From assembly GCF_054482595.1 (NCBI RefSeq), contig NZ_CM137008.1: a DNA stretch of 64,000 nucleotides; one strand, written 5' to 3'. Below are positions 1-64,000 of the stretch, piece after piece (positions within the stretch are counted from its first letter, which is position 1; every line of letters begins with the position of its first letter). The position numbers and the translations under genes were made by a program. The notes below the pieces were generated by a model, which did not search any database, had not been told where the DNA came from, and was given only the letters and a program-made list of their open reading frames with translations.

Positions 1-390
1 TTCGTCTGACCACTTAACGCCACGCTCTGTACCGAATGCCTGTATAAGCTCTAATAGCTCCGCAAATTCGCTTACACGCATCCTGCTGGTTGACTGGCCT
101 ATTACCACAAAGCCATTCCCGGCAAGGTTAGGAACAACGTCCTGCTGCTTTAATGCTGCGGTAAACACACACTTCCAGCTTTCTGCATCCAGCCAGCGAC
201 CATGCCATTCAACCTGACGAGAGACGTCACCAAGGCAAGCCCAAAGCTTTCGATTCTGGTCTAAGCTGCGGTTGCGTTCCTGAATGGTTACTACGATTGG
301 TTTGGTTGGGTCTGGAAGAATTTGCTGTACCGCGTGAATAGCGTTTTGCTGATGTGCTGGAGATCGAATTTCAAAGGTTAGTTTTTTCAT
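1..390 (-). CDS. ninB: NinB (Orf family recombination protein), N-terminal 130 codons; C-terminus lies beyond window start
   Basis: Reverse-strand translation from ATG at 390 reads MKKLTFEIRSPAHQQNAIHAVQQILPDPTK... and reaches window edge as ...ELLELIQAFGTERGVKWSDE, matching lambda NinB as recalled. Confidence 0.8.
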   Translation of the reverse strand, partial: MKKLTFEIRSPAHQQNAIHAVQQILPDPTKPIVVTIQERNRSLDQNRKLWACLGDVSRQVEWHGRWLDAESWKCVFTAALKQQDVVPNLAGNGFVVIGQSTSRMRVSEFAELLELIQAFGTERGVKWSDE

Positions 391-405
391 GACTTCCCTC
401 TCCCC

Positions 406-440
406 CAAATAAAAAGGCCTGCGATTACCAGCAGGCCTGT
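406..440 (-). terminator. Rho-independent terminator between ren and ninB (lambda tR2 position)
   Basis: 8-bp inverted repeat AGGCCTGC/GCAGGCCT followed on minus strand by UUUUUAUUU. Confidence 0.6.
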
Positions 441-463
441 TATTAGCTCAGTAATATAGATGG

Positions 464-754
464 TCATCTTTTAACTCCATATACCGCCAATACCCGTTTC
501 ATCGCGGCACTCTGGCGACACTCCTTAAAAATCAGGTTCGTGCTCATCTTTCCTTCCCGTTCTTCCTTGGTAGCAAACCGGTAATACACCGTTCGCCAGA
601 CCTTACCTTCGATAACCAGAAGACCTGCCCGTGCCATTTTAGCCGCGGCCTGATTTATGCTGGTTACTGTTGCGCCTGTTAGCGCGGCAACGTCCGGCGC
701 ACAGAAGCTATTATGCGTCCCCAGGTAATGAATAATTGCCTCTTTGCCCGTCAT
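464..754 (-). CDS. ren: Ren protein (96 aa)
   Basis: ORF translation matches lambda Ren as recalled; overlaps P stop as in lambda. Confidence 0.9.
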   Translation of the reverse strand: MTGKEAIIHYLGTHNSFCAPDVAALTGATVTSINQAAAKMARAGLLVIEGKVWRTVYYRFATKEEREGKMSTNLIFKECRQSAAMKRVLAVYGVKR

Positions 755-1452
755 ACACTTGCTCCTTTCAGTCCGAACTTAGCTTTGATTTCTGCGATCT
801 TCGCCAGAGCCTGTGCACGATTTAGAGGTCTACCGCCCATGACAGGAAGTTGTTTTACTGGTTCAGGGATCGCCTCACCACGGTTAATTCTCGCAGTCAT
901 ATGGACAAGCTCATCTGCGGCCTTACGGCGTAATTCCGCATCAGTAAGCGCATTGGCCCGCATGTTCTGATACAGGTTGGTAATCAGCCAGTAGTGCGCG
1001 TTTGATTTCCACGGATAAGACTCCGCATCCGGATACAGGCCTCGCTTCCGGCAATACTCGTAAACCATATCAACCAGCTCGCTGACGTTTGGCAGTCCGG
1101 CGGTAACGGATGCTTCTTCCCGGCACCATGCAACAAACTGCCCGGGTGATGGCAGAAATGGTCGATTCTGCCGACGGGCTACGCGCATTCCTGCGTTAAC
1201 CTGTTCCATTGTGGTGATCCCGTTTTCCCGGAAAGCCAGAACCCACTGGCGGCGGATTTCGTTCAGTTCGTTCTGGTCACGGTTAGCCAGGCTCGCCGGG
1301 AAAGTTGCCAGTAACTGGCTGAACACACCGTTGATGATCTGCGCTACCTGCTGTACCTGCGGCTTTTCGTCGTACTGTTCCGGCATGTTGTTGGCGATCC
1401 GACGCATCTGCTCACGGTCAAAGTTAACCATCTGTGCGGCGATGTTTTTCAT
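751..1452 (-). CDS. P: Replication protein P (DnaB helicase loader), 233 aa
   Basis: Full-length translation matches lambda P as recalled; overlaps O stop. Confidence 0.95.
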   Translation of the reverse strand: MKNIAAQMVNFDREQMRRIANNMPEQYDEKPQVQQVAQIINGVFSQLLATFPASLANRDQNELNEIRRQWVLAFRENGITTMEQVNAGMRVARRQNRPFLPSPGQFVAWCREEASVTAGLPNVSELVDMVYEYCRKRGLYPDAESYPWKSNAHYWLITNLYQNMRANALTDAELRRKAADELVHMTARINRGEAIPEPVKQLPVMGGRPLNRAQALAKIAEIKAKFGLKGASV

Positions 1453-2348
1453 AGATCCACCCCGTAAATCCAGTCTGTGTTTGTCAGGTCGAGTTTTGGT
1501 TTACTGGCTGTCACGACTGCCTGTTGCTTGTTACGGTTGATTTCGAGCTGGGTCCACTTGTCGCGGAGTTTGGCCGGACTCAGCACGTTACCGGACCAGA
1601 AGTTGTCCTGGCAGGCCCAGCGGAAAAGCACACACATATCGCGGTGGTTACGTCCGTCACGTTCACGCATCAGGCGGATATCGTTAGCCCACCCAGCAAA
1701 ATTCGGTTTTCTGGCTGATGGCGCGATGGTCTTCACCATGTCAAACATCCACTCTGCGGCGGTCAGGTCTTCTGCTGTTCCCCACTTGCTGCCGCTCTGA
1801 ATTGCAGCATCCGGTTTAACCACAGAAAGATCGTTTTCTGGCTGGTCAGAGGATTTGCCAGAATTCTCGGACGAATAATCTTTTCTTTTTTCTTTTGTAA
1901 TAGTGTCTTTTGTGTCCCCCTGTTTTGAGGGATAGCAATCCCCCAATTTGAGGGATGTTTTATCCCTCGTTTTAGGGGATTTTCCCTCGTTTTGAGGGAT
2001 ACACCATTCTGAGATGTTTTTATTTGGTCCAAACATGCCGCCTTGCTGCTTGATAATATTCATTCTGACGAGTTCTAACTTGGCTTCATTGCACCGTTTG
2101 ACAGGTAACTTTGTAATCTCGCTAAGTTGAGAATCGGTGATTCTGTCCATTGGTTTATTCCACCCATAGGTTTTACGCAGAATGGCAAGCAGCACTTTAA
2201 ACTGTCGCTTGGTCAGATCTGCGCCCGAATAAGCCTCAAGCAGCATATTTGATAGTCTGGCGTAACCATCATCGAGATCTGCCACATTACGCTCCTGTCC
2301 GGCAAAGTTACCTCTGCCGAAGTTGAGTATTTTTGCTGTATTTGTCAT
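1449..2348 (-). CDS. O: Replication initiator O, 299 aa
   Basis: Translation MTNTAKILNFGRGNFAGQERNV... near-identical to lambda O as recalled; contains ori iterons. Confidence 0.95.
   Translation of the reverse strand: MTNTAKILNFGRGNFAGQERNVADLDDGYARLSNMLLEAYSGADLTKRQFKVLLAILRKTYGWNKPMDRITDSQLSEITKLPVKRCNEAKLELVRMNIIKQQGGMFGPNKNISEWCIPQNEGKSPKTRDKTSLKLGDCYPSKQGDTKDTITKEKRKDYSSENSGKSSDQPENDLSVVKPDAAIQSGSKWGTAEDLTAAEWMFDMVKTIAPSARKPNFAGWANDIRLMRERDGRNHRDMCVLFRWACQDNFWSGNVLSPAKLRDKWTQLEINRNKQQAVVTASKPKLDLTNTDWIYGVDL
1870..2001. repeat. ori-lambda: four tandem iterons plus adjacent AT-rich region inside O
   Basis: Four ~19-bp repeats (TCCCTC-N-GAGGGA cores) at ~1912-2001, with an A/T-rich tract at 1870-1910. 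Confidence 0.85.
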
Positions 2349-2359
2349 AATGACTCCTG

Positions 2360-2434
2360 TGGATTGATCCAGTAATTCCCTCAGAATTGCATATCAATTT
2401 GCTTAGAGTCCCCGGCGGCCACCGGGGATTTTTT
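2360..2434 (+). ncRNA. oop: oop-like antisense RNA with its terminator (to), overlapping cII 3' end
   Basis: Plus-strand hairpin CCCCGG-CGGCCA-CCGGGG then T6 at 2410-2434, opposite to cII/O; position and sequence pattern resemble lambda oop as recalled; 5' end approximate. Confidence 0.6.
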
Positions 2435-2677
2435 CTTTGTGATTCCATCAAGCGCATACTTAAAAGCCCTGCTAATTGGACTGATGTCTGATGCCATTCC
2501 GAAAGCACACAAGACCGAAGCAATAAACCGCCAGTCCGTTCTGCTTATCTTCGATTCATGACAGCCAATCATCTTTGCCAGACCGCGCTGGGTAATAGTT
2601 GACAGATTGATAAGTAAATCTGTTTCTGCGCGATCAACGTCACGCTGTGATAGTTTGCTGTAACTTGTTCTTTCCAT
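2381..2677 (-). CDS. cII: CII-like transcriptional activator (98 aa)
   Basis: C-terminus ...KKKSPVAAGDSKQIDMQF resembles lambda CII ...KKRPAATERSEQIQMEF; HTH-like centre; lambda-order position between cro and O. Confidence 0.85.
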   Translation of the reverse strand: MERTSYSKLSQRDVDRAETDLLINLSTITQRGLAKMIGCHESKISRTDWRFIASVLCAFGMASDISPISRAFKYALDGITKKKSPVAAGDSKQIDMQF

Positions 2678-2762
2678 TTCTTAAGATTTCCAATAGTGAA
2701 TAGTTAGTTGAAAGGTATGCGTGGAAACGCATATGGCCTTAGTTGGTCAGATATCTTGGGAC

Positions 2763-2809
2763 TCGCTTTTCAGCGACGTAGGACGAATGTCCGTTGTTAC
2801 AAAGAGCGG
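2763..2809 (-). promoter_or_regulatory. nutR-like site (boxA CGCTCTTTGTAACAAC, boxB UCGCU-GAAA-AGCGA) on pR transcript
   Basis: Minus-strand boxA-like element followed by 5-bp stem/GAAA loop hairpin; near-identical architecture to the nutL candidate at 5263-5309. Confidence 0.5.
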
Positions 2810-2815
2810 GGTTAC

Positions 2816-3043
2816 TTATGCTGCCAGAAGGTTCTTTTTGCTTATTTCAAGCAATTCGCTTGCTTGATATTTGCCACCAGAAATCTCTTCGATTTTTGAG
2901 GCGTATTTCGTTTTCCCAAAAAACTCAGTCTTAGGGAGGAAGCCGTTTTTGAGCCACTTATAGACAGCCCTTTCGCTAACTCCACAAGCCTTCGCAACTT
3001 CAGGGATGCCGACACCTTTAATCGGCTCATCAAGATTTTGCAT
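2816..3043 (-). CDS. cro: Cro-like HTH repressor (75 aa)
   Basis: Small ORF divergent from cI with HTH motif (VAKACGVSERAVYKWLKNG); not lambda Cro sequence. Confidence 0.8.
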   Translation of the reverse strand: MQNLDEPIKGVGIPEVAKACGVSERAVYKWLKNGFLPKTEFFGKTKYASKIEEISGGKYQASELLEISKKNLLAA

Positions 3044-3122
3044 AGGAATATCCCTTTTTCGTACTTTTAGTACGCATTATGGTTGAACTGAAAGTTTTTG
3101 CAAGTGCTTTAGTATCGTACTC
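3044..3122. promoter_or_regulatory. oR-type operator/promoter region (divergent pR/pRM) between cro and cI
   Basis: 79-bp divergent intergenic region with palindromes GTACTTTTAGTAC (3061-3073) and AGTATCGTACT (3110-3120) and motif TTATGGTT also present near the pL region. Confidence 0.6.
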
Positions 3123-3830
3123 ATGGTTCAGAATGAAAAAGTGCGCAAAGAATTCGCCCAGCGGCTAGCGCAAGCCTGTAAAGAAGCTGGTCTTGATGAA
3201 CATGGTAGGGGTATGGCCATAGCCCGTGCCCTTTCTCTTTCGTCCAAAGGCGTTAGCAAATGGTTTAATGCTGAGTCTTTACCGCGTCAGGAAAAAATGA
3301 ATGCGCTTGCGAAATTTCTAAACGTTGATGTTGTTTGGCTTCAGCACGGCACTTCGTTAAATGGAGCGAATGATGAAGATACTCTTTCATTTGTTGGCAA
3401 ATTAAAAAAAGGGTTAGTGCGCGTGGTTGGTGAGGCAATTCTTGGTGTTGATGGTGCCATCGAGATGACCGAAGAGCGCGATGGGTGGCTCAAGATTTAT
3501 AGTGATGATCCAGATGCCTTTGGTCTTCGTGTGAAAGGAGACAGCATGTGGCCCAGAATAAAATCAGGAGAATATGTACTCATTGAGCCTAACACCAAAG
3601 TATTCCCGGGGGATGAGGTGTTTGTCAGAACCGTTGAAGGACACAACATGATCAAGATTCTTGGCTATGACAGAGATGGAGAATACCAATTTACAAGCAT
3701 CAACCAGGACCACAGGCCAATAACGTTACCTTATCATCAAGTAGCAAAGGTGGAGTATGTGGCTGGTATTCTGAAGCAATCTCGTCATCTGGATGACATC
3801 GAGGCAAGGGAGTGGCTGAAAAGTTTGTGA
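3123..3830 (+). CDS. cI: CI-type prophage repressor (N-terminal HTH + C-terminal S24 LexA-like autopeptidase), 235 aa
   Basis: HTH at N-terminus; GDSM serine motif and downstream lysine (MIKILG) typical of S24 family; heterologous to lambda cI. Confidence 0.9.
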   Translation: MVQNEKVRKEFAQRLAQACKEAGLDEHGRGMAIARALSLSSKGVSKWFNAESLPRQEKMNALAKFLNVDVVWLQHGTSLNGANDEDTLSFVGKLKKGLVRVVGEAILGVDGAIEMTEERDGWLKIYSDDPDAFGLRVKGDSMWPRIKSGEYVLIEPNTKVFPGDEVFVRTVEGHNMIKILGYDRDGEYQFTSINQDHRPITLPYHQVAKVEYVAGILKQSRHLDDIEAREWLKSL

Positions 3831-3953
3831 CTTCAAGTACGCGACAAGCCCCGTCCTTCAGGGCGTGGAGGATGTCAAAATAACTTTAAATAACACACCA
3901 CCAACATTTAACACATTGAATTAAAAAACCTACAATATTTGATGAGAGGCGTT

Positions 3954-4274
3954 ATGGAACCGGTCAAAATTAAACCATCTGTGGATTATATTGAAACCTA
4001 TGCGGACTTCGCTAGTTTTGCTCCACTACCGGGAGCGGAAAAAAATCTCATTTGTATACATTTTATCGCAAACAAGTCAATACCTGCGGTACTATCCCAA
4101 AATGATATACCAGATCAACCAGGTAGAGCGAATATGCAGATAGGCTCTGTAAATGAACTCAATCAGCAATGCACTGTGATAATGCCAATGGCACAACTAA
4201 AGGCTCTTCAGGAGAATATAGTTCTTCTTTTCGAACAATTAGAGGCACAAAACTCTAATGGAGCGAAGTCGTAA
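3954..4274 (+). CDS. Hypothetical protein ORF-A (~106 aa), first gene of cassette in rexA position
   Basis: ORF with GAGG Shine-Dalgarno 5 nt before ATG 3954 (alternative starts 3939/3942); stop overlaps ORF-B start (TAATG); no family recognised. Confidence 0.6.
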   Translation: MEPVKIKPSVDYIETYADFASFAPLPGAEKNLICIHFIANKSIPAVLSQNDIPDQPGRANMQIGSVNELNQQCTVIMPMAQLKALQENIVLLFEQLEAQNSNGAKS

Positions 4275-4957
4275 TGCAACAACCGGAAGAAGTAGGTGAT
4301 TTAACTATTACTTACAAAACATCAAGTATTGTTAAACCACTGCAAGTTTCCCTGAATAACGTTAATACTCGCGATTTCATGATGTTCATGGAAACAGCAA
4401 AAGGTAATCTGTTTTCTACGCCTATTTCCTCTTATTCACCAAAAAACATGGTGGATGATGCGACCAATTCCCAGCTAACTGCTACAATCGTAGATAAAGG
4501 AGGGGTTGCCGATTGTAAAGGACAATCTAATGTTATCCCACCGTACGAGGAAACTCCTATACAGGGAACCGCAATGTCCGATTTGAGCAGAAACGAAATA
4601 CAGGCACTTCTGAAGGCAAATAAAGCTGAAGTGGATGCAGTGGCCTCAAAAATGCAGGCTGATATGGCCAAATGGCGTGAACTAATGGCTTCAGATATAA
4701 AGGAGATGAAGCATTTAGTTGTTACTCAGCACGAACAAATCAACAGTCGTCTGGACATACAATCGAGTAGAATTGAGAGTGCCCTTGACTCCCAATCAAA
4801 AAAGATCGATGCAGCTCTTTCTGTTCAAGAGGCAAAGTTAGAAGGTAAGCTTAGTGATGTTAAGCTTGATATAATCAAATGGGCCCTTGGCTTGCCAGCA
4901 TTAGCATTTGCTGTATATAAAATCTACGGATTGCTCTCTGGAGTCTCAACCCCCTAA
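4274..4957 (+). CDS. Hypothetical tail-anchored membrane protein ORF-B (227 aa), in rexB position
   Basis: Translationally coupled to ORF-A; heptad-like/charged segment ~100-200; single C-terminal hydrophobic helix IIKWALGLPALAFAVYKIYGLL; no family recognised. Confidence 0.65.
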   Translation: MQQPEEVGDLTITYKTSSIVKPLQVSLNNVNTRDFMMFMETAKGNLFSTPISSYSPKNMVDDATNSQLTATIVDKGGVADCKGQSNVIPPYEETPIQGTAMSDLSRNEIQALLKANKAEVDAVASKMQADMAKWRELMASDIKEMKHLVVTQHEQINSRLDIQSSRIESALDSQSKKIDAALSVQEAKLEGKLSDVKLDIIKWALGLPALAFAVYKIYGLLSGVSTP

Positions 4958-4963
4958 TACACA

Positions 4964-4989
4964 CCCGGCCTCAGTGCCGGGTTTTCTTT
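4964..4989 (+). terminator. Rho-independent terminator closing the cI/ORF-A/ORF-B unit (lambda timm position)
   Basis: CCCGGC-CTCAGT-GCCGGG hairpin followed by TTTTCTTT. Confidence 0.65.
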
Positions 4990-4999
4990 GCCCAACGTT

Positions 5000-5262
5000 C
5001 GCCCACCTAAAAACACATAATCGATTGTATTTATTGAAAAACTGATAGATACAACTTGCTAAACAGTGCAACCCTGATCCCTGCCCCATCACCTTCATCC
5101 TCAACATTTACAAAAATAAAATACCTTATATATCAAAACCATATCTCGAGAAAACGAATGAACAACAAAATTTCGTACTTATGGTTCTTGATTGTATCGA
5201 ACCAATAGTTCATTATTATCACCATCAGCAGGACGCTGGAAGCCAAACGGAACAGACTGGCA
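5000..5262 (+). promoter_or_regulatory. pL/oL region (inferred), driving N and the leftward early operon
   Basis: Located between terminator and nutL; candidate -35/-10 TTGATT-17-CATTAT at ~5178-5206; inverted repeats GAACCAATAGTTC and TTATGGTTC. Confidence 0.4.
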
Positions 5263-5309
5263 GGCTCTTTAAACAACGTCGAACTCTCGACTACGTGGCT
5301 GAAAAGCCA
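5263..5309 (+). promoter_or_regulatory. nutL-like site (boxA GGCTCTTTAAACAAC, boxB UGGCU-GAAA-AGCCA)
   Basis: boxA-like GCTCTTT and 5-bp stem/GAAA loop hairpin ~100 nt upstream of N; same boxA/spacer(CTACGT)/boxB layout as the nutR candidate. Confidence 0.5.
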
Positions 5310-5407
5310 GATCACCCAACCACATAAGCTGTGGGATGCAATGCCGAAGCAACCGTCTCAGGAGGAGCTTCGAGATTGCATCGCCAAAGTTTATTCGGGA
5401 GGAATCT

Positions 5408-5680
5408 ATGTCCAGAAAAACAAAATTTAAAGGCACCGCAGCTTCTCGCCGTAGAGCCCGTCGCGCAAATCTGCAAAGTCAGGAGGCGATCAGCTCCGAC
5501 AAGCTACACAGACCAACCCCTTCACGAGTGGTCTTGCAATGCAAGCGCAAACCAGCAATGAGAGCAGAAGTTATAACTCTGACAACGTTGACCAGAAAAT
5601 ATGAAGGTTCAACTTGTCTTCCGAACGTAGCTCTTTACGCGGCAGGCTACCGGAAATCAAAACAACTGACGGCGAGATGA
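5408..5680 (+). CDS. N: N-type antiterminator (90 aa), P22 gp24-like
   Basis: Arg-rich N-terminal motif (GTAASRRRARRANL) and C-terminus ...CLPNVALYAAGYRKSKQLTAR resembling recalled P22 gp24 ...LLPGVALYAAGHRKSKQITAR; ORF-track start 5336 judged too far upstream. Confidence 0.8.
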   Translation: MSRKTKFKGTAASRRRARRANLQSQEAISSDKLHRPTPSRVVLQCKRKPAMRAEVITLTTLTRKYEGSTCLPNVALYAAGYRKSKQLTAR

Positions 5681-5696
5681 TAAATTAATTTGCTAA

Positions 5697-6278
5697 TTAC
5701 TTGTTTTTGCCATGCTTATCCTGAGCGATAAGTTCATCCATAAGACTGTCTTTCTTCCCAGCAAACCTAATGTAGCACTCATTTCTATAGCGTTCCGGGA
5801 TAACAAAACGGTCGATTTCAGGATATCCAGTAGCAGAAGGTACCCGAATAAGAAGCCCTTTTTCGAGCAATGAGATTGCTTCAGGGCTTCCCTTTTCTGT
5901 CTTTAGCTGGTTATTAGCGGCTACAGCGAATGCCAAATACGCTCTTTCTCCAAGAGTTAACGAATCAAACAAATCTTGCACGTATTTCTCTTCTTTAGAT
6001 TTGCGCTTCTGAGCAGCGAATATCTCAATTCTTTCAGTCACAGCGTGATAAGCGGAATTAACAACGCCGTTAAGCACATAGCTAACGCAAAACAACAGGA
6101 TGTAATACATCCAGTAATGAGGAAGGATTTCTGGATTATGCAGGTTTATCCATTCTTTTACGCTTACAGGCATAACAATAATCAATATGATCAGGATGAT
6201 TAGCATATGAATCAACTGTTTAAGTGTCATTCCTTGCAGGAAAAAATGCATTAGTTCCTGCCACCATGAGTTGTTCAT
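5697..6278 (-). CDS. sieB: Superinfection exclusion protein B (193 aa), membrane protein
   Basis: Translation MNNSWWQELMHFFLQGMTLKQLIHMLIILIILIIVMPV... matches lambda SieB as recalled. Confidence 0.9.
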   Translation of the reverse strand: MNNSWWQELMHFFLQGMTLKQLIHMLIILIILIIVMPVSVKEWINLHNPEILPHYWMYYILLFCVSYVLNGVVNSAYHAVTERIEIFAAQKRKSKEEKYVQDLFDSLTLGERAYLAFAVAANNQLKTEKGSPEAISLLEKGLLIRVPSATGYPEIDRFVIPERYRNECYIRFAGKKDSLMDELIAQDKHGKNK

Positions 6279-6538
6279 CGGCGTTTCTCTTTTGCTCTCT
6301 GTAGGGGTGAATAGAGTTTATCCGATTTCTCGCTGTAGGGGTACACGAGAACCACCGAGCCTGATGTGGTTAAAAGACAGGCATACTAATAAACACTGCA
6401 CTGTGTATTCATTCCAACGAGTGAATACACTGAGCAATGTCGCTCGTAACTAAACAGGAGCCGACTTGTTCTGATTATTGGAAATCTTCTTTGCCCTCCA
6501 ATGTGAGGGCGATTTTTTATCTGTGAGGATATGAATAG

Positions 6539-6907
6539 ATGTCAAACATCAAAAAATACATCATTGATTACGACTGGAAAGCATCAATAGAAATTGAAAT
6601 CGACCATGACGTAATGACAGAGGAAAAACTTCACCAGATTAATAATTTCTGGTCAGACTCTGAATACCGACTCAATAAACACGGCTCTGTATTAAATGCT
6701 GTATTAATCATGCTGGCGCAACATGCTCTGCTTATAGCAATTTCAAGCGACTTAAATGCATATGGTGTTGTGTGTGAGTTCGACTGGAATGATGGAAATG
6801 GTCAGGAAGGATGGCCTCCAATGGATGGTAGCGAAGGAATAAGAATTACCGATATCGATACATCAGGAATATTTGATTCAGATGATATGACTATCAAAGC
6901 CGCCTGA
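6539..6907 (+). CDS. ea10: Ea10-like protein (122 aa)
   Basis: Size and position between sieB and cIII as in lambda; sequence identity recalled only approximately. Confidence 0.75.
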   Translation: MSNIKKYIIDYDWKASIEIEIDHDVMTEEKLHQINNFWSDSEYRLNKHGSVLNAVLIMLAQHALLIAISSDLNAYGVVCEFDWNDGNGQEGWPPMDGSEGIRITDIDTSGIFDSDDMTIKAA

Positions 6908-6979
6908 GCGCGGCGTTACCGCATACCAATAACGCTTCACTCGAGGCGTTTTTCGTTATGTATAAATAAGGAGCACACC

Positions 6980-7144
6980 ATGCAATATGCCATTGCAGGG
7001 TGGCCTGTTGCTGGCTGCCCTTCCGAATCTTTACTTGAACGAATCACCCGTAAATTACGTGACGGATGGAAACGCCTTATCGACATACTTAATCAGCCAG
7101 GAGTCCCAAAAAATGGATCAAACACTTATGGCTATCCAGACTAA
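6980..7144 (+). CDS. cIII: CIII (FtsH inhibitor, 54 aa)
   Basis: Translation [54 protein letters not shown] matches lambda CIII; below ORF-track size cutoff. Confidence 0.9.
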   Translation: MQYAIAGWPVAGCPSESLLERITRKLRDGWKRLIDILNQPGVPKNGSNTYGYPD

Positions 7145-7256
7145 ATTCACTATCGCCACTTTTATTGGCGATGAAAAGATGTTTCGTGAGGCCGTCGACG
7201 CTTATAAAAAATGGATATTAATACTGAAACTGAGATCAAGCAAAAGCATTCACTAA
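7113..7256 (+). CDS. kil: Kil (FtsZ-targeting host killing peptide, 47 aa)
   Basis: [47 protein letters not shown] matches lambda Kil; overlaps cIII and gam. Confidence 0.85.
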
Positions 7257-7627
7257 CCCCCTTTCCTGTTTTCCTAATCAGCCCGGCATTTCGCGGGCGA
7301 TATTTTCACAGCTATTTCAGGAGTTCAGCCATGAACGCTTATTACATTCAGGATCGTCTTGAGGCTCAGAGCTGGACGCGTCACTACCAGCAGATCGCCC
7401 GTGAAGAGAAAGAGGCAGAACTGGCAGACGACATGGAAAAAGGTCTGCCCCAGCACCTGTTTGAATCACTCTGCATCGATCATTTACAACGCCACGGGGC
7501 CAGCAAAAAAGCCATTACCCGTGCGTTTGATGACGATGTTGAGTTTCAGGAGCGCATGGCAGAACACATCCGGTACATGGTTGAAACCATTGCTCACCAC
7601 CAGGTTGATATTGATTCAGAGGTATAA
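7211..7627 (+). CDS. gam: Gam (RecBCD inhibitor), 138 aa long form
   Basis: Translation near-identical to lambda Gam as recalled. Confidence 0.95.
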
Positions 7628-7632
7628 AACGG

Positions 7633-8418
7633 ATGAGTACAGCACTCGCAACGCTGGCTGGGAAGCTGGCTGAACGCGTCGGCATGGATTCTGTCGACCC
7701 ACAGGAACTGATCACCACTCTTCGCCAGACGGCATTTAAAGGTGATGCCAGCGATGCGCAGTTCATCGCATTGCTGATCGTCGCCAACCAGTACGGCCTT
7801 AATCCGTGGACGAAAGAAATTTACGCCTTCCCTGACAAGCAGAACGGCATCGTTCCGGTGGTGGGCGTTGATGGCTGGTCCCGTATCATCAATGAAAACC
7901 AGCAGTTTGATGGCATGGACTTTGAGCAGGACAATGAATCCTGCACATGCCGGATTTACCGCAAGGACCGCAATCATCCGATCTGCGTTACCGAGTGGAT
8001 GGATGAATGCCGCCGCGAACCATTCAAAACCCGCGAAGGCAGAGAAATCACGGGGCCGTGGCAGTCGCATCCCAAACGGATGTTACGGCATAAAGCCATG
8101 ATTCAGTGTGCCCGTCTCGCCTTCGGATTTGCTGGTATCTATGACAAGGATGAAGCCGAGCGCATTGTCGAAAATACCGCATACACTGCAGAACGTCAGC
8201 CGGAACGCGACATCACTCCGGTTAACGATGAAACCATGCAGGAGATTAACACTCTGCTGATTGCCCTGGATAAAACATGGGATGACGACTTATTGCCGCT
8301 CTGTTCCCAGATATTTCGCCGCGACATTCGAGCATCGTCAGAACTGACACAGGCCGAAGCAGTGAAAGCTCTTGGATTCCTGAAACAGAAAGCCACTGAG
8401 CAGAAGGTGGCAGCATGA
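7633..8418 (+). CDS. bet: Bet (Red beta single-strand annealing protein), 261 aa
   Basis: Translation matches lambda Bet as recalled. Confidence 0.95.
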
Positions 8419-9095
8419 CACCGGACATTATCCTGCAGCGTACCGGGATCGACGTGAGAGCTGTCGAACAGGGGGATGATGCGTGGCACAAATTACGGCT
8501 CGGCGTCATCACCGCTTCAGAGGTTCACAATGTGATAGCAAAACCCCGCTCCGGAAAGAAATGGCCTGACATGAAAATGTCCTACTTCCACACCCTGCTT
8601 GCCGAGGTTTGCACCGGTGTGGCTCCGGAAGTTAACGCTAAGGCGCTGGCCTGGGGAAAACAGTACGAGAACGACGCCAGAGCCCTCTTTGAGTTCACTT
8701 CCGGCGTGAATGTTACTGAATCCCCGATCATCTATCGCGACGAAAGTATGCGCACCGCCTGCTCTCCCGATGGTTTATGCAGTGACGGCAACGGCCTTGA
8801 ACTGAAATGCCCGTTTACCTCCCGGGATTTCATGAAGTTCCGGCTCGGTGGTTTCGAGGCCATAAAGTCGGCTTACATGGCCCAGGTGCAGTACAGCATG
8901 TGGGTGACGCGAAAAGATGCCTGGTACTTTGCCAACTATGACCCGCGCATGAAGCGTGAAGGCCTGCATTATGTCGTGATTGAGCGGAATGAAAAGTACA
9001 TGGCGAGTTTTGACGAGATGGTGCCGGAGTTCATCGAAAAAATGGACGAGGCACTGGCTGAAATTGGTTTTGTATTTGGGGAGCAATGGCGATGA
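8415..9095 (+). CDS. exo: Exo (Red alpha 5'-3' exonuclease), 226 aa
   Basis: Translation matches lambda Exo as recalled. Confidence 0.95.
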
Positions 9096-9274
9096 CGCAT
9101 CCTCACGATAATATCCGGGTAGGCGCAATCACTTTCGTCTACTCCGTTACAAAGCGAGGCTGGGTATTTCCCGGCCTTTCTGTTATCAGAAATCCACTGA
9201 AAGCACAGCGGCTGGCTGAGGAGATAAATAATAAACGGGGAGCTGTATGCACAAAGCATCTCCCGTTGAGTTAA
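9086..9274 (+). CDS. lambda orf60a-like small protein (62 aa)
   Basis: Matches recalled lambda orf60a; overlaps exo 3' end. Confidence 0.7.
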
Positions 9275-9438
9275 GAACGAGTATCGAGATGGCACATAGC
9301 CTCGCTCAAATTGGAGTCAGGTTTGTGCCAATACCAGTAGAAACAGACGAAGAATTTCATACGTTAGCCGCATCCCTTTCACAAAAGCTGGAAATGATGG
9401 TGGCGAAAGCAGAAGCAGATGAGAGAGACCAGGTATGA
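9247..9438 (+). CDS. lambda orf63-like small protein (63 aa)
   Basis: Matches recalled lambda orf63. Confidence 0.7.
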   Translation: MHKASPVELRTSIEMAHSLAQIGVRFVPIPVETDEEFHTLAASLSQKLEMMVAKAEADERDQV

Positions 9439-9518
9439 CAACCACGGAATGCATTTTTCTGGCAGCGGGCTTCATATTCTGTGTGCTTATGCTTGCCGAC
9501 ATGGGACTTGTTCAATGA
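9435..9518 (+). CDS. Small hydrophobic peptide (27 aa, MTTTECIFLAAGFIFCVLMLADMGLVQ), ATGA-coupled on both sides
   Basis: Read from sequence: ATG overlaps orf63 stop (ATGA), stop overlaps next gene start (ATGA); single predicted TM helix; below ORF-track cutoff. Confidence 0.4.
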   Translation: MTTTECIFLAAGFIFCVLMLADMGLVQ

Positions 9519-9730
9519 CACCTCAGCAGGAAAACGCCCTTCGCAGTATTGCCCGTCAGGCTAATTCTGAAATCAAAAAAGCCAGACAGCAGTTTCCGGA
9601 TAAAAACGTCGATGACATTTGCCGTAGCGTACTGAAGAAGCACCGCGAAACGGTAACGCTGATGGGATTCACACCGACTCATTTAAGCCTGGCGATCGGC
9701 ATGTTAAACGGCGTCTTTAAGGAACGGTGA
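9515..9730 (+). CDS. lambda orf61-like small protein (71 aa from this start)
   Basis: In-frame ATG at 9515 within ORF 9419-9730; sequence MTPQQENALRSIARQ...; start choice uncertain. Confidence 0.6.
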   Translation: MTPQQENALRSIARQANSEIKKARQQFPDKNVDDICRSVLKKHRETVTLMGFTPTHLSLAIGMLNGVFKER

Positions 9731-9752
9731 GCATGAAAAACAAAATCATCAT

Positions 9753-9776
9753 GGAGCTACAGGCTCCTTTTTTATT
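9753..9776 (+). terminator. Weak intrinsic terminator-like hairpin inside the leftward operon
   Basis: GGAGC-TACAG-GCTCC followed by TTTTTT; only a 5-bp stem. Confidence 0.35.
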
Positions 9777-9828
9777 ATTCGCATTCACCCTCAAGCGTAT
9801 TAACCAACAATTCAGGGATTAATGAAAG

Positions 9829-10050
9829 ATGGCAGACATCATTGATTCAGCATCAGAAATTGAAGAATTACAGCGCAATACAGCAATAAAAATGCGTCGT
9901 CTGAACTACCAGACTATATCCGCCACTCATTGTTGTGAGTGTGGCGATCCCATAGATGAACGAAGACGCCTGGTCGTTCAGGGTTGTCGGACTTGTGCAA
10001 GTTGCCAGGAGGATCTGGAGCTTATCAGTAAACAGAGAGGTTCGAAGTGA
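9829..10050 (+). CDS. TraR/DksA-family C4 zinc-finger protein (73 aa)
   Basis: CxxC...CxxC motif (CCECGDPIDERRRLVVQGCRTCASCQ) typical of TraR/DksA-type phage proteins. Confidence 0.7.
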   Translation: MADIIDSASEIEELQRNTAIKMRRLNYQTISATHCCECGDPIDERRRLVVQGCRTCASCQEDLELISKQRGSK

Positions 10051-10454
10051 GCGAAATTAACTCTCAGGCACTGCGTGAAGCGGCAGAGAAAGCCGGTGAA
10101 GATAAGTGGCAGGCTAAAAAAATAAATGGTGATTTTTTCGTTATTCGTCACGGTAGTTATACAAGACAGCATGGCTACACATCGTATCAACCCATTGCGG
10201 AGATTGATTGTAAGCCAGTCCGGGATTTTGTTGCCAAGGCTAATCCGGCTACCGTGCTGGAATTACTGGATGAACTGGAAGCAGCAAAAAAGCGCATTGC
10301 AGAACTGGAAGCGCGGGAAATACTGCTCCCGGAACGTAGCAGCATGCTTCATCGAACAGATTTTCACGATGATTACCAAACGGTAATGGCATACAAAGTT
10401 TCTGAAGTCATCGATGCAATCCGCGCTACTGGCATTCGCATCAAAGGAGAGTGA
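10047..10454 (+). CDS. Ead/Ea22-like protein (135 aa), shortened/mosaic
   Basis: N-terminus MSEINSQALREAAE and C-terminus ...ATGIRIKGE as in lambda Ea22 family; coiled-coil motif LELLDELEAAKKRIAELEARE. Confidence 0.7.
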   Translation: MSEINSQALREAAEKAGEDKWQAKKINGDFFVIRHGSYTRQHGYTSYQPIAEIDCKPVRDFVAKANPATVLELLDELEAAKKRIAELEAREILLPERSSMLHRTDFHDDYQTVMAYKVSEVIDAIRATGIRIKGE

Positions 10455-10455
10455 G

Positions 10456-11211
10456 ATGATTCACTACCACGGTGGGCCTATTACTCCTGATACGTGCGCA
10501 ATGAGGGCATGGAAAGGGCGACATGCGTTTATCAGTTTTGCGCATTCAGGCCAGATCAATCTCGCGGCTGAATACTGTCAGTCGTTCGCGCTGGACAACG
10601 GTGCATTCACCGCCTGGAAAGCAGCTGGCAAAAACAAAATCGACTGGAGCGATTACTACGAGTTTGTTGCTCGCTGGAAGAATCACCCAGGATTCGATTT
10701 TGCCATTATCCCGGATATTATTGATGGCGGAGAGGAGGAAAATGATGCGCTTCTGAATGAGTGGCCTCACGGAAAACTAGCTGGCGTTCCAGTGTGGCAC
10801 ATGAATGAAAGTGACGCGCGATTTATTCATTTGTGCAATGAGTTTCCGCGAGTGGCTATCGGTAGTTGTGGCGACTATGACGTAAAGCGCCCAACTCTTG
10901 CGGTAGCCAGAATGAAAGACCTGATTCGTCACATTGTTGATGGGCATGGTCAGCCGGTTACGAAACTACATGGATTGCGCATGTTAAATCCGCTGATATT
11001 CACAAAATTACCCTTAGCCAGCGCAGATAGTACGAACGTCGCTCGAAACATCGGTATTGATAAAGCCTGGTCTAGGGCTTATGCACCTGCAAGTAAAGAG
11101 ACACGCGCAGCATTAATGGTAGAACGGATTGAGGCACACAATAGCCCTGGTTCTCTTGCGTATTGTGAACAACGCGACCGCTTTGAAATGCAATTGCAAC
11201 TAGCAGTTTAA
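10456..11211 (+). CDS. TGT-fold protein, candidate DpdA-like 7-deazaguanine DNA transglycosylase (251 aa)
   Basis: Strong SD AGGAG before ATG 10456; ordered motifs LDNGAF, FAIIPD, VAIGSCG, HGLRM, ADSTNVARN resembling tRNA-guanine transglycosylase motifs DSGGYQ, MAFDE, AVGG, HYLMGVG, FDCVLPTRSGRN; no zinc-binding subdomain; assignment by eye. Confidence 0.55.
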   Translation: MIHYHGGPITPDTCAMRAWKGRHAFISFAHSGQINLAAEYCQSFALDNGAFTAWKAAGKNKIDWSDYYEFVARWKNHPGFDFAIIPDIIDGGEEENDALLNEWPHGKLAGVPVWHMNESDARFIHLCNEFPRVAIGSCGDYDVKRPTLAVARMKDLIRHIVDGHGQPVTKLHGLRMLNPLIFTKLPLASADSTNVARNIGIDKAWSRAYAPASKETRAALMVERIEAHNSPGSLAYCEQRDRFEMQLQLAV

Positions 11212-11221
11212 GGACTAACAA

Positions 11222-12019
11222 ATGACCACTATTACCAAAGAACGTATTGAATTGTTCATTAAAAATCCGCTTGAAAACGGACTTACTCGTGGCGAACAAA
11301 TGGAACTGGCACGAATTGCACTGGCATCACTGGAACGCGAACTGATTCGCCACGAGCATGCCAAATGGTCTGACTCCACATTTGGCTGCGTTGGCCCCAT
11401 TGGTCCACTGAAACACCTCTCAAAAGAGGCTCTGGAAGCCGCAGCCGAACCAGACGATCTCAGCGAGTGGGCTGATATGCATTTCCTGTTGTGGGATGCA
11501 CAGCGCCGTGCTGGCATCAGCGATGCTGAAATTACCGCTGCTATGGAAGATAAATTGAAGATCAACATGGAGCGCCAGTGGCCTGAACCAATAGATGGTG
11601 AGCCTCGCTTGCACATTAAAGAACCCGGCAACTCTCCGGTAATTCCGGATGGTTTATCCACGGTATGCGCTGAGGCTTATCAGGTTGTAGGAGTTATGGC
11701 AGATGCGCTTGGTGTATTCGGTGATGCAGCAGTACAGAAAGTTCTGGATAACCTGTCACAGCAAAAACTTGTTCACAGAGATGTGCTGCCGTTCTCGCTT
11801 CCGGTGACTCCGGATGGTTGGATAAGCTGTAGTGAGCGAATGCCGAAAGAAACGGGTGACATTATTGTTGTTTCGGATGGCATTGTAATGTCCGGGATTT
11901 CTTATTCTCGTCGTGACGGGTTCTATATAGCCGCATTGGAGTACGACGACGATGAGCCAATTGGCGGTGTAACCCACTGGATGCCTCTACCAGAACCGCC
12001 TCGATTAAAGGAGCTATAA
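11222..12019 (+). CDS. Phage protein with N-terminal dATP/dGTP pyrophosphohydrolase-like (DUF550-like) region and C-terminal DUF551-like region (265 aa)
   Basis: C-terminal motif PDGWISCSERMPKE...THWMPLPEPP typical of DUF551; N-terminal acidic region (EWADMHFLLWDAQRR) resembles MazG-like nucleotide pyrophosphohydrolases; recalled, not searched. Confidence 0.6.
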   Translation: MTTITKERIELFIKNPLENGLTRGEQMELARIALASLERELIRHEHAKWSDSTFGCVGPIGPLKHLSKEALEAAAEPDDLSEWADMHFLLWDAQRRAGISDAEITAAMEDKLKINMERQWPEPIDGEPRLHIKEPGNSPVIPDGLSTVCAEAYQVVGVMADALGVFGDAAVQKVLDNLSQQKLVHRDVLPFSLPVTPDGWISCSERMPKETGDIIVVSDGIVMSGISYSRRDGFYIAALEYDDDEPIGGVTHWMPLPEPPRLKEL

Positions 12020-12133
12020 TAGTGAACTATTATATCTATTTGTATTAAAAGAGTTTTTATAAAATAAATCTTCCAAAGCATGTAAAAACACTGTTAATCT
12101 TAACGTGTGTGAAACGTGAAGAGAGGTGTTGAA

Positions 12134-12415
12134 ATGAGCATTCATGATTTGTGTGAAGATCAAGAGCAATGGGCTATGCAGACCCTTATGGGATCAGGAG
12201 TTCTTGCAAGGTGCAGAATCCATAACGATGTAATTTTAGACAGCGGAAATGATGCTTCTTCTGCTTATAAATTAGGAACTTACCTATATCAAAAAGATAA
12301 TAGCTGCAACTTATTCAATACTCTTACTGAAGCCCGCGACGCAATAAAGGATGCATATGAATCGTATTGTGGGATCGATGATTGCCCACAATGCTCAAAA
12401 TACATTGACGATTAA
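12134..12415 (+). CDS. ea8.5: Ea8.5-like protein (93 aa from ATG 12134)
   Basis: SD GAGAGGTG upstream of ATG 12134 (ORF track starts at GTG 12116); C-terminal CPQC motif; lambda-like position and size. Confidence 0.6.
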   Translation: MSIHDLCEDQEQWAMQTLMGSGVLARCRIHNDVILDSGNDASSAYKLGTYLYQKDNSCNLFNTLTEARDAIKDAYESYCGIDDCPQCSKYIDD

Positions 12416-12503
12416 TAATATGAACAAGTAACTATCCTCGCACTCGCGGGGATTTCTTTTATCTGAACTCGCTACGGCGAGTTTTGTTTTATGGAGATGA
12501 TAA

Positions 12504-12671
12504 ATGCACTTCCGAGTTACAGGTGAATGGAATGGAGAACCATTCAACAGAGTTATCGAAGCCGAGAACATCAGCGACTGCTATGACCACTGGATGCTGT
12601 GGGCGCAGATAGCACATGCAGACGTAACCAATATTCGAATTGAAGAACTGAAAGAACACCAAGCCGCCTGA
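12504..12671 (+). CDS. lambda orf55-like protein (55 aa)
   Basis: Translation MHFRVTGEWNGEPFNRVIEAENISDCYDHWMLWAQIAHADVTNIRIEELKEHQAA; followed by hairpin and T-run; below ORF-track cutoff. Confidence 0.6.
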   Translation: MHFRVTGEWNGEPFNRVIEAENISDCYDHWMLWAQIAHADVTNIRIEELKEHQAA

Positions 12672-12710
12672 TGGCGGTTTTTTCTTGCGTGTAATTGCGG
12701 AGACTTTGCG

Positions 12711-12929
12711 ATGTACTTGACACTTCAGGAGTGGAACGCACGCCAGCGACGCCCAAGAAGCCTTGAAACAGTTCGTCGATGGGTACGCGAGTGCAGGATA
12801 TTCCCTCCTCCGGTTAAGGATGGAAGAGAGTATCTGTTCCACGAATCAGCGGTAAAGGTTGACTTAAATCGACCAGTAACAGGTAGCCTTTTGAAGAGGA
12901 TCAGAAATGGGAAGAAGGCGAAGTCATGA
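12711..12929 (+). CDS. xis: Excisionase Xis (72 aa)
   Basis: Translation MYLTLQEWNARQRRPRSLETVRRWVRECRIFPPPVKDGREYLFHESAVKVDLNRPVTGSLLKRIRNGKKAKS matches lambda Xis. Confidence 0.95.
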   Translation: MYLTLQEWNARQRRPRSLETVRRWVRECRIFPPPVKDGREYLFHESAVKVDLNRPVTGSLLKRIRNGKKAKS

Positions 12930-13980
12930 GCGCCGGGATTTACCCCCTAACCTTTATATAAGAAACAATGGATATTACTGCTACAGGGACCCAAGGACGG
13001 GTAAAGAGTTTGGATTAGGCCGAGACAGGAGGATAGCAATCACTGAAGCAATACAGGCCAATATTGAGTTACTCTCAGACAGCGGACGCAAATCACTGAT
13101 AGACAGAATTAAAGGCGGTGACGCAATCACTCTTCATGTGTGGCTTGACCGATATGAAACAATCCTCACCGAAAGGGGGATCAGGCCGAAAACTCTACTC
13201 GACTACGCCAGCAAAATCAGGGCAATCCGAAGAAAATTGCCGGACAAACCGCTCACTGACATATCAACGAAAGAAGTGGCAGCAATGCTAAACACCTACG
13301 TAGCAGAAGGTAAAGCAGCTTCCGCAAAATTAATCAGGTCAACCCTTGTTGACGTTTTTCGTGAAGCAATAGCCGAGGGGCATGTGGCAACGAATCCGGT
13401 AACAGCAACCCGTACAGCAAAGTCAGAAGTAAGGCGCTCAAGGCTGACAGCTAATGAGTATGTCGAGATTTACCATGCAGCCGAACCTCTCCCTATCTGG
13501 CTAAGGCTGGCGATGGATTTGGCCGTCGTTACAGGGCAGAGAGTCGGCGATTTGTGCAGAATGAAATGGTCAGACATAAACGACAACCATCTTCACATTA
13601 AACAGAGTAAAACAGGGGCTAAACTCGCCATTCCGCTAACGCTAACGATTGACGCGCTCAATATCTCATTGGCTGATACACTACAGAAATGCAGGGAGGC
13701 CAGCAGCAGTGAAACTATAATCGCATCAAAGCATCACGATCCGCTTTCCCCGAAAACAGTATCAAAGTATTTTACAAAGGCGAGAAATGCATCTGGCCTC
13801 TCATTTGATGGAAACCCGCCAACATTCCATGAACTGCGTAGCCTGTCAGCGAGGCTATACCGGAACCAGATTGGCGATAAGTTTGCTCAACGTCTTCTCG
13901 GGCATAAATCAGATTCAATGGCGGCGCGGTATAGGGACAGCCGTGGACGGGAATGGGACAAAATTGAAATCGACAAATGA
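12907..13980 (+). CDS. int: Tyrosine integrase Int (357 aa), lambda-family
   Basis: N-terminus MGRRRSHERRDLPPNLYIRNNGYYCYRDPRTGKEFGLGRDRRIAITEAIQANIEL and C-terminal RSLSARLY...HLLGHKSD...REWDKIEI as in lambda Int; central domain divergent. Confidence 0.95.
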   Translation: MGRRRSHERRDLPPNLYIRNNGYYCYRDPRTGKEFGLGRDRRIAITEAIQANIELLSDSGRKSLIDRIKGGDAITLHVWLDRYETILTERGIRPKTLLDYASKIRAIRRKLPDKPLTDISTKEVAAMLNTYVAEGKAASAKLIRSTLVDVFREAIAEGHVATNPVTATRTAKSEVRRSRLTANEYVEIYHAAEPLPIWLRLAMDLAVVTGQRVGDLCRMKWSDINDNHLHIKQSKTGAKLAIPLTLTIDALNISLADTLQKCREASSSETIIASKHHDPLSPKTVSKYFTKARNASGLSFDGNPPTFHELRSLSARLYRNQIGDKFAQRLLGHKSDSMAARYRDSRGREWDKIEIDK

Positions 13981-14074
13981 TTTTATTTTGACTAATAATG
14001 ACCTACTTACATTAATTTACTGATAATTAAAGAGATTTTAAATATACAACTTATTCACCTTAAGTGCACCGACC
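13981..14074. other. attL-type prophage/host junction region (P' arm with arm-type Int sites; core not resolved)
   Basis: TTTTGACTAATAATGACC resembles lambda P' arm-type sites as recalled; lies between int stop and host torS start. Confidence 0.4.
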
Positions 14075-16819
14075 GTGAATTTAACCCTGACCCGAAGACT
14101 CTGGATGGGCTTTGCCCTGATGGCACTGTTAACCCTGACCAGTACCCTGGTGGGATGGTACAACCTGCGCTTTATCAGCCAGGTGGAAAAAGACAATACT
14201 CAGGCATTGATTCCTACCATGAATATGGCGCGCCAGTTGAGCGAAGCCAGCGCCTGGGAACTTTTCGCCGCGCAGAACCTGACCAGTGCCGATAACGAAA
14301 AGATGTGGCAGGCGCAGGGGCGAATGCTCACCGCACAAAGCCTGAAGATTAATGCGTTGCTGCAAGCGTTACGGGAACAAGGTTTTGATACCACCGCTAT
14401 TGAACAACAGGAGCAGGAGATCTCCCGTTCGTTACGTCAGCAAGGGGAACTGGTGGGGCAGCGTTTGCAACTGCGCCAGCAACAACAGCGACTCAGTCAG
14501 CAGATAGTCGCTGCCGCCGATGAGATCGCACGCCTGGCGCAAGGTCAGGCGAATAATGCGACAACTTCCGCTGGAGCGACCCAGGCCGGGATTTACGATT
14601 TGATCGAACAAGATCAGCGTCAGGCTGCTGAAAGTGCACTCGACCGGCTGATTGATATCGATCTTGAGTATGTTAACCAGATGAATGAACTGCGCCTTAG
14701 CGCCCTGCGGGTGCAGCAAATGGTGATGAATCTGGGGCTGGAACAGATCCAGAAAAATGCGCCAACGCTGGAAAGGCAGCTCAATAATGCGGTGAAAATT
14801 CTGCAACGTCGGCAAATACGCATTGAAGATCCGGGAGTTCGTGCGCAGGTCGCAACAACGTTAACTACCGTTAGCCAATATAGCGATCTGTTGGCGCTGT
14901 TCCAGCAGGACAGTGAAATCAGCAATCACCTGCAAACTCTCGCCCAAAATAATATCGCCCAGTTCGCGCAGTTTAGTAGCGAAGTCAGTCAGCTGGTCGA
15001 CACCATTGAGCTGCGCAATCAGCATGGACTGGCGCATCTGGAAAAAGCCAGTGCACGCGGGCAATACAGCCTGTTATTGCTGGGGATGGTTTCACTTTGC
15101 GCACTGATTCTGATCCTCTGGCGCGTGGTTTATCGCTCAGTCACGCGTCCACTTGCCGAACAAACGCAGGCGCTGCAACGGCTGCTGGACGGTGATATTG
15201 ACTCCCCTTTTCCGGAAACCGCTGGCGTACGGGAGCTGGATACCATCGGGCGGCTGATGGATGCGTTTCGCAGCAGTGTTCATGCACTGAATCGCCACCG
15301 CGAACAGCTGGCGGCGCAGGTCAAAGCACGTACAGCTGAATTGCAGGAACTGGTGATAGAACACCGACAGGCACGGGCGGAAGCAGAAAAAGCCAGCCAG
15401 GCAAAATCGGCGTTTCTGGCGGCGATGAGCCATGAGATCCGCACACCGCTGTACGGTATTCTCGGCACCGCACAGCTACTGGCAGATAACCCCACACTTA
15501 ACGCCCAGCGTGATGATTTGCGGGCAATTACTGACTCTGGTGAATCGTTGCTGACCATCCTCAACGATATTCTCGATTATTCGGCTATCGAAGCAGGTGG
15601 CAAGAATGTTTCGGTCAGCGATGAGCCCTTTGAACCGCGCCCGCTGCTGGAAAGTACCCTGCAATTAATGAGCGGACGGGTGAAAGGTCGCCCGATTCGC
15701 CTGGCAACGGCAATTGCCGATGATGTACCGAGCGCGTTAATGGGCGATCCGCGGCGTATTCGTCAGGTCATTACCAACCTGTTGAGCAACGCCCTGCGTT
15801 TTACTGACGAAGGGCAGATCGTTTTACGTAGCCGTACTGATGGTGAGCAATGGCTGGTCGAAGTGGAAGACAGCGGCTGCGGTATTGATCCCGCGAAACT
15901 GGCAGAAATCTTCCAGCCATTTATTCAGGTAAGTGGCAAACGCGGCGGCACCGGGCTGGGGCTGACTATCAGTAGCCGTCTGGCCCAGGCGATGGGCGGC
16001 GAACTGAGCGCCACCAGCACGCTGGAGGTTGGAAGCTGTTTTTGTTTACGCTTGCCGTTACGTGTTGCCACAGCACCCGCGCCAAAAACAGCCAATCAGG
16101 CGGTGCGTCTGGACGGTTTACGTTTGCTGTTAATTGAAGATAACCCGCTAACCCAGCGAATTACCGTTGAGATGCTGAACACCAGTGGTGCGCAGGTTGT
16201 TGCTATTGGCAATGCCGCGCAGGCTTTAGAGACACTGCAAAATAGCGAACCGTTTGCTGCCGCACTGGTGGATTTTGATCTGCCGGATATCGACGGCATT
16301 ACCCTTGCCCGGCAACTGGCACAGCAATATCCGTCGCTGGTTTTGATTGGCTTTAGCGCTCATGTCATTGACGAAACGCTGCGCCAGCGTACCAGTTCAC
16401 TATTTCGCGGGATTATCCCTAAACCGGTGCCGCGTGAAGTGCTCGGTCAGTTACTGGCGCACTATCTCCACCTGCAAGTCAATAACGATCTACCACTTGA
16501 TGTATCGCAACTCAATGAAGATGCTCAATTAATGGGGACGGAGAAGATCCACGAATGGCTGGCATTATTTAAACAACATGCCCTGCCGCTTCTCGATGAA
16601 ATCGACATTGCCCGCGCCAGCCAGGACAGCGAGAAAATAAAGCGTGCCGCGCATCAGCTAAAAAGCAGTTGCTCGAGTCTGGGAATGCGTAGCGCCAGTC
16701 AGCTATGCGCACAACTGGAGCAGCAGCCATTATCTGCCCCCCTTCCACACGAAGAAATTACACGCAGTGTTGCCGCTCTGGAAGCATGGTTGAATAAGAA
16801 AGACCTGAACGCGATTTGA
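14075..16819 (+). CDS. torS: TMAO sensor hybrid histidine kinase TorS (914 aa), GTG start
   Basis: Full-length match to E. coli TorS as recalled (HAMP, HisKA/HATPase, receiver, HPt domains). Confidence 0.95.
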
Positions 16820-16890
16820 ATCAATATCAGCCAGTTAAGAATAACTAGAATAGTGGCATTTGGTATGCAACTTAACGGACTGGCAAAATC

Positions 16891-17964
16891 ATGGCAGAGA
16901 AAAAAAGAACCCGCTGGCAGCGGCGGCCAGGCACGACGGGCGGCAAATTACCGTGGAATGACTGGCGCAATGCCACGACCTGGCGTAAAGCGACGCAATT
17001 CTTACTATTGGCAATGAATATTTATATTGCCATCACGTTCTGGTATTGGGTGCGCTATTACGAAACGGCAGGTAGTACGACATTTCTCGCCAGACCGGGA
17101 GGTATCGAAGGCTGGCTACCGATTGCCGGTCTGATGAATCTGAAATATAGCCTTGCAACAGGTCAGTTACCGTCCGTCCACGCCGCCGCGATGCTGTTAT
17201 TGGTCGCTTTTATCGTCATCAGTCTATTACTCAAAAAGGCCTTTTGCTCATGGTTATGCCCGGTTGGTACGCTTTCTGAATTAATCGGCGATCTCGGTAA
17301 CAAACTGTTTGGTCGGCAATGTGTCCTTCCCCGCTGGCTGGATATTCCTCTGCGCGGCGTGAAGTATTTGCTGTTGAGTTTTTTTCTCTATATCGCGTTA
17401 TTGATGCCCGCTCAGGCGATTCACTATTTTATGTTGTCGCCCTACAGCGTGGTGATGGACGTAAAAATGCTCGATTTCTTTCGTCATATGGGGACCGCGA
17501 CATTAATCAGCGTGAACGTTTTGCTGATTACCAGCCTGTTTATTCGCCATGCCTGGTGTCGTTATCTTTGCCCATATGGCGCGCTGATGGGCGTGGTTTC
17601 GCTATTATCGCCGTTTAAGATTCGTCGCAATGCCGAAAGTTGTATCGATTGTGGCAAATGCGCAAAAAATTGCCCATCACGGATCCCGGTCGATAAATTA
17701 ATTCAGGTACGAACAGTGGAATGTACCGGCTGTATGACTTGCGTAGAGTCATGTCCGGTAGCCTCAACATTGACCTTTTCACTGCAAAAACCTGCGGCAA
17801 ATAAAAAAGCCTTTGCGTTGTCTGGCTGGTTAATGACGCTACTGGTTCTGGGGATTATGTTTACGGTGATTGGTTACGCAATGTATGCAGGAGTATGGCA
17901 AAGCCCGGTGCCGGAGGAATTGTACCGACGCTTAATTCCGCAAGCGCCAATGATTGGTCACTAA
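16891..17964 (+). CDS. yccM: YccM, membrane 4Fe-4S ferredoxin-type protein (357 aa)
   Basis: Cys motifs CxxCxxCxxxCP; TM segments; conserved position next to torS. Confidence 0.9.
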   Translation: MAEKKRTRWQRRPGTTGGKLPWNDWRNATTWRKATQFLLLAMNIYIAITFWYWVRYYETAGSTTFLARPGGIEGWLPIAGLMNLKYSLATGQLPSVHAAAMLLLVAFIVISLLLKKAFCSWLCPVGTLSELIGDLGNKLFGRQCVLPRWLDIPLRGVKYLLLSFFLYIALLMPAQAIHYFMLSPYSVVMDVKMLDFFRHMGTATLISVNVLLITSLFIRHAWCRYLCPYGALMGVVSLLSPFKIRRNAESCIDCGKCAKNCPSRIPVDKLIQVRTVECTGCMTCVESCPVASTLTFSLQKPAANKKAFALSGWLMTLLVLGIMFTVIGYAMYAGVWQSPVPEELYRRLIPQAPMIGH

Positions 17965-17978
17965 ATTAGCAACAAGCG

Positions 17979-18008
17979 GAACATCACCTCGCACGGGGTG
18001 ATGTTCAC
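17979..18008. terminator. Bidirectional hairpin between convergent yccM and gnsA
   Basis: Inverted repeat AACATCACC...GGTGATGTT between the two stops. Confidence 0.5.
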
Positions 18009-18012
18009 AAAA

Positions 18013-18186
18013 TCACATTATTTTGATTTTGACATCATAACTTTCAAGCCCGGTCATTTTTTCTCGCGCGGTGAAGCGAATTTCAGAGACTTCTTTCCCT
18101 GTATTCTTGTTCAGCTCGGCGATTTTTTGCGCGATAAAGTCGGCGATTTCCGTTTCGGCTTGTTTTTTTAACTCTTCAATATTCAC
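18013..18186 (-). CDS. gnsA: GnsA (57 aa), GTG start
   Basis: Reverse translation MNIEELKKQAETEIADFIAQKIAELNKNTGKEVSEIRFTAREKMTGLESYDVKIKIM. Confidence 0.85.
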   Translation of the reverse strand: MNIEELKKQAETEIADFIAQKIAELNKNTGKEVSEIRFTAREKMTGLESYDVKIKIM

Positions 18187-18406
18187 TGTTAACCTCTTCT
18201 GGTCTTAAAAGACAGCAACACGCCAGTAAGGTGTTGGTTCCCGGTACCCTGGTCAGGTAAGAAATGTTATAAGCCATCTCCCCGAAAGATTCAATAATCA
18301 ACAGGTTATCGCTTACTATACATACAGCGTTGAAGAAAAATAAGGCAGATATAAAAAAGGCTCCACGAGGGAGCCTGATATTATTTTGTGAAATCCAGCG
18401 GCGCAT
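18176..18406 (-). CDS. ymcE: YmcE (76 aa)
   Basis: Internal Met of ORF 18176-18439 gives MRRWISQNNIRLPRGAFFISALFFF... matching K-12 YmcE. Confidence 0.8.
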   Translation of the reverse strand: MRRWISQNNIRLPRGAFFISALFFFNAVCIVSDNLLIIESFGEMAYNISYLTRVPGTNTLLACCCLLRPEEVNSEY

Positions 18407-18579
18407 GGTCAGTGCGTATTTGCAGCGCGACGTTATCAAAGGTGATCATCGTCGATTTACAAAAAATACACTTAGCGCCCAAAGGGTTTCGCTCCGTCAC
18501 ATCGAATGCCGATGTGCGGTACTGTGAACCATGACAACATGGACAGCGGAAATGGAGATGTTGAGTAATAACGGCAACC

Positions 18580-18792
18580 TTAGAGCGTAACAACGTTCGC
18601 TGCCGCGGGGCCACGTTGCCCCTGCTCAATAGAAAATTCAACTTTCTGATTTTCGTTCAGCGTGCGGAATTCATTGCTCTGGATGGCGGTGAAATGGACG
18701 AAAACGTCTTTGCTGCCATCATCAGGAGTGATAAAGCCAAAACCTTTATCTGCGTTAAACCATTTTACTAAACCAGTCATTTTATTAGACAT
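18580..18792 (-). CDS. cspG: Cold shock protein CspG (70 aa)
   Basis: CSD protein [23 protein letters not shown]...; conserved neighbourhood. Confidence 0.9.
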
Positions 18793-19077
18793 ATTTTACT
18801 TCCTTCATTTTGGGCCTTTCGGCAAACAGGGCTTTAATACAGAAACTACTTAGTGTTCAGGAGAGAGACTCAAAAGAAGGGGATAATGCCTGATAATGAG
18901 AACTGCTTTAGTAAACTACTTTGTATGCTGTCTGTCTTTCCAACCGACGCAGCTATTAACGCATGATAATTGAGATTAAGCAAATTTTATTTTAGCCGTC
19001 CGGCGGTCTTAAATATCGCTGGCTTTATTTTATTAACCCCGTATAGTGCAGCGCAGTATTTTCAGTAAGGAATTTGT

Positions 19078-19290
19078 TTGTCCCGTAAAATGACAGGAAT
19101 TGTCAAAACCTTTGATCGCAAAAGCGGCAAAGGATTCATTATCCCCTCCGACGGTCGTAAAGAAGTTCAGGTCCATATTTCCGCATTCACTCCCCGCGAC
19201 GCAGAAGTGCTTATACCAGGATTACGCGTGGAATTTTGCCGCGTAAATGGCCTGCGAGGACCAACAGCGGCAAATGTTTATCTCTCTTAA
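19078..19290 (+). CDS. cspH: Cold shock-like protein CspH (70 aa)
   Basis: CSD protein [23 protein letters not shown]... Confidence 0.9.
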
Positions 19291-19731
19291 TATGACGCTG
19301 CTTGTTTAAAGCTGACTGGTTTTATTGGCATAGTTCAATAGTCAACACCATGTATTATAACACAAGTTACTTTTTCACCGGAAAACTAATCCATTTGACC
19401 GAATATCTCTACAACTAATAGTTATAAATGCCACTTAACAGCGAGTTATAGTACCACTTGAAACTATATTGCCAACAATAGTTAATAGCTTTCTTAACAA
19501 TTTTCTTATCTTTAATTTGTATTTTGCTAAGATTTATCTTATGCTCACAAGTCGTATTTCCAGAGGGGAATAGTTAACAATCTTATATTTCCCTCTGCGC
19601 GCCTTTCTCACCCGCTGTATATAGTGCAAGTGGTATGAGGAAAGGGAGATTTCACAAGGATGTTATACTCAAAGTAGACAATCCTGATCTCAAGCGTACG
19701 TATTGTCCATGCGATGAATAAAGGAAAAGTT

Positions 19732-20037
19732 ATGAAACACAAGCTTTCTGCAATCCTTATGGCCTTCATGTTGACGACGCCAGCTGCGTTTGCTGCCCCT
19801 GAAGCAGCAAACGGGACCGAGGCAACGACGGGTACTACTGGCACCACAACGACCACTACCGGTGCAACCACGACGGCTGCTACCACTGGTGGCGTGGCTG
19901 CTGGCGCTGTCGGCACGGCGACAGTTGTCGGTGTGGCAACGGCTGTTGGTGTGGCGACGTTGGCAGTAGTTGCAGCAAATGACAGTGGCGATGGCGGTTC
20001 TCATAACACCTCAACCACCACGTCCACTACGCGCTAA
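19732..20037 (+). CDS. gfcA: GfcA (YmcD), Thr-rich secreted protein (101 aa)
   Basis: MKHKLSAILMAFMLTTPAAFA signal peptide then Thr/Gly/Ala/Val low-complexity region; ORF-track start 19714 is an upstream in-frame Met. Confidence 0.85.
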   Translation: MKHKLSAILMAFMLTTPAAFAAPEAANGTEATTGTTGTTTTTTGATTTAATTGGVAAGAVGTATVVGVATAVGVATLAVVAANDSGDGGSHNTSTTTSTTR

Positions 20038-20143
20038 TTCTGCTTAAACGCGTCGAAATTAAAGTTAAATAATACCCGGTTGCGATATTCGTACCGGGCT
20101 TTAGAGATTTGCATTTTTTTAATTAACCTTTCAAGGATTAAAG

Positions 20144-20788
20144 GTGCGCCCTCTTATTTTATCGATTTTCGCACTATTTCTTGCGGGATGTACGCACAGC
20201 CAGCAAAGTATGGTCGATACATTTCGCGCCAGCCTTTTCGATAATCAGGATATCACCGTAGCGGATCAGCAGATCCAGGCGTTGCCTTATTCCACGATGT
20301 ATTTACGCCTTAATGAAGGGCAACGAATCTTTGTGGTACTGGGATATATAGAACAAGAACAAAGCAAATGGTTATCCCAGGATAACGCCATGCTGGTTAC
20401 CCACAATGGACGTCTTTTAAAGACCGTCAAACTTAATAATAATCTGCTGGAAGTGACAAATTCCGGGCAGGACCCTCTGCGTAACGCGCTGGCAATAAAA
20501 GACGGCAGCCGCTGGACGCGCGATATTCTCTGGAGTGAAGACAACCATTTTCGCTCTGCGACCCTGAGTTCCACTTTTTCCTTTGCTGGATTAGAGACGC
20601 TGCATATTGCGGGTCGCGATGTGCTGTGTAATGTCTGGCAGGAAGAGGTGACTTCCACGCTGCCAGAAAAACAGTGGCAAAACACATTCTGGGTCGATTC
20701 GGCTACTGGCCAGGTTCGTCAAAGTCGGCAAATGTTAGGCGCAGGGGTTATTCCCGTAGAAATGACGTTTCTTAAACCCGCACCATGA
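20144..20788 (+). CDS. gfcB: GfcB (YmcC) lipoprotein (214 aa)
   Basis: Lipobox LAGC; operon position. Confidence 0.9.
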   Translation: MRPLILSIFALFLAGCTHSQQSMVDTFRASLFDNQDITVADQQIQALPYSTMYLRLNEGQRIFVVLGYIEQEQSKWLSQDNAMLVTHNGRLLKTVKLNNNLLEVTNSGQDPLRNALAIKDGSRWTRDILWSEDNHFRSATLSSTFSFAGLETLHIAGRDVLCNVWQEEVTSTLPEKQWQNTFWVDSATGQVRQSRQMLGAGVIPVEMTFLKPAP

Positions 20789-21531
20789 ATAAATTACAGT
20801 CGTATTTCATTGCCAGCGTACTTTACGTAATGACACCCCATGCCTTTGCGCAAGGAACGGTGACTATTTATCTGCCTGGCGAACAACAGACACTTTCCGT
20901 TGGCCCCGTGGAGAATGTTGCCCAGTTGGTGACACAACCGCAACTGCGCGATCGCCTCTGGTGGCCTGGTGCCCTGCTGACCGACTCCGCGGTGAAAGCT
21001 AAAGCGCTTAAAGACTACCAACATGTCATGGCACAGCTTGCTTCCTGGGAAGCAGAAGCTGACGACGATGTGGCGGCAACGATTAAATCCGTGCGCCAGC
21101 AGTTACTCAATCTCAATATTACTGGTCGCTTACCGGTCAAACTGGACCCTGATTTTGTACGAGTGGATGAGAACAGCAATCCCCCGCTGGTCGGGAACTA
21201 TACGCTCTATACCGTACAGCGCCCGGTGACTATTACTCTTCTGGGTGCGGTTTCTGGGGCTGGGCAATTGCCCTGGCAGGCAGGCCGTAGCGTTACCGAT
21301 TATCTGCAAGATCACCCCCGTCTTGCAGGCGCGGACAAGAATAACGTTATCGTGATTACGCCTGAGGGTGAGACTGTCGTCGCCCCTGTTGCCCTGTGGA
21401 ATAAAAGACATGTGGAACCACCGCCTGGCAGCCAGCTTTGGTTAGGCTTTTCTGCGCATGTACTGCCCGAAAAATATGCTGATTTAAATGACCAGATTGT
21501 GTCTGTTTTAACGCAACGTGTTCCTGACTGA
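20785..21531 (+). CDS. gfcC: GfcC (YmcB) (248 aa)
   Basis: Signal peptide; operon position; overlapping stop/start. Confidence 0.9.
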
Positions 21532-23627
21532 TGAAGAAGAATTCTTATCTTTTAAGCTGCCTGGCCATTGCCGTCTCCAGTGCCTGTCATGCTGAAGTAT
21601 TAACCTACCCGGATCCGCTGGGTTCGTCGCAATCGGACTTTGGCGGCACAGGATTGTTGCAGATGCCAAATGCGCGCATCGCACCGGAAGGTGAATTCAG
21701 CGTCAACTACCGGGATAACGATCAATACCGTTTCTACTCCACCTCCGTGGCGCTGTTCCCATGGCTGGAAGGCACCATTCGTTATACGGATGTGCGCACA
21801 CGTAAATATAGCCAGTGGGAAGATTTCAGCGGCGATCAGTCATACAAAGACAAATCATTCGATTTTAAACTTCGCCTGTGGGAAGAAGGTTACTGGCTAC
21901 CGCAAGTGGCGTTTGGTAAACGTGATATTGCTGGTACGGGTCTGTTTGACGGTGAGTATCTGGTGGCCAGCAAGCAAGCGGGGCCATTTGATTTCACCCT
22001 CGGGATGGCATGGGGCTACGCCGGTAATGCAGGCAATATTACCAACCCGTTTTGCCGGGTGAGCGATAAATATTGTCATCGCGCAGAGTCTCACGATGCG
22101 GGCGATATCAGCTTTAGCGATATCTTTCGTGGCCCAGCCTCCATCTTTGGCGGCATTGAGTATCAAACGCCGTGGAATCCCCTGCGTCTGAAACTCGAAT
22201 ACGACGGCAACAATTACCAGAATGATTTCGCTGGCAAACTGCCTCAGGCAAGCCATTTCAACGTCGGTGCAGTTTATCGCGCTGCCAGCTGGGCAGACCT
22301 CAACCTGAGTTATGAACGCGGTAACACGTTGATGTTTGGTTTCACTTTACGGACCAATTTCAACGATCTGCGCCCTGCCCTGCGCGATACGCCAAAACCG
22401 GCATATCAACCTGCGCCTGAATCTGAAGGATTGCAGTACACCACGGTAGCAAACCAACTTACCGCCCTGAAGTATAACGCGGGCTTTGACGCGCCAGAAA
22501 TTCAGCTACGCGATAAGACGCTGTATATGTCTGGTCAGCAATACAAATACCGTGACTCTCGTGAAGCGGTCGATCGTGCCAACCGGATTCTGGTGAATAA
22601 CCTGCCGCAAGGCGTTGAGAAGATTAGCGTGACGCAAAAGCGCGAGCATATGGCGATGGTGACTACCGAAACCGACGTAGCCAGCCTGCGCAAACAGCTG
22701 GCAGGTACAGCGCCTGGTCAATCAGAGCCACTGCAACAACAACGTGTTGAAGCTGAAGATCTTTCTGCCTTTGGTCGGGGCTACCGTATTCGTGAAGATC
22801 GCTTTAGCTACTCTTTCAACCCAACACTTTCACAGTCGCTGGGCGGCCCGGAAGATTTCTATATGTTCCAGCTGGGGCTGATGTCCAGCGCCCGCTACTG
22901 GTTTACCGACCACCTGCTGCTTGATGGCGGTATTTTCACCAATATTTACAACAACTACGACAAGTTTAAGTCTTCACTGTTGCCCGCGGACTCTACCCTG
23001 CCCCGCGTGCGCACGCATATCCGTGATTACGTTCGCAATGACGTTTATCTCAACAACTTGCAGGCGAATTACTTTGCCGACTTAGGCAATGGTTTCTATG
23101 GCCAGGTGTATGGCGGTTATCTGGAAACGATGTACGCCGGTGTCGGTTCCGAGCTGCTTTATCGCCCGCTAGATGCCAGCTGGGCGCTGGGTGTGGACGT
23201 TAACTACGTGAAGCAGCGTGACTGGGACAACATGATGCGCTTCACCGATTATTCCACGCCAACTGGTTTCGTGACGGCTTACTGGAACCCGCCGACGCTC
23301 AATGGCGTACTGATGAAACTTAGCGTTGGGCAATATCTGGCAAAAGATAAAGGGGCAACGATCGACGTCGCCAAACGCTTTGACAGCGGCGTGGCGGTAG
23401 GGGTATGGGCGGCAATCAGTAACGTATCTAAAGATGACTACGGCGAAGGCGGCTTTAGTAAAGGTTTTTATATCTCGATTCCGTTCGACTTGATGACCAT
23501 TGGACCTAACCGCAACCGCGCGGTGGTTTCGTGGACACCATTGACGCGTGATGGTGGACAAATGCTGTCACGCAAATACCAGCTCTATCCAATGACGGCA
23601 GAGCGAGAAGTACCGGTTGGACAATAA
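21531..23627 (+). CDS. gfcD: GfcD (YmcA) outer membrane beta-barrel lipoprotein (698 aa)
   Basis: Size, signal peptide, operon position. Confidence 0.9.
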
Positions 23628-23672
23628 CCTGACGTAATTCATAACATTACATTGACTGATAAATATAAACCA

Positions 23673-24812
23673 ATGAAAAAGAACATTTTTAAGTTTTCGG
23701 TACTGACATTGGCTGTTCTGTCTTTGACAGCATGTACCCTTGTTCCTGGTCAGAATTTATCGACCAGTAACAAGGATGTCATTGAACTACCTGACAATCA
23801 GTATGACCTGGACAAAATGGTCAATATCTATCCCGTCACGCCAGGATTGATTGATCAGTTGCGCGCCAAACCGATTATGTCGCAGGCTAACCCGGAGCTG
23901 GAGCAGCAAATCGCGAACTATGAATATCGTATCGGCATTGGTGATGTGTTGATGGTTACGGTCTGGGATCACCCGGAACTAACCACCCCCGCAGGGCAAT
24001 ACCGTAGCGCCAGTGATACCGGCAACTGGGTTAACGCCGATGGTGCGATTTTCTACCCCTATATTGGTCGCCTGAAAGTGGCCGGGAAAACACTTACCCA
24101 GGTACGCAACGAGATTACAGCGCGTCTGGATTCAGTCATTGAAAGCCCGCAGGTCGATGTCAGCGTCGCGGCGTTCCGATCGCAAAAAGCGTACGTCACC
24201 GGCGAAGTCAGCAAATCGGGTCAGCAGCCGATTACCAATATTCCTCTGACCATCATGGATGCGATTAACGCCGCAGGCGGTCTGACCGCAGATGCAGACT
24301 GGCGCAATGTGGTGCTCACCCAGAATGGCGTAAAGACCAAAGTGAACCTCTATGCGCTGATGCAGCGTGGCGACTTGCGCCAGAACAAACTGCTGCACCC
24401 GGGAGATATTTTATTTATTCCGCGCAACGATGATCTGAAAGTCTTCGTGATGGGTGAAGTGGGTAAACAGAGCACGCTGAAAATGGACCGCAGCGGTATG
24501 ACCCTGGCGGAAGCGCTGGGTAACGCTGAGGGTATGAATCAGGATGTCGCTGATGCGACGGGGATTTTTGTTATTCGTGCAACGCAAAACAAGCAGAATG
24601 GCAAAATCGCCAATATTTATCAGCTGAATGCGAAGGACGCATCGGCAATGATACTCGGAACGGAATTCCAGCTTGAACCTTACGACATTGTTTATGTCAC
24701 TACCGCGCCTCTGGCTCGTTGGAACCGTGTGATTTCTCTGCTGGTACCGACGATTTCCGGGGTGCATGACCTGACAGAGACTTCACGGTGGATTCAAACA
24801 TGGCCCAACTAA
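23673..24812 (+). CDS. gfcE: GfcE (YccZ), Wza-like polysaccharide export lipoprotein (379 aa)
   Basis: Start at [21 protein letters not shown] (lipobox); Wza-like. Confidence 0.9.
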
Positions 24813-25246
24813 AATTTAACTCAATCCTGGTGGTTTGTACCGGCAACATTTGCCGTTCGCCCATTGGCGAGCGCTTGCTGCGTAAACGTCTGCCGGGCGT
24901 AAAAGTCAAATCGGCAGGTGTTCATGGTCTGGTAAAACACCCTGCAGATGCGACAGCGGCAGATGTTGCCGCTAATCATGGCGTATCTCTTGAAGGACAT
25001 GCCGGACGTAAGCTCACTGCTGAGATGGCACGAAATTACGATCTGATTCTGGCAATGGAGTCGGAACATATTGCTCAGGTTACCGCAATCGCTCCCGAGG
25101 TCCGCGGGAAGACAATGCTGTTTGGGCAATGGCTGGAACAGAAAGAGATCCCGGATCCCTATCGTAAAAGTCAGGACGCATTTGAACATGTCTACGGTAT
25201 GTTGGAGCGCGCCAGTCAGGAATGGGCGAAGCGCCTCAGCCGGTAA
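24800..25246 (+). CDS. etp: Etp, low-molecular-weight protein-tyrosine phosphatase (148 aa)
   Basis: CTGNICRS P-loop motif; start at [16 protein letters not shown]. Confidence 0.9.
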
Positions 25247-25265
25247 TTTGAGTTTATAAAATACG

Positions 25266-27446
25266 ATGACAACTAAAAATATGAATACGCCACCAGGCAG
25301 CACTCAGGAAAATGAGATCGATCTGCTTCGTCTGGTCGGCGAGTTATGGGATCACCGTAAGTTTATTATCAGCGTGACCGCGTTATTCACGCTGATCGCT
25401 GTCGCTTACTCGCTGTTAAGCACACCAATTTATCAGGCAGATACTCTGGTCCAGGTTGAGCAAAAACAGGGCAACGCCATTCTCAGCGGCCTGAGTGATA
25501 TGATCCCTAACTCATCGCCCGAGTCTGCACCGGAGATCCAACTGCTGCAATCGCGCATGATTCTCGGTAAAACCATTGCTGAACTGAATCTGCGCGACAT
25601 GGTTGAGCAGAAGTATTTTCCGATTGTGGGTCGCGGCTGGGCGAGATTAACCAAAGAGAAACCAGGTGAGCTGGCGATCAGCTGGATGCATATTCCACAA
25701 CTGAATGGTCAGGATCAGCAACTGACACTCACGGTTGGGGAAAACGGCCACTATACGCTGGAAGGTGAAGAGTTCACCGTCAATGGTATGGTCGGCCAGC
25801 GTCTGGAAAAAGATGGCGTTGCGCTGACTATAGCGGATATTAAGGCCAAACCAGGAACACAGTTTGTCCTGAGCCAACGTACCGAACTGGAAGCGATTAA
25901 CGCGTTGCAGGAAACCTTTACCGTTAGCGAACGCAGTAAAGAAAGCGGGATGCTGGAACTTACCATGACCGGTGATGATCCCCAGTTGATTACCCGTATT
26001 CTGAACAGCATCGCTAACAACTATTTGCAACAGAATATCGCTCGCCAGGCGGCGCAGGATTCACAAAGCCTTGAATTCTTACAGCGCCAGTTGCCTGAAG
26101 TGCGCAGCGAGCTGGACCAGGCGGAAGAAAAACTCAACGTTTATCGCCAGCAGCGCGATTCGGTTGACCTTAACCTGGAAGCCAAAGCCGTTCTTGAGCA
26201 GATTGTGAACGTTGATAATCAACTCAATGAGCTGACCTTCCGCGAGGCAGAGATCTCCCAGCTGTATAAGAAAGATCACCCAACTTATCGTGCGCTGCTG
26301 GAAAAACGCCAGACGCTGGAGCAAGAACGCAAACGCCTGAATAAGCGGGTATCGGCTATGCCTTCCACCCAACAGGAAGTGTTGCGTTTAAGTCGTGACG
26401 TAGAAGCGGGCCGTGCGGTATATCTGCAATTACTTAACCGCCAGCAGGAGTTGAGTATTTCGAAATCCAGTGCCATTGGTAACGTGCGGATTATCGACCC
26501 GGCAGTCACTCAGCCGCAGCCAGTGAAACCGAAAAAAGCGTTGAACGTGGTGCTTGGTTTTATTCTTGGCCTGTTTATTTCGGTGGGTGCCGTGCTGGCG
26601 CGTGCGATGTTGCGTCGTGGTGTAGAAGCACCGGAACAACTGGAAGAGCACGGCATCAGCGTTTATGCCACTATCCCAATGTCCGAGTGGCTGGATAAAC
26701 GCACCCGTCTGCGTAAGAAAAATTTATTTTCTAATCAGCAGCGCCATCGTACTAAAAATATCCCCTTCCTGGCGGTGGATAACCCGGCGGATTCTGCTGT
26801 GGAAGCCGTACGTGCGCTACGAACCAGTCTGCATTTCGCTATGATGGAGACTGAGAATAACATTCTGATGATCACCGGTGCGACGCCAGACAGTGGTAAA
26901 ACATTTGTCAGTTCAACTCTGGCAGCGGTGATCGCCCAGTCCGATCAAAAAGTGTTATTTATTGATGCCGACTTACGCCGTGGTTATTCGCATAACCTGT
27001 TTACCGTGAGTAATGAACATGGCTTGTCGGAATATCTGGCAGGTAAAGATGAGCTCAACAAAGTGATCCAGCATTTTGGCAAAGGAGGCTTTGATGTGAT
27101 TACTCGCGGTCAGGTGCCACCTAACCCGTCTGAACTGCTGATGCGCGATCGGATGCGTCAATTACTGGAATGGGCGAACGACCATTACGATCTGGTGATT
27201 GTCGATACGCCGCCGATGCTGGCGGTGAGCGATGCTGCGGTCGTGGGGCGCTCTGTCGGCACCAGCCTGCTGGTTGCACGTTTTGGCCTGAACACCGCCA
27301 AAGAGGTGAGTTTGTCAATGCAGCGTCTGGAACAGGCAGGCGTCAATATTAAAGGCGCTATCCTCAATGGTGTGATTAAACGCGCCAGCACCGCTTACAG
27401 TTACGGCTATAACTATTACGGTTATAGTTACTCCGAGAAAGAGTAA
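25266..27446 (+). CDS. etk: Etk, BY-kinase (Wzc-like tyrosine autokinase), 726 aa
   Basis: Walker A GATPDSGKT, C-terminal Tyr cluster YSYGYNYYGYSYSEKE. Confidence 0.9.
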   Translation: MTTKNMNTPPGSTQENEIDLLRLVGELWDHRKFIISVTALFTLIAVAYSLLSTPIYQADTLVQVEQKQGNAILSGLSDMIPNSSPESAPEIQLLQSRMILGKTIAELNLRDMVEQKYFPIVGRGWARLTKEKPGELAISWMHIPQLNGQDQQLTLTVGENGHYTLEGEEFTVNGMVGQRLEKDGVALTIADIKAKPGTQFVLSQRTELEAINALQETFTVSERSKESGMLELTMTGDDPQLITRILNSIANNYLQQNIARQAAQDSQSLEFLQRQLPEVRSELDQAEEKLNVYRQQRDSVDLNLEAKAVLEQIVNVDNQLNELTFREAEISQLYKKDHPTYRALLEKRQTLEQERKRLNKRVSAMPSTQQEVLRLSRDVEAGRAVYLQLLNRQQELSISKSSAIGNVRIIDPAVTQPQPVKPKKALNVVLGFILGLFISVGAVLARAMLRRGVEAPEQLEEHGISVYATIPMSEWLDKRTRLRKKNLFSNQQRHRTKNIPFLAVDNPADSAVEAVRALRTSLHFAMMETENNILMITGATPDSGKTFVSSTLAAVIAQSDQKVLFIDADLRRGYSHNLFTVSNEHGLSEYLAGKDELNKVIQHFGKGGFDVITRGQVPPNPSELLMRDRMRQLLEWANDHYDLVIVDTPPMLAVSDAAVVGRSVGTSLLVARFGLNTAKEVSLSMQRLEQAGVNIKGAILNGVIKRASTAYSYGYNYYGYSYSEKE

Positions 27447-27460
27447 AACTGAAGGTAAAG

Positions 27461-27500
27461 TGACCGGATGCGGCGTGAACGCCTTTTCCGGTCTACGCAT
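27461..27500. repeat. REP-like palindromic element downstream of etk
   Basis: GACCGGATGCGGCGTGAACGCCTTTTCCGGTCTAC resembles the E. coli REP consensus. Confidence 0.5.
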
Positions 27501-27565
27501 TAGACAGTTCTTCGTTTGTCATCAGCCTCAGAGCATTCAGGTAGCTGAATGCTCTTTTTTATACA

Positions 27566-28870
27566 TTACAAACTGCACGCCGGTATGCGTGCTTCATTCA
27601 CGATTTGCGTAAAACCGGCCAACGAACACATGCCCTGCGCATTTCGCTCTTCACATCCTGCCAGGGTCAGTTTCACCTCTCCGGGCGGCGTATTTAATGA
27701 CAGCGGCGTTTTATCACGCATCTGCTGTAAAGTCTGGAAGACCAGCGAAACCTGAATCCACTGGCTGTTATCGCTTAGCCGACGCCAGCGTTCAAACACC
27801 AGTTCACCACCTGGCGGCGTGTTATCCGGCTGACCTGGAAGCGTCCAATTGAGCTCCAGTGCGCCGCCGAGATTTGCCAGATTAGTATCGTGTCCGGCGA
27901 TAAACAGCACTGAAGTGGGTAATGTCACACTATACGCCTGTTTTTGCGGTGGATGGGGCGTCAACGCTGTCATGATCAATTCCAACAACGGGGTGGCGCG
28001 GCTGCGGGCAACCTCTGGCGTGCGTTGTAGTAAATAAAATTGCGCGTTATGCAAACTTAGCAACGTGTTCCACTGGTGTGAATCAGTGATCCTTCCCCAC
28101 CCCGGCTCCGGCATTCCCTGTGCCTGTTGCAGGAGAAATATCTCCGTCAGCATTGATGCGAGGCTTACCGCACCGGTTAATGAGACATTGTCGGCGCTCA
28201 CCTTGAGTTCCGATGGTAATGCCTGCATTAATGAACAGCTTTCGTCCTGTTTCTCACGGTTAAGGCACAAGTTTGATTGCGGAAAATTAAGCACCCGTTC
28301 CAGTTCGCGAAACGCCGTTTGCCGATGCCCGGTAAAGTCAGCAATTGACCCTCCTGCCCTGCTGAGGATCGCGTCAGTCACGTTCGCGTTATCCAGTTGG
28401 CAAACGCCAGTTTTTAGAGGATTAAATAACGGATCGGGACTGGACGTATCTGCCTGGGTATGTACGGTTATTGCACAGTCAGGTGCCAGCCCGGCGGCGA
28501 AGGCTTCGCCTGTTTTACGGGTACGCTCGTCGACATCAGCAATAATCGCGACCTGACCAGGCTGCGGGCAGCCCTTTTTCGCCAGCAATCCGTCGGCTAC
28601 CAGACGCTGGCGTTGGTAATGTCCGAGATAGGCGATTAGCTCACCACCGCGCGGTGTCAGCCAACCTAGTTTTACCGGCCAGGTTGGCCATGCGTCTGGG
28701 GTGACATCCTGCATCAGTTGCGTGGCCTTGGTTGGGGCACGCACACCATGACGACTGACAATCACCACACTTTCCAGCTTCAGCTCCGGCTCCGGCTCAC
28801 TCTGAGCGAATGCAGATTGCGGGGTTAACGGAATCAGAAGAGATAAAAATGGGATCAAGATCGCTTTCAT
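27566..28870 (-). CDS. appA: AppA periplasmic acid phosphatase/phytase
   Basis: RHGVRAPT histidine acid phosphatase motif; start at MKAILIPFLSLLIPLTPQSAFA signal peptide. Confidence 0.9.
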   Translation of the reverse strand: MKAILIPFLSLLIPLTPQSAFAQSEPEPELKLESVVIVSRHGVRAPTKATQLMQDVTPDAWPTWPVKLGWLTPRGGELIAYLGHYQRQRLVADGLLAKKGCPQPGQVAIIADVDERTRKTGEAFAAGLAPDCAITVHTQADTSSPDPLFNPLKTGVCQLDNANVTDAILSRAGGSIADFTGHRQTAFRELERVLNFPQSNLCLNREKQDESCSLMQALPSELKVSADNVSLTGAVSLASMLTEIFLLQQAQGMPEPGWGRITDSHQWNTLLSLHNAQFYLLQRTPEVARSRATPLLELIMTALTPHPPQKQAYSVTLPTSVLFIAGHDTNLANLGGALELNWTLPGQPDNTPPGGELVFERWRRLSDNSQWIQVSLVFQTLQQMRDKTPLSLNTPPGEVKLTLAGCEERNAQGMCSLAGFTQIVNEARIPACSL

Positions 28871-28949
28871 CGATATGTTTCCGCTTTTCATATCCGACAT
28901 TATTGATTGCCTGATACGACGCTAATGCGCCGCATCAGACTTACGTTCG

Positions 28950-29042
28950 TTAACTTTTCAATCGCGGGTCCAGCCATACCAACACAAGGGTGGAGAGCGA
29001 ACACATCAACAAAATGCCGACGAACCAAAGTAAATACCACAT
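28950..29042 (-). CDS. appX: AppX (YccB) small membrane peptide (30 aa)
   Basis: Reverse translation MWYLLWFVGILLMCSLSTLVLVWLDPRL...; between appB and appA. Confidence 0.7.
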   Translation of the reverse strand: MWYLLWFVGILLMCSLSTLVLVWLDPRLKS

Positions 29043-29054
29043 TGTTCCTGCTCC

Positions 29055-30191
29055 TTAGTACAGCTCGTTTTCGTTACGGCGGAGAGTTTCTGTCGTCATG
29101 CGTCCCCACATTTTGTAGTAGCTCCAGAGAGTGTAGAGCAACACAATGGGCAAAAATATCAGCACGATTACCAACATAATGCTCAGCGTCAGCTGACTGG
29201 AAGTGCTGTCCCACAACGTCAGGCTGGAGATTGGACTCACGCTTGACGGCATGACAAAGGGGAACAGCGTGATGCCTGCCGTGAAAATCACGCCAAATTG
29301 CATCAATGACGCCATCAAAAATCCCCAACCCGGGCGACCACGATAAATCGCCATCACCGTCAGCAATGGGCAGAAGAACCCCAGCAGCGGGAAGATCCAC
29401 AAAACGGGCGACTCGACAAAATTATTCATCCAGGCACCAGGTAGCACTGCCACCAGTTTCATTAACGGATTGGAAGGACCGTTAGCATCCTGGGCGAGCA
29501 GTACAAAGCCATCAATACCGACCCACAGCCAGTAACCCGCCAGCAAAAAGCACAGCATCACCAGTAGTGCGGCGCGTTTAGTCGCCAGCTGTGAACGCAG
29601 ATGAATCACACCAACAGTTTTCAGTTGTAACCAGACGCCACCTTGCAAAATCACCATCCCAAGGCTGAGCAATCCGCACAATAAAGGGAATGGCGTCAGC
29701 AGTTGCCAGAAGGTGCCGAGATACTCCACGCGTAATTGCGGTGTGAAGGCAAACGGCACGCCGAGCAACAAGTTGCCGAAGGCGATACCGAAGACTACCG
29801 GCGGCACCAGACTGCCGATGACCAGACCGGCATCCCACATTTTACGCCAGCGTGCATCGGCGATTTTTCCGCGATAATCAAAGGCCAGCGGGCGGAAGAA
29901 CAGTGAGCACAGCACCAGGATCATCGCCACATAAAAGCCGGAAAACGCCGCTGCATACACTCTGGGCCAGGCGGCAAATAATGCCCCACCTGCGAGGATC
30001 AACCAGACCTGATTGCCTTCCCAGTGCGCACCAACGCTATTAATCACTATCCGGCGTTCATCATCATCACGCGCCACCAGCGGCAGCAAACAGCCAATCC
30101 CCATGTCAAATCCGTCGGAGATCATAAAGACCACCAGGATCACGCCAATCAGCAGCCACCAGATGAAGCGCAATGTTTCATAATCAAACAT
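29055..30191 (-). CDS. appB: Cytochrome bd-II oxidase subunit II AppB (378 aa)
   Basis: Polytopic membrane protein; operon position. Confidence 0.9.
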
Positions 30192-30202
30192 GATTTTCTC
30201 CT

Positions 30203-31747
30203 TTACCCCTGTTGCTGCGTCGGTTGTTCACTCTGCATCGCGCTCGGCCCCAGACGGGCATATTTCTGCATCAGGTAGACTTCGGCGATTAAGAACAGGG
30301 TGTAAAGCCCTACGATCATGATCAGTGAGAAAGCCAGTTGTCCTGTGGTTAAAGCGGAGTGCGCGGAGTATGTCGGTAAGATGTCCTGTATCGCCCACGG
30401 CTGACGACCAAACTCGGTCATAAACCACCCGGCTTCAATCGCAATCCACGGCAACGGCAAACTCCAGAGCGCCATTTTCAGCACCCAGCGATGCTGGTCG
30501 ATTTTGCCACGCAGCGTCTGGACAAGCGCAATCAGCATCACCAGTAGCAGCAGGGAACCACAGCCCACCATGATGCGGAAACTCCAGAATACCGGCGCAA
30601 CCTGAGGTATCGCGCCACGCATCGCCGCCTGGTACTGTGCGGCTGTGACATGATTCATATCCGGCGCATAGCGGGAGAGCAACATGCCGTAACCCAGGTC
30701 GCCTTCCAGCTCCCGGAATGCCTGCAACACATGCGGCTCACGATTGCCTTGCGATATTTCCTGCATTAACAGCCAGGCCATACGTCCGCGTTGCAAGCGT
30801 GGGTAGGTTTCAGCCATCAAATTCTTCAGACCCGGCACGGGTTTATCTAGTGAGTGAGTGGCGAGGATCCCTAACAGCGCGGGAATTTTGATGGCAAAGG
30901 CGTTACGCTCTTGATCCTGTTCCGGCCAGGCAACCACATGGAACGGTGCAGGAGCAGGTTCCGTTTGCCACTCCCCTTCCATCGCCGCCAGTTTTACCGG
31001 TTGTACTTGCGCGACTTCATACGCAGAACTGTCTCCGAGTTGCAGGGTACCGATAATCGCCAGAGTACCGAAGACGGAACCGATGGCAAACGAGCGTAAT
31101 GCGACATCGCGCTCCCGTCCGCGCAGTAAATACCAGGCGCTGATCGCCATAATAAACATGGCCCCGGTCACGTAGCCCGCCATTACGGTGTGCACAAATT
31201 TCACCTGGCTGACCGGGTTAAAGACCAGCTCGCTGAAGCTGGTCATCTCCATACGCAGGGTGTCGATATCAAAATGCGCACCGGTCGGGTATTGCATCCA
31301 ACCGTTGGCATTCAATATCCACAATGCAGAGAGATTTGAACCGAACGCCACCAGCCACGTCACCAGCAGGTGCTGGTATTTATTCAGCCGCTGCCAGCCG
31401 AAGAAGAAAAGCCCGACAAAGGTGGATTCGAGGAAGAAGGCCATTAATGCTTCCATCGCCAGCGGTGCGCCAAAAATATCGCCCACATAGTTGGAATAGA
31501 ATGACCAGTTAGTACCAAACTGAAACTCCATGGTCAGGCCGGTAGCCACGCCAAGAGCAAAGTTGATACCGAAGAGCTTACCCCAGAAGCGCGTCATATC
31601 GCGGTAGATTGTTTTGCCGGTGACCACGTAAATGGTTTCCATGATAGCCAGCAAAAAAATCAGCCCCAGGGTAAGGGGTACAAATAAAAAGTGATACAGC
31701 GCGGTCAGAGCAAACTGCCAGCGCGATAAATCAATGACATCCCACAT
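30203..31747 (-). CDS. appC: Cytochrome bd-II oxidase subunit I AppC (514 aa)
   Basis: Start at [15 protein letters not shown]; Q-loop-bearing subunit I. Confidence 0.9.
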
Positions 31748-31880
31748 GCGCACTCCTGTAGGCGAAGAGAGAAAAATAACCCGATAATGGTAGATCTCCC
31801 TCTTTATCCTGAAACTCTACGACCAGAGGTATTCGCCGATTGCGATATTCATAAGCCTGAAAGCGATACTTACCGTCTTT

Positions 31881-32738
31881 TTACGTCGGTGCAGCTTCCG
31901 CCAGCCACTGACATACCTCGCTAAGCCGCTGCGCAGAGTCGACCAAATCTTCTGGCGCTGCCAGCACCACTTCCGGTATTGGGCAGATTTCATAACTTTC
32001 CAGTAACGGGCCTTTTAAGGTGTCCGTACAGCGTAAATGCCAGACATGGCGTAACCCCGTGGCGTTGATATAGCTCTCGCCATAGCCAATGGTACGAATC
32101 TGAATATTTCCCGGCCCACAGAGACGTGAGAGAAAAAGCCGATCAGCCTCGCTGATGGGTAATTGCGTCAGATTAATGCTGTGCGGCTGCGCGTCGGGGT
32201 TACGTACATGCGCCAGTAACTCATGCGCCAACGGTAGGCCATTCATCAGGCCATCAATGGGCGGCGGTAACAGCGAATCTGTCGGCAAGAGATTTTGCGT
32301 TGCCGCCTGCCACAACGCCAGCGGCGCGCAGCCGGCCTCCAGTTTGTCCTCCAGCAACTTTTCGCCGCGACGTCTGCGCACCCGCCATAATCCGCAGAAG
32401 ATCGCCTCCTGTATTTCACTTTCGCTGTCGTCAGCCTGCTGAATGCGCACTGACACTTCCCCTTCCCCGAGAAGCGTATTGATAAAGTGACGATCGTCGG
32501 CGTTGAGATTTAACAGATCGACTGCCAGCACCTCGCCCAACGGCGGCTGGCGTTGACTTAGTTGATGTTGTAACTCGTTTAACAGCGCAATCACCTGCGG
32601 GCTGTGAGCACATTGCTCCAGGGCCGCCATACTCGGTTCATCATTCACCTGACAGGTGATCGGCAGTGGATTCATGCTGAAACTGTCATCGTTCGGTTGC
32701 GTTCCTGGCCCCAGCAGATGGAAAAAAGTTTCGCTCAT
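31881..32738 (-). CDS. hyaF: Hydrogenase-1 operon protein HyaF (285 aa)
   Basis: Start at [14 protein letters not shown]; overlaps hyaE. Confidence 0.9.
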
Positions 32739-33133
32739 GAGGCACGCTCCTGTTGTGGTTCGACAAGCCCACGCATCAGGTTTATCAGTTCCGCCCACGG
32801 GTGAATACCATTCAGCACGCCGCGATAGTTTCCGCCGGTAAACACTAATGTGGCGGGAAAGCGAAAGACGCCAAAGCGATCGCCGATGGCTTCGCTCTGT
32901 TCAAGGTCAGCAATCGCCACCTGCCATGTGTAGTCGGGAAACTCGCGCAGTAATTCGCCAATCATTACCGGATTATCGCTGACCTCTGGCGTGCGTTTCG
33001 GGTCACTGCTTAATAACACCACACCGTCTGGCGCTTGCGTAAGCCAGTCGTCAAGACGGAATTCACTAACCGGCGTCCAGCCGCGCGCCAGCATTCGTTG
33101 CCACAACGCATCAAATGGCGTGTCGTTGCTCAT
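32735..33133 (-). CDS. hyaE: Hydrogenase-1 operon protein HyaE (132 aa)
   Basis: Operon order and size. Confidence 0.9.
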
Positions 33134-33717
33134 CCCTGCTCCTCCAGTGTCATCCTGTACTGGCGCAAGCGAACGCCTTCGTAATTTTCCATCGACAGAC
33201 AGTCATAATTGAGACAGCGCGATTCATTAGCCGGTTGCGGCACAATTCCCCATGCAGCCAGCTGCGCCAGCGCCGCCTGTTCTGCTGCGGGCAGTTGCTC
33301 CCGTGCCAGTTCGCTCAGGCTGCCGCCGTAGTCGTCGAGCATTGCGGGTTGCAGACCGACGAGGGCAATATGTGCTGGCAGATGTCCGCGGATATCTGCC
33401 AGCGCCAGCACTTCGGAGAAACTGTTCTGGTGCAGGCTCATTTTCTTCGCGCTGAGATAAGCCGGAATACGTTCTCCGGCATAGGTTCGCAGCGTTCCAG
33501 GTTCCAGCCCGTAGTCAATGGCATCGAGAATCAACAGATGGCTGGCGCTTTCGACATACCCCAGCAAGTTCAGTCCCTGAGTACCGCCATCGACAATCTC
33601 CACATACTCGGGCCAGTGGTAATGGGCATACAACCGTTCCGCCACCCGCACGCCGAAACCTTCATCGGCCCACAGCAGGTTGCCCAGCCCCATTACCACC
33701 ACGCGTTGCTCGCTCAT
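33130..33717 (-). CDS. hyaD: Hydrogenase-1 maturation protease HyaD (195 aa)
   Basis: Operon order and size. Confidence 0.9.
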
Positions 33718-34421
33718 GAACGCTCCTTGTTACTTATTTTGCCAAATTTGTGGCTACGGTAGCCGTTGACCATGGTGGAGATCACCGTGTCGTCGGACAT
33801 GATGTCTTCACGCAGCGCCATATAGACATGACCGATCACAAACGCGCCAATCAGCCACATCCCCAGCCGATGCCAGCTGTGAATGTCCATTGAGTTGCCT
33901 CCCGTCCAGTAGAAAAATTCCACCACATAACGGAACGGCGCAAAAATAGCGTACTGGCTGTGTTCGCTGTACAGCGCAAAGCCGGTGATGATCATAAAGA
34001 CCGACATCAGGAAATAGCCGAACATCGCCGCCTGGGCGATGGGGTTATGGCCTATATCGGCACTCGGACGTTTTGCCAGAAACAGATACCAGCGGATTTC
34101 ATACCACACGCCCTGCCACCAGCTTTTACGCCATACCGGCACGATAAACAGCTCGCGGGAGTATCGATTGCCAACAAAAGCCCAGTAGATCCGCATCAGC
34201 AAGACCACGGTAAAAACCATCCCGGCGCTGAAGTGAATTAACCTGATGTAGCCCATATAGAACAGATACGTCGCCTCGCCGCTGACGGAAGGTAGCGGCT
34301 TGCCGATAAAGTATCCGGTGACCATCAATACCGCCATGCATAACACCGTCAGCCAGTGCCAGATGCGGACTGGCGCTTCAAAGACATAGTGGCTGACAAC
34401 GTTGTCGCTTTTCTGTTGCAT
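33714..34421 (-). CDS. hyaC: Hydrogenase-1 cytochrome b subunit HyaC (235 aa)
   Basis: Four TM helices; operon order. Confidence 0.9.
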
Positions 34422-34439
34422 GATGATTCTCCTTCGCTG

Positions 34440-36233
34440 TTAACGCACCTGCACGGAGATCAGCTCGCTACCGTCGTCGCCCAGCACGTGTGTTGAACAG
34501 GCGAGGCACGGATCAAAGCTGTGCAGAGTACGCAGGATCTCCAGCGGTTGCTCGGGGATCGCCATTTTGGTATTCATCAGCGCCGCTTCATAAGCGCCAA
34601 TCTGCCCTTTGGGATCGCGCGGGCTGGCGTTCCAGGTGGTCGGCACCACGCACTGGTAGAGATCAATCTTGCCATCGCGAATGGCGGCCCAGTGGCCTAA
34701 CGCCCCGCGCGGCGCTTCGGTAAAGCCGACGCCACGGCACTCTGTCGGCCAGGTTGTGGGTTCCCATTTTTCCGTGGAGGCGGTGGCAAGATTGCCGTTT
34801 TTCAGGTTAGTCATCAGCTTGTTGAAGAAATACTGCAACTTACCTGCGGCCCACTGTGCTTCGTGCGCGCGGCACAAAATGCGGCCCAACGTTGACTGGA
34901 TACCGGAAAGCGGCAGGTTCAGCGCCGACATCATGCGATCGACCGACTCAACGGTCGCAGCATCGCCTTTGTGATAAGCGATTAACGTGCGTGCCAGCGG
35001 CCCCACTTCCATCGCGTTACCGCGCCAGCGCGGCGCTTTGATCCACGAGTAGCGTTCCTGTTCATTCAGCTGCTGAATGTTGGTATCGCTGCCTTTGACA
35101 TCGCCGGGGTTGTACCACGGGTCGGTAATGCCATCGAATGGATGACGCCCGACCTGATCGTTGGGATAACGATACCAGGCGTGATCGACAAACTCCTGCA
35201 CCTGCTGCGGATCAACCAAATCCACTGGCAGCACATTGTTGAAGTCGCCGTTAATCACCGCGCCGCCAGGCATCAGCAGACTTTTCTCACCAAAGTCGTT
35301 GGCAATATCCGGGAATGCGCCGTAGCTGAGGACACATTTATCAGAAAGACCCGTGCCGATTTCACTCCACGGTTTGTTGAACTGACCGATGGCTAAGGCG
35401 TCGGGGATCATCACGTTGTTAATGAAATCCGCCGTGCGGGTGATAATCGACTGCACCAGGTTCAGGCGTTCCATATTGACCGCCCCGACCGCGCCGCTTT
35501 CGTCAATGTTAATGGCGCAAGGCATCCCGCCGACAATCCAGTTTGGATGCGGGTTTTTACCGCCAAAGACCGCGTGGATTTTGACAATTTCACGCTGGAA
35601 ATCGAGAGCTTCGAGATAGTGGGCAAAGCCCATCAGGTTAGCTTCTGGCGGCAGTTTGTACTGCGGGTGCCCCCAGTAGCCATTGCGGAAGATCCCCAAC
35701 TGCCCGCCTTCAACGAATTTCTTCAGGCGGTTTTGTACGTCGAAGAAATAGCCAGGGGATGATTTCGGCCAAGAGGAGAGACTTTGCGCCAGTTCGGAGG
35801 TTTTCCGCGGGTCGGCTTTCAGCGCATCCAACACATCGATCCAGTCCATCCCGGCAAGCTGATAGAAGTGCACCAGATGATCGTGGCACCAGAGCGTTGC
35901 CAGCATAATGTTGCGGATGATATTGGCGTTGTCCGGCACTTTAATACCGATGGCATCTTCGATGGCGTAAACCGAAGCCAGAGCGTGTACGCCAGTACAG
36001 ACGCCGCAGATACGTTCAACGAACGCCCACGCATCGCGCGGGTCGCGCCCTTGCAGGATGATCTCCAGCCCGCGAAACATGGTGCCGCAGGAGACGGCAT
36101 TGGTGATTACATTCTGATCGTTAATATTCACTTCGCAGCGCATGTGGCCTTCAATGCGCGTAATCGGGTCGACCACCAGGCGGCGTCCGGCATTATTGAT
36201 GGTGTATCCCTGAGTTTCGTACTGAGTGCTCAT
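34440..36233 (-). CDS. hyaB: [NiFe] hydrogenase-1 large subunit HyaB (597 aa)
   Basis: N-terminal RICGVC and C-terminal DPCLAC nickel-binding motifs. Confidence 0.95.
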
Positions 36234-37348
36234 GCCTGTTTATCCTCATTGCCTGGCTGATGTTCGGTTTCTGTAGGTTGCTGATTATGACGTCTGCGCT
36301 GGTCAACGGCGCTGGCGACTGCGTGCACACCAACAGCCGCTGCCACCACACCAAGCGCGGTTAAACCGACGGTATCGGCGGTGGAATGAGTACCCATTTG
36401 TGGAATATCGACCACGCGGCTGTAGAACGAACCGCGATCCCAGAAACCATTTTCCGCACAGCCCAGGCAGCCGTGACCAGACTGGATTGGGAAAGAAACG
36501 CCATCATTCCAGCGTGTGGAGGAACAGGCGTTATAGGTGGTAGGCCCTTTGCAGCCCATTTTGTACAGGCAATAACCTTTGCGGGCAGCGTCATCATCCC
36601 AACTCTGGACGAACTCTCCGGCGTCGAAGTGAGCGCGGCGATAGCATTTATCGTGGATACGCTGACCATAAAACATCAGTGGACGACCCATTCTGTCGAC
36701 ATCTGGCAAGCGATCAAAGGTCACCATGTAAGTAATGATGGCGCTCATCACATCCGGGATCGGCGGGCAGCCAGGTACTTTGATAATGGGTTTGTCGGTG
36801 ATGACTTTGTCGATAGGCGTTGCCTGTGTCGGATTAGGTCGCGCGGCCTGCACGCAGCCCCAGGACGCGCAGGTTCCCCAGGCGATAATCGCGCTGGCTC
36901 CGGCAGCGGCACGTTTGAGTTTCTCAATAAACGGTCGTCCGCTGCTGATACAGAACATCCCCTGCTCGCCCAGCGGCGGATTACCTTCTACTGCGAGGAT
37001 ATATTTGCCATTGTATTGCGTGATGATGTCTTCAAAGACTTCTTCCGCCTGGGTTCCGGCGGCAGCCATCAAAGTATCGTCATAATCGAGGGAAATCAGG
37101 GAAAGGATGACGTCCTTTGCCAGCGGGTGAGCGGAGCGGATAAAAGATTCGGTACAGCAGGTGCATTCCAGACCGTGGATCCATACCACTGGAATGCGGG
37201 GTTTATTCTCCAGCGCCCAGGCAATCTTTGGTGCCATTCCCGCGCCTAATCCCAGCGACGTGGCAGCCAGACTACAATATTTGAGAAAGCTGCGCCGGGT
37301 AACGCCCTGACGCCGCATGGCCTGGTAAAATGTTTCCTCGTTATTCAT
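36230..37348 (-). CDS. hyaA: [NiFe] hydrogenase-1 small subunit HyaA (372 aa)
   Basis: Tat signal RRSFLK; Fe-S Cys motifs; start at [16 protein letters not shown]. Confidence 0.95.
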
Positions 37349-37773
37349 ATCGCACGTCTCTCCTCCTTGCGACACCGGCAGGACACCGGGCGCACATGGT
37401 CGGCAAGCGACGTCCCTGTAGCAAGGCAAACCATCGCTTCACGTGAGATGCTGAAAACGAAAGCTCATCCTTCTGCACTGGCGCACGTCGCCAGAAAGTA
37501 ATGTTAATAAAGCGTAGTGAAACTTTTGCACAAAACAATACAAACTGTGTGGATTTATCTTTTAGCGATAAAAATGGACCTATTTTTCTTTTTACCGGGC
37601 GGTGGGATGTTTAGCCTGTTGCTAAACGAGTAAAAGAGAAGGAATTCATGGTGATGAAATGATCAATCTGCTGTTATTTCACGCTATCAATGCACTTTTG
37701 GCTGTTTTTCAGGCAAACAAACAAATTAGGGGTTTACACGCCGCATCGGGATGTTTATAGTGCGCGTCATTCC

Positions 37774-37861
37774 GGAAGTGTGGCCGAGCGGTTGAAGGCA
37801 CCGGTCTTGAAAACCGGCGACCCGAAAGGGTTCCAGAGTTCGAATCTCTGCGCTTCCGCCA
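37774..37861 (+). tRNA. serT: tRNA-Ser (anticodon UGA), 88 nt with CCA end
   Basis: GGAAGTGTGGCCGAGCGGTTGAAGGCACCGGTCTTGAAAACCGG...CGCTTCCGCCA; long variable arm; matches E. coli serT. Confidence 0.95.
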
Positions 37862-38067
37862 GATAAGATAAGGGGTTAGCTAAATGCTAACCCCTTTTTC
37901 TTTTGCCTGTCGAAATTCTCAGGGCGTTATATTTGCTTAATGACCTGATAATCCGCTGTTAAACCTGTTCCAGATCAAATGCGTAAAGATGGGTAAAACT
38001 TCTGGGTGCCCTTACGCATTATCATTATGCTGCTTAATTAATTACATCTGTCATAGAGAGTGACTCA

Positions 38068-38727
38068 ATGGATCGTATTGTTAGTTCTTCACATGACCGT
38101 ACATCACTGCTTAGCACCCATAAGGTGCTGCGTAATACCTATTTTCTGCTGAGCCTGACGCTGGCCTTTTCGGCGATTACCGCAACTGCCAGTACGGTGC
38201 TGATGCTGCCATCTCCGGGTCTGATTCTGACGCTGGTGGGTATGTATGGTTTGATGTTCCTGACCTATAAAACGGCGAATAAGCCGACCGGGATTATCTC
38301 CGCATTCGCCTTTACCGGTTTTCTGGGTTATATCCTCGGACCAATTCTGAACACCTATCTGTCTGCCGGAATGGGTGACGTAATCGCTATGGCACTGGGC
38401 GGAACGGCGTTAGTGTTCTTCTGCTGCTCTGCATATGTGCTGACCACCCGCAAAGATATGTCGTTCCTCGGCGGTATGCTGATGGCGGGTATTGTGGTGG
38501 TGCTGATTGGTATGGTTGCTAATATCTTCCTGCAACTGCCTGCTCTGCATCTGGCGATCAGCGCGGTCTTCATTTTGATCTCCTCTGGCGCTATTTTGTT
38601 TGAAACCAGCAACATCATTCATGGCGGTGAAACGAACTATATTCGTGCCACGGTTAGCCTGTATGTTTCGCTGTACAACATCTTCGTCAGCCTGCTGAGC
38701 ATTCTGGGCTTCGCCAGCCGCGATTAA
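38068..38727 (+). CDS. yccA: YccA (Bax inhibitor-1 family membrane protein), 219 aa
   Basis: Seven hydrophobic segments; conserved position next to serT. Confidence 0.9.
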
Positions 38728-38817
38728 TCTCACCCGCTAACACTGTCATAGCCTCGCTTTATGCGGGGCTTTGTTTTTTGTTACACTGCCGGCAGTCTGA
38801 TTAAGGTAGTAATAATT

Positions 38818-39147
38818 ATGCTGATCTTCGAAGGTAAAGAGATAGAAACGGATACCGAAGGCTATCTCAAAGAAAGCAGCCAGTGGAGTGAGCCGCTGGC
38901 AGTGGTGATTGCAGAGAACGAAGGGATTTCGCTGTCGCCAGAACACTGGGAAGTGGTGCGTTTTGTGCGTGATTTCTATCTGGAATTCAATACTTCTCCG
39001 GCGATTCGTATGCTGGTAAAAGCGATGGCGAATAAATTTGGCGAAGAAAAAGGTAACAGCCGCTATTTATACCGACTGTTTCCGAAAGGTCCGGCTAAGC
39101 AAGCCACCAAAATTGCTGGCCTGCCAAAACCGGTAAAATGTATTTAA
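38818..39147 (+). CDS. tusE: Sulfurtransferase TusE (109 aa)
   Basis: Start at [17 protein letters not shown]; DsrC-like C-terminus ...PKPVKCI. Confidence 0.9.
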
Positions 39148-39422
39148 CGGATACGAAAATCGGTTAATTCACCCGAGGGATGATGCGGCTCGCTGAGCAC
39201 CCGTTCTACACGCGCAGAACGCGGGCCGCCACTCTTTAACCACTGCATTAATTTTTCTACCTGCCCTTCTTCACCGCAAGCAACCACTTCCACGCTGCCA
39301 TCGTCAAGATTTTTGGCGTACCCGGTTAAACCCAGTCTTTTCGCTTCGTACTGTGTGGTGTAGCGAAATCCTACGCCCTGAACTCGCCCGTAAACCCAGG
39401 CAATTATGCAGACTTTCGACAT
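39144..39422 (-). CDS. yccX: Acylphosphatase YccX (92 aa)
   Basis: Start at [20 protein letters not shown] (acylphosphatase signature). Confidence 0.85.
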
Positions 39423-39516
39423 TGCTGCTCTCCTTATCCTTAATGGACGCGTTGCAAATCCATGGAAAACTCCGGACAATGACGCCCATTTCTTTGCATC
39501 GACAGAAAAGTAAATT

Positions 39517-40707
39517 ATGAGTGTACGTTTAGTGTTAGCCAAAGGGCGCGAAAAATCATTACTTCGTCGCCATCCGTGGGTCTTTTCCGGGGCCGTTGCC
39601 CGCATGGAAGGTAAAGCCAGCCTCGGTGAAACCATCGATATTGTTGATCATCAGGGAAAATGGTTAGCACGCGGCGCTTATTCGCCAGCTTCGCAAATCC
39701 GGGCGCGCGTCTGGACGTTTGACCCGTCTGAGTCTATCGACATTGCTTTTTTTTCCCGCCGTTTGCAACAAGCACAAAAATGGCGTGACTGGCTGGCGCA
39801 AAAAGATGGCCTCGACAGCTATCGTTTAATCGCCGGTGAATCTGATGGCCTGCCGGGTATTACTATCGATCGTTTCGGTAATTTTCTGGTGCTGCAACTG
39901 CTGAGTGCTGGTGCAGAATATCAGCGCGCGGCATTAATTAGTGCCCTGCAAACGCTGTACCCGGAATGTGCGATTTACGATCGCAGCGACGTCGCGGTAC
40001 GTAAAAAAGAAGGAATGGAGCTGACCCAAGGCCCCGTCACCGGCGAGTTGCCGCCTGCCCTGCTGCCGATTGAAGAACATGGCATGAAGCTGCTGGTGGA
40101 CATACAGCACGGACACAAAACGGGCTACTACCTGGACCAGCGTGACAGCCGCCTGGCTACCCGCCGCTACGTTGAAAATAAACGCGTACTGAACTGTTTC
40201 TCCTATACCGGTGGTTTCGCCGTATCGGCACTGATGGGCGGTTGCAACCAGGTTGTCAGTGTTGATACCTCCCAGGAAGCCCTGGATATTGCACGGCAGA
40301 ACGTTGAGCTGAACAAACTGGATCTGAGCAAGGCTGAGTTTGTCCGTGATGATGTCTTTAAATTGCTGCGTACTTATCGCGATCGCGGTGAAAAATTTGA
40401 CGTTATCGTGATGGACCCGCCGAAGTTTGTTGAGAATAAAAGCCAGTTGATGGGCGCGTGTCGTGGCTATAAAGACATCAACATGCTGGCGATTCAGTTG
40501 CTGAATGAAGGCGGTATTCTCCTGACTTTCTCCTGTTCCGGTCTGATGACCAGCGATTTATTTCAGAAAATCATCGCGGATGCCGCAATTGATGCCGGCC
40601 GTGATGTACAATTTATAGAGCAGTTCCGTCAGGCAGCCGATCATCCGGTGATCGCTACCTATCCGGAAGGGCTATATCTGAAAGGGTTTGCCTGTCGCGT
40701 CATGTAA
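39517..40707 (+). CDS. rlmI: 23S rRNA m5C1962 methyltransferase RlmI (396 aa)
   Basis: PUA + SAM-MTase; conserved neighbourhood. Confidence 0.9.
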
Positions 40708-41082
<375 letters not shown>

Positions 41083-41126
41083 TCCCTGAACGAATCCCCG
41101 GAAGGTTTTTGCCTTCCGGGGATTTT

Positions 41127-41540
41127 TTATTTGGCCAGGCCCAGGCGAGGGATCTCAATAGCCGGGCAGCGATCCATCACCACATTCAACCCGGCATCCC
41201 GTGCCAGTACTGCCGCTTGCTCATTAATCACCCCCAATTGCATCCAGAGGGTTTTCGCGCCAATGGCGATAGCTTCCTGCGCCACGCCCCACGCCGCTTC
41301 TGAATTACGGAAAACATCGACCATATCGACCTTTTCCGGAACGTCTGCCAGCGTGCCATACCCCTGCTGGCCCAGCAGCGTTTTGCCGGCAACTTTTGGC
41401 GAAACCGGAATGACGTGATACCCCTGGTCGAGTAGATATTTCATCACGCGATAGCTGGGACGATCGGGTTTGTCGCTTGCCCCCACCAGCGCAATGGTGT
41501 GAGTGGACGTTAAAATGCCTGCAATATCGGTTTCTTTCAT
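41127..41540 (-). CDS. yccU: YccU CoA-binding protein (137 aa)
   Basis: Size and position. Confidence 0.85.
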
Positions 41541-41712
41541 TATTTCCTCCAGACTGTTTCACAAAGTGTACGACAAAGCCGACATGCCAACCATGCAGCT
41601 AATACGAATGAATGAGAGCAAAAGCGGGAAATATGTCTATATGTTAGTAAGTATGATTAAAGAAAAATTTTGACACATTATTATTCGGGCGGTCTTTTGA
41701 CAGGAGCTACCT

Positions 41713-42375
41713 ATGAAAACCGGCATCGTGACCACCTTGATTGCATTATGTTTGCCGGTATCCGTTTTTGCCACCACGCTGCGGCTTTCAACCGATGTCG
41801 ATCTTCTGGTACTCGACGGCAAGAAGGTTTCCAGCTCTCTGCTGCGCGGTGCGGACAGCATTGAACTGGATAATGGACCGCATCAGTTAGTGTTTCGCGT
41901 TGAGAAGACGATTCATCTTTCCAATAGTGAAGAACGGCTGTATATCTCCCCACCGCTGGTGGTCAGTTTTAATACCCAGCTCATCAACCAGGTCAATTTT
42001 CGCCTGCCTCGCCTGGAGAATGAGCGGGAAGCTAACCATTTTGATGCCGCGCCGCGCCTTGAATTGTTGGATGGCGATGCGACGCCGATTCCGGTAAAGC
42101 TGGATATTCTCGCCATTACCTCAACGGCAAAAACGATTGATTATGAGGTCGAGGTTGAACGCTATAACAAATCCGCGAAACGCGCTTCACTACCGCAATT
42201 TGCCACGATGATGGCAGATGACAGTACGCTGCTTTCGGGTGTTTCCGAGCTGGATGCTATTCCACCGCAGTCTCAGGTGCTCACAGAACAACGGCTGAAG
42301 TATTGGTTTAAACTGGCTGACCCACAAACGCGAAATACTTTCCTGCAATGGGCGGAAAAACAACCATCTTCCTGA
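41713..42375 (+). CDS. yccT: YccT (UPF0319 periplasmic protein), 220 aa
   Basis: Signal peptide; conserved position. Confidence 0.85.
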
Positions 42376-42470
42376 GATTTTTGTGCCTGTGCGCAGGCTT
42401 TTTCGGTCTTTATCTTGCAGCGATAAGTGCTTACAGTAATCTGTAGGAAAGTTAACTACGGATGTACATT

Positions 42471-42929
42471 ATGGAACTGACGACTCGCACTTTACCTGCG
42501 CGGAAACATATTGCGCTGGTGGCACACGATCACTGCAAACAAATGCTGATGAGCTGGGTGGAACGGCATCAACCGTTACTGGAACAACACGTACTGTATG
42601 CAACAGGCACTACCGGTAACTTAATTTCCCGCGCGACCGGCATGAACGTCAACGCGATGTTGAGTGGCCCAATGGGGGGTGACCAGCAGGTTGGCGCATT
42701 GATCTCAGAAGGGAAAATTGATGTATTGATTTTCTTCTGGGATCCACTAAATGCCGTGCCGCACGATCCTGACGTGAAAGCCTTGCTGCGTCTGGCGACG
42801 GTATGGAACATTCCGGTCGCCACCAACGTGGCAACGGCAGACTTCATTATCCAGTCGCCGCATTTCAACGACGCGGTCGATATTCTGATCCCCGATTATC
42901 AGCGTTATCTCGCGGACCGTCTGAAGTAA
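42471..42929 (+). CDS. mgsA: Methylglyoxal synthase MgsA (152 aa)
   Basis: Start at [23 protein letters not shown]. Confidence 0.9.
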
Positions 42930-42960
42930 TATTGCACAGGTGGCAAACGCCACCTGTTTC

Positions 42961-45015
42961 TTACGGTTTTCTCGCCACCGGCACATCCAGATTTTTCAGT
43001 ATTTCGACAAAGGGAGAGGGATTCTCTTTGTTAAACAGTGCCCATACCCGATGGCGTGCCCGGGTCAGCGCCACGTACATTAACCGCCGTTCTTCAGCGT
43101 CCGGGAAATCCTCAACCGGTGGCAGTAGCGCCTCTTCCATAATCGACTCCCGCGCCGCAGCCGGAAAACCATCACTTCCCTCCTGCAAGCCAACGATGAT
43201 GACGTAATCCGCCTGTTGCCCTTTGCTGGCATGAATGGTCATAAAGTCGATTTGCAACTTCGGCCAGCGTGTTGCCGCTTTTTCCAGGCTGGCAGGCCTC
43301 ATGTGATGGTAACGCGCCAGGATCAGAATGCGCTCTTCCGGTTTGGCATAACCAGAGAGCTTATCCAGCAAAGCGTCAAGTTGACTCTCATCCAATAACG
43401 TGACGGCTTTTTTATCTCCATTGGTTAAGCTGTTTAGCGGCTTTTTCAACTGGCCTGGGTTCTGCTGAATAAACCGGTTTGCCACCTCACCGATACGACT
43501 GTTAAAACGGTAAGTCGTGTCTAAATCACAGCGATCGCCTTCACCAAAGTTTTCATGGAAAGCGGTGGTGAGCGACATTTGCGCACCGCTGAATCGGTAA
43601 ATCGCCTGCCAGTCATCACCAACGGCGAACAACGTCGTCTGACTGTTTTGCTTGCGTAATGCCGCTAACAACGCTGCCCGCTGCGGCGAGATATCCTGAA
43701 ATTCATCAACCAGAATATGCTTCCACGGGCTGATAAAGCGACCTTTCTCCAGAATCACAATCGCCTGATGAATAAGGCCCGAAAAATCGACAGCGTTTTC
43801 TGCCTTCAGTGCACCTTTCCAGGCTTTTAATAACGGGGCCATCAACTTGATACGTTTACTGAACAGATCGCGAATCTCTTCGGGTGCACTGGCAATCATT
43901 TCTGCCTGTGCACCACCGTGCATCCGCATCAGACTTACCCAACGATCGAGGCGTGAGGCAAGACGACGCTGTAATTTTTCATCATCCCAGAAGTTACCTT
44001 CTGGCACTGACCACTGCATTTCTTCCGTCAGCCATTGCCGCCAGCCCTTCGCCTGCGCTTTCTTTTCGCTGCATTGCTTGCGCCACTCAGCAATAAAGAG
44101 TTCATGACGGGCAGCGGTATCATTTTCCAGTTTGCTGACTATCGGAACTTTTTTGCTGCCCTGCTGAATAATATGCAGCGCCAGCGCATGAAACGTGCGT
44201 GCGGTAATGTCTTCGGTATGTAGCCGTTCGCGAATACGCTCGTCCATCTCTTCAGCGGCTTTGCGACCAAACGCCAGCAATAAAATTTGCTCAGGGGACG
44301 CTTCACCACGCGCCAGCAACCAGCCTGCACGGGCCACCAGCACCGACGTTTTTCCGCTTCCTGCACCTGCCAGCACTAACAGAGAATGCTCGCCATTAAC
44401 GACTGCCCGGGCCTGCGCCGGATTCAGCGGTGAAGACTCGACCTGGCGGAAAAAATCCGCATACTCGGTAAGCATGGCTTCGGTATACGCCTGGTTATGC
44501 TGCAACCGAGCGCTTTCAATATCTTTCAACCAGGCCTGACATTTACGCCACGCCTCACGGCAGTTATCGAATTCTTCCAGTCGGTTAACCGGCAACGGCA
44601 ACGCCGACAAAGCCTGGCGGATTTGTTGCTGAACGCCAGAGGTTTGCTCACGCGTCAGCCATTTATTTTCTCCAGTGCGCGTGGCAATCAAATCCAGTTG
44701 CTGGCGTAAAACACCAGACGCAATTTCGCTCATCTCGCCACTCCACCGCCGCCAGTGAGCATCAAGATGATGGTAAAAACGCTGCGTCTCGCCCCATTCG
44801 GTGCCGTGCAGACGCACCACTTTTTCGTCCGGCAGTACAAATTCCAGCTCGCCCCATACCAGACCGCGCTTACAGTGAATCGCCAGTAATTGATTGAAAG
44901 GAATAAGGTATTCGTGGCGATCGCCGGAGACTTTAATCCCGGCATTGAGGATCACCGCCCGATCGTAAGGGTGCTGTGCCAGACGTTTTCCAAGCGTTGT
45001 CGCTTTCAGTTCCAT
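42961..45015 (-). CDS. helD: DNA helicase IV HelD (684 aa)
   Basis: Start at MELKATTLGKRLAQ; UvrD-like Walker A AGAGSGKTSVLV. Confidence 0.9.
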   Translation of the reverse strand: MELKATTLGKRLAQHPYDRAVILNAGIKVSGDRHEYLIPFNQLLAIHCKRGLVWGELEFVLPDEKVVRLHGTEWGETQRFYHHLDAHWRRWSGEMSEIASGVLRQQLDLIATRTGENKWLTREQTSGVQQQIRQALSALPLPVNRLEEFDNCREAWRKCQAWLKDIESARLQHNQAYTEAMLTEYADFFRQVESSPLNPAQARAVVNGEHSLLVLAGAGSGKTSVLVARAGWLLARGEASPEQILLLAFGRKAAEEMDERIRERLHTEDITARTFHALALHIIQQGSKKVPIVSKLENDTAARHELFIAEWRKQCSEKKAQAKGWRQWLTEEMQWSVPEGNFWDDEKLQRRLASRLDRWVSLMRMHGGAQAEMIASAPEEIRDLFSKRIKLMAPLLKAWKGALKAENAVDFSGLIHQAIVILEKGRFISPWKHILVDEFQDISPQRAALLAALRKQNSQTTLFAVGDDWQAIYRFSGAQMSLTTAFHENFGEGDRCDLDTTYRFNSRIGEVANRFIQQNPGQLKKPLNSLTNGDKKAVTLLDESQLDALLDKLSGYAKPEERILILARYHHMRPASLEKAATRWPKLQIDFMTIHASKGQQADYVIIVGLQEGSDGFPAAARESIMEEALLPPVEDFPDAEERRLMYVALTRARHRVWALFNKENPSPFVEILKNLDVPVARKP

Positions 45016-45137
45016 GACTCTGTAGATCCACACGAAATTATTTCTTATCAGTGTAACCGTCAGAGAAAACGTGCTCCAGCCCAAAAAAACGTTACAATTG
45101 CCGCCCATTACTGAAAACCACAGTAAAGCGAGGTTTT

Positions 45138-45584
45138 ATGCGTACCGTTTTGAACATTCTGAACTTTGTGCTTGGCGGATTTGCCACCACTCTGGGCTGG
45201 CTGTTGGCGACTCTGGTCAGTATTGTGCTGATTTTTACCTTACCGCTGACACGATCCTGCTGGGAGATCACTAAACTGTCTCTGGTGCCTTATGGCAATG
45301 AAGCTATTCATGTCGATGAACTGAACCCGGCTGGCAAAAATGTGCTGCTGAATACTGGCGGTACGGTATTGAATATTTTCTGGCTGATTTTCTTTGGCTG
45401 GTGGTTATGCCTGATGCACATTGCAACGGGCATCGCACAATGTATTTCCATCATTGGCATTCCTGTCGGTATTGCGAACTTTAAAATTGCCGCTATTGCA
45501 CTATGGCCGGTTGGTCGTCGCGTGGTATCGGTAGAAACAGCGCAAGCTGCGCGTGAAGCCAATGCACGTCGTCGTTTTGAATAA
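45138..45584 (+). CDS. yccF: YccF inner membrane protein (148 aa)
   Basis: Hydrophobic; position. Confidence 0.85.
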   Translation: MRTVLNILNFVLGGFATTLGWLLATLVSIVLIFTLPLTRSCWEITKLSLVPYGNEAIHVDELNPAGKNVLLNTGGTVLNIFWLIFFGWWLCLMHIATGIAQCISIIGIPVGIANFKIAAIALWPVGRRVVSVETAQAAREANARRRFE

Positions 45585-45602
45585 TCCACTAATATGGCCT
45601 AT

Positions 45603-47756
45603 ATGCTAAGTCCTTTGCTCAAACGCTATACTTGGAACAGCGCCTGGCTGTATTACGCGCGTATTTTTATTGCGCTTTGTGGAACCACAGCGTTTCCGTG
45701 GTGGCTGGGTGATGTAAAACTGACGATTCCGCTGACGCTGGGGATGGTGGCAGCGGCGCTGACCGATCTCGATGACCGACTGGCGGGACGTTTGCGTAAC
45801 CTCATCATTACGCTGTTCTGCTTTTTTATCGCCTCGGCCTCAGTAGAATTGCTGTTTCCCTGGCCCTGGCTATTTGCGATTGGCTTAACGCTCTCTACCA
45901 GCGGCTTCATTTTGCTCGGCGGTCTGGGTCAACGCTATGCAACAATTGCCTTCGGTGCATTGCTGATCGCCATTTACACAATGTTGGGAACATCACTGTA
46001 TGAGCACTGGTATCAGCAGCCGATGTATCTGCTGGCCGGTGCCGTCTGGTACAACGTCCTGACACTTATTGGTCATCTGCTGTTCCCGGTCCGCCCGCTG
46101 CAGGACAACCTGGCGCGTTGCTATGAACAACTGGCGCGTTATCTTGAGCTCAAGTCGCGCATGTTTGATCCTGATATTGAAGATGAAAGCCAGGCACCGC
46201 TGTACGATTTGGCTCTCGCCAACGGTCAGCTGATGGCGACATTGAATCAGACGAAACTCTCGCTGCTGACCCGCTTACGTGGCGATCGTGGTCAACGGGG
46301 AACGCGTCGCACGCTGCATTATTACTTTGTCGCACAGGATATTCACGAGCGTGCCAGCTCTTCTCATATTCAGTATCAAACATTGCGTGAACATTTTCGC
46401 CACAGCGACGTGCTGTTCCGTTTTCAGCGGCTGATGTCGATGCAGGGCCAGGCGTGCCAGCAACTGTCACGCTGTATTTTGCTGCGTCAGCCTTATCAAC
46501 ATGATCCGCATTTTGAGCGCGCTTTTACGCATATTGATGCTGCCCTGGAGCGGATGCGCGATAACGGCGCGCCTGCCGATTTACTCAAAACACTGGGATT
46601 TTTGCTGAACAATTTACGCGCCATTGATGCCCAACTGGCAACAATTGAATCAGAACAGGCCCAGGCACTGCCCCATAATAATGACGAAAATGAGCTCGCT
46701 GATGACAGCCCGCACGGATTGAGTGATATCTGGCTGCGTCTTAGCCGTCACTTCACGCCGGAATCCGCCCTCTTCCGTCATGCGGTAAGAATGTCGCTGG
46801 TGTTGTGCTTCGGCTACGCCATCATTCAAATAACCGGAATGCATCACGGGTATTGGATCTTGCTGACAAGTTTGTTTGTCTGCCAGCCAAACTATAACGC
46901 CACGCGCCACCGCCTGAAGTTAAGGATTATTGGTACGCTGGTAGGTATCGCCATTGGCATTCCTGTGCTGTGGTTTGTGCCATCACTGGAAGGGCAGCTG
47001 GTGCTGCTGGTTATTACCGGCGTGCTCTTTTTTGCCTTCCGTAACGTGCAATACGCTCATGCAACGATGTTCATCACACTTTTGGTGCTACTGTGTTTTA
47101 ACTTACTGGGTGAAGGTTTTGAAGTAGCGTTACCTCGCGTAATCGATACGCTGATTGGTTGTGCCATTGCGTGGGCGGCAGTGAGCTACATCTGGCCTGA
47201 CTGGCAGTTTCGCAATCTGCCGCGCATGCTCGAACGCGCCACAGAGGCCAACTGTCGCTATCTCGATGCCATACTGGAGCAATACCATCAGGGGCGTGAT
47301 AACCGTCTGGCGTATCGTATTGCCCGCCGCGATGCACACAACCGTGATGCTGAACTGGCGTCGGTGGTATCAAATATGTCCAGCGAACCGAACGTTACCC
47401 CGCAAATTCGCGAAGCCGCGTTTCGGTTGCTGTGCCTTAACCATACGTTTACCAGCTATATCTCAGCCCTCGGTGCTCACCGGGAGCAGTTAACTAATCC
47501 TGAAATTCTGGCATTTCTTGATGACGCAGTTTGCTATGTTGATGACGCGTTACATCATCAACCTGCTGATGAAGAACGCGTCAATCAGGCATTAGCTGGC
47601 CTGAAACAACGGATGCAGCAACTTGAACCACGGGCAGACAGCAAAGAACCTCTGGTCGTACAACAAGTTGGGTTATTGATTGCATTACTGCCTGAGATTG
47701 GTCGTCTGCAACGCCAGATTACTCAAGTTCCGCAGGAAACTCCTGTTTCGGCGTAA
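45603..47756 (+). CDS. yccS: YccS inner membrane protein (717 aa)
   Basis: Start at MLSPLLKRYTWNSAWLYY; 3' end overlaps convergent sxy. Confidence 0.85.
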   Translation: MLSPLLKRYTWNSAWLYYARIFIALCGTTAFPWWLGDVKLTIPLTLGMVAAALTDLDDRLAGRLRNLIITLFCFFIASASVELLFPWPWLFAIGLTLSTSGFILLGGLGQRYATIAFGALLIAIYTMLGTSLYEHWYQQPMYLLAGAVWYNVLTLIGHLLFPVRPLQDNLARCYEQLARYLELKSRMFDPDIEDESQAPLYDLALANGQLMATLNQTKLSLLTRLRGDRGQRGTRRTLHYYFVAQDIHERASSSHIQYQTLREHFRHSDVLFRFQRLMSMQGQACQQLSRCILLRQPYQHDPHFERAFTHIDAALERMRDNGAPADLLKTLGFLLNNLRAIDAQLATIESEQAQALPHNNDENELADDSPHGLSDIWLRLSRHFTPESALFRHAVRMSLVLCFGYAIIQITGMHHGYWILLTSLFVCQPNYNATRHRLKLRIIGTLVGIAIGIPVLWFVPSLEGQLVLLVITGVLFFAFRNVQYAHATMFITLLVLLCFNLLGEGFEVALPRVIDTLIGCAIAWAAVSYIWPDWQFRNLPRMLERATEANCRYLDAILEQYHQGRDNRLAYRIARRDAHNRDAELASVVSNMSSEPNVTPQIREAAFRLLCLNHTFTSYISALGAHREQLTNPEILAFLDDAVCYVDDALHHQPADEERVNQALAGLKQRMQQLEPRADSKEPLVVQQVGLLIALLPEIGRLQRQITQVPQETPVSA

Positions 47757-48348
47757 GAGAGTCAGCCCATTCTGCAAGCTCCTGGCGGCGTGCCACCGGG
47801 AGCGCAGCTTCATGAATGCCGATAATGGCACCTTCAAGCATAAACAGAATCTTTTCTGTCACCAGACTGTTTTGCTGCCGCAGTCGCAACCAACACATTT
47901 TTGCCCCAAGTATACGTAACGCCCGTACATCCTTAATCCCCACCTCCCCGAGAATCGCTTCCAGATGAAAAGACATATTGGGCAAATCTTTCAGTCTTTC
48001 CCGGGTATTGCGCGTGCTTTTCTCTTTCAGCGCTGCATCGAGAGAATATTTCGACAGACGCACCAGCTTCAGTTGATTTCGCCATAGACTTTCATCAACC
48101 CGATAGTAATTGAGGGTAACGGATCGGCCACACTTTTTATATGTCAGCCAGACAGGCGGATGTTTTACACAGTACTGTGCACTTTGCTCACAAGCCCGAA
48201 GATATAACTCACCATCAGAAACCATCGCAAACACCGTGTCGTCAACGGTCAGGCTGTAACTACCAAACAATGATCGGTATTCAATTGTGCCCAACGTTGC
48301 CAGGTATTCTTGTGATTTATAGATCCGCTTATAGGAGAGGCTTTTCAT
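47719..48348 (-). CDS. sxy: Sxy (TfoX) competence regulator (209 aa)
   Basis: Size and position between yccS and sulA. Confidence 0.85.
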   Translation of the reverse strand: MKSLSYKRIYKSQEYLATLGTIEYRSLFGSYSLTVDDTVFAMVSDGELYLRACEQSAQYCVKHPPVWLTYKKCGRSVTLNYYRVDESLWRNQLKLVRLSKYSLDAALKEKSTRNTRERLKDLPNMSFHLEAILGEVGIKDVRALRILGAKMCWLRLRQQNSLVTEKILFMLEGAIIGIHEAALPVARRQELAEWADSLTPKQEFPAELE

Positions 48349-48524
48349 AAAATTCCTTTTAAAATCATAACATAAAAGAATGATTCACATTAACGGATCC
48401 GTTAAATACGAAAATAGGCAACTTATTCTTTAGGGGCAAGATTAATTTATGTTTTCCCGTCACCAACGACAAAATTTGCGAGGCTCTTTCCGAAAATAGG
48501 GTTGATCTTTGTCGTCACTGGATG

Positions 48525-48544
48525 TACTGTACATCCATACAGTA
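48525..48544. promoter_or_regulatory. LexA SOS box upstream of sulA
   Basis: TACTGTACATCCATACAGTA, canonical CTGT-N8-ACAG palindrome. Confidence 0.85.
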
Positions 48545-48566
48545 ACTCACAGGGGCTGGATTGATT

Positions 48567-49076
48567 ATGTACACTTCAGGCTATGCACATCGTTCTTCGT
48601 CGTTCTCATCCGCAGCAAGTAAAATTGCGCGTGTCTCTACGGAAAACACTACAGCCGGGCTTATCAGTGAAGTTGTCTATCGCGAAGATCAGCCCATGAT
48701 GACGCAACTTCTACTGTTGCCATTGTTACAGCAACTCGGTCAGCAATCGCGCTGGCAACTCTGGTTAACACCGCAACAAAAACTGAGTCGGGAATGGGTT
48801 CAGGCATCTGGGCTACCCTTAACGAAAGTAATGCAGATTAGCCAGCTCCCCCCTTGCCACACTGTGGAGTCAATGGTTCGCGCTTTACGCACGGGCAATT
48901 ACAGTGTGGTGATCGGTTGGTTGGCAGATGATTTGACTGAAGAAGAGCATGCTGAACTTGTTGATGCGGCAAATGAAGGTAACGCTATGGGGTTTATTAT
49001 GCGTCCGGTAAGCGCATCCTCTCACGCAACGAGACAACTTTCCGGGCTAAAAATTCACTCTAATTTGTATCATTAA
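48567..49076 (+). CDS. sulA: Cell division inhibitor SulA (169 aa)
   Basis: Start at [19 protein letters not shown]. Confidence 0.9.
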
Positions 49077-49432
49077 GTAAATTTAGGATTAATCCTGGAA
49101 CTTTTTTTGTCGCCCAGCCAATGCTTTCAGTCGTGACTAATTTTCCTTGCGGAGGCTTGTCTGAAGCGGTTTCCGCGATTTTCTTCTGTAAATTGTCGCT
49201 GACAAAAAAGATTAAACGTACCTTATACAAGACTTTTTTTTCATATGCCTGACGGAGTTCACACTTGTAAGTTTTCAACTACGTTGTAGACTTTACATCG
49301 CCAGGGGTGCTCGGCATAAGCCGAAGATATCGGTAGAGTTAATATTGAGCAGATCCCCCGGTGAAGGATTTAACCGTGTTATCTCGTTGGAGATATTCAT
49401 GGCGTATTTTGGATGATAACGAGGCGCAAAAA

Positions 49433-50488
49433 ATGAAAAAGACAGCTATCGCGATTGCAGTGGCACTGGCTGGTTTCGCTACCGTAGCGCAGGCCGCTCC
49501 GAAAGATAACACCTGGTACACTGGTGCTAAACTGGGCTGGTCCCAGTACCATGACACTGGTTTCATCGACAACAATGGCCCGACCCATGAAAACCAACTG
49601 GGCGCTGGTGCTTTTGGTGGTTACCAGGTTAACCCGTATGTTGGCTTTGAAATGGGTTACGACTGGTTAGGTCGTATGCCGTATAAAGGCAGCGTTGAAA
49701 ACGGTGCATACAAAGCTCAGGGCGTTCAGTTGACCGCTAAACTGGGTTACCCAATCACTGACGACCTGGACGTGTACACTCGTCTGGGTGGTATGGTTTG
49801 GCGTGCAGACACCAAAGCTCACAACAATGTGACAGGTGAATCTGAGAAAAACCACGATACCGGCGTTTCTCCGGTATTCGCAGGTGGTGTTGAATGGGCC
49901 ATCACTCCTGAAATCGCTACCCGTCTGGAATACCAGTGGACCAACAACATCGGTGACGCACACACCATCGGCACTCGTCCGGACAACGGCCTGCTGAGCC
50001 TGGGTGTTTCCTACCGTTTCGGTCAGGGCGAAGCAGCTCCGGTAGTTGCTCCGGCTCCAGCTCCGGCACCGGAAGTACAGACCAAGCACTTCACTCTGAA
50101 GTCTGACGTTCTGTTCAACTTCAACAAAGCAACCCTGAAACCGGAAGGTCAGGCTGCTCTGGATCAGCTGTACAGCCAGCTGAGCAACCTGGATCCGAAA
50201 GACGGTTCCGTAGTTGTTCTGGGTTACACCGACCGCATCGGTTCTGACGCTTACAACCAGGGTCTGTCCGAGCGCCGTGCTCAGTCTGTTGTTGATTACC
50301 TGATCTCCAAAGGTATCCCGGCAGACAAGATCTCCGCACGTGGTATGGGCGAATCCAACCCGGTTACTGGCAACACCTGTGACAACGTGAAACAGCGTGC
50401 TGCACTGATCGACTGCCTGGCTCCGGATCGTCGCGTAGAGATCGAAGTTAAAGGCATCAAAGACGTTGTAACTCAGCCGCAGGCTTAA
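49433..50488 (+). CDS. ompA: Outer membrane protein A OmpA (346 aa)
   Basis: [21 protein letters not shown] signal peptide; beta-barrel; APAPAPAPE hinge; OmpA-C domain. Confidence 0.95.
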
Positions 50489-50504
50489 GTTCTCGTCTGG
50501 TAGA

Positions 50505-50533
50505 AAAACCCCGCAGCTGCGGGGTTTTTTTTT
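50505..50533 (+). terminator. ompA rho-independent terminator
   Basis: CCCCGCAGCTGCGGGG hairpin followed by T9. Confidence 0.9.
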
Positions 50534-50565
50534 CACCTTTAGTAAATTGAACTGAGTTTCGTCAG

Positions 50566-51018
50566 TTATTCCTTACCCAGCAATGCCTGCAGATCATGCT
50601 TCAAAGAAGACATTTTATTCGCGTATTTCTCTTTGTTTTCCGCATCTTCAATCAGCTGAACAATCGTTTCAGAAAGCGTTTTACCGCGACGCTGCGCAAG
50701 ACCAGCCAGACGTTGCCAGACAATAAATTCCAGATCGATCGATTTTTTGCGCGTATGCTGGTGTTCCGCATTAAAATGGCGCTTCCGTCTGGCCCGAATG
50801 GTTTGCTTCATGCGATTGACCAGTTCCGGATTCATATGCTTGTCAATCCAGCCATTTACCAGCACGGGTTCATTTTCCAGCGAGAGCAACACATCGACGG
50901 CTTCCTGGGCGGCACTGGCTTCTATGTAACGGGTAATTAACTCCCCTTCGCGATGCTTCTTCACCAGATACTTCCATTTCCAACCGCTTTCAAGATTTTC
51001 AAGTTGTTGATATTTCAT
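50566..51018 (-). CDS. matP: MatP, Ter macrodomain organiser (150 aa)
   Basis: Size and position. Confidence 0.85.
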
Positions 51019-51203
51019 AGCGATCTCAATGTTACCGTGTAACTCTTTACAGAATATCAGCTTTTTAGGCCAGTGAAGAAAAGAATCTCCATCCTGTGAG
51101 CTTTAACGCCCATGCCAGGAGTATTGTCGGTGCTTTCTACGTGTGCTGTAGTGCCGGTTACGGTATAATCGCGGCTTTGACAACAGACTAAAAAACATCA
51201 ACT

Positions 51204-52964
51204 TTGACCATTACGAAACTTGCATGGCGTGACCTGGTTCCTGATACCGATAGCTATCAGGAAATATTTGCTCAGCCACATTTGATTGACGAAAACGATC
51301 CTTTATTCAGTGATACTCAACCGCGGCTGCAATTTGCGCTGGAGCAGTTGCTGCATACGCGAGCATCCTCCTCTTTTATGCTGGCGAAGGCCCCGGAAGA
51401 GTCTGAGTATCTGAATCTTATTGCCAATGCCGCGCGTACGCTACAAAGCGATGCAGGCCAACTCGTGGGCGGTCACTATGAGGTTTCCGGCCACACCATC
51501 CGCTTACGTAACGCAGTGAGTGCAGATGATAATTTTGCGACTTTAACGCAAGTTGTCGCTGCCGACTGGGTAGAAGCGGAGCAACTCTTTGGCTGCCTGC
51601 GCCAGTTTAATGGCGACATTACCCTGCAGCCTGGTCTGGTGCATCAGGCAAATGGCGGTATTCTCATCATCTCTTTGCGTACACTGCTGGCGCAACCTCT
51701 GCTGTGGATGCGGCTGAAAAATATCGTTAACCGCGAGCGTTTTGACTGGGTTGCGTTTGATGAGTCGCGCCCTCTCCCCGTCTCTGTGCCTTCGATGCCA
51801 TTGAAGCTGAAAGTCATTCTGGTAGGCGAACGCGAATCATTGGCTGATTTCCAGGAGATGGAGCCAGAGCTTTCAGAGCAGGCTATTTATAGCGAATTTG
51901 AAGATACTCTGCAGATTGTCGATGCGGAGTCAGTAAGCCAGTGGTGTCGCTGGGTGACATTTACCGCCAGACATAATCACTTACCTGCACCGGGAGCGGA
52001 TGCCTGGCCGATACTTATCCGCGAAGCAGCACGCTACACCGGTGAACAAGAAACACTTCCGCTTAGCCCGCAGTGGATCCTCCGCCAGTGTAAAGAGGTC
52101 GCCTCCCTGTGCGATGGCGACACCTTCTCCGGCGAGCAGCTAAACTTAATGCTGCAGCAGCGTGAATGGCGCGAGGGTTTCCTCGCTGAACGCATGCAGG
52201 ATGAGATCCTTCAGGAGCAAATCCTGATTGAAACCGAAGGCGAACGCATCGGGCAAATTAACGCCCTTTCGGTCATTGAATTTCCGGGTCATCCACGCGC
52301 TTTTGGCGAACCTTCTCGCATTAGCTGCGTTGTGCATATTGGCGATGGTGAATTCACCGACATCGAACGCAAAGCGGAGCTTGGCGGCAATATCCATGCG
52401 AAAGGGATGATGATCATGCAGGCGTTCCTGATGTCGGAACTACAGCTTGAGCAACAGATCCCCTTCTCAGCATCGCTGACATTTGAGCAGTCATACAGTG
52501 AAGTTGATGGAGATAGTGCCTCGATGGCTGAACTCTGCGCCCTGATAAGCGCCCTCGCTGATGTGCCGGTGAATCAGAGTATCGCTATCACAGGTTCAGT
52601 CGATCAGTTCGGTCGCGCCCAGCCGGTCGGTGGTTTAAATGAGAAAATCGAAGGCTTCTTTGCTATTTGCCAGCAACGTGAGTTAACGGGTAAACAAGGT
52701 GTCATTATCCCCACTGCTAACGTTCGCCATTTAAGTCTTCACAGTGAACTGGTGAAAGCGGTAGAAGAAGGCAAATTCACCATCTGGGCAGTAGACGATG
52801 TGACTGACGCACTGCCGTTATTATTAAATCTGGTGTGGGATGGCGAAGGCCAAACGACGCTGATGCAAACCATCCAGGAACGTATCGCGCAAGCATCGCA
52901 ACAGGAAGGACGTCACCGTTTTCCATGGCCATTACGTTGGCTGAACTGGTTTATTCCGAACTGA
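51204..52964 (+). CDS. ycbZ: YcbZ (LonH), Lon protease homolog (586 aa)
   Basis: Lon-like C-terminal S16 domain. Confidence 0.85.
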
Positions 52965-53032
52965 TCGGACTTGTTCAGCGTACACGTGTTAGCTATCCTG
53001 CGTGCTTCAATAAAATAAGGCTTACAGAGAAC

Positions 53033-53551
53033 ATGGTAGATAAACGCGAATCCTATACAAAAGAAGACCTTCTTGCCTCTGGTCGCGGTGAACTGTTTGG
53101 CGCTAAAGGCCCGCAATTGCCAGCACCGAACATGCTGATGATGGACCGTGTGGTCAAAATGACCGAAACGGGTGGTAACTTCGACAAAGGGTATGTTGAA
53201 GCAGAACTGGATATCAATCCGGATCTGTGGTTCTTCGGATGCCACTTTATTGGCGATCCGGTTATGCCGGGATGCCTGGGCCTGGACGCAATGTGGCAGC
53301 TGGTAGGGTTCTACCTCGGCTGGCTGGGCGGCGAAGGTAAAGGCCGCGCGCTGGGCGTTGGCGAAGTGAAATTCACTGGTCAGGTACTGCCGACAGCGAA
53401 AAAAGTGACCTACCGTATTCACTTTAAACGCATTGTTAATCGTCGTCTGATTATGGGTCTGGCAGATGGCGAAGTGCTGGTTGATGGTCGTCTGATCTAT
53501 ACCGCCAGCGACCTGAAAGTCGGTCTGTTCCAGGATACGTCTGCCTTCTGA
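53033..53551 (+). CDS. fabA: 3-hydroxydecanoyl-ACP dehydratase/isomerase FabA (172 aa)
   Basis: Start at [30 protein letters not shown]; ORF-track start 52835 is an upstream in-frame extension. Confidence 0.95.
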
Positions 53552-53582
53552 TTATAATCAGACAGAGTATCAAAAGGCGAAA

Positions 53583-53608
53583 CCTCCGCAATGCGGAGGT
53601 TTCTTTTT
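53583..53608. terminator. Bidirectional terminator between convergent fabA and rmf
   Basis: CCTCCGCAATGCGGAGG hairpin flanked by A-run and T-run. Confidence 0.8.
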
Positions 53609-53620
53609 AAAGAGACAGAA

Positions 53621-53788
53621 TCAGGCCATTACTACCCTGTCCGCCATGGCTTCTCGCCAGCCTCCCAGCCATTGTGACCTTTGATTCAGCGTCTGATAGG
53701 GACACATTTCTTTTGAGCGTCCGGCGATGCCGGCCTGATAACCACGTTGATGTGCCCGTTCCAGGCGATCTCGTTTTTGTCTCTTCAT
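53621..53788 (-). CDS. rmf: Ribosome modulation factor Rmf (55 aa)
   Basis: Reverse translation MKRQKRDRLERA...GGWREAMADRVVMA; below ORF-track cutoff. Confidence 0.9.
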   Translation of the reverse strand: MKRQKRDRLERAHQRGYQAGIAGRSKEMCPYQTLNQRSQWLGGWREAMADRVVMA

Positions 53789-53987
53789 GCCTCGTTTCCC
53801 TCATACTGGTTTCTGGTGGAAAAGAAAACAGTGATTACTAAATGTGCAATCACAGTTAAGCAATACCGCGAATCATAACTGCCGTCAATGCGCAAAATTC
53901 ACGCCACTGTCATATTTGTGAGCTACACGGGCATGTCGGTTGTACAAAAAATGTGAAGAGGAACAAATTTTTCCGTACGTTAGAAAC

Positions 53988-54020
53988 AAAAAAACCGCCT
54001 CAGGCAACATACCGGAGACG
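53988..54020 (-). terminator. Probable terminator downstream of pqiC
   Basis: Imperfect hairpin CCGTCTC...GAGGCGG followed by U-run on minus strand. Confidence 0.45.
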
Positions 54021-54043
54021 GTTATATTTACAAATCTTTATAA

Positions 54044-54607
54044 TTAAGGTAGACGCTTTATCTCTTGAGCAATAGAAGCGGCTTCCTGACTCCAGACACC
54101 GGCCAGCACTTTAACCATCTCATCGTAACCATCCTGAGTTTGCACTCCTTCCAGACGGAACGGACGTTTGATCAGTTGTCCCTGGTGGTTCAACAGCCAC
54201 TCACCACTGACAATGACCTTGCCATCATAGCGACCGTTAAACTCCGTTACGGTAACATTGAGCGTGTCCTGGGCGCTTCCCAGAGGCTGGGAGGCAACCA
54301 CCCAGCCGGGCAGTTGCGTGCTCAGGTTGGCTACCAGGGTGTTGCGCAACTGTTGATCCAACGGGCTGGCCCACAAGTTGTTGTTGGCAATCACATACTT
54401 CACATCACTGGTTTGATAAACCACACCATTCCCCGCCAGATAGTCAGGTACAGCGACCTGCTCTACCCATAACAGGCGATTGCCCTGGCTGGCGGTACTT
54501 TGTGTACCGCTCTGCACCACAGGTAACTGGTAATAGTTTTTATTAATTTCGCCGGAGCTGCATCCGGCCAGCCACAGTGCTGCAATCGTCACTAGCCACT
54601 TTTTCAT
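54044..54607 (-). CDS. pqiC: PqiC (YmbA) lipoprotein (187 aa)
   Basis: Lipobox LAGC; operon position. Confidence 0.85.
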   Translation of the reverse strand: MKKWLVTIAALWLAGCSSGEINKNYYQLPVVQSGTQSTASQGNRLLWVEQVAVPDYLAGNGVVYQTSDVKYVIANNNLWASPLDQQLRNTLVANLSTQLPGWVVASQPLGSAQDTLNVTVTEFNGRYDGKVIVSGEWLLNHQGQLIKRPFRLEGVQTQDGYDEMVKVLAGVWSQEAASIAQEIKRLP

Positions 54608-56244
54608 TGTTTCGCCCTCTTCGGCTCTGGATCTTTTTTGTCCTTCGCTTCAAATACCAGCGCGTTACTCTTCTCATTGAGCGTTTTCAGCACCGGTTGC
54701 AGTTCTCGCAACACCTGATCAAGGCGCTGCATATCCGCCACCATCTTGTTGTAGGCTGCGGAGCCAGGCTGGAAGCCCTGCATGCTGCGATTCAATTCAC
54801 GCAACGTTGACTGCATATCCGTCGGCAACTGCTGCATCGACTGGCTGGCGAGGATCTTGTTCATGCTATCCAGCGTCGTTTGCAGGTTTTTCATTGTGCG
54901 CTGACTTTCAGAAAGCGTACTGGTTGCCTGTTCAATCATCGGATTCAATGGCAGTTTGTTGATCTTATCCAACGCTTCCATCAGTCGTTGCTGGATTTGC
55001 GCCAGGCCGCCACTAACGGTCGGGATAATCTGATAACCATTAAATTCACGAATACCGGTTATTGCAGGCGTATTTGGATAGAAATCGAGATCAACATACA
55101 GTGCGCCAGTGACCAGGTTTCCGGTTTTCAGCGATCCGCGTAAACCACGTTTCAACAATTCGCCAAGGTGCTCAACAACATCCGCATTTTCGCCAAGCTG
55201 CATTTTCAGCCGCTCTGGCTCGATACGAATCAGCACCGGAATACGGTAATCATCGTTAAATGTCTGACGCATATTCGGCGCAAAGAATGGCACTTTGCTT
55301 ACGGTACCCAGGCGAATACCCCGGAATTCTACCGGAGCTCCCGGTTGCAGACCGCGTACCGAATCTTTAAAGAACATCAGATAATCAATGTGATCGGTGT
55401 ACAACGAATCCTGAATGCTCTTCTGATCATCATACAAAACGAAAGCTGTTTTCGGTGCCACTGGCTGCCCTAAATCCAGACCTTCCGGCACATCAAAGCT
55501 GACACCGCCACTCAGCAGCGTTGTCAATGAGCCCATCTCCACACGCATTCCCGCTGACGTCAGATCAACCGCAATGCCACTATCTTTCCAGAAGCGAACA
55601 TTGCTGGTCACCAGTCGGTCATAAGGTGCATTGATGAACAGTTGATAACTGATATTGCGTTTTTGCGTATCGAAGGTGCTGGTTTCAACCGAACCTACCC
55701 GATAGCCACGGAACAGCACCGGATCTCCTGGCGAGAGCTGCCCGGCTTTTTTGCTATCGAGAATCACACGGATACCTTTCGCATCAGGCGGGGCCAACGG
55801 TGGCGAGTCCAGCAAATCGTATTTATCCATTTTGCTGCCTTTCGCGCCTGGCTGCAGTTCGATATAAACCCCAGACAGCAGGGTTCCCAGACCGCTAATC
55901 CCTTCTCGACCAATCTGCGGTTTCACCACCCAAAAGACGGTATCTTTATGCAGCAATTTTTCCATACCGGAATTCAGCCGCGCTTTGATTTCAACGTGTG
56001 TCAAATCATCAGCGAGTGTGGCGCTTTCAACCACGCCGACGTCAACGCTACGGCTTTTAATGGTGGTTTTGCCACCTTCAATTCCTTCCGCATTCGCGGT
56101 GATCAGGGTCACTTCCGGTCCCTGATGGCTGTAATGATAAAAAAGAACCCAGGCCCCAATGAGCGCCGTGACGATAGGAAATATCCACACGGGAGACCAG
56201 TTCTTCACTTTCTGGATTTTGGCTTCCCCATTATTAGATTCCAT
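54604..56244 (-). CDS. pqiB: PqiB, MCE-domain intermembrane transport protein (546 aa)
   Basis: Start at MESNNGEAKIQKVKNWSPVW; three MCE domains. Confidence 0.9.
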   Translation of the reverse strand: MESNNGEAKIQKVKNWSPVWIFPIVTALIGAWVLFYHYSHQGPEVTLITANAEGIEGGKTTIKSRSVDVGVVESATLADDLTHVEIKARLNSGMEKLLHKDTVFWVVKPQIGREGISGLGTLLSGVYIELQPGAKGSKMDKYDLLDSPPLAPPDAKGIRVILDSKKAGQLSPGDPVLFRGYRVGSVETSTFDTQKRNISYQLFINAPYDRLVTSNVRFWKDSGIAVDLTSAGMRVEMGSLTTLLSGGVSFDVPEGLDLGQPVAPKTAFVLYDDQKSIQDSLYTDHIDYLMFFKDSVRGLQPGAPVEFRGIRLGTVSKVPFFAPNMRQTFNDDYRIPVLIRIEPERLKMQLGENADVVEHLGELLKRGLRGSLKTGNLVTGALYVDLDFYPNTPAITGIREFNGYQIIPTVSGGLAQIQQRLMEALDKINKLPLNPMIEQATSTLSESQRTMKNLQTTLDSMNKILASQSMQQLPTDMQSTLRELNRSMQGFQPGSAAYNKMVADMQRLDQVLRELQPVLKTLNEKSNALVFEAKDKKDPEPKRAKQ

Positions 56245-56248
56245 ACTG

Positions 56249-57502
56249 TCAGGACTCCTCATGCTCTGATTCAGGTTGACGATCCCACGACAAACGCGGG
56301 TCAAACGTCATAGCAGAAAACATTGTCATTATGACGACTAAAGCAAACATTAATGCACCCATTGCCGGATAAATACTCATTAAACCTCCCATACGCACCA
56401 GCGCCGAGAGCACCGCGATAACGAAAACGTCAATCATCGACCAGCGGCCTACAAACTCAACAACTTCATAAATCAAATGCATTCTTTCACTGTCGCGCTT
56501 GCCATGCCCTTTGGCATCCCAACACAGCCACGCGATGGCGATCATCTTTAACGTTGGCACCATAATACTGGCCAGAAAGATCACCGCAGCGACGGGATAA
56601 GAGCCTTCGCTCCATAACAGGATGACCCCAGCGAGAATCGTCGATGGCATCTTCGAGCCTAATAAATCCGTCACCATGATGGGCAAAATATTAGCCGGAA
56701 GATACAGCATGATGGACGTAACAAGCAGCGCGAGTGTCCATTGCAGGCTGTTTCTACGTCGAACGTACCCTTTGGTACTACAACGCGGGCACACGGGTTC
56801 GTCAGCAGGAAGGATTGCCGTACAACAGGAGCACGAACGCAGCCCCTGACGTATCCCCGTGACACCTGGTTTTAGCGGCTGGCGCAGTTCTGGCATCGGG
56901 GCGATATCGTCCCATAACCAGCGACGATCAACGCACTGAAAAGCACGCAGTTGCAGGACACAAAATAAACACCAGGGGAGAAAGCTGCTGCCTACGCCAA
57001 TGCTGCCGTAAGCCATCAGTTTAACGAAACTGACCAGCACACCCGCGAGGAAAATCTCCGCCATTCCCCAGGTTTTGAGTTGAAAAAGCACCCGTGCCAG
57101 TTGCTCTTTTAAACGGACCGGTAATTCCGCGCGATTCACCAGTAACAGAATGGTTATCAGACAAAACGCGGGAACCAGTTGCACAAACAACAGGAAAAAG
57201 GTGCCGAGGCTGGCGTAGTCCTCAGAAAAAAGCACGCCGGGAATTTCCAGTAATGTAATTTCACTGGTAACTCCTGCAACGTTCATATTCACAAAAGGAA
57301 ACAAGTTGGACAGCAACAGCATGAACAGTGCAGCCAACGCATAGGCGGTAGGACGCTGCCGGGGGGCATCCCACGCCACGGTTAACGTTGTGCCACACCG
57401 GGGACATGCCGCTTTCTGACCATGCTCAAGGCGCGGTAACGCCACCAGCATGTCACACTGCGAGCACAGGATGTGCTTCGCGGCATGATGATGTTCGCAC
57501 AT
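56249..57502 (-). CDS. pqiA: PqiA paraquat-inducible membrane protein (417 aa)
   Basis: Polytopic with Cys-rich zinc-ribbon-like motifs. Confidence 0.9.
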   Translation of the reverse strand: MCEHHHAAKHILCSQCDMLVALPRLEHGQKAACPRCGTTLTVAWDAPRQRPTAYALAALFMLLLSNLFPFVNMNVAGVTSEITLLEIPGVLFSEDYASLGTFFLLFVQLVPAFCLITILLLVNRAELPVRLKEQLARVLFQLKTWGMAEIFLAGVLVSFVKLMAYGSIGVGSSFLPWCLFCVLQLRAFQCVDRRWLWDDIAPMPELRQPLKPGVTGIRQGLRSCSCCTAILPADEPVCPRCSTKGYVRRRNSLQWTLALLVTSIMLYLPANILPIMVTDLLGSKMPSTILAGVILLWSEGSYPVAAVIFLASIMVPTLKMIAIAWLCWDAKGHGKRDSERMHLIYEVVEFVGRWSMIDVFVIAVLSALVRMGGLMSIYPAMGALMFALVVIMTMFSAMTFDPRLSWDRQPESEHEES

Positions 57503-57631
57503 TGGTACTCCTTAATGATGCGCTATTTTACAGATGACTAACAAAGTGTTGGTTTTCATGCCTGATAAACCCAGTTCATCAGGCAATTTTACCGTTGTCA
57601 GCTGTCTCTGTTTAAATCGACTATTTTGCGA

Positions 57632-59539
57632 TCAGCCACCATTTTTTAACGCTTCAAGATACTCCCAGCGTTCAAAGGCTTGCTCCAGCTCCTGCTCTGC
57701 AGCAGCCATATCAGCGAGCACTTTTTGTGTCTGCTCATGCGGCTGACTGAAGAAGGAAGCATCCGCCACCTGCGTCTGTAGGGCTTCCAGCTTCGCCTCC
57801 AGATCTTCGAGCAATTGCGGTAGCTGCTCCAGTTCGCGCTGCAATTTATAGCTTAGTTTGCTACTGCTGCGTTTTACAGTTTCTGCTTTTGGCGCGGCGG
57901 CTTCTTCGTTTTTTTTCACCGCAGGCTGTTTGAGCGCCACATACTGCTCTTGCTGAGCACGGGCATCATGATAACCGCCGACATAACGACCAATTTTACC
58001 GCCGCCTTCGAAGATCCAGCATTCTGTAACGGTGTTATCAACAAACTGACGATCGTGGCTTACCAGCAATACCGTGCCCTGGTAGCTGTCGATCAGTTCT
58101 TCCAGCAGTTCCAGCGTTTCGACATCAAGATCGTTGGTCGGTTCGTCAAGAATCAATAAGTTGCTTGGTTTGAGGAACAAACGCGCCAGCAGCAAGCGGT
58201 TCCGCTCACCGCCAGAAAGCGCACGTACTGGCGTCATCGCCCGTTTCGGATGGAACAGGAAGTCCTGCAAATAGCCCAAAACGTGGCGTGGCTTGCCGTT
58301 AACCATCACCTCTTGCTTACCTTCGGCAAGGTTATCCATCACCGTTTTATCGGGATCCAGTTCCGCGCGGTGCTGATCGAAATAAGCCACTTCCAGTTTG
58401 GTGCCAACGTGAATACGCCCGCTGTCCGCTTGAAGCTGACCGAGCATCAGTTTCAGCAGCGTGGTTTTGCCGCAGCCATTCGGCCCAATCAGGGCAATTT
58501 TGTCGCCACGTAGAACCTGGGCAGAAAAATCTTTCACCAGTTGCTTTCCGTCAACCTGGTAGCAAACGTCTTCCATTTCGAAAACGATCTTACCGGAGCG
58601 GCTGGCCTCTTCCACCTGCATCTTTGCGGTACCCATCACTTCGCGACGTTCGCCACGCTCGCGACGCATCGCTTTCAGGGCGCGTACGCGGCCTTCATTA
58701 CGGGTACGGCGTGCTTTGATCCCCTGGCGAATCCACACTTCTTCCTGCGCCAGTTTGCGATCGAACTCGGCATTTTGTAGTTCTTCCACGCGCAGGGCTT
58801 CTTCTTTTTCCAGCAGGTACTGATCGTAATTGCCCGGATAGGTCACCAGCTTGCCGCGATCGAGATCAACAATGCGCGTCGCCATATTGCGGATAAACGA
58901 ACGGTCGTGGGAGATGAAAATAATCGTCCCATTGAAGGTTTTGAGGAACCCTTCCAGCCAGTCGATGGTTTCGATATCCAGGTGGTTAGTCGGTTCGTCC
59001 AGCAGCAATACGCGCGGATTGCTCACCAGCGCGCGTCCTAATGCCGCTTTACGCAACCAGCCGCCGGAAAGCGACGACAGCGCAACGTTAGGATCTAACC
59101 CCAGTTGCGCCAGCACTTCGTTGATGCGGTTTTCCAGCTGCCACAGGTTGTGGTGATCCAGCTGTTCCTGAACCTTTGCCAGTTCGTTGAGATTTTTCTC
59201 GCTCGGGTCGTTCATCACCAGGCGCGAAATATCGTGATAGCGTTTCAGGTATTCCGCTTGTTCTTCAATGCCTTCGGCAACGAAATCATAAACACTACCC
59301 TCAACGTTACGCGGCGGATCCTGTTGCAGACGCGCTACAATCAAATCCTGCTCGTAAATAATGCGACCGTCATCCAGCCCTTGTTCACGGTTGAGGATTT
59401 TCATTAACGTCGATTTGCCTGCGCCGTTGCGGCCCACCAGACAAACACGTTCGTTATCTTCGATATGCAGTTCTGCGTTATCGAGAAGCGGCGCGTCGCT
59501 GAACGACAGCCATGCGCCATGCATACTGATTAATGACAT
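57632..59539 (-). CDS. uup: ABC-F ATPase Uup (635 aa)
   Basis: Two ABC cassettes (Walker A GRNGAGKST and GPNGCGKTT) plus C-terminal coiled coil. Confidence 0.9.
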   Translation of the reverse strand: MSLISMHGAWLSFSDAPLLDNAELHIEDNERVCLVGRNGAGKSTLMKILNREQGLDDGRIIYEQDLIVARLQQDPPRNVEGSVYDFVAEGIEEQAEYLKRYHDISRLVMNDPSEKNLNELAKVQEQLDHHNLWQLENRINEVLAQLGLDPNVALSSLSGGWLRKAALGRALVSNPRVLLLDEPTNHLDIETIDWLEGFLKTFNGTIIFISHDRSFIRNMATRIVDLDRGKLVTYPGNYDQYLLEKEEALRVEELQNAEFDRKLAQEEVWIRQGIKARRTRNEGRVRALKAMRRERGERREVMGTAKMQVEEASRSGKIVFEMEDVCYQVDGKQLVKDFSAQVLRGDKIALIGPNGCGKTTLLKLMLGQLQADSGRIHVGTKLEVAYFDQHRAELDPDKTVMDNLAEGKQEVMVNGKPRHVLGYLQDFLFHPKRAMTPVRALSGGERNRLLLARLFLKPSNLLILDEPTNDLDVETLELLEELIDSYQGTVLLVSHDRQFVDNTVTECWIFEGGGKIGRYVGGYHDARAQQEQYVALKQPAVKKNEEAAAPKAETVKRSSSKLSYKLQRELEQLPQLLEDLEAKLEALQTQVADASFFSQPHEQTQKVLADMAAAEQELEQAFERWEYLEALKNGG

Positions 59540-59550
59540 TACTATTCCTT

Positions 59551-61659
59551 TCAGGCTGCGGTAATCAGCCAGCAGTTGTGGATCTGGCGGTTACGGGCGA
59601 AATCCTGGGAGAGCGTTTTTTGCGTAATTTCTTGTGCTTTCAGTCCCAGTTTTGCCAGACCGTCGAGATCCATACGGAAGCCACGTTTGTTGTTCGAGAA
59701 CATGATCGTCCCACCTGCACGCAGCAGACGTTTCAAATCTTTCATCAGCGCCAGATGATCGCGCTGAACATCAAACGCATCTTCCATTCGTTTTGAGTTA
59801 GAGAAGGTTGGCGGATCGATAAAGATCAGATCGAACTGTTCATTTGCCTCACGCAGCCACGCCAGACAATCGGCCTGAATCAGGCGATGCGCACGCCCGG
59901 TCAGGCCATTCAGACGCAGGTTGCGTTCTGCCCACTCCAGATAAGTACGCGACATATCCACGGTGGTGGTGCTGCGTGCACCGCCTAATCCCGCATGCAC
60001 GGTGGCGCTGCCGGTATAAGAAAACAGGTTGAGGAAATCTTTGCCTTTGCTCATCTGACCGAGCATACGGCGGGCGATACGGTGATCGAGGAACAGACCA
60101 GTATCGAGATAATCCGTCAGGTTCACCCACAAGTGAGCGTTATATTCGGTAACTTCAAGAAACTCGCCCTTCTCGCCCAGTTTCTGGTACTGGTTTTTGC
60201 CCTTCTGGCGTTCACGGGTTTTCAGCACCAGTTTGTTTGGCGCAATCCCCAGTACCGAAATGGTTACAGCGATAATATCGAACAGACGCTGACGCGCTTT
60301 GTGAGCATCAATAGTTTTTGGCGGTGCATACTCCTGCACCACCACCCAGTCGGCATAACGGTCAACGGCAACGTTATATTCCGGCAGATCGGCGTCATAC
60401 AGGCGGTAACATTCAATTCCTTCCTGGCGAGCCCACTTCTCGAATTTTTTGAGGTTCTTACGCAGGCGGTTGGCGTAATCTTCCGCTACCATCGCCGGTT
60501 TGCTGTCTGGAGTGCTTTCGGCAACGTGGTAATTTTTCTGTACGCAGTCCAGCGGGCCGTTTTTCGCCTTGTACTGTTTGTCTGCACGCAGCTGCAAGCA
60601 GCTTAGCAGATCCGGCGAGGCACTAAACAAAGAGAGATTCCAGCCACCAAACTGGTTTTTCATGATCCGACCCAGCAGGCTATGCAGCGCAATCAGCGCC
60701 GGTTCGCTGTCCAGACGTTCCCCGTATGGCGGGTTGCTCAACACTGTGCCGTACGGCCCTTTCGGCAGCGGATTGGTCAGTTGCGCGACATCTTTCACCT
60801 CAAAGGTGATCAGTTCACCAATCCCCGCAAGACGGGCGTTAGTGCGTGCACGTTGAATCACCCGTGCGTCGCTGTCCGAACCGTAAAAATGAGAGCTATA
60901 CTCAGCCAGGCCTTTACGGGCGCGAGTTTGCGCTTCCGCTTTCACTTCCTGCCAAATAGCTTCATCATGCTGCGCCCAGCCGCTAAAGCCCCAACGCCCA
61001 CGGTGCAAGCCTGGTGCGCGATCGGTCGCCAGCATCGCCGCTTCAATCAGCAACGTACCGGAACCACACATCGGATCGAGCAGCGGTGTTCCTGGCTGCC
61101 AGCCGGATCGCATCACAATAGCGGCTGCCAGGGTTTCTTTGATCGGCGCAATACCAGCACGATCGCGATAGCCACGCAGATGTAAACCATCACCACTGAG
61201 ATCAAGGGCGATACTGGCGGTTTCTTTATGCAGCCAGACGTTAACGCGGATATCCGGCGCATCGCGATCAACATTTGGACGCGGCAGATTTTTCCGCGTG
61301 AAAGCATCGACGATCGCGTCTTTCACTTTCATCGCGCCGTACTGACTGTTGCGGATGGTGTCATTCAAACCACTGAAGTGGACAGCGAAGGTCGCGCCAG
61401 GATTAAACATCTCTGTCCAGTTGATCGCCTGAACACCGAGATAGAGGTCTAAATCGCTGTAAACCTTACACTCGCCCAGCGGCAACATAATACGCGAGGC
61501 CAGGCGGCTCCACATCAGGCTCTGGTAAACAAGCCGTGTGTCGCCCTTGAAATGGACCCCACCCTGAACCACCTGGCATTCAACGGCCCCCAGGTTTTCC
61601 AGTTCAGTTTTTAACAGCTCTTCCAGCCCACGGGCCGTACTGGCAAACAGAGAATTCAT
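59551..61659 (-). CDS. rlmL: Bifunctional 23S rRNA methyltransferase RlmKL (702 aa)
   Basis: THUMP + two MTase domains; size. Confidence 0.9.
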
Positions 61660-61902
61660 ATCGTCACTTTTACTCTAAGAGCCTACCGCAGTAGGCGTAA
61701 TTGTTGCAGTCAGTCTGGACATGGACAGCGCGGAGAAACCGGAGCGTACACAAGTACGTGAGGATTTCGAGCACAACCCAGGGCCAAACTGACAAATAAA
61801 ATAGCCTAATGGGACAGGCGCTAAGAAAATTGTTGCGCATTATAGCTAATAAGCGCGTCATGTCATAAAGTTGAGGGCTTATTTTCATTTGAGGACCACA
61901 CC

Positions 61903-63012
61903 GTGGCGACATTAACCCGGCTTTTTATTCATCCTGTTAAATCGATGCGCGGCATTGGTCTTACACATGCTCTGGCTGATGTCAGTGGTCTGGCCTTCGA
62001 TCGCATCTTTATGATCACGGAACCTGACGGTACGTTTATTACCGCTCGCCAGTTTCCCCAGATGGTACGGTTTACTCCTTCACCTGTGCATGATGGCTTG
62101 CATCTCACCGCACCAGATGGCAGTAGCGCATATGTTCGTTTTGCTGATTTCGCCACACAAGACGCACCAACCGAAGTTTGGGGCACACATTTTACCGCGC
62201 GAATTGCGCCAGACGCGATCAACAAATGGCTAAGTGGATTTTTCTCCCGCGAAGTGCAATTACGCTGGGTGGGGCCACAAATGACCCGGCGCGTGAAACG
62301 CCACAACACTGTACCTCTGTCATTTGCTGATGGCTATCCTTACCTTCTTGCTAACGAAGCCTCGTTACGTGATCTCCAACAACGTTGTCCGGCCAGTGTA
62401 AAAATGGAGCAATTCCGCCCCAATCTGGTGGTTTCCGGCGCGTCAGCCTGGGAAGAAGATCGCTGGAAAGTGATTCGCATTGGTGATGTGGTGTTTGATG
62501 TGGTTAAACCTTGTAGCCGCTGTATTTTCACCACCGTCAGCCCAGAAAAAGGGCAAAAACATCCGGCAGGCGAACCATTAAAAACATTGCAATCTTTCCG
62601 CACTGCCCAGGATAACGGCGATGTCGATTTTGGTCAGAATTTAATTGCCCGTAATAGCGGCGTGATTCGCGTTGGCGATGAGGTGGAAATTCTGGCAACG
62701 GCTCCGGCAAAAATTTACGGCGCAGCTGCCGCTGATGATACTGCCAACATCACGCAACAACCGGACGCCAATGTAGATATTGACTGGCAGGGACAGGCAT
62801 TTCGTGGAAATAACCAACAGGTGTTGCTGGAGCAATTAGAAAATCAGGGAATTCGTATCCCTTATTCTTGCCGCGCGGGCATTTGTGGAAGTTGCCGTGT
62901 TCAGCTTTTAGAAGGCGAAGTCACGCCGCTGAAAAAATCAGCAATGGGCGATGATGGCACCATTCTTTGCTGTAGCTGTGTACCGAAGACTGCACTTAAG
63001 TTGGCGCGTTAG
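61903..63012 (+). CDS. ycbX: YcbX, MOSC-domain protein with C-terminal 2Fe-2S ferredoxin domain (369 aa)
   Basis: C-terminal CRAGICGSC ferredoxin motif. Confidence 0.85.
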
Positions 63013-63551
63013 ACTGCCTGTTCGAGGCTGAAGCTGTCAACATTAACCTGCGGTTTCAGCCTGTCGTTCATGATTTTAATGGCGTCGCCCAACTGCATCG
63101 CGCGACCCGCAATAACAACGCAGGGTTGTGCCAGCAGGCATAGCGCGGCATTCTCGCCAGATTCAACGACCAGTAAATTCACTTGCTCGTTAGTGTCGCT
63201 CAACCAAACGCAGGCCGCATCCCCCGGCATGGGCACCCACATTTCACCATGGGAAACAAAATGCCAGCTTTTCGGCATTTGCGGTTTGAGATAGCGAATT
63301 GCTACCAGTGCATTCAGCACCAGTTCGGCTTTTTGTTCTTTAGATAAATTAAAATCGCGGCACTTTTCTTCAAAAGAGAAATAGAGCGCGGCGTCGTCAA
63401 CGCAAAAGCCTGCGGGAGAAAAGGCATCTGGAGTCAACATCTTGCGCGCAAAACGTGAGCGAAATAGCATACCATTGGCTAAATCGAGCATCATACGATC
63501 GTGCTCTTCATCGTAATACCAACGCCAGTTATCGTCTGGTTTAATTCGCAT
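63009..63551 (-). CDS. zapC: ZapC cell division protein (180 aa)
   Basis: Start at [24 protein letters not shown]. Confidence 0.85.
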
Positions 63552-63724
63552 CTGCCTCTCCCCAACCTTATAAAACCGCAGCAACACAATCCATTGTCGC
63601 TTCGCTTAATAACCTCAACAATAAAAGTACAAAATGTCTAAATAAGCAACAGTGATGAATATAAAACAACCAGGGCTGAAAATAAAGCCCTGATTATCTT
63701 ATAAAGAGGAATTCGAAGAAATAA

Positions 63725-64000
63725 TTAGATATGGGTAACGATTTCTTTAATCAGCGGCGGACCTTTAAAAATAAAACCAGAATAAATTTGCACCAGTGAG
63801 GCACCCGCAGCAATCTTTTCACGCGCAGCGATAACCGAGTCGATGCCGCCAACACCGATGATCGGTAAGCGACCGTTTAATTCCAGTGACAAGCGGCGAA
63901 TAATTTCGGTGCTTTTTAACTGAAGCGGACGACCACTTAATCCACCGGTTTGATCGCAATTTTTCATTCCCTGAACCAGAGAACGATCGAGTGTGGTATT
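63725..64000 (-). CDS. pyrD: Dihydroorotate dehydrogenase PyrD, C-terminal ~92 codons; gene continues beyond window end
   Basis: C-terminal sequence ...[47 protein letters not shown]. Confidence 0.85.

What the first reader, a model, noticed from the sequence alone, without database searches (positions are those of the whole stretch)
5408..5680. N antiterminator is P22 gp24-like rather than lambda-like inside a lambda gene backbone
The 90-aa product has an Arg-rich N-terminal motif and a C-terminus (...VALYAAGYRKSKQLTAR) matching what I recall of P22 gp24, while flanking sieB and cIII-kil-gam are lambda-like. The implied recombination junctions lie between N and sieB, and between the rex-slot terminator and pL.
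Basis: partly seen in the sequence, partly recalled or inferred. Interest (0 to 1): 0.3.

Follow-up and report, generated by a model that had tools for sequence, protein, structure and literature searches.

The report
Common Stx-phage-type N antiterminator gene
The 90-residue gene is a real and very common N transcription antiterminator of the type first seen in Shiga-toxin phage VT2-Sakai; it belongs to the P22 gp24 family rather than lambda's, and it sits in an ordinary mosaic prophage with its own matched RNA target sites.

Summary
The ORF at 5408-5680 (+) is real. It matches Pfam PF25694 (N_peptide, the P22 gp24 family) at E 8e-32; lambda N falls below that family's cut-off.

It is not a P22 gp24 orthologue. 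It is 89/90 identical to the N of phage VT2-Sakai, 41% identical to HK97/933W N and 41% to gp24. High identity to gp24 is confined to the last 24 residues (19/24). Its specificity-determining core (5273-5613) occurs in 766 of 5426 complete E. coli genomes, and RefSeq already names the protein.

The "lambda backbone" is only partly true:
- Lambda-like DNA (about 98%) ends at 2442 and resumes at 6388.
- The immunity region is 933W-type.
- sieB is P22-type (85% aa identity, against 24% to lambda SieB), contiguous with the 3' end of N.

Module joints lie at the pL start (5214-5225), at boxA (5272/5273), inside the 3' end of N (5614-5617), at the N stop, and at 6383/6388.

nutL and nutR follow the 933W/HK97 two-hairpin plan, but their boxB has a 4-nt GAAA loop instead of GACAA. 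N type, nutL and nutR stay matched across different immunity types.

The parts
5408..5680 (+). N antiterminator gene (90 aa plus stop), VT2-Sakai type
   Evidence: ORF; PF25694 E 7.9e-32; 89/90 identical to VT2-Sakai N; same CDS annotated in RefSeq
5432..5479 (+). Codons 9-24: arginine-rich motif (GTAASRRRARRANLQS), the predicted boxB-binding helix
   Evidence: Region identities: HK97 11/24, P22 9/24, lambda 8/24. The RNA-binding role is inferred from lambda and P22 N (PMC8632103, PMC12027372)
5606..5677 (+). Codons 67-90: conserved C-terminal motif GSTCLPNVALYAAGYRKSKQLTAR, the predicted RNA-polymerase-binding end. It is also a conserved DNA stretch that serves as a recombination joint (5614-5617)
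   Evidence: 21/24 identical to HK97, 22/24 to Lambda_2E9, 19/24 to P22, 3/24 to lambda. DNA identity over 5615-5680: 91-94% to HK97/933W, 87% to P22, about 98-99% to Lambda_2E9. H-19B N L108 in this motif (L71 here) gives a suppressor of RNAP beta' mutants (PMC4499122)
5263..5276 (+). nutL boxA (GGCTCTTTAAACAA)
   Evidence: Pattern scan and alignment with P22, Lambda_2E9 and VT2-Sakai nutL. Homology with Lambda_2E9 ends at 5272
5278..5291 (+). nutL spacer hairpin (GTCGA-ACTC-TCGAC)
   Evidence: Fold -5.7 kcal/mol. Across 80 loci the stem is kept while the loop varies (CTC, ACAC, ACTC). H-19B nutR has two hairpins (PMC3526286)
5296..5309 (+). nutL boxB: stem TGGCT/AGCCA with a 4-nt GAAA loop
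   Evidence: Fold -7.1 kcal/mol, z -3.6. Inverted-repeat pair with nutR (I1). The stem pair G-C in nutL is C-G in nutR
2763..2808 (-). nutR: boxA CGCTCTTTGTAACAAC (2808-2793), spacer hairpin GGACATTCGTCC (2792-2781), boxB TCGCT-GAAA-AGCGA (2776-2763)
   Evidence: Identical to nutR of VT2-Sakai and ev207. Differs from 933W/HK97 nutR only next to boxA and by one loop base
5174..5216 (+). OL operators (5174-5188, about 5198-5212) and pL (-35 TTGATT 5188-5193, -10 CATTAT 5211-5216), 933W type
   Evidence: 5174-5188 matches a 933W operator with 2 mismatches; layout aligns with 933W and Lambda_2E9. The promoter assignment is inferred from sequence
5224..5236 (+). Conserved start of the pL transcript (ATCAGCAGGACGC); left joint of the N module
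   Evidence: Invariant in all 7 phages aligned. 67 of 80 related loci begin homology at 5214-5225
5328..5390 (+). Long leader hairpin just upstream of the N ribosome-binding site; it buries the alternative ATG at 5336
   Evidence: -28.9 kcal/mol, z -4.0. The whole leader 5224-5425 folds at -68.7 kcal/mol, z -4.9. The analogy to lambda's RNase III site in the N leader is from my own knowledge
5697..6278 (-). sieB, P22 type, convergent with N
   Evidence: PF14163 E 1.1e-25; 85% identical to P22 SieB, 24% to lambda SieB
5617..6383 (.). P22-like DNA segment (87%) running from the 3' end of N through sieB and its upstream region
   Evidence: blastn against P22 12171-11403. About 98-99% identical to VT1-Sakai and Lambda_2E9 from 5614
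6491..6512 (+). Terminator-like hairpin plus T-run upstream of ea10: the likely first terminator that N must override on the left
   Evidence: Lies in a block 96% identical to HK97, where a putative terminator is annotated
4963..4982 (+). Terminator after the rex-slot genes; start of a short lambda-like island (4963-5082, 82.5%)

Best explanation
This is the N early-gene antiterminator of a lambdoid prophage, of the allele first sequenced in Stx2 phage VT2-Sakai. Transcription from a 933W-type pL starts near 5224 and produces nutL RNA, consisting of boxA, a spacer hairpin and boxB. N is translated from 5408. Its arginine-rich N-terminus binds the boxB hairpins of nutL and nutR. Its centre (LHRPTPSR...KRKP) probably holds NusA, while boxA recruits NusB/S10. 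Its conserved C-terminal 24 residues bind RNA polymerase, making it read through terminators: leftward past 6491-6512 into ea10-cIII-kil-gam-bet-exo-xis-int, and rightward from nutR into cII-O-P-nin-Q. The protein is a three-part mosaic. Its Arg-rich motif and centre are nearest to HK97/933W N and lambda N, and its C-terminus is of the P22/H-19B class. It comes with its own nut specificity: a 933W-style two-hairpin nut site whose boxB loop is GAAA rather than GACAA. The gene lies in a small exchangeable module (5214/5224-5680) whose core (5273-5613) is bracketed by two conserved stretches, boxA and the 3' end of N, where recombination swaps N types. Shown here: homology, module boundaries, RNA hairpins, and co-variation of N, nutL and nutR. 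Inferred: all binding and antitermination steps.
For: Identity: PF25694 E 7.9e-32; 89/90 identical to VT2-Sakai N, and 261 phage records carry relatives; RefSeq name. Position: first gene after pL and nutL, as in lambda, P22 and 933W. nut sites: boxA plus two hairpins in both early transcripts, with a compensatory G-C/C-G change in the boxB stem between nutL and nutR. Matching: in loci found through this N, nutL has the GAAA boxB in 79/79 and nutR has it in 75/76. In 120 loci found through a GACAA nutR, 94 encode HK97-type N and none this N. nutL type equals nutR type in 170/170 loci, spread over 6 cro-OR-cI types, 4 of which contain both nut types. Lambda_2E9 has the same 933W-type immunity and the same sieB-to-exo DNA, but a true P22-type N with P22-type nutL and nutR. 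Module joints. C-terminal function: the H-19B N C-terminal domain binds RNAP, and L108F in the motif CLPNVALY suppresses RNAP beta' exit-channel mutants (PMC4499122, PMC3526286). N mosaics joined before the last 25-35 residues are already described for P22 and phage L gp24 (PMC8022706).
Against: No experiment on this allele was found in the searchable literature. The NusA-binding assignment rests on 13/42 identity to lambda N. One locus (L047) pairs this N and a GAAA nutL with a lambda-type nutR, so strict matching is not absolute. The sampled loci are related and were collected through N or through the nutR pattern, so the counts are not independent events. Only the left arm of the prophage is in the window, so whether it is intact is unknown.
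Confidence: 0.85

Rival explanations
1. It is a straightforward P22 gp24 orthologue with P22 nut specificity, dropped into a lambda genome.
For: Same Pfam family as gp24. C-terminus 19/24 identical. The pL leader 5222-5252 is 97% identical to P22, and 5617-6383 is 87% identical.
Against: Only 41/101 identical overall; the Arg-rich motif is 9/24 and the centre 4/42. boxB is TGGCT-GAAA-AGCCA, not P22's GCGCT-GACAA-AGCGC, and the spacer differs. A genuine P22-type N with P22-type nut sites exists in the same backbone (Lambda_2E9), and it differs from the window exactly over 5273-5613 and at nutR.
Confidence: 0.07
2. It is a decayed, internally deleted remnant of the 127-aa HK97/933W/H-19B N in a defective prophage, and no longer functions.
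For: It aligns with HK97 N at both ends and lacks about 37 central residues. The nut architecture is the HK97/933W one minus a single loop base.
Against: The same 90-aa allele, at 97% identity or more, is present in sequenced phage genomes (VT2-Sakai, 2851, PA21, ev207, PhiR57_1, 2B8), in at least 430 viral contigs and in 766 of 5426 E. coli genomes. Both of its nut sites carry the same matched variant. This is conservation, not decay.
Confidence: 0.04
3. The N/nutL/nutR association reflects only shared descent, and the GAAA versus GACAA loop has no role in specificity; this N and 933W N would then be interchangeable.
For: The two nutR variants differ at only about 5 positions in 160 nt. The loci are related and not independently sampled. 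L047 shows that a mismatched nutR can exist.
Against: nutR and N lie about 2.5 kb apart across the most mosaic part of the genome. Four immunity types each occur with both nut types, yet nutL and nutR never disagree in 170 loci. The Arg-rich motifs differ strongly (11/24).
Confidence: 0.25

Closest known systems
N of Stx2 phage VT2-Sakai (Sp5), AP000363, BAA84304; also phages 2851, PA21, Stx2 II, ev207
   Same: 89/90 residues. Same nutL apart from one base in the spacer-hairpin loop. Identical nutR.
   Different: VT2-Sakai annotates a longer 114-aa ORF from an upstream ATG. It has a different immunity region and replication genes, and no sieB after N.
N of H-19B / 933W / HK97 (127 aa)
   Same: Same N-terminal signature (M-S/T-R-K/R-T-x-FKG...SRRR), the same EAISS..LHRPT.SR block, and a C-terminus 21/24 identical. 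Same nut plan: boxA, spacer hairpin, CUACG, boxB. The window also has 933W-type cI, cro and operators.
   Different: About 37 residues shorter and 41% identical. The boxB loop is GAAA, not GACAA. nutL has a canonical boxA, which 933W/HK97 nutL lacks.
P22 gp24 (Pfam PF25694 archetype)
   Same: Same Pfam family. C-terminal 24 aa 19/24 identical. P22-like pL leader and P22-like sieB next door.
   Different: Different Arg-rich motif (9/24) and unrelated centre (4/42). Different boxB stem and loop, and no spacer hairpin in the P22 nut sites.
Lambda N (Pfam PF11438; structures of the N antitermination complex)
   Same: Same job and gene position. The Arg-rich core A-x-(S/T)-RRR-x-RRA-x-x-Q-x-Q is similar (8/24), and there is an RP...RKP stretch in the centre (13/42).
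   Different: Lambda N is below the cut-off of PF25694. Its C-terminus is unrelated (3/24). Its boxB has a 5-nt loop on a GCCCU stem. No Trp18 equivalent here.
Phage L versus P22 gp24 mosaic (PMC8022706)
   Same: N genes recombine at a joint before the last 25-35 codons, with specificity carried by the N-terminal part. Here the joint is at 5614-5617.
   Different: In L and P22 the N-terminal part is shared and the C-terminus swapped. Here the C-terminus is shared and the N-terminal part swapped.

Membership tests
Lambdoid N antiterminators of the P22 gp24 family (Pfam PF25694 N_peptide) | Profile match above the curated cut-off over the full length | tested here: met
   110.2 bits against a cut-off of 27.9, residues 1-90 on profile positions 5-100. 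P22 gp24 scores 152 bits and HK97 N 58 bits
Lambdoid N antiterminators of the P22 gp24 family (Pfam PF25694 N_peptide) | N-terminal arginine-rich motif | tested here: met
   SRRRARR at residues 13-19
Lambdoid N antiterminators of the P22 gp24 family (Pfam PF25694 N_peptide) | First gene of the pL operon, preceded by nutL, with a second nut site after cro | tested here: met
   pL 5188-5216, nutL 5263-5309, N 5408; nutR 2808-2763 between cro and cII
Lambdoid N antiterminators of the P22 gp24 family (Pfam PF25694 N_peptide) | Conserved C-terminal RNAP-binding motif (LPxVAxYAAGxRKSKQxTAR) | tested here: met
   19/24 identical to P22, 21/24 to HK97. The function of the motif is taken from H-19B N (PMC4499122)
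Lambdoid N antiterminators of the P22 gp24 family (Pfam PF25694 N_peptide) | Nus-factor-dependent terminator readthrough | not testable with these tools
   Needs a reporter or in vitro transcription assay
P22 gp24 specificity group (same target as P22 and phage L) | P22-type boxB (GCGCUGACAAAGCGC in nutL) and a P22-type Arg-rich motif | tested here: not met
   boxB is UGGCU-GAAA-AGCCA and UCGCU-GAAA-AGCGA; motif identity 9/24
Lambda N (Pfam PF11438 N36) | Match to the N36 profile and a lambda-type C-terminus | tested here: not met
   Only PF25694 was reported at E up to 10. C-terminus 3/24 identical. Pairwise match limited to the N-terminal part, E 5e-5
H-19B/933W/HK97 N-nut system | Two-hairpin nut site (spacer hairpin, CUACG, boxB) | tested here: met
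   Two hairpins in H-19B nutR are reported in PMC3526286
H-19B/933W/HK97 N-nut system | boxB loop GACAA and the 127-aa N | tested here: not met
   The loop is GAAA in both nut sites. N is 90 aa and 41% identical. No GACAA-nutR locus encodes this N (0 of 94)
VT2-Sakai-type N allele | Near-identical protein together with the same nutL and nutR | tested here: met
   89/90 identical. nutR is identical, and nutL differs by one base in the spacer-hairpin loop

The most novel reading that the evidence does not exclude
This N/nut pair may be a natural system in which boxB carries a true 4-nt GNRA tetraloop (GAAA). Lambda and P22 instead have 5-nt loops that only mimic that fold by flipping one base out. 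Its insulation from the co-circulating 933W/HK97 pair may depend largely on that single loop nucleotide together with the changed arginine-rich motif.
Probability: 0.3. Interest if true: 0.4.

Novelty: already known. Interest (0 to 1): 0.15.

Why it matters
It matters little as a discovery. The allele was sequenced in VT2-Sakai, is named by RefSeq, and is present in about one in seven complete E. coli genomes. Mosaic exchange of N, immunity and sieB modules is textbook lambdoid biology.

The useful outcomes are a corrected map and one small lead:
- The backbone is lambda plus 933W immunity plus P22-type sieB.
- The swapped unit is a roughly 340-bp specificity-determining core (5273-5613) bounded by boxA and the conserved 3' end of N.
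- The lead is a GAAA-loop boxB that always travels with this N. It could give a compact natural orthogonal peptide-RNA pair and a test of what the flipped-out loop base does in other N systems.

Tried and rejected
- A PDB sequence search with the 90-aa protein found nothing at E up to 10, so no structural inference was attempted. N proteins are intrinsically disordered, so no structure was predicted.
- The search for related loci with the 5-sequence N alignment failed for lack of a conserved stretch. The single protein was used instead.
- Neely & Friedman 2000 (H-19B alternative NUT structures) and Cocozaki et al. 2008 (P22 boxB requirements) are not held. What I say about them is from titles or memory.
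- Literature searches for VT2-Sakai N or nut sites, or for a GAAA-tetraloop boxB, returned nothing relevant.
- A first k-mer clustering of whole immunity regions over-merged because of shared segments. It was replaced by clustering the 650 nt covering cro, OR and the 5' end of cI.
- The longer 114-aa ORF from ATG 5336, as annotated in VT2-Sakai, was rejected. That ATG lies inside the strong leader hairpin and has no Shine-Dalgarno sequence. The HK97/933W N-terminus aligns to the start at 5408, and PGAP chooses 5408.
- Rfam has no nut-site family; only Lambda_thermo, cspA and a tRNA were found.

Full report
**1. The observation**

The + strand ORF 5408-5680 encodes 90 aa: MSRKTKFKGTAASRRRARRANLQSQEAISSDKLHRPTPSRVVLQCKRKPAMRAEVITLTTLTRKYEGSTCLPNVALYAAGYRKSKQLTAR. 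A GGAGG lies 5 nt upstream of the ATG.

A longer in-frame ORF starts at 5336. That ATG is buried in a strong hairpin at 5328-5390 (-28.9 kcal/mol, z -4.0). RefSeq annotates exactly the 273-nt CDS in an identical E. coli prophage as 'transcriptional antitermination N peptide', WP_000088207.1.

The protein matches Pfam PF25694 N_peptide over its full length (110.2 bits, cut-off 27.9, E 7.9e-32). It also matches phrog_271 'anti-termination protein N-like' (E 1e-24). So the gene, the Arg-rich motif and the quoted C-terminus are real and not chance.

**2. What the window is**

The window is an E. coli chromosome carrying a lambdoid prophage, inverted relative to the lambda map. Several complete genomes are 100% identical over 2300-6400. 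The modules are listed below.

| Window region | Best match | Evidence |
|---|---|---|
| 1-2442 (ninB-ren-P-O-end of cII) | lambda 41033-38592, 97.6% | |
| 1839-3835 (cII, cro, cI) | 933W, 95.4%; oR1-oR3 recovered at 3060-3130; a 933W-like operator and promoter at 5174-5216 | |
| 4963-5082 | lambda-like island just after the rex-slot terminator, 82.5% | |
| 5617-6383 (last 64 nt of N, all of sieB, its upstream region) | P22, 87% | |
| 6299-6383 | second short lambda-like island, 94% | |
| 6388-10088 (ea10-cIII-kil-gam-bet-exo...) | lambda 34055-30354, 97.9% | |

- Between 2443 and 6298 there is no lambda DNA apart from the island at 4963-5082.
- SieB is 85% identical to P22 SieB (E 4e-115) and 24% identical to lambda SieB.
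- ral is missing at the 6383/6388 joint.

**3. What the N protein is related to**

tblastn against 50,697 phage records found 261 with a relative. Those at 97.8-98.9% identity include VT2-Sakai, 2851, Stx2 II, PA21, PA50, ev207-like phages, PhiR57_1 and 2B8.

| Comparison | Result |
|---|---|
| VT2-Sakai N | 89/90 identical |
| HK97/933W N (127 aa) | 52 identities, E 8e-24 |
| P22 gp24 | 41/101, E 3e-13 |
| lambda N | 22/63, N-terminal part only, E 5e-5 |

Identity by region:

| Region | HK97 | P22 | lambda | Lambda_2E9 |
|---|---|---|---|---|
| Arg-rich motif (residues 1-24) | 11/24 | 9/24 | 8/24 | 9/24 |
| Centre (25-66) | 14/42 | 4/42 | 13/42 (includes an RP...RKP stretch) | 3/42 |
| C-terminus (67-90) | 21/24 | 19/24 | 3/24 | 22/24 |

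Pfam places gp24 (152 bits), this N (110 bits) and HK97 N (58 bits) in PF25694. Lambda N (16 bits) is below the cut-off and belongs to PF11438.

So 'P22 gp24 family, not lambda' is correct at family level. But the protein is the VT2-Sakai allele, with HK97/933W N as its nearest distinct relative. Its strong resemblance to gp24 is confined to the C-terminal motif.

That motif is the RNA-polymerase-binding end in H-19B N. L108F, in CLPNVALY (L71 here), suppresses RNAP beta' exit-channel mutants (PMC4499122). Deletions of the C-terminal domain have been characterised (PMC3526286). A review notes that this C-terminus diverges from lambda N (PMC8632103), and my PDB sequence search found no related structure.

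**4. The nut sites**

An inverted-repeat search linked 5291-5310 (+) with 2762-2781. Read in the direction of each early transcript:
- nutL: GGCTCTTTAAACAAC-GTCGAACTCTCGAC-TACG-TGGCT GAAA AGCCA
- nutR: CGCTCTTTGTAACAAC-GGACATTCGTCC-TACG-TCGCT GAAA AGCGA

Each site has boxA, a spacer hairpin and a boxB hairpin.
- The boxB hairpins fold at -7.1 and -6.5 kcal/mol (z -3.6 and -2.9).
- Their second stem pair is G-C in nutL and C-G in nutR, a compensatory change.
- The spacer hairpin keeps its stem while its loop varies among 80 related loci.

The two-hairpin plan with the CUACG linker matches 933W/HK97, and H-19B nutR is reported to have two hairpins (PMC3526286). However, 933W/HK97 and P22 have a 5-nt GACAA loop and lambda has GAAAA/GAAGA. 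Here the loop is 4 nt, GAAA, closed by the same U-A pair.

Over 160 nt around nutR, the window, VT2-Sakai and ev207 differ from 933W and HK97 essentially only beside boxA and by that one loop base.

The minimum-energy fold of the whole nutL pairs boxA with the 3' arm of boxB. This recalls the title of Neely & Friedman 2000, which I could not read.

**5. N, nutL and nutR travel together**

- Loci found through this N: of 80 IMG/VR loci with N at least 97% identical, nutL has the GAAA boxB in 79/79 where present, and nutR has it in 75/76. The exception is L047, which has lambda immunity and lambda nutR.
- Loci found through a GACAA nutR: of 120 loci, 94 encode HK97-type N, 26 have no N in the DNA held, and none encodes this N.
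- Loci with both nut sites recognisable: in 170, the nutL type equals the nutR type every time. The 170 fall into 6 cro-OR-cI types, 4 of which contain both nut types.
- A direct example is Lambda_2E9. It shares the window's 933W-type immunity (94%) and everything from 5614 through exo (97.9%), but it has a true P22-type N (MTVIVYGKSTFAGNAKTRRHERRRKL...) with P22-type nutL and P22-type nutR.

These counts are not independent events, because the loci are related and were selected through N or through nutR. Even so, repeated reassortment of immunity without ever breaking the match argues for functional coupling.

**6. Module boundaries**

- Left end of the homology block containing N, across the 80 loci: 5214 in 44 loci and 5221-5225 in 23. 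This is the pL -10 hexamer and the invariant transcript start ATCAGCAGGACGC.
- Right end: 5676-5680 (the stop codon) in 66 loci and 6383 in 12.
- Against Lambda_2E9 the replaced core is 5273-5613. It runs from just after boxA to the conserved last 22 codons.
- P22, HK97, 933W and VT1-Sakai homology all start at 5614-5617.

So boxA and the 3' end of N are conserved stretches that bracket a roughly 340-bp specificity-determining core. That core holds the spacer hairpin, boxB, the leader hairpin and the N-terminal three-quarters of N. A joint before the last 25-35 codons of gene 24 is already described for P22 and phage L (PMC8022706).

- The N stop is a common breakpoint in the population. In this window, however, the P22-like DNA runs straight through it.
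- The lambda-like island does end between the rex-slot terminator and pL (5082). The N module itself starts at the pL transcription start.

**7. Mechanism**

This is inferred from lambda, P22 and H-19B (PMC8632103, PMC3526286, PMC4499122).
- pL fires and nutL RNA forms.
- N binds boxB through its Arg-rich helix.
- boxA recruits NusB/S10, and the centre of N holds NusA.
- The C-terminal motif engages RNA polymerase near the RNA exit channel.
- The modified polymerase reads through the terminator-like site at 6491-6512 into ea10-cIII-kil-gam-bet-exo-xis-int. From nutR it reads into cII-O-P-nin-Q.
- The leader hairpin at 5328-5390, just before the ribosome-binding site, is positioned like lambda's RNase III-sensitive structure that controls N translation (my own knowledge, not tested).

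**8. Novelty and score**

The allele is common. Its core (5273-5613) is in 766 of 5426 complete E. coli genomes and at least 430 viral contigs. It is named in RefSeq and was sequenced in VT2-Sakai. The mosaic pattern is the expected one for lambdoid phages.

The only mildly new point is the 4-nt GAAA boxB that tracks this N type. I found no description of it, but I could not read the older primary papers.

Interest 0.15; novelty: already known.

Noticed in passing
L047 (IMGVR_UViG_2531839234_000006), nutR at about 1103, N at 3877: This is the only mismatched locus. It combines this N and a GAAA nutL with lambda cI, cro and a lambda-type nutR (GCCCTGAAAAAGGGC). Either this N tolerates lambda boxB or the prophage is crippled on the right arm.
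   Followed up: partly
window 10414-11211 (+) and 11222-12019 (+): A 265-aa protein matches phrog_887 'queuine tRNA-ribosyltransferase' (E 7.6e-102) but has no Pfam hit. It sits next to a dATP/dGTP pyrophosphohydrolase plus DUF551 protein. This may be a DNA base-modification pair in the prophage's accessory region.
   Followed up: partly
window 3939-4274 (+) and 4274-4957 (+): Two genes of unknown function occupy the rex slot between cI and pL, a usual place for prophage exclusion genes. One is 111 aa with no family. The other is 227 aa, phrog_14825 (unknown function), with a weak coiled-coil match and a hydrophobic C-terminal tail. Neither has a significant PADLOC hit.
   Followed up: partly
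window 6383/6388: About 340 bp of lambda (34056-34395, the ral gene) is absent between the sieB upstream region and ea10. ev207 keeps an antirestriction gene at this position.
   Followed up: no
window 5258-5316 (+) and 2758-2816 (-): The minimum-energy fold pairs boxA (G/CGCUCUUU) with the 3' arm of boxB (AAAAGCC/G). The first boxA base is G in nutL and C in nutR, and it covaries with that arm. This suggests an alternative structure competing with boxB.
   Followed up: partly
window 5328-5390 (+): A strong hairpin (-28.9 kcal/mol, z -4.0) lies immediately upstream of the N ribosome-binding site. It may be a counterpart of lambda's RNase III site in the N leader.
   Followed up: partly
window 6967-7025 (+); 18526-18948 (-); 37774-37861 (+): Rfam finds the lambda cIII thermoregulator, a cspA thermoregulator and a tRNA-Ser(tga). 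The prophage integrase (12907-13980, 79% DNA identity to lambda int-xis) marks the prophage end near 14000. The rest of the window is chromosome.
   Followed up: no

What the first reader, a model, noticed from the sequence alone, without database searches (positions are those of the whole stretch)
9435..9518. Unannotated 27-codon hydrophobic micro-ORF translationally coupled between orf63 and orf61
ATG at 9435 overlaps the orf63 stop (ATGA) and its stop overlaps the next gene start at 9515 (ATGA). The product MTTTECIFLAAGFIFCVLMLADMGLVQ is a single predicted TM helix. Double ATGA coupling argues for real translation; small membrane peptides in phage early operons often modulate host membrane proteins.
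Basis: seen in the sequence. Interest (0 to 1): 0.35.

Follow-up and report, generated by a model that had tools for sequence, protein, structure and literature searches.

The report
Hidden 27-codon gene in lambda-type prophages
A 27-codon reading frame for a small, very hydrophobic peptide sits between two early genes of lambda-like prophages (it is identical in phage lambda) and evolves like a real protein-coding gene, yet reference annotations omit it or cover it with a wrongly extended "orf61".

Summary
ATG 9435 overlaps the orf63 stop as ATGA, and TGA 9516-9518 overlaps the ATG of the next gene at 9515. The product is MTTTECIFLAAGFIFCVLMLADMGLVQ.

An open 27-codon frame is not unusual by chance (about 0.22-0.28), and a second forward frame is open there too. 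The support comes from comparison.
- Of 161 distinct lambdoid contexts, 158 keep the ORF intact.
- Distinct polymorphisms split 15 synonymous to 10 non-synonymous, against 28% synonymous expected (p=8e-4).
- Pairwise dN/dS is about 0.1, the same as orf61.
- The overlapping "long orf61" frame looks neutral (7:19; dN/dS about 0.9). Its 103-aa form often lacks its ATG or carries a stop. Its extra residues model with low confidence.
- The ATGA junction survives when orf63 is replaced by a Dam methylase, which supplies a strong ribosome-binding site.

No RNA structure and no known protein family match the region.

My best reading is a real small hydrophobic protein, probably in the membrane. It would be translated by coupling from the upstream gene, and its termination would feed ribosomes into orf61. 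Translation, location and function remain untested.

The peptide already exists in databases as "hypothetical protein". It is absent from the lambda and RefSeq annotations examined and from the papers searched. Published orf61 deletions also removed it.

The parts
9435..9518 (+). 27-codon micro-ORF. Product MTTTECIFLAAGFIFCVLMLADMGLVQ. Identical in phage lambda at complement(30925..31008).
   Evidence: Intact in 158/161 distinct contexts. Synonymous excess 15:10, p=8e-4. dN/dS about 0.1 against the 2G7a type, and 3 of 3 differences synonymous against the VT2-Sakai type.
9435..9438 (+). ATGA overlap: the micro-ORF start codon overlaps the orf63 stop codon.
   Evidence: The same ATGA junction occurs with a Dam methylase stop in PhiR30_1-type prophages.
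9421..9433 (+). Purine-rich Shine-Dalgarno-like stretch (GAGAGAGACCAGG) inside the 3' end of orf63.
   Evidence: Anti-SD duplex -5.6 kcal/mol with 6-nt spacing. In the Dam-methylase context GGGAGG gives -10.3 kcal/mol.
9450..9497 (+). Codons 6-21 (CIFLAAGFIFCVLMLA), the hydrophobic core and candidate transmembrane segment.
   Evidence: Highest 15-residue Kyte-Doolittle mean 2.87. Summed Hessa scale -3.5 over 15 residues and about 0 over 19-21 residues. No Lys or Arg.
9515..9518 (+). ATGA overlap: the micro-ORF stop overlaps the orf61 start. It is GTGA in some haplotypes and TAATGA in the Q27-stop variant.
9247..9438 (+). orf63 (DUF1382), the upstream gene that delivers ribosomes.
   Evidence: Pfam PF07131, E=3e-31. 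Annotated in lambda and by PGAP.
9515..9730 (+). orf61-type gene, 71-aa form, the downstream coupled gene. It follows the micro-ORF in every case seen.
   Evidence: PGAP start. Homology in SfI-type phages begins at this ATG. Synonymous excess 29:35, p=0.0018. AlphaFold pLDDT 75-92 from about residue 21 of the 93-aa form.
9419..9514 (+). Alternative-frame N-terminal extensions of orf61, from ATG 9419 (103 aa, lambda-style) or ATG 9449 (93 aa, Phi24B-style). I judge them annotation artefacts.
   Evidence: ATG 9419 present with no internal stop in only 35/161 contexts. Frame statistics neutral, 7:19, p=0.65. dN/dS about 0.9. SD spacing 13-14 nt. pLDDT 45-56. Absent from SfI-type orf61.

Best explanation
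The 27-codon ORF is a genuine protein-coding gene of the lambda-type early leftward (pL) operon. It encodes a small, acidic, very hydrophobic peptide. Ribosomes that finish the upstream gene (orf63, or a Dam methylase in some prophages) terminate at the TGA of ATGA and restart on the overlapping ATG. A modest to strong Shine-Dalgarno sequence in the upstream gene's last codons helps this. Ribosomes finishing the micro-ORF terminate on a second ATGA or GTGA and restart on orf61, whose own ribosome-binding site is weak. The ORF therefore both makes a peptide and relays translation into orf61. The peptide sequence is under purifying selection, so the product matters and not only the act of translating it. 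Its most likely fate is insertion into the inner membrane as a short single helix. Shown here: the anatomy, frame conservation, amino-acid-level constraint, the mosaic boundaries, the absence of RNA structure, and the weakness of the competing orf61 extensions. Inferred: translation, coupling, membrane location and any target.
For: Anatomy. Prevalence: the region is in 3,169 of 5,426 complete E. coli genomes, and the peptide is 100% identical in 138 of 176 phage records. Integrity: 158 of 161 contexts are intact, 2 lose only Gln27, and 1 has an ATA start. Polymorphism test on 175 distinct contexts: the micro frame gives 15 synonymous to 10 non-synonymous against 0.28 expected (p=8e-4), and 194:16 by copies. 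The other two forward frames are not significant. Controls with the same method give orf61 29:35 (p=0.0018) and orf73 36:35 (p=5e-6), while the neighbouring 31-aa ORF gives 10:20 (p=0.22). Pairwise dN/dS is 0.033/0.33 against the 2G7a type, and 0 non-synonymous with 3 synonymous differences against the VT2-Sakai type. Mosaic evidence: in PhiR30_1-type prophages homology starts exactly at the micro-ORF ATG. The Dam methylase stop makes the same ATGA, and GGGAGG lies 3-4 nt upstream (-10.3 kcal/mol). SfI-type phages have orf61 without the micro-ORF and carry their own GAGG site. The SD for ATG 9435 (-5.6 kcal/mol, spacing 6) is better placed than those for 9419 (spacing 14), 9449 (spacing 13) or orf61 at 9515 (-3.9 kcal/mol). 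The RNA folds worse than 197 of 200 shuffles, and there is no Rfam match.
Against: There is no direct evidence of translation or of the peptide. The ribosome-profiling paper on lambda is not held. A review of it lists only a 7-aa and a 31-aa extra ORF in this region. The sample of mutations is small (25 distinct changes), comes from closely related and recombining prophages, and is confined to Escherichia. The antisense frame whose third positions coincide also scores p=0.015. One lineage, Escherichia sp. E1V33, has destroyed the ORF with a 14-nt deletion. SfI-type phages do without it. The hydrophobic core is short for a membrane span (15-16 residues), and the peptide has no basic residues to orient it. 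No family matches it in Pfam, PHROGs or NCBIfam.
Confidence: 0.7

Rival explanations
1. Relay ORF only. The frame is translated, but only the act of translation matters. It carries ribosomes from orf63 across an 80-nt gap to the weak orf61 start, and the peptide is a by-product.
For: orf61 has the weakest SD of the operon (-3.9 kcal/mol). The stop/start overlap with orf61 is kept even when the orf61 start is GTG or the micro-ORF ends one codon early. Where the micro-ORF is absent (SfI type), orf61 has its own GAGG site. In E1V33 a 14-nt deletion joins the coupled ATG directly to the orf61 frame. The micro-ORF was never found without orf61 downstream.
Against: A pure relay would tolerate any non-stop amino-acid change. 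Instead non-synonymous variants are few and rare (10 types in 16 copies, against 15 synonymous types in 194 copies). dN/dS is about 0.1, as low as for orf61 itself. The peptide is identical in 138 of 176 phage records.
Confidence: 0.12
2. The stretch is the N-terminal part of a longer Orf61 (93 aa from ATG 9449, or 103 aa from ATG 9419), as annotated in lambda, Phi24B and several other phage records. On this view the 27-codon frame is a chance overlap.
For: The +2 frame is open. ATG 9449 is present with no stop in all 161 contexts. Many records and PHROG 303 use the 93-aa form. In E1V33 a 93-aa ORF in this frame is ATGA-coupled with a strong SD.
Against: The 103-aa form lacks its ATG or has an in-frame TGA in 126 of 161 contexts. 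Substitutions in this frame are 7 synonymous to 19 non-synonymous (p=0.65), and dN/dS is about 0.9. SD-like pairing lies 13-14 nt from either ATG. ATG 9449 and the openness of the frame follow from the conserved Glu5-Cys6 codons and the NTN codons of the micro-ORF. SfI-type orf61 starts at the 9515 ATG with unrelated sequence upstream. AlphaFold gives pLDDT 45-56 for the first 20 residues against 75-92 for the core. A published model likewise set residues 1-23 aside (PMC8614690).
Confidence: 0.07
3. Non-coding spacer. The ORF is a chance feature of an intergenic gap, and the region is conserved for RNA-level reasons or simply because these prophages are young.
For: An open 26-codon frame arises in 22-28% of random sequences. 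All copies are at least 90% identical, so there is little divergence to test. Some phages lack the stretch.
Against: Changes concentrate at the micro-ORF's third codon positions (p=8e-4), a pattern that neither an RNA structure nor neutrality predicts. The RNA folds worse than shuffles (z=+2.07), and there is no Rfam hit. Per-site diversity (0.34) is as high as in the flanking genes, so the stretch is not merely frozen. All other gene junctions from exo to orf61 overlap, and this would be the only gap.
Confidence: 0.06
4. The constraint comes from the 61-codon antisense ORF (9317-9502, minus strand), whose third codon positions coincide with those of the micro-ORF.
For: That frame also shows a synonymous excess (12:14, p=0.015). 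It is 61 codons long in 143 contexts.
Against: The signal is weaker than in the sense frame and is expected as a by-product of shared third positions. Its ATG is lost (ATA) in 5 contexts, and it is cut to 44 codons in the 16 Dam-methylase contexts, 5 of which are the ATA cases. It would overlap the validated orf63 out of phase and run against the pL transcript. No promoter-like site for it was found.
Confidence: 0.02

Closest known systems
Annotated 'orf61' of lambda (61 aa, NP_040613) and vb_24B_7c of Phi24B (93 aa)
   Same: They occupy the same DNA. Lambda orf61 (30839..31024) contains the whole micro-ORF, and vb_24B_7c starts 14 nt inside it. They belong to the same early exo-xis operon.
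   Different: They use a different reading frame. The annotated N-termini (32 or 22 residues) show no amino-acid constraint and model as disordered. Lambda orf61 is additionally frameshifted by an extra A (A7 against A6 at window 9575-9580), so it is a remnant. The micro-ORF is a separate 27-aa product.
Small single-helix inner-membrane proteins of E. coli encoded inside operons, such as KdpF (29 aa), YohP (27 aa), MgtS (31 aa) and AcrZ (49 aa); recalled from my own knowledge
   Same: Similar size, one hydrophobic segment, encoded tightly within an operon, and often missed by annotation. KdpF also lacks basic residues.
   Different: There is no sequence or family relationship (no Pfam, NCBIfam or PHROG hit). 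The micro-ORF is phage-borne and confined to Escherichia. Its hydrophobic core is shorter. Membrane location and partner are untested.
Lambda Kil (47 aa) and CIII (54 aa), small host-directed peptides of the same pL operon
   Same: Both are annotated a few genes upstream in a 99.9%-identical copy of this prophage. They are small early products acting on host proteins (FtsZ and FtsH, by established knowledge).
   Different: No sequence similarity was looked for or seen, and the micro-ORF peptide has no known target.
The 31-aa ORF (window 9727-9822), 'orf2313' of the lambda ribosome-profiling study as cited in PMC8614690
   Same: It is the neighbouring unannotated or sporadically annotated small ORF, also overlapping the stop of the preceding gene (GTGA).
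   Different: It is reported as ribosome-occupied, but here it shows no synonymous excess (10:20, p=0.22) and it contains a terminator-like hairpin. The 27-aa ORF is the reverse case: it has an evolutionary signature, but I could find no published report of ribosome occupancy.

Membership tests
Protein-coding gene under purifying selection | The reading frame is kept intact across relatives. | tested here: met
   158/161 distinct contexts intact, 2 lose only the last codon, 1 has an ATA start. Exceptions are the E1V33 14-nt deletion and one rearranged copy.
Protein-coding gene under purifying selection | Excess of synonymous over non-synonymous change in this frame and not in overlapping frames. 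| tested here: met
   15:10 against 0.28 expected, p=8e-4. The other forward frames give p of 0.65 or more. dN/dS about 0.1. Controls orf61 and orf73 are positive.
Protein-coding gene under purifying selection | Demonstrated translation or detected protein. | not testable with these tools
   No ribosome-profiling or proteomics data were available, and Liu et al. 2013 is not held.
Translationally coupled (termination-reinitiation) gene pair | The stop of the upstream gene overlaps the start codon (ATGA), and this is conserved. | tested here: met
   ATGA at both ends. Kept with orf63 and with Dam methylase upstream, and with ATG or GTG orf61 starts downstream.
Translationally coupled (termination-reinitiation) gene pair | Downstream translation depends on upstream translation. 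| not testable with these tools
   This needs reporter fusions with upstream stop or start mutants.
Small single-pass membrane protein (generic class) | A hydrophobic segment long enough to span the bilayer (about 18-21 residues). | tested here: inconclusive
   The uninterrupted core is 15-16 residues (CIFLAAGFIFCVLMLA). The 19-21-residue windows include Asp22 and sum to about 0 kcal/mol on the Hessa scale. GRAVY is 1.62.
Small single-pass membrane protein (generic class) | Flanking basic residues that set topology (positive-inside rule). | tested here: not met
   There is no Lys, Arg or His. The only charged residues are Glu5 and Asp22.
Any curated protein family (Pfam, PHROGs, NCBIfam) | A significant profile match. 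| tested here: not met
   Pfam gives none at E up to 1. PHROG 21538 'membrane protein' scores E=0.68. NCBIfam MtrF scores 13.8 bits against a cutoff of 25.
N-terminal segment of Orf61 (PHROG 303, 93-aa form) | Amino-acid-level conservation of the segment in the orf61 frame. | tested here: not met
   7 synonymous to 19 non-synonymous, p=0.65. dN/dS about 0.9.
N-terminal segment of Orf61 (PHROG 303, 93-aa form) | The segment is present wherever orf61 is present and is part of the fold. | tested here: not met
   SfI-type and other mosaic orf61 variants lack it. pLDDT is 45-56 against 75-92 for the core.
Structured RNA element | Folding more stable than shuffles, or a match to a known family. | tested here: not met
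   z=+2.07, with 197/200 shuffles folding at least as well. No Rfam match at E up to 1.

The most novel reading that the evidence does not exclude
The 27-aa peptide is a functional early lambda protein that acts at the host inner membrane. It, rather than Orf61, would account for part of the phenotypes published for 'orf61' deletions and frameshifts, such as more lysogens and delayed induction. This would apply especially in lambda itself, where orf61 is a frameshifted remnant but the micro-ORF is intact. A plausible but untested target class is a membrane protease or insertase complex that influences the lysis-lysogeny decision.
Probability: 0.15. Interest if true: 0.7.

Novelty: new member of a known kind. 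Interest (0 to 1): 0.45.

Why it matters
Lambda is one of the most closely studied genomes, and its exo-xis region is being dissected gene by gene because it influences induction of Shiga-toxin prophages.

If this ORF is real, the gene map of that region needs correcting. The order would be orf63, a 27-aa gene, then a 71-aa orf61. The 61-, 93- and 103-aa 'orf61' forms used for deletions, two-hybrid screens, protein expression and modelling would carry a spurious N-terminus.

The published orf61 deletions in lambda and Phi24B (PMC6213356) replaced the annotated orf61. That removed all 84 nt of the micro-ORF in lambda and the last 70 nt in Phi24B. Those phenotypes therefore cannot be assigned to Orf61 alone. 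The reported insolubility of over-expressed Orf61 may also stem from the wrong start; this is my inference.

The stretch occurs in 58% of complete E. coli genomes. It would therefore be a very common unannotated small protein.

Tried and rejected
- **Peptide homologue search.** I used tblastn on phages instead and a degenerate back-translated DNA pattern on 100,044 species genomes. Only Escherichia carried it. Two chance hits and two MAG contigs that look like contamination also turned up.
- **Divergent orf61 homologues.** I looked at P0069 and P0075 (51-52% identity) to test the upstream frame. They are frameshifted or error-ridden copies, not true distant relatives.
- **Micro-ORF without orf61.** I searched for one and found none.
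- **Family searches.** Pfam, PHROGs and NCBIfam gave nothing for the peptide.
- **RNA element.** Rfam and RNA folding gave nothing.
- **Orf61 fold.** Foldseek of the Orf61 model against the PDB gave no match below E=2, so Orf61 gives no functional clue.
- **Literature.** The peptide sequence string appears in no held paper. Liu et al. 2013 and the Casjens-Hendrix review are not held. No held paper links exo-xis with a small membrane protein.
- **Phage 434B annotation.** Its 'putative membrane protein' label turned out to sit on orf61, not on the micro-ORF.
- **Programmed frameshifting.** I considered and rejected frameshifting that would fuse the peptide to Orf63 or Orf61. I saw no slippery heptamer by reading the sequence, and the fused frame is not conserved.

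Full report
**What is there.** The window is an E. coli chromosome carrying a lambdoid prophage next to torS. On the + strand, 7211-10050 is the lambda early-left 'exo-xis' block:
- gam, bet and exo (exo is 8415-9095);
- orf60a (DUF1317, 9086-9274);
- orf63 (DUF1382, 9247-9438);
- the 27-codon ORF (9435-9518);
- an orf61-type gene (9515-9730);
- a 31-codon ORF (9727-9822);
- a TraR/DksA zinc-finger gene, orf73 (9829-10050).

The 601 bases around the ORF are 97.7% identical to phage lambda. Lambda carries the identical ORF at complement(30925..31008).

**What the annotations say.** Lambda RefSeq and GenBank annotate 'orf61' as 61 aa. It starts at the ATG equivalent to window 9419, in another frame, and it covers the whole micro-ORF. 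Phi24B and some other records annotate a 93-aa form from the ATG equivalent to 9449. PGAP annotates a 71-aa form from 9515 and leaves 9439-9514 empty. That is the only gap in an otherwise overlapping run of genes.

Lambda differs from the window and from wild relatives by one extra A in an A-run (A7 against A6 at window 9575-9580). Lambda 'orf61' is therefore a frameshifted remnant. The exact 27-aa peptide is nevertheless present in public protein collections as 'hypothetical protein' (UniRef A0A0A2SGE8_ECOLX), with a gene called on 981 contigs. No held paper contains its sequence or mentions a small membrane protein in this region. A review of the lambda ribosome-profiling study lists only a 7-aa and a 31-aa additional ORF here.

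**Is it more than chance?** Openness alone is not. 22-28% of random 26-codon stretches of this composition are stop-free, and the +2 frame is open too. That second open frame is largely automatic. Most micro-ORF codons are NTN, so the overlapping +2 codons end in T and cannot be stops.

**Comparative evidence.** I collected about 260 loci from phage records, E. coli genomes and IMG/VR contigs. These reduce to 175 distinct contexts of about 1 kb.
- Of the 161 that contain the stretch, 158 have the ORF intact. Two end one codon early (Gln27 to stop, still overlapping the orf61 ATG). One has an ATA start.
- I counted each distinct mutation once. In the micro-ORF frame there are 15 synonymous and 10 non-synonymous changes, against 28% synonymous expected (binomial p=8e-4). 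Counted by copies the split is 194 to 16.
- The orf61-extension frame gives 7:19 (p=0.65). The third forward frame gives 5:21.
- The same test is positive for orf61 (29:35, p=0.0018) and orf73 (36:35, p=5e-6). It is negative for all wrong frames and for the neighbouring 31-codon ORF (10:20, p=0.22).
- It is also negative for orf63 (11:26), a protein with a solved structure. The test can therefore miss real genes, but it did not give false positives here.
- Pairwise, window against the most divergent type (2G7a) gives dN 0.033 and dS 0.33 for the micro-ORF. orf61 gives 0.012 and 0.115. The extension frame gives 0.062 and 0.067. Against the VT2-Sakai type, all three differences in the micro-ORF are synonymous.

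**The competing orf61 starts.** ATG 9419 is replaced by ACG in the Stx-phage haplotype and is absent in the Dam-methylase context. A common ACG-to-ACT change, silent in the micro-ORF, creates TGA in the extension frame. Only 35 of 161 contexts could make the 103-aa form.

ATG 9449 is always present, but it is embedded in the conserved Glu5-Cys6 codons. Anti-Shine-Dalgarno pairing sits 13-14 nt from both alternative ATGs. For ATG 9435 it sits 6 nt away at -5.6 kcal/mol.

AlphaFold on the 93-aa form gives pLDDT 45-56 for the first 20 residues and 75-92 for the helical core, which begins at the 9515 Met. A published model similarly excluded residues 1-23 (PMC8614690).

**Mosaic boundaries.**
- In PhiR30_1-type prophages (15 distinct contexts), orf63 is replaced by a 185-aa Dam methylase. 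Homology to the window starts exactly at the micro-ORF ATG. The methylase stop forms the same ATGA, and GGGAGG lies just upstream (-10.3 kcal/mol).
- In SfI-type phages, homology begins at the orf61 ATG. The micro-ORF is absent and orf61 has its own GAGG site.
- The micro-ORF was never seen without orf61 after it.
- In Escherichia sp. E1V33 the upstream gene is a DGQHR-domain protein. A 14-nt deletion there puts the coupled ATG into the orf61 frame, which destroys the micro-ORF.

The ORF therefore behaves as a unit attached to the front of orf61. It is usually kept but can be lost.

**Alternatives at the RNA level and on the other strand.** The RNA of 9405-9545 folds worse than 197 of 200 shuffles, and nothing in Rfam matches. 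The 61-codon antisense ORF (9317-9502) shares third positions with the micro-ORF and so inherits a weaker signal (12:14, p=0.015). It loses its ATG in 5 contexts, is truncated to 44 codons in the 16 Dam contexts, and runs against the pL transcript through orf63.

**The product.** The peptide has GRAVY 1.62 and an uninterrupted hydrophobic core of 15-16 residues (CIFLAAGFIFCVLMLA). It has no basic residues, and its only charges are Glu5 and Asp22. That fits a short membrane helix but is borderline in length and gives no topology signal. No curated family matches it. The peptide and orf61 are both confined to Escherichia among 100,044 species genomes. The stretch is in 3,169 of 5,426 complete E. 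coli genomes.

**Most likely mechanism.** I propose a real small hydrophobic protein made from the pL transcript by termination-reinitiation after orf63 (or the methylase). Its own termination would pass ribosomes to the weakly initiated orf61. The anatomy, the constraint and the boundaries are shown. Translation, coupling, membrane insertion and any target are inferred. My confidence that it is a selected coding gene is about 0.7. The main rival is that only the relay matters (0.12). That rival is disfavoured because amino-acid changes are rare.

**Consequences.** The published 'orf61' deletions replaced the annotated ORFs with a scar (PMC6213356). In lambda this removed the whole micro-ORF. 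In Phi24B it removed all but the first 14 nt. Their phenotypes, the two-hybrid results and the insoluble over-expressed proteins all rest on constructs with the extension frame. They cannot be assigned cleanly to Orf61.

**Verdict.** This is a real, conserved, overlooked small gene of a familiar kind. It also corrects the orf61 gene model. Its function is unknown.

Noticed in passing
window 9575-9580 (lambda 30865 region; L001 about 975): Lambda lab strains have A7 where the window and wild lambdoid prophages have A6. Lambda 'orf61' is therefore a frameshifted, truncated remnant of a 71-aa gene. All lambda-labelled records share the longer form.
   Followed up: yes
window 9727-9822, hairpin 9753-9767 plus a T-run: A terminator-like hairpin (GGAGCTACAGGCTCC followed by TTTTTTATT) lies inside the 31-codon ORF that a review cites as ribosome-occupied in lambda ('orf2313'). 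That ORF shows no synonymous excess (10:20, p=0.22).
   Followed up: partly
L218 981-1262 (Escherichia sp. E1V33): A 14-nt deletion places the ATGA-coupled ATG (with a GGAGG site) into the orf61 frame, giving a 93-aa ORF and destroying the micro-ORF. The upstream gene is a 251-aa DGQHR-domain protein.
   Followed up: partly
L214 (Segatella copri MAG contig) and L219 (Nanosynbacter MAG contig): Across the roughly 160-base stretch inspected, these short MAG contigs match E. coli lambdoid prophage haplotypes. They carry the intact micro-ORF with the usual orf63 and orf61 flanks. This is most likely binning contamination.
   Followed up: no
window 9275-9418 (orf63): orf63 encodes a protein with a solved NMR structure, yet it shows no synonymous excess in the polymorphism test (11:26, p=0.35). 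Two C-terminal allele classes exist (…VAKAEADERDQV and …AAKAEANERDPA).
   Followed up: no
window 9421-9428, the (GA)4 run; protein P0087: An 89-aa protein seen on 6 contigs is an in-frame orf63-micro-ORF fusion. It is consistent with loss of 2 nt in the GAGAGAGA run just upstream of the ATG.
   Followed up: no
window 9515-9730: The PGAP product name 'cell division protein ZapA' for orf61 rests on a sub-threshold Pfam match (16.1 bits against a cutoff of 23.8). Foldseek against the PDB finds nothing. The phage 434B record calls the same gene 'putative membrane protein'.
   Followed up: partly
L256 and L203 (IMG/VR contigs): These are single natural variants. L256 has ATG changed to ATA at the micro-ORF start, which turns the orf63 stop into TAA. 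L203 has a premature TAG two codons before the end of orf63, which uncouples the ATGA junction.
   Followed up: no
L089 and L164: An IS3-family element is inserted just upstream of the position equivalent to window 9419 in E. coli ZLWT (L089). One IMG/VR contig (L164) has a rearrangement breakpoint inside the micro-ORF near 9485.
   Followed up: no

Follow-up and report, generated by a model that had tools for sequence, protein, structure and literature searches.

In lambdoid phages, the exo-xis region contains a conserved block of five genes, orf60a-orf63-orf61-orf73-ea22, that is followed by variable genes (Donaldson and colleagues, PMC8614690). The same source records the truncation of orf61 in lambda and states that ribosome profiling of this phage revealed two extra exo-xis ORFs, of 7 and 31 amino acids (orf2311/orf2313).

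Bloch et al. (2014, PLoS One, PMC4195576, Table 4) predicted a Rho-independent terminator, t2, between orf61 and orf73 in phages lambda and phi24B, and list it as AAAATCATCAGGGAGCT ACA GGCTCCTTTTTTATTATT with an RNAmotif energy of -8.3 kcal/mol. After infection and after mitomycin C induction, the lambda orf73, ea22 and ea8.5 mRNAs were found by RT-qPCR to be below those of the upstream ORFs, a drop that these authors ascribed to t2, whereas in phi24B, in which t2 is identical, the orf73 and ea22 mRNAs were equal to or above that of N (PMC4195576). The RT-qPCR support for t2 is therefore inconsistent. The same study predicted a promoter, p1, with a -35 element TCATCA and a -10 element TTTTATTAT overlapping the T-run (BPROM score 4.82; PMC4195576).

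The product of the gene that follows t2 in lambda, Orf73 (Orf2310), binds RNA polymerase at the DksA site and inhibits rrnB P1 (IC50 ~50 nM) and rpsT P2 without ppGpp. Residues D3 and D6 of its DxxDxA motif are needed, as D3N/D6N variants are defective. Its expression comes from pL, at 5-20 min after induction; the host then grows more slowly, and about 4-fold more phage is produced with Orf73 (Gopalkrishnan et al. 2022, mBio, PMC9239242).

Here we analyzed a 64,000-nt stretch of contig NZ_CM137008.1 (assembly GCF_054482595.1), referred to below as the window, with positions 9,753-10,050 as the locus of interest. We conclude, with a probability of roughly 0.8, that positions 9419-10090 are a conserved lambdoid exo-xis part that carries the predicted t2 and the orf73 gene of lambda, and that would work in the manner proposed below.

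Gene content of the prophage

The locus is part of the pL (leftward) operon of a lambdoid prophage (Table 1). Genes exo, orf60a, orf63, orf61, orf73 and ea22 follow one another in this order on the pL strand, which is the arrangement of the exo-xis block, and the same segment is present, identical, in E. coli chromosomes such as that of strain EC5502. No lambda-type boxB was found in the prophage part of the window, which suggests nut sites of another specificity. The N homologue was identified by Pfam alone.

Table 1 Features of the lambdoid prophage in the window. Positions are those of the window.
Feature	Position	Strand	Remarks
N-family antiterminator	5336-5680	+	PF25694, E = 5e-32
gam	from 7211	+	
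bet	from 7633	+	
exo	from 8415	+	
orf60a (DUF1317)	between exo and orf63	+	
orf63 (DUF1382)	between orf60a and orf61	+	
orf61, 71-codon form	9515..9730	+	PHROG 303, E = 5e-36
Small ORF spanning the hairpin	9727..9822	+	31 codons from GTG 9727, 29 from ATG 9733
Predicted terminator hairpin	9753-9767	+	terminator scan; same in lambda
U-tract, T6 then ATTATT	9768..9779	+	Pro-Phe-Leu-Leu in the small-ORF frame
7-codon ORF MKDGRHH	9822..9845	+	overlaps orf73 start
orf73 (TraR/DksA-family C4 zinc finger)	9829..10050	+	Pfam PF01258
Ea22-like gene	10047..10454	+	Pfam Ead_Ea22, E = 3e-17; GTG overlaps orf73 stop
PHROG 887 'queuine tRNA-ribosyltransferase'-like gene	10456-11211	+	
dATP/dGTP pyrophosphohydrolase + DUF551 gene	11222-12019	+	
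ea8.5-like gene	12116-12415	+	
xis	from 12711	+	
int	12907-13980	+	
Host torS	from 14075	+	

In the variable exo-xis part, the gene at 10456-11211 encodes a DpdA/TGT-like protein of 251 amino acids that matches PHROG 887 at E = 3e-101 and has no match in Pfam or NCBIfam. An earlier reading of this DNA, made from the letters without database searches (the sequence-only reading), had rightly assigned it a TGT fold. The dATP/dGTP pyrophosphohydrolase + DUF551 ORF is intact here, with 265 codons, and is given in RefSeq as a 'partial' pseudogene plus a shorter CDS (the split region is 11222-11341).

Other terminator-like hairpins were observed in the operon. One, at 9156-9178 inside orf60a, is stronger than the one studied here (9 pairs) and presumably occupies the position of lambda tL3. 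Three more, at 12434-12453, 12465-12484 and 12661-12680, lie between the ea8.5-like gene and xis. Of these, the orf60a hairpin is identical to the element that Bloch et al. 2014 named 't1', and the other three correspond to the predicted lambda t3, t4 and t5 of the same study.

A predicted terminator inside a small open reading frame

A terminator scan of the + strand identified the stem-loop GGAGCTACAGGCTCC with TTTTTTATTA directly 3' of it. The RNA, GGAGCU-ACA-GGCUCC, forms six pairs, four of them G-C and one G-U, around an ACA loop. The stem is G+C-rich, at the short and weak end of the range of intrinsic terminators, and is abutted by T6 (9768-9773). Folded in a 35-nt context, the element reaches -8.6 kcal/mol (z = -3.1), and one of 200 shuffles was equally stable; in a 111-nt context the fold is unremarkable (z = -1.1). 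As the scan returned 27 terminator-like sites per 12 kb, compared with 13.4 +/- 3.5 in shuffled sequences, a single hairpin is weak evidence and its significance rests on conservation. A search of positions 9000-10600 against Rfam (E <= 1) yielded no family.

The hairpin matches the t2 entry in Table 4 of PMC4195576 save for one base 5' of the stem and, judged by this match, is the published predicted t2, and thus already known. When the literature was searched for tL3 of lambda and for mapped 3' ends, cloning papers alone were returned, with no 3' end reported at the hairpin.

The hairpin lies on the transcribed strand, 23 nt past the orf61 stop, and yet it is inside an ORF. The 98 nt that separate the orf61 stop (9730) from the orf73 start (9829) hold a small ORF that contains the whole stem and the T-run. 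Of its two candidate start codons, GTG 9727 and ATG 9733, the GTG overlaps the orf61 stop (GTGA); its TAA (9820-9822) precedes the orf73 ATG by 6 nt. The 31-codon ORF is likewise present in lambda, at 30620-30715, and in phages 21 and 434 it is an annotated 29-aa CDS; in RefSeq the interval is blank. Going by length, order and the statement in PMC8614690, the small ORF is probably lambda orf2313. On the same grounds the 7-codon ORF MKDGRHH is probably lambda orf2311; it is not conserved outside the lambda type and is absent from Enterobacter-type sequences.

The peptide encoded by the small ORF matches no family in Pfam, NCBIfam or PHROGs. Its frame is open across genera and the C-terminal half is kept, with the pattern PFLL(L/F)AFT(F/L)(N/K)RIN(R/Q)QFR(E/D), while the residues encoded by the stem vary (ELQA, ELKA, SLSR, LKEA). 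Variable sites in the C-terminal half number 14/13/17 at the three codon positions, and there are 15 synonymous versus 48 non-synonymous distinct variant codons, counts that are inflated by rare or frameshifted sequences. Eighteen distinct nucleotide versions encode an identical C-terminal peptide. It is possible that this conserved C-terminal stretch (PFLLLAFTFNRINRQFRE) is functional in its own right.

Two other candidate elements were considered here and rejected. The first, a possible -1 slippery site formed by the heptamer U UUU UUA as read by the small ORF, is C UUU UUA in many variants and has no downstream stimulator. A promoter-like match on the - strand (9803-9774) is attributed to chance, nine such sites being found and 15.7 expected.

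The longest ORF of orf61, the gene preceding the small ORF, starts at 9419 and encodes 103 amino acids. In RefSeq, as in the records of phages 21 and 434, orf61 is annotated with a length of 71 aa. The window carries the full-length allele, with an A6 run (9575-9580, in 9566-9590). In the lambda reference this run is A7 and orf61 is cut to 61 amino acids. Because A6 is found in 67 of 69 related loci, the orf61 of lambda PaPa is a rare frameshift allele. It may be that orf61 really begins at ATG 9515 and not at 9419, which would create a chain of translationally coupled small genes. At 9437-9520 we also observed a hydrophobic 27-codon ORF (MTTTECIFLAAGFIFCVLMLADMGLVQ) with a match to PHROG 26061, which overlaps the orf63 stop and, via ATGA, the start of the 71-codon orf61.

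The hairpin is conserved with compensatory changes

Diverged orf73 homologues were sampled from one genome per species, from viral contigs and from phages POCJ13 and BHUENT3, giving 176 loci with 107 distinct upstream regions. Upstream of the orf73 ATG, at a distance of about 55 nt, a hairpin followed by T5-7 was found in 145 of the 176 loci (81 distinct sequences) in Escherichia, Citrobacter, Enterobacter, Lelliottia-related and other genera, and about 31 loci have no hairpin. T5-T7 is kept in all 81 variants, and a stem of at least 6 bp abuts the T-run in 78 of them, against 1.2% of shuffles. Conservation of the T-run is not independent evidence since it is also under coding constraint (CCU UUU UUA encodes Pro-Phe-Leu).

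At least three unrelated core stems were found: GGAGCU/GGCUCC; GGUCGC/GCGGCC, with the related GGUCGA/UCGGCC; and GCCUCU/AGAGGC. Extended versions of 7-8 bp also occur. Pair-type changes involving both sides of the stem were seen at five of the seven tabulated positions. Arms of the same variant pair at 98.7% of positions, compared with 53.8% for arms taken from different core families, and the folding energies of all variants lie between -8.6 and -12.1 kcal/mol. In phage POCJ13, GGAGC-TTCG-GCTCC-T6 precedes orf73 by 25 nt and the hairpin is spanned by no small ORF; a 428-bp contig of the POCJ13 type shows the same arrangement.

The terminator-like hairpin that the sequence-only reading had placed at 9753 is thus present, with the architecture of an intrinsic terminator that is maintained through compensatory changes. 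Because pairing is kept while the stem sequence and the encoded residues change, and because POCJ13 keeps the hairpin without the ORF, the comparison supports selection on the RNA hairpin itself, independent of the peptide. The stem families are few, and the covariation may come from few evolutionary events.

Some records deserve comment. Contigs filed as Candidatus Nanosynbacter and Segatella copri (both MAGs) and as Xanthomonas pisi carry E. coli/Shigella-type lambdoid sequence, and these assignments most likely reflect mis-binning or contamination. The 'circular' record of Enterobacter phage BHUENT3 (PV844614) has ~100 nt repeated over its junction, an assembly artefact that splits the orf73 homologue and duplicates its start.

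The hairpin and the boundaries of the mosaic

Positions 9400-10088 share 97.5% nucleotide identity with phage lambda. In a pairwise alignment the identity spans orf61, the hairpin, orf73 and the first ~45 nt of ea22, and collapses at ~10090. Stem, loop and T-run are the same, and the sole nearby change is at 9752 (T here, G in lambda). We then compared the window with 80 close viral contigs, 76 of them informative for the right end of the shared block. All 80 are collinear over 9730-9830 and none has a breakpoint at the hairpin. The right end falls at 10060-10093, inside ea22, in 68 of the 76 contigs, and the few left ends are at 9435 (four contigs), at 9533 (one) or further upstream. The real mosaic junction is inside ea22, at ~10090.

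According to the sequence-only reading, the hairpin may be the junction of inherited lambda genes with an exchangeable cargo module to which the TraR-like and Ea22-like genes belong. For the lambda/Stx lineage this is already refuted. Lambda homology is continuous through the hairpin and orf73, it is unbroken over 9730-9830 in the window as well as in each of the 80 close relatives, and the recurrent break is in ea22. Both orf73 and ea22 also belong to the conserved exo-xis block (PMC8614690). As the exchangeable part begins inside ea22, the TraR-like gene is not cargo, and even the first ~45 nt of ea22 are lambda sequence.

The idea of a module boundary fares better in other genera. In every locus that carries the hairpin, the long ORF ahead of the small ORF terminates where the latter begins, through an ATGA or GTGA overlap. 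The genes in this preceding position come from more than 20 unrelated families, and homology in the other genera starts just upstream of the small ORF. The ~31 loci without the hairpin also lack the small ORF, and in most of them orf73 abuts another gene directly. The many upstream families, together with the fixed overlap, indicate that the small ORF, the hairpin and orf73 travel together. Across genera the left edge of this unit, just upstream of the hairpin, is on this comparative evidence a recombination boundary. These observations, and the five close contigs that break at 9435 or 9533, speak for the junction suggested by the sequence-only reading, but in view of the lambda/Stx data we regard it as improbable.

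A more tentative and rather doubtful proposal is that the hairpin, the small ORF and orf73 form one conserved mobile cassette in which the small ORF serves as a translation-sensing gate. Transcription would terminate unless a ribosome arriving from the upstream gene translates through the stem. If this were true, a growth-inhibiting RNA-polymerase binder would be made solely from phage transcripts that are actively translated or N-modified. No description of such a cassette or translation gate was found in the literature searched. The locus offers a mutable element for studies of exo-xis expression, including that of Shiga-toxin phages.

orf73 encodes a TraR-family zinc-finger protein

The 73-aa product of orf73 matches Pfam zf-dskA_traR at E = 8e-9 (35.7 bits, cut-off 24.9) and PHROG 54, 'DksA-like zinc-finger protein', at E = 1.5e-24. 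Its score against TIGR02419, 54.2 bits, is slightly under the cut-off of 59.7 bits. The zinc ligands Cys35/38 and Cys53/56 are present (C35-E-C38, C53-R-T-C56), as is the N-terminal DxxDxA motif (M-A-D3-I-I-D6-S-A8). E44-R45-R46-R47 aligns to E-A-R-R of TraR and includes the equivalent of TraR R48/R49, residues that contact the rim helices and beta' Si3. The sequence also matches TraR as present in its complexes with RNA polymerase (chains in 5W1S and 6N57).

Orf73 of the window is identical to that of lambda at 71 of 73 residues (97%). The lambda ORF (30392-30613, 73 codons) is without annotation in the lambda record. The sequence-only reading had recognized a TraR/DksA zinc-finger gene here, in agreement with PF01258 and PHROG 54, and had stated that phage proteins of this family bind the RNA polymerase secondary channel and can reprogram host transcription, which is true of the 97%-identical lambda protein (PMC9239242). 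The effect on rRNA promoters that it put forward for study has already been measured on lambda Orf73 (PMC9239242). From the sequence likeness we infer that Orf73 of the window also binds the secondary channel and inhibits rrnB P1 without ppGpp.

Proposed function and alternative explanations

In the working that we propose for the conserved exo-xis part, RNA polymerase without N modification would tend to stop at the hairpin and U-tract. Such a stop would shield orf73 and the genes behind it from stray or unmodified transcription, which would matter because Orf73 slows host growth. After induction, N-modified polymerase coming from pL would read through, and Orf73 would appear early in the lytic cycle. 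Translation of the small ORF would probably both counter hairpin formation and supply orf73 with ribosomes. With no need of ppGpp, Orf73 would then bind the host polymerase at its secondary channel and, by transfer from lambda, inhibit rRNA and ribosomal-protein promoters and raise phage yield. Differential expression across the hairpin, raised as a possibility by the sequence-only reading, has been proposed for lambda from RT-qPCR, but phi24B shows no downstream drop (PMC4195576).

A refinement of this explanation is that the hairpin is a translation-coupled attenuator, with the small ORF as leader peptide. A ribosome close behind the polymerase would block the terminator, and transcription of orf73 and of the genes behind it would depend on active translation of the upstream gene. 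Both stem and U-tract lie within the small ORF in nearly all of the 81 variants, its start overlaps the preceding stop behind more than 20 unrelated genes, and a 31-aa ORF of this block is ribosome-occupied in lambda according to the statement in PMC8614690. In POCJ13 the upstream stop codon is 7 nt before the stem, so that a terminating ribosome would cover the 5' arm. However, N antitermination already accounts for read-through, and tight gene packing alone can yield an ORF that spans a terminator. The conserved C-terminal half of the peptide, moreover, suggests a function of its own for which a pure leader has no need. We consider the attenuator unlikely; it would refine the N-dependent reading and not exclude it.

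Two further explanations were weighed. The inverted repeat could have no RNA function and be a by-product of peptide coding, or chance: terminator-like patterns are common in this region (27 versus 13.4 expected), the T-run encodes the conserved Pro-Phe-Leu-Leu, and phi24B, with the identical element, shows no downstream mRNA drop (PMC4195576). This is hard to reconcile with the at least three unrelated stems that stay self-complementary while the encoded residues change, with the stems of at least 6 bp in 78 of 81 variants against 1.2% of shuffles, or with the POCJ13 type, which keeps hairpin and T6 without the ORF, and we judge it very improbable. The site could, alternatively, be promoter p1 of Bloch et al. 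2014, driving orf73 and ea22 independently of pL. Apart from the BPROM score of 4.82, the high orf73 and ea22 mRNA levels in phi24B, above all after H2O2 (PMC4195576), are in line with such a promoter. Our sigma-70 scan gave no + strand site here. TCATCA is at 9746-9751, the hexamer spaced 18 nt from it, TTTTAT, lacks the A at position 2, and TATTAT would require a 21-nt spacer. Enterobacter- and Citrobacter-type relatives have TATTGC in the -10 region, and their -35 region is variable. Promoter p1 thus appears poorly supported and highly unlikely as the explanation of the site.

Comparison with known systems

In the E. coli pyrBI attenuator the leader ORF spans an intrinsic terminator. The window resembles it in anatomy alone, as a short ORF runs through a hairpin and U-tract upstream of the gene that would be regulated. 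Here, the small ORF is coupled to the preceding gene and not free-standing, and its C-terminal peptide is conserved. Nucleotide-sensitive pausing and regulated coupling, as in pyrBI, are not claimed for the window, the likeness being confined to sequence anatomy.

TraR of the F plasmid (5W1S, 6N57) shares size and family with Orf73, and the acidic N-terminal motif and the C4 finger align. The sequences are distant (E = 5e-5), and TraR is encoded in a conjugation operon. TraR activates F promoters, whereas lambda Orf73 activates none of the lambda promoters tested (PMC9239242). Lambda Orf73 itself is far closer: the DxxDxA motif, the four cysteines, the arginine cluster, the C-terminal helix and the place upstream of ea22 are all shared, and the window protein differs by H27Y and A29T, between the N-terminal helix and the zinc finger.

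The t2 element of lambda and phi24B shares locus, strand, stem, loop and U-tract with the hairpin of the window. Here a T replaces the G that lambda has at 9752, at the cost of two outer wobble or A-U pairs, and the predicted fold is consequently weaker than in lambda (-8.6 versus -10.2 kcal/mol). The description of t2 in PMC4195576 mentions neither the enclosing small ORF nor comparative support. To that single-sequence prediction the present analysis makes two modest additions, namely comparative evidence, stronger than the prediction itself, of selection on the hairpin, and the finding that a conserved small ORF encloses it.

What the first reader, a model, noticed from the sequence alone, without database searches (positions are those of the whole stretch)
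10047..10454. Shortened Ea22-like gene whose stop abuts the start of the TGT-fold gene
The ORF keeps lambda Ea22-like N- and C-termini but is only 135 aa with a different middle (coiled-coil LELLDELEAAKKRIAELEARE), and its stop (10452..10454) is immediately followed by the ATG of the TGT-fold gene at 10456. This looks like a recombination scar where cargo was inserted into the ea22 region.
Basis: partly seen in the sequence, partly recalled or inferred. Interest (0 to 1): 0.25.

Follow-up and report, generated by a model that had tools for sequence, protein, structure and literature searches.

The report
Intact short Ea22 allele, cassette slot
The 135-codon gene is an intact, common short version of the mosaic phage protein Ea22, and its conserved last codons double as the ribosome-binding site for whichever accessory gene occupies the slot just downstream; this is ordinary lambda-type phage mosaicism, not a damage scar.

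Summary
ORF 10047..10454 (+) encodes 135 aa. Its GTG start overlaps the stop of a TraR/orf73-like gene, and its TGA (10452-10454) lies one base before the ATG (10456) of a 251-aa TGT-like gene. Only the first 42 nt and the last 26 nt (plus 3 nt past the stop) match lambda ea22.

The gene is not a truncated remnant:
- The exact protein is RefSeq WP_001289864.1 "ead/Ea22-like family protein".
- It matches phrog_1667 end to end and occurs in 247 of 5426 complete E. coli genomes.
- A gap-free 135-aa Enterobacter ortholog indicates purifying selection (omega about 0.08).

Ea22 alleles range from 122 to 232 aa, mostly through coiled-coil inserts.

The TGT-like gene is a clean 766-nt cassette (10456..11221). 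Other phages with the same 135-aa allele have this slot empty or filled with a 63-aa or 69-aa ORF.

The tail AAAGGAGAGTGA-N-ATG looks like a portable Shine-Dalgarno/stop/start linker. In 117 of 120 viral contigs a start codon follows at +2, across 22 upstream and 31 downstream gene clusters.

Ea22 mosaicism is already published. Interest is low.

The parts
9829..10050 (+). TraR/DksA-type zinc-finger gene (lambda orf73-like). Its TGA overlaps the GTG start of the Ea22-like gene (GTGA).
   Evidence: Pfam zf-dskA_traR 8.4e-9 and phrog_54. RefSeq calls it 'TraR/DksA family transcriptional regulator'. It is 96.5% identical to lambda across 9800-10088.
10047..10454 (+). Intact 135-aa Ead/Ea22-like gene (the finding).
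   Evidence: Pfam PF13935 at 64.1 bits against a cutoff of 27. phrog_1667 matches 1-135 to 1-133/133, E=1.7e-56. The protein is WP_001289864.1 and the exact sequence is on >=1000 contigs. It is present in 247/5426 complete E. coli genomes.
10047..10088 (+). 5' cap: 42 nt (MSEINSQALREAAE) identical to lambda ea22. This is the commonest left breakpoint inside the gene.
   Evidence: Many E. coli genomes match only gene positions 1-42/47.
10089..10236 (+). N-domain segment (aa 15-63) that is absent from lambda Ea22. It is distantly homologous to the extra N-terminal segment of Stx-phage Ea22.
   Evidence: 40% identity over 99 aa to 933W L0069, E=8e-12. It is invariant across the A2 alignment. The AF2 model has low confidence here.
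10237..10312 (+). Start of the coiled coil / hinge (NPATVLELLDELEAAKKRIAELEA). It contains two 11-nt direct repeats GAACTGGAAGC at 10272-10282 and 10302-10312. It is an internal recombination and indel hot spot.
   Evidence: Repeats found. BLAST breakpoints fall at 10237-10280, 10275-10312 and 10302. Longer alleles carry inserts here, and 125-aa alleles lack exactly the 10 aa between the repeats.
10313..10428 (+). Small C-terminal domain (predicted beta-beta-alpha), unrelated to the lambda Ea22 CTD. It is shared with longer alleles, for example the 218-aa allele.
   Evidence: 82% identity over 66 aa to L005. AF2 pLDDT is 67-82 with E98-102, E111-115 and H118-127. No PDB match.
10429..10459 (+). 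Portable junction linker: ...GGCATTCGCATCAAAGGAGAGTGA-G-ATGA. This spans the GIRIKGE codons, an AAGGAG Shine-Dalgarno at 10444-10449, the stop, a 1-nt spacer and the next start.
   Evidence: 100% identical to lambda across 10429-10457. Homology to other genomes starts at 10421-10429 or ends at 10458-10459. In IMG/VR, 117/121 hits read AAAGGAGAGTGA and 117/120 have a start codon at +2.
10456..11221 (+). 766-nt single-gene cassette. It holds the 251-aa TGT/DpdA/Cap10-like TIM-barrel ORF (10456..11211) plus 10 nt carrying its own SD (TAAGGA) for the next gene. It is flanked by ATGA/ATGA.
11222..12019 (+). 265-aa dATP/dGTP pyrophosphohydrolase (PF04447) + DUF551 gene. Its first ~38 codons (11222-11335) form a widely shared 5' cap that makes the right flank of the slot.
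   Evidence: Pfam. Homology of S107 and AREA_494 ends at 11335. The same cap begins many downstream genes in IMG/VR.

Best explanation
What it is. The ORF is an intact, functional short allele of the mosaic Ead/Ea22 family. These are early pL-operon accessory proteins of lambdoid phages. The allele sits in its canonical place in the exo-xis region of a lambda-like prophage integrated next to torS.

How it is built. It has five parts:
1. A universal 14-aa N-cap.
2. An N-domain that lambda lacks.
3. A minimal coiled coil of about 3 heptads.
4. A small C-terminal domain.
5. The universal ...GIRIKGE tail.

Origin of its length (inferred). The short length reflects the normal length polymorphism of the family, which comes from coiled-coil inserts and deletions at short repeats. 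It is not damage from a neighbouring insertion.

The two conserved ends. At the 5' end, GTGA overlaps the upstream stop. At the 3' end, the codons AAA-GGA-GAG-TGA form the Shine-Dalgarno, stop and 1-nt spacer for the next cistron's ATG. That the geometry is conserved is shown. That it couples translation is inferred.

Cassette exchange (inferred). Because these roughly 30-40-nt stretches are nearly identical among otherwise unrelated alleles, they also serve as short homology patches. Through them genes are swapped as cassettes, plausibly by the phage's own Red/Rad52-type recombination.

The slot (shown). The slot just downstream is polymorphic. It can be empty or hold a 63-aa ORF, a 69-aa ORF, or (here) a 766-nt TGT-like gene cassette.

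Protein function (inferred by homology only). By homology to lambda and Stx-phage Ea22, the protein would be an oligomeric factor that biases infection towards lysogeny through an unknown partner.
For: Family membership and intactness.

Purifying selection: the window gene and the gap-free 135-aa Enterobacter ortholog L129:3001-3408 give pN 0.20, pS 0.74, omega about 0.08.

Canonical position: the order exo, DUF1317, DUF1382, orf61-like, TraR, Ea22-like..., ea8.5, xis, int, torS. Lambda homology runs 6943-10088, 10429-10457 and 12369-14004.

Length polymorphism: alleles of 122-232 aa are aligned in A2, and the 125-aa alleles lack the 30 nt between the 11-nt repeats.

Independence of the two genes in complete E. 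coli genomes:
- 247 carry the allele.
- 200 carry the TGT-like gene.
- About 114 carry both in this arrangement.

Empty and alternative fillings of the slot with the same flanks.

Linker: 117/121 hits read AAAGGAGAGTGA, 117/120 have a start codon at +2, and there are 22 upstream clusters, 31 downstream clusters and 66 combinations. The same junction ends non-Ea22 genes. The geometry is kept with different codons in Enterobacter (AAAGGGGAATGA-C-ATG; AAAGGAGAAGCATAATG) and in Salmonella S107 (AAGGGGGGGTGATG).

Transcription context: no promoter-like or + strand terminator-like site lies between 9767 and 11635, which fits one read-through transcript.

Literature: Ea22 is mosaic, pro-lysogenic and tetrameric, with a K/RGE terminal motif of 'unknown significance' (PMC7093339, PMC10834534).
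Against: - No expression, translation-coupling or recombination experiment was possible.
- The structural model of the 135-aa protein is poor (mean pLDDT 56), so the domain description rests mainly on alignment.
- K-G-E is kept at protein level even where codons differ, so a protein-level role for the tail is not excluded.
- The IMG/VR sample was selected by requiring ATTCGCATC upstream. It contains many closely related E. coli prophages, so its counts are not independent events.
- Synonymous sites in the Enterobacter comparison are near saturation, so omega is approximate.
- Whether the short coiled coil still supports the tetramer seen for lambda and P27 Ea22 is unknown.
Confidence: 0.85

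Rival explanations
1. One reading: a lambda-type ea22 was shortened, and its middle replaced, as a by-product of inserting the TGT-like cargo. On this view the ORF is a recombination scar.
For: Only the first 42 nt and the last 29 nt match lambda. The gene is 47 aa shorter than lambda Ea22. A cargo gene starts 1 nt after the stop.
Against: The same allele, 97-98% identical over its full length, lies next to empty or differently filled slots. It occurs in about 133 E. coli genomes without the TGT-like gene. It has a full-length PHROG match, a RefSeq identity and a conserved colinear ortholog under purifying selection. The TGT-like gene also follows other Ea22 alleles.
Confidence: 0.04
2. The Ea22-like protein and the TGT-like enzyme are a functional pair. 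The tight stop-N-ATG coupling would exist to co-express an adaptor or oligomerisation subunit with the enzyme.
For: The two genes are translationally coupled. 128 of 200 E. coli TGT-like genes follow this same C-terminal half. In Salmonella phage S107 the TGT-like gene also overlaps the stop of an Ea22-like gene.
Against: The 135-aa allele is followed by at least four other states. The TGT-like gene follows at least three different Ea22 alleles. The same linker couples 31 unrelated downstream gene clusters. Position immediately after ea22 is the generic slot.
Confidence: 0.08
3. The conserved ...GIRIKGE end is kept for a protein-level reason, such as a C-terminal binding or degradation motif of Ea22. 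On this view it is not a ribosome-binding or recombination linker. This reading is not exclusive of the best explanation.
For: K-G-E is retained with synonymous codon changes in Enterobacter (AAA GGG GAA). The motif was noted across lambda and Stx Ea22 proteins (PMC7093339).
Against: Proteins unrelated to Ea22 also end in KGE-stop followed by N-ATG: 933W L0068, a 64-aa ORF, and IMG/VR upstream clusters 2, 4 and 9. 117/121 tails use one single codon set. Where extra codons follow KGE (KGEA-stop), the stop overlaps the next ATG so that the SD-to-start spacing is kept. Lambda, which lacks a downstream start, is a rare exception at 2/120.
Confidence: 0.2
4. The ORF is a decaying, non-functional remnant that merely stays open.
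For: No experimental function is known. The AF2 model is poor for residues 1-64.
Against: omega is about 0.08 over 134 codons with saturated synonymous sites. 42 columns are invariant across 36 alleles from Escherichia, Salmonella and Enterobacter. There are thousands of homologs.
Confidence: 0.03

Closest known systems
Bacteriophage lambda Ea22 (182 aa; J02459 29847-30395 complement)
   Same: Same locus: downstream of orf73/TraR, between exo and xis. The first 14 aa / 42 nt are identical, including the GTG start that overlaps the upstream stop. It shares the P-x-x-VLELLDE entry into the coiled coil. The last 8 aa / 26 nt plus 3 nt past the stop are identical. Both belong to Pfam PF13935.
   Different: Lambda lacks the aa 15-63 N-domain. 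It has a long coiled coil, more than half of the protein per PMC10834534. It has a different, NMR-solved CTD that this allele does not match. Lambda has no start codon after the stop (GATC). The window gene is coupled to a downstream cistron.
Stx-phage Ea22 variants V1-V3 (933W L0069, phi24B, P27; PMC7093339, PMC10834534)
   Same: Same mosaic architecture of N-cap, extra N-terminal segment, coiled coil, swappable CTD and K/RGE end. The N-terminal 99 aa are 40% identical to 933W V1, E=8e-12.
   Different: This allele is much shorter (135 versus 257 aa for V1). Its coiled coil is reduced to about 24 residues. Its CTD is different. It was not recognised as Ea22 in the published survey, which scored phiON-2011, P13363, P8983, P14437 and P13771 as lacking ea22. 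Those phages carry this allele at 99% identity.
Gene-boundary mosaicism of lambdoid phages. The named works are recalled from my own knowledge and were not retrieved here: modular evolution with short conserved boundary sequences (Susskind and Botstein; Juhala et al. 2000 on HK97/HK022; Clark et al. 2001 on HK620) and Red/Rad52-mediated relaxed homologous recombination (Martinsohn 2008; De Paepe 2014).
   Same: Homology breakpoints fall exactly at start/stop junctions and at short conserved stretches. Alternative genes lie between identical flanks. A phage-encoded Bet/Exo/Gam sits 1-3 kb upstream.
   Different: Nothing differs in kind. This locus is a particularly clean example, because the linker is at the same time the coding tail, the SD, the stop and the start.
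PHROG phrog_1667 / RefSeq WP_001289864.1 'ead/Ea22-like family protein'
   Same: Identical protein. The profile match is end to end, 1-135 against 1-133/133.
   Different: None. Function is listed as unknown.

Membership tests
Ead/Ea22-like family (Pfam PF13935 / IPR025153) | Significant match to the family HMM above the curated threshold | tested here: met
   PF13935 scores 64.1 bits against a cutoff of 27, E=2.6e-17, residues 2-109. All 120 listed homologs but one carry PF13935.
Ead/Ea22-like family (Pfam PF13935 / IPR025153) | Shared N-terminal segment (MSEINxQALREAAEKA) and entry into a central coiled coil (VLxLLDE) | tested here: met
   14/14 aa and 42/42 nt are identical to lambda, and VLELLDE is shared. 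Predicted helix 67-90.
Ead/Ea22-like family (Pfam PF13935 / IPR025153) | Long central coiled coil (more than half of lambda Ea22) that supports a tetramer | tested here: inconclusive
   Only about 24 residues of helix (67-90) remain, and longer alleles carry 28-150-aa inserts here. The oligomeric state cannot be tested with these tools.
Ead/Ea22-like family (Pfam PF13935 / IPR025153) | Terminal K/RGE motif | tested here: met
   The protein ends ...GIRIKGE.
Ead/Ea22-like family (Pfam PF13935 / IPR025153) | Location in the exo-xis (pL-operon) region, directly after the orf73/TraR gene | tested here: met
   Gene order in the identical RefSeq locus and colinearity with lambda. Some orthologs sit in the nin region instead.
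Ead/Ea22-like family (Pfam PF13935 / IPR025153) | Pro-lysogenic phenotype | not testable with these tools
   Known only for lambda and phi24B ea22 deletions (PMC7093339).
Lambda-type Ea22 specifically (lambda CTD fold) | C-terminal domain homologous to the NMR-solved lambda Ea22 CTD | tested here: not met
   There is no alignment beyond the last 8 aa. Neither the sequence nor the profile gives a PDB hit. Foldseek finds nothing (low-confidence model).
Truncated gene / recombination scar | Loss of colinearity with intact orthologs, relaxed selection, and occurrence tied to the neighbouring insertion | tested here: not met
   Full-length PHROG match. Gap-free ortholog with omega about 0.08. The allele is found with empty and differently filled slots.
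Lambdoid mosaic module junction (boundary/linker sequence) | Homology breakpoints at the gene junction, a short conserved linker, and alternative genes between the same flanks | tested here: met
   Breakpoints at 10455-10459. The linker 10429-10459 is shared with lambda and others. Four slot states are seen. There are 66 upstream/downstream combinations.
TGT superfamily (neighbour gene 10456..11211) | TGT-type TIM barrel, and a match to the TGT family HMM | tested here: inconclusive
   [not shown]

The most novel reading that the evidence does not exclude
The Ea22 tail may be more than an ordinary gene boundary. AAAGGAGAGTGA-N-ATG and the matching 5' caps of neighbouring genes could form a dedicated, reusable cassette-exchange site in lambdoid phages. 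Such a site would guarantee translation of any incoming promoter-less ORF and also supply the homology for Red-type recombination. That would make the ea22-downstream slot a hot spot for acquiring accessory or counter-defence genes such as the minimal TGT/DpdA/Cap10-like enzyme. It would also explain the K/RGE motif whose significance the Ea22 literature calls unknown.
Probability: 0.3. Interest if true: 0.4.

Novelty: already known. Interest (0 to 1): 0.12.

Why it matters
The finding matters little as a discovery. The gene is an annotated member of a published mosaic family, and gene-boundary mosaicism of lambdoid phages is textbook.

Three small points are useful:
1. The short 135-aa allele is a fourth Ea22 variant. 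A published survey scored it as 'no ea22' in O104:H4-type Stx2a phages.
2. The K/RGE terminal motif, whose significance is called unknown in the Ea22 literature, has a simple candidate explanation. Its codons are the Shine-Dalgarno of the next cistron and part of a shared recombination linker.
3. The slot behind ea22 gives clean empty/filled pairs, which helps delimit cargo genes such as the uncharacterised TGT-like enzyme.

Tried and rejected
Searches on the Ea22-like protein that gave nothing:
- The PDB sequence search with the protein and with the family profile gave only chance hits (E>=0.12).
- The AF2 model has mean pLDDT 56. Its Foldseek search gave no match below E=1.9 and was disregarded.
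- NCBIfam and PADLOC gave nothing for the Ea22-like, TGT-like or pyrophosphohydrolase proteins.

Searches on the TGT-like protein that gave nothing useful:
- Pfam at E<=10 and PDB sequence and profile searches gave nothing.
- Two literature searches for DpdA/7-deazaguanine in prophages or lambda-type phages found nothing about this 251-aa family.

Technical:
This biases the sample towards the E. coli-type tail.

Ideas considered and rejected:
- That the ORF is a pseudogene.
- That its start is mis-called. The GTG start and N-terminus are the same as in lambda ea22.
- That the 29-nt lambda match is chance (E=2e-8 in the pairwise search).

Full report
1. Observation

ORF listing and direct reading confirm a 135-codon ORF at 10047..10454 on the + strand.
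- Its GTG start overlaps the TGA of the upstream gene 9829..10050 (GTGA).
- Its TGA at 10452-10454 is followed by one G and then the ATG at 10456 of a 251-codon ORF (10456..11211).
- An AAGGAG motif at 10444-10449, inside the codons K-G-E, lies 6 nt upstream of that ATG.

RefSeq annotates an identical locus in E. coli EC5502 (NZ_CP092647.1, 100% over 1501 nt) in the same way. The CDS products in order are 'TraR/DksA family transcriptional regulator', 'ead/Ea22-like family protein' WP_001289864.1, then a 756-nt 'hypothetical protein' starting one base after the stop.

The locus is the left arm of a complete lambda-like prophage next to torS. The gene order is cIII, kil, gam, bet, exo, DUF1317, DUF1382, orf61-like, TraR, Ea22-like, TGT-like, pyrophosphohydrolase-DUF551, ea8.5, xis, int.

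BLASTP against lambda Ea22 (182 aa) aligns only two stretches. One is the first 14 residues plus a gapped VLELLDE. The other is the last 8 residues.

At nucleotide level the first 42 nt and the last 26 nt are identical, and the middle is unalignable.

Over the whole region, lambda homology runs in three blocks:
- 6943-10088 at 97.7%.
- A 29-nt island at 10429-10457 at 100%, E=2e-8.
- 12369-14004 at 79%.

3. The gene is intact, not truncated

- It passes Pfam PF13935 (64 bits against a cutoff of 27).
- It matches phrog_1667 from the first to the last profile position, 1-135 against 1-133/133, E=1.7e-56.
- The exact sequence is on at least 1000 contigs and is named 'MULTISPECIES: ead/Ea22-like family protein'.
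- It covers >=80% of the gene in 247 of 5426 complete E. coli genomes.
- A homolog search returns more than 5000 relatives. Full-coverage relatives range from 122 to 232 aa in Escherichia, Salmonella and Enterobacter.

Their alignment (A2) shows what varies. The N-terminal 76 residues and the last ~55 residues are colinear. Longer alleles carry inserts of 28 to ~150 residues of coiled coil between LLDE and LEAAxKRIAELE, and some of these inserts are lambda-like (RERNQQYIKRRDQENEDIALTVGKLRVELE).

Shorter alleles also exist:
- The 125-aa form lacks exactly the 10 residues between two 11-nt direct repeats, GAACTGGAAGC at 10272-10282 and 10302-10312.
- The 122-aa form lacks 13 residues of the N-domain.

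A 135-aa ortholog in an Enterobacter hormaechei prophage aligns without a single gap at 70% amino-acid identity. It gives pN=0.20 and pS=0.74, so omega is about 0.08. This value is approximate because synonymous sites are near saturation. That is the signature of an old gene under purifying selection.

It is therefore met.

4. Breakpoints

BLAST against phage and E. coli collections shows homology ending or starting at a few recurrent positions:
- 10046, the start codon.
- 10088-10093, after the N-cap. This is the commonest; K-12-type and 933W-type prophages share only TraR plus 42-47 nt.
- 10237-10312, the entry to the coiled coil and the two 11-nt repeats.
- 10421-10429.
- 10455-10459.

Examples:
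- Stx2a phages of the O104:H4 type (P13374, phiON-2011) share exactly 10046-10459 at 99%.
- E. coli A10 shares 10046-10280.
- E. coli AREA_494 shares 10275-11335, which is a 218-aa allele with the same CTD followed by the same TGT-like gene, but located in a nin region.
- Salmonella phage S107 shares 10455-11335, the TGT-like gene plus the cap of the next gene, at 82.7%.

The gene is thus a mosaic of about five modules. Both of its ends are module boundaries that coincide with start/stop overlaps.

5. The downstream slot

In IMG/VR contigs carrying the same 135-aa allele (97-98% identical over its full length), the slot has four states:
- In L110 and L115 the stop is followed after 1 nt by the pyrophosphohydrolase gene that sits at 11222 in the window.
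- In L077 it is followed by a 195-nt cassette holding a 63-aa ORF.
- In L078 it is followed by a 207-nt cassette holding a 69-aa ORF.
- In the window, L081 and L128 it is followed by the TGT-like gene.

Window 10046-10459 and 11222-11654 map to L110 8841-9254 and 9251-9683. These two ranges overlap by the four bases ATGA. The window therefore carries a precise 766-nt insertion (10456..11221) flanked by ATGA on each side.

Each cassette begins with its own ATG at +2 after the Ea22 stop. Each ends with its own SD in front of the conserved ATGACCACTATTACCAAAGAACG cap of the next gene.

The 'cargo insertion' idea therefore holds for the TGT-like gene. The Ea22-like gene is the same in empty and filled sites.

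In complete E. coli genomes the two genes are largely independent:
- 247 carry the allele.
- 200 carry the TGT-like gene.
- About 114 carry both in this arrangement.
- 128 carry the junction of this C-terminal half with the TGT-like gene.

6. The tail as a linker

A scan of viral contigs for ATTCGCATC-AAR-GGN-GAR-TRR gave 121 hits:
- 117 use the single codon set AAAGGAGAGTGA.
- 117 of the 120 hits with enough downstream sequence have ATG (109) or GTG (8) exactly at +2. About 5% would be expected for a fixed triplet.
- The hits pair 22 clusters of upstream proteins with 31 clusters of downstream proteins, in 66 combinations. Several of the upstream proteins have N-termini unrelated to Ea22.

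The same AAAGGAGAGTGA-N-ATG junction also ends non-Ea22 genes, such as 933W L0068 and a small ORF ending in NHLRTKGE.

The geometry survives where the codons differ:
- Enterobacter: AAAGGGGAATGA-C-ATG, and AAAGGAGAAGCATAATG.
- Salmonella S107: AAGGGGGGGTGATG.

Lambda itself is one of the rare exceptions, with GATC after the stop and a 191-nt gap before ea8.5.

I infer that the tail is kept mainly because it is the ribosome-binding site and coupling junction for the next cistron, and that its near-identity provides homology for cassette exchange. This offers an explanation for the K/RGE motif whose 'significance is unknown' according to PMC7093339. A protein-level role is not excluded.

7. What the protein probably does

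The literature describes Ea22 as follows (PMC7093339, PMC10834534):
- It is the largest exo-xis protein and is transcribed early.
- It favours lysogeny.
- It is tetrameric.
- It is explicitly mosaic, built of an N-terminal segment, an extra 63-aa segment in Stx variants, a coiled coil and unrelated CTDs.

The window protein's first 99 residues are 40% identical to 933W Ea22 V1, E=8e-12. Its CTD is shared at 82% with a 218-aa allele and is unrelated to the solved lambda CTD.

AF2 gave a weak model (pLDDT 56; residues 67-135 score about 70-80). It predicts helix 6-15, two short strands, helix 67-90 and a beta-beta-alpha end. Structure searches on it were uninformative.

Function is therefore inferred by family only: an early, probably oligomeric, pro-lysogenic accessory protein with an unknown partner. 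Neither the scan for promoter-like sites nor that for + strand terminator-like hairpins found anything between 9767 and 11635, which fits one read-through pL transcript.

8. Known or new

The gene is annotated, in a PHROG and in Pfam. Ea22 mosaicism and lambdoid gene-boundary mosaicism are established.

One discrepancy is worth recording. The survey in PMC10834534 reports no ea22 in eleven genomes, including phiON-2011, P13363, P8983, P14437 and P13771. Those five records carry this 135-aa allele at 99% identity. The translated search with lambda Ea22 probably missed it because only 14 + 8 residues match.

9. Verdict

- The 'shortened by cargo insertion / scar' reading is not supported for the gene.
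- The 'cargo at the junction' reading is supported for the neighbouring TGT-like gene.
- This is ordinary lambdoid mosaicism and of low interest.

Noticed in passing
[not shown]
   Followed up: partly
window 11222-12019 (+): A continuous 265-aa ORF combines a shared 38-codon N-terminal cap (MTTITKERIELFIKNPLENGLTRGEQMELARIALASLE), a PF04447 dATP/dGTP pyrophosphohydrolase (MazZ-like) domain and DUF551. PGAP splits the identical sequence in EC5502 into a partial pseudogene plus a CDS. The TGT-like gene and this gene are also adjacent in Salmonella phage S107, as orf43 and EaA.
   Followed up: partly
L001 (lambda J02459) 2345-2373, minus strand: Lambda itself is the exception to the family rule. 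After the ea22 stop it reads GATC instead of N-ATG, and a 191-nt non-coding gap precedes ea8.5. Only 2 of 120 viral contigs look like this. The 'scar' may therefore be in lambda rather than in this prophage.
   Followed up: partly
L002 (phage P13374) 3001-3414; also KU298437.1, HG803182.1, HG792103-5: O104:H4-type Stx2a phages were listed in PMC10834534 Table 1 as having no detectable ea22. They carry this 135-aa Ea22-like allele at 99% identity, in a P22-like early region after the anti-RecBCD and DUF2737 genes.
   Followed up: yes
L008 (933W AF125520) about 3834-4102, minus strand; L006 3255: The annotated gap between 933W L0069 (Ea22 V1) and L0068 holds an unannotated ORF of about 64 aa ending in ...NHLRTKGE-stop-T-ATG. 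L0068 also ends in KGE-stop-T-GTG. The AAAGGAGAGTGA-N-start junction is thus reused by several consecutive small genes unrelated to Ea22.
   Followed up: partly
window 10272-10282 and 10302-10312: Two exact 11-nt direct repeats, GAACTGGAAGC (coding ELEA), lie 30 nt apart. The 125-aa alleles (P0072, P0080) lack exactly the 10 residues between them, and several BLAST breakpoints fall on them.
   Followed up: yes
L005 (E. coli AREA_494) 1528-3095; L129, L132 (Enterobacter): Ea22-like genes, and the Ea22-like + TGT-like pair, also occur in the nin region between replication gene P and NinB/NinE/terminase. They are not confined to the exo-xis region, and they keep the same 4-nt start overlap and stop-N-ATG geometry there.
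   Followed up: no
window 9753-9767, 12434-12453, 12465-12484, 12661-12680 (+): Terminator-like hairpins bracket the TraR-to-ea8.5 block: one before the TraR gene and three after ea8.5. The region has 12 terminator-like sites against 3.8 expected. Their role under N antitermination was not examined.
   Followed up: no
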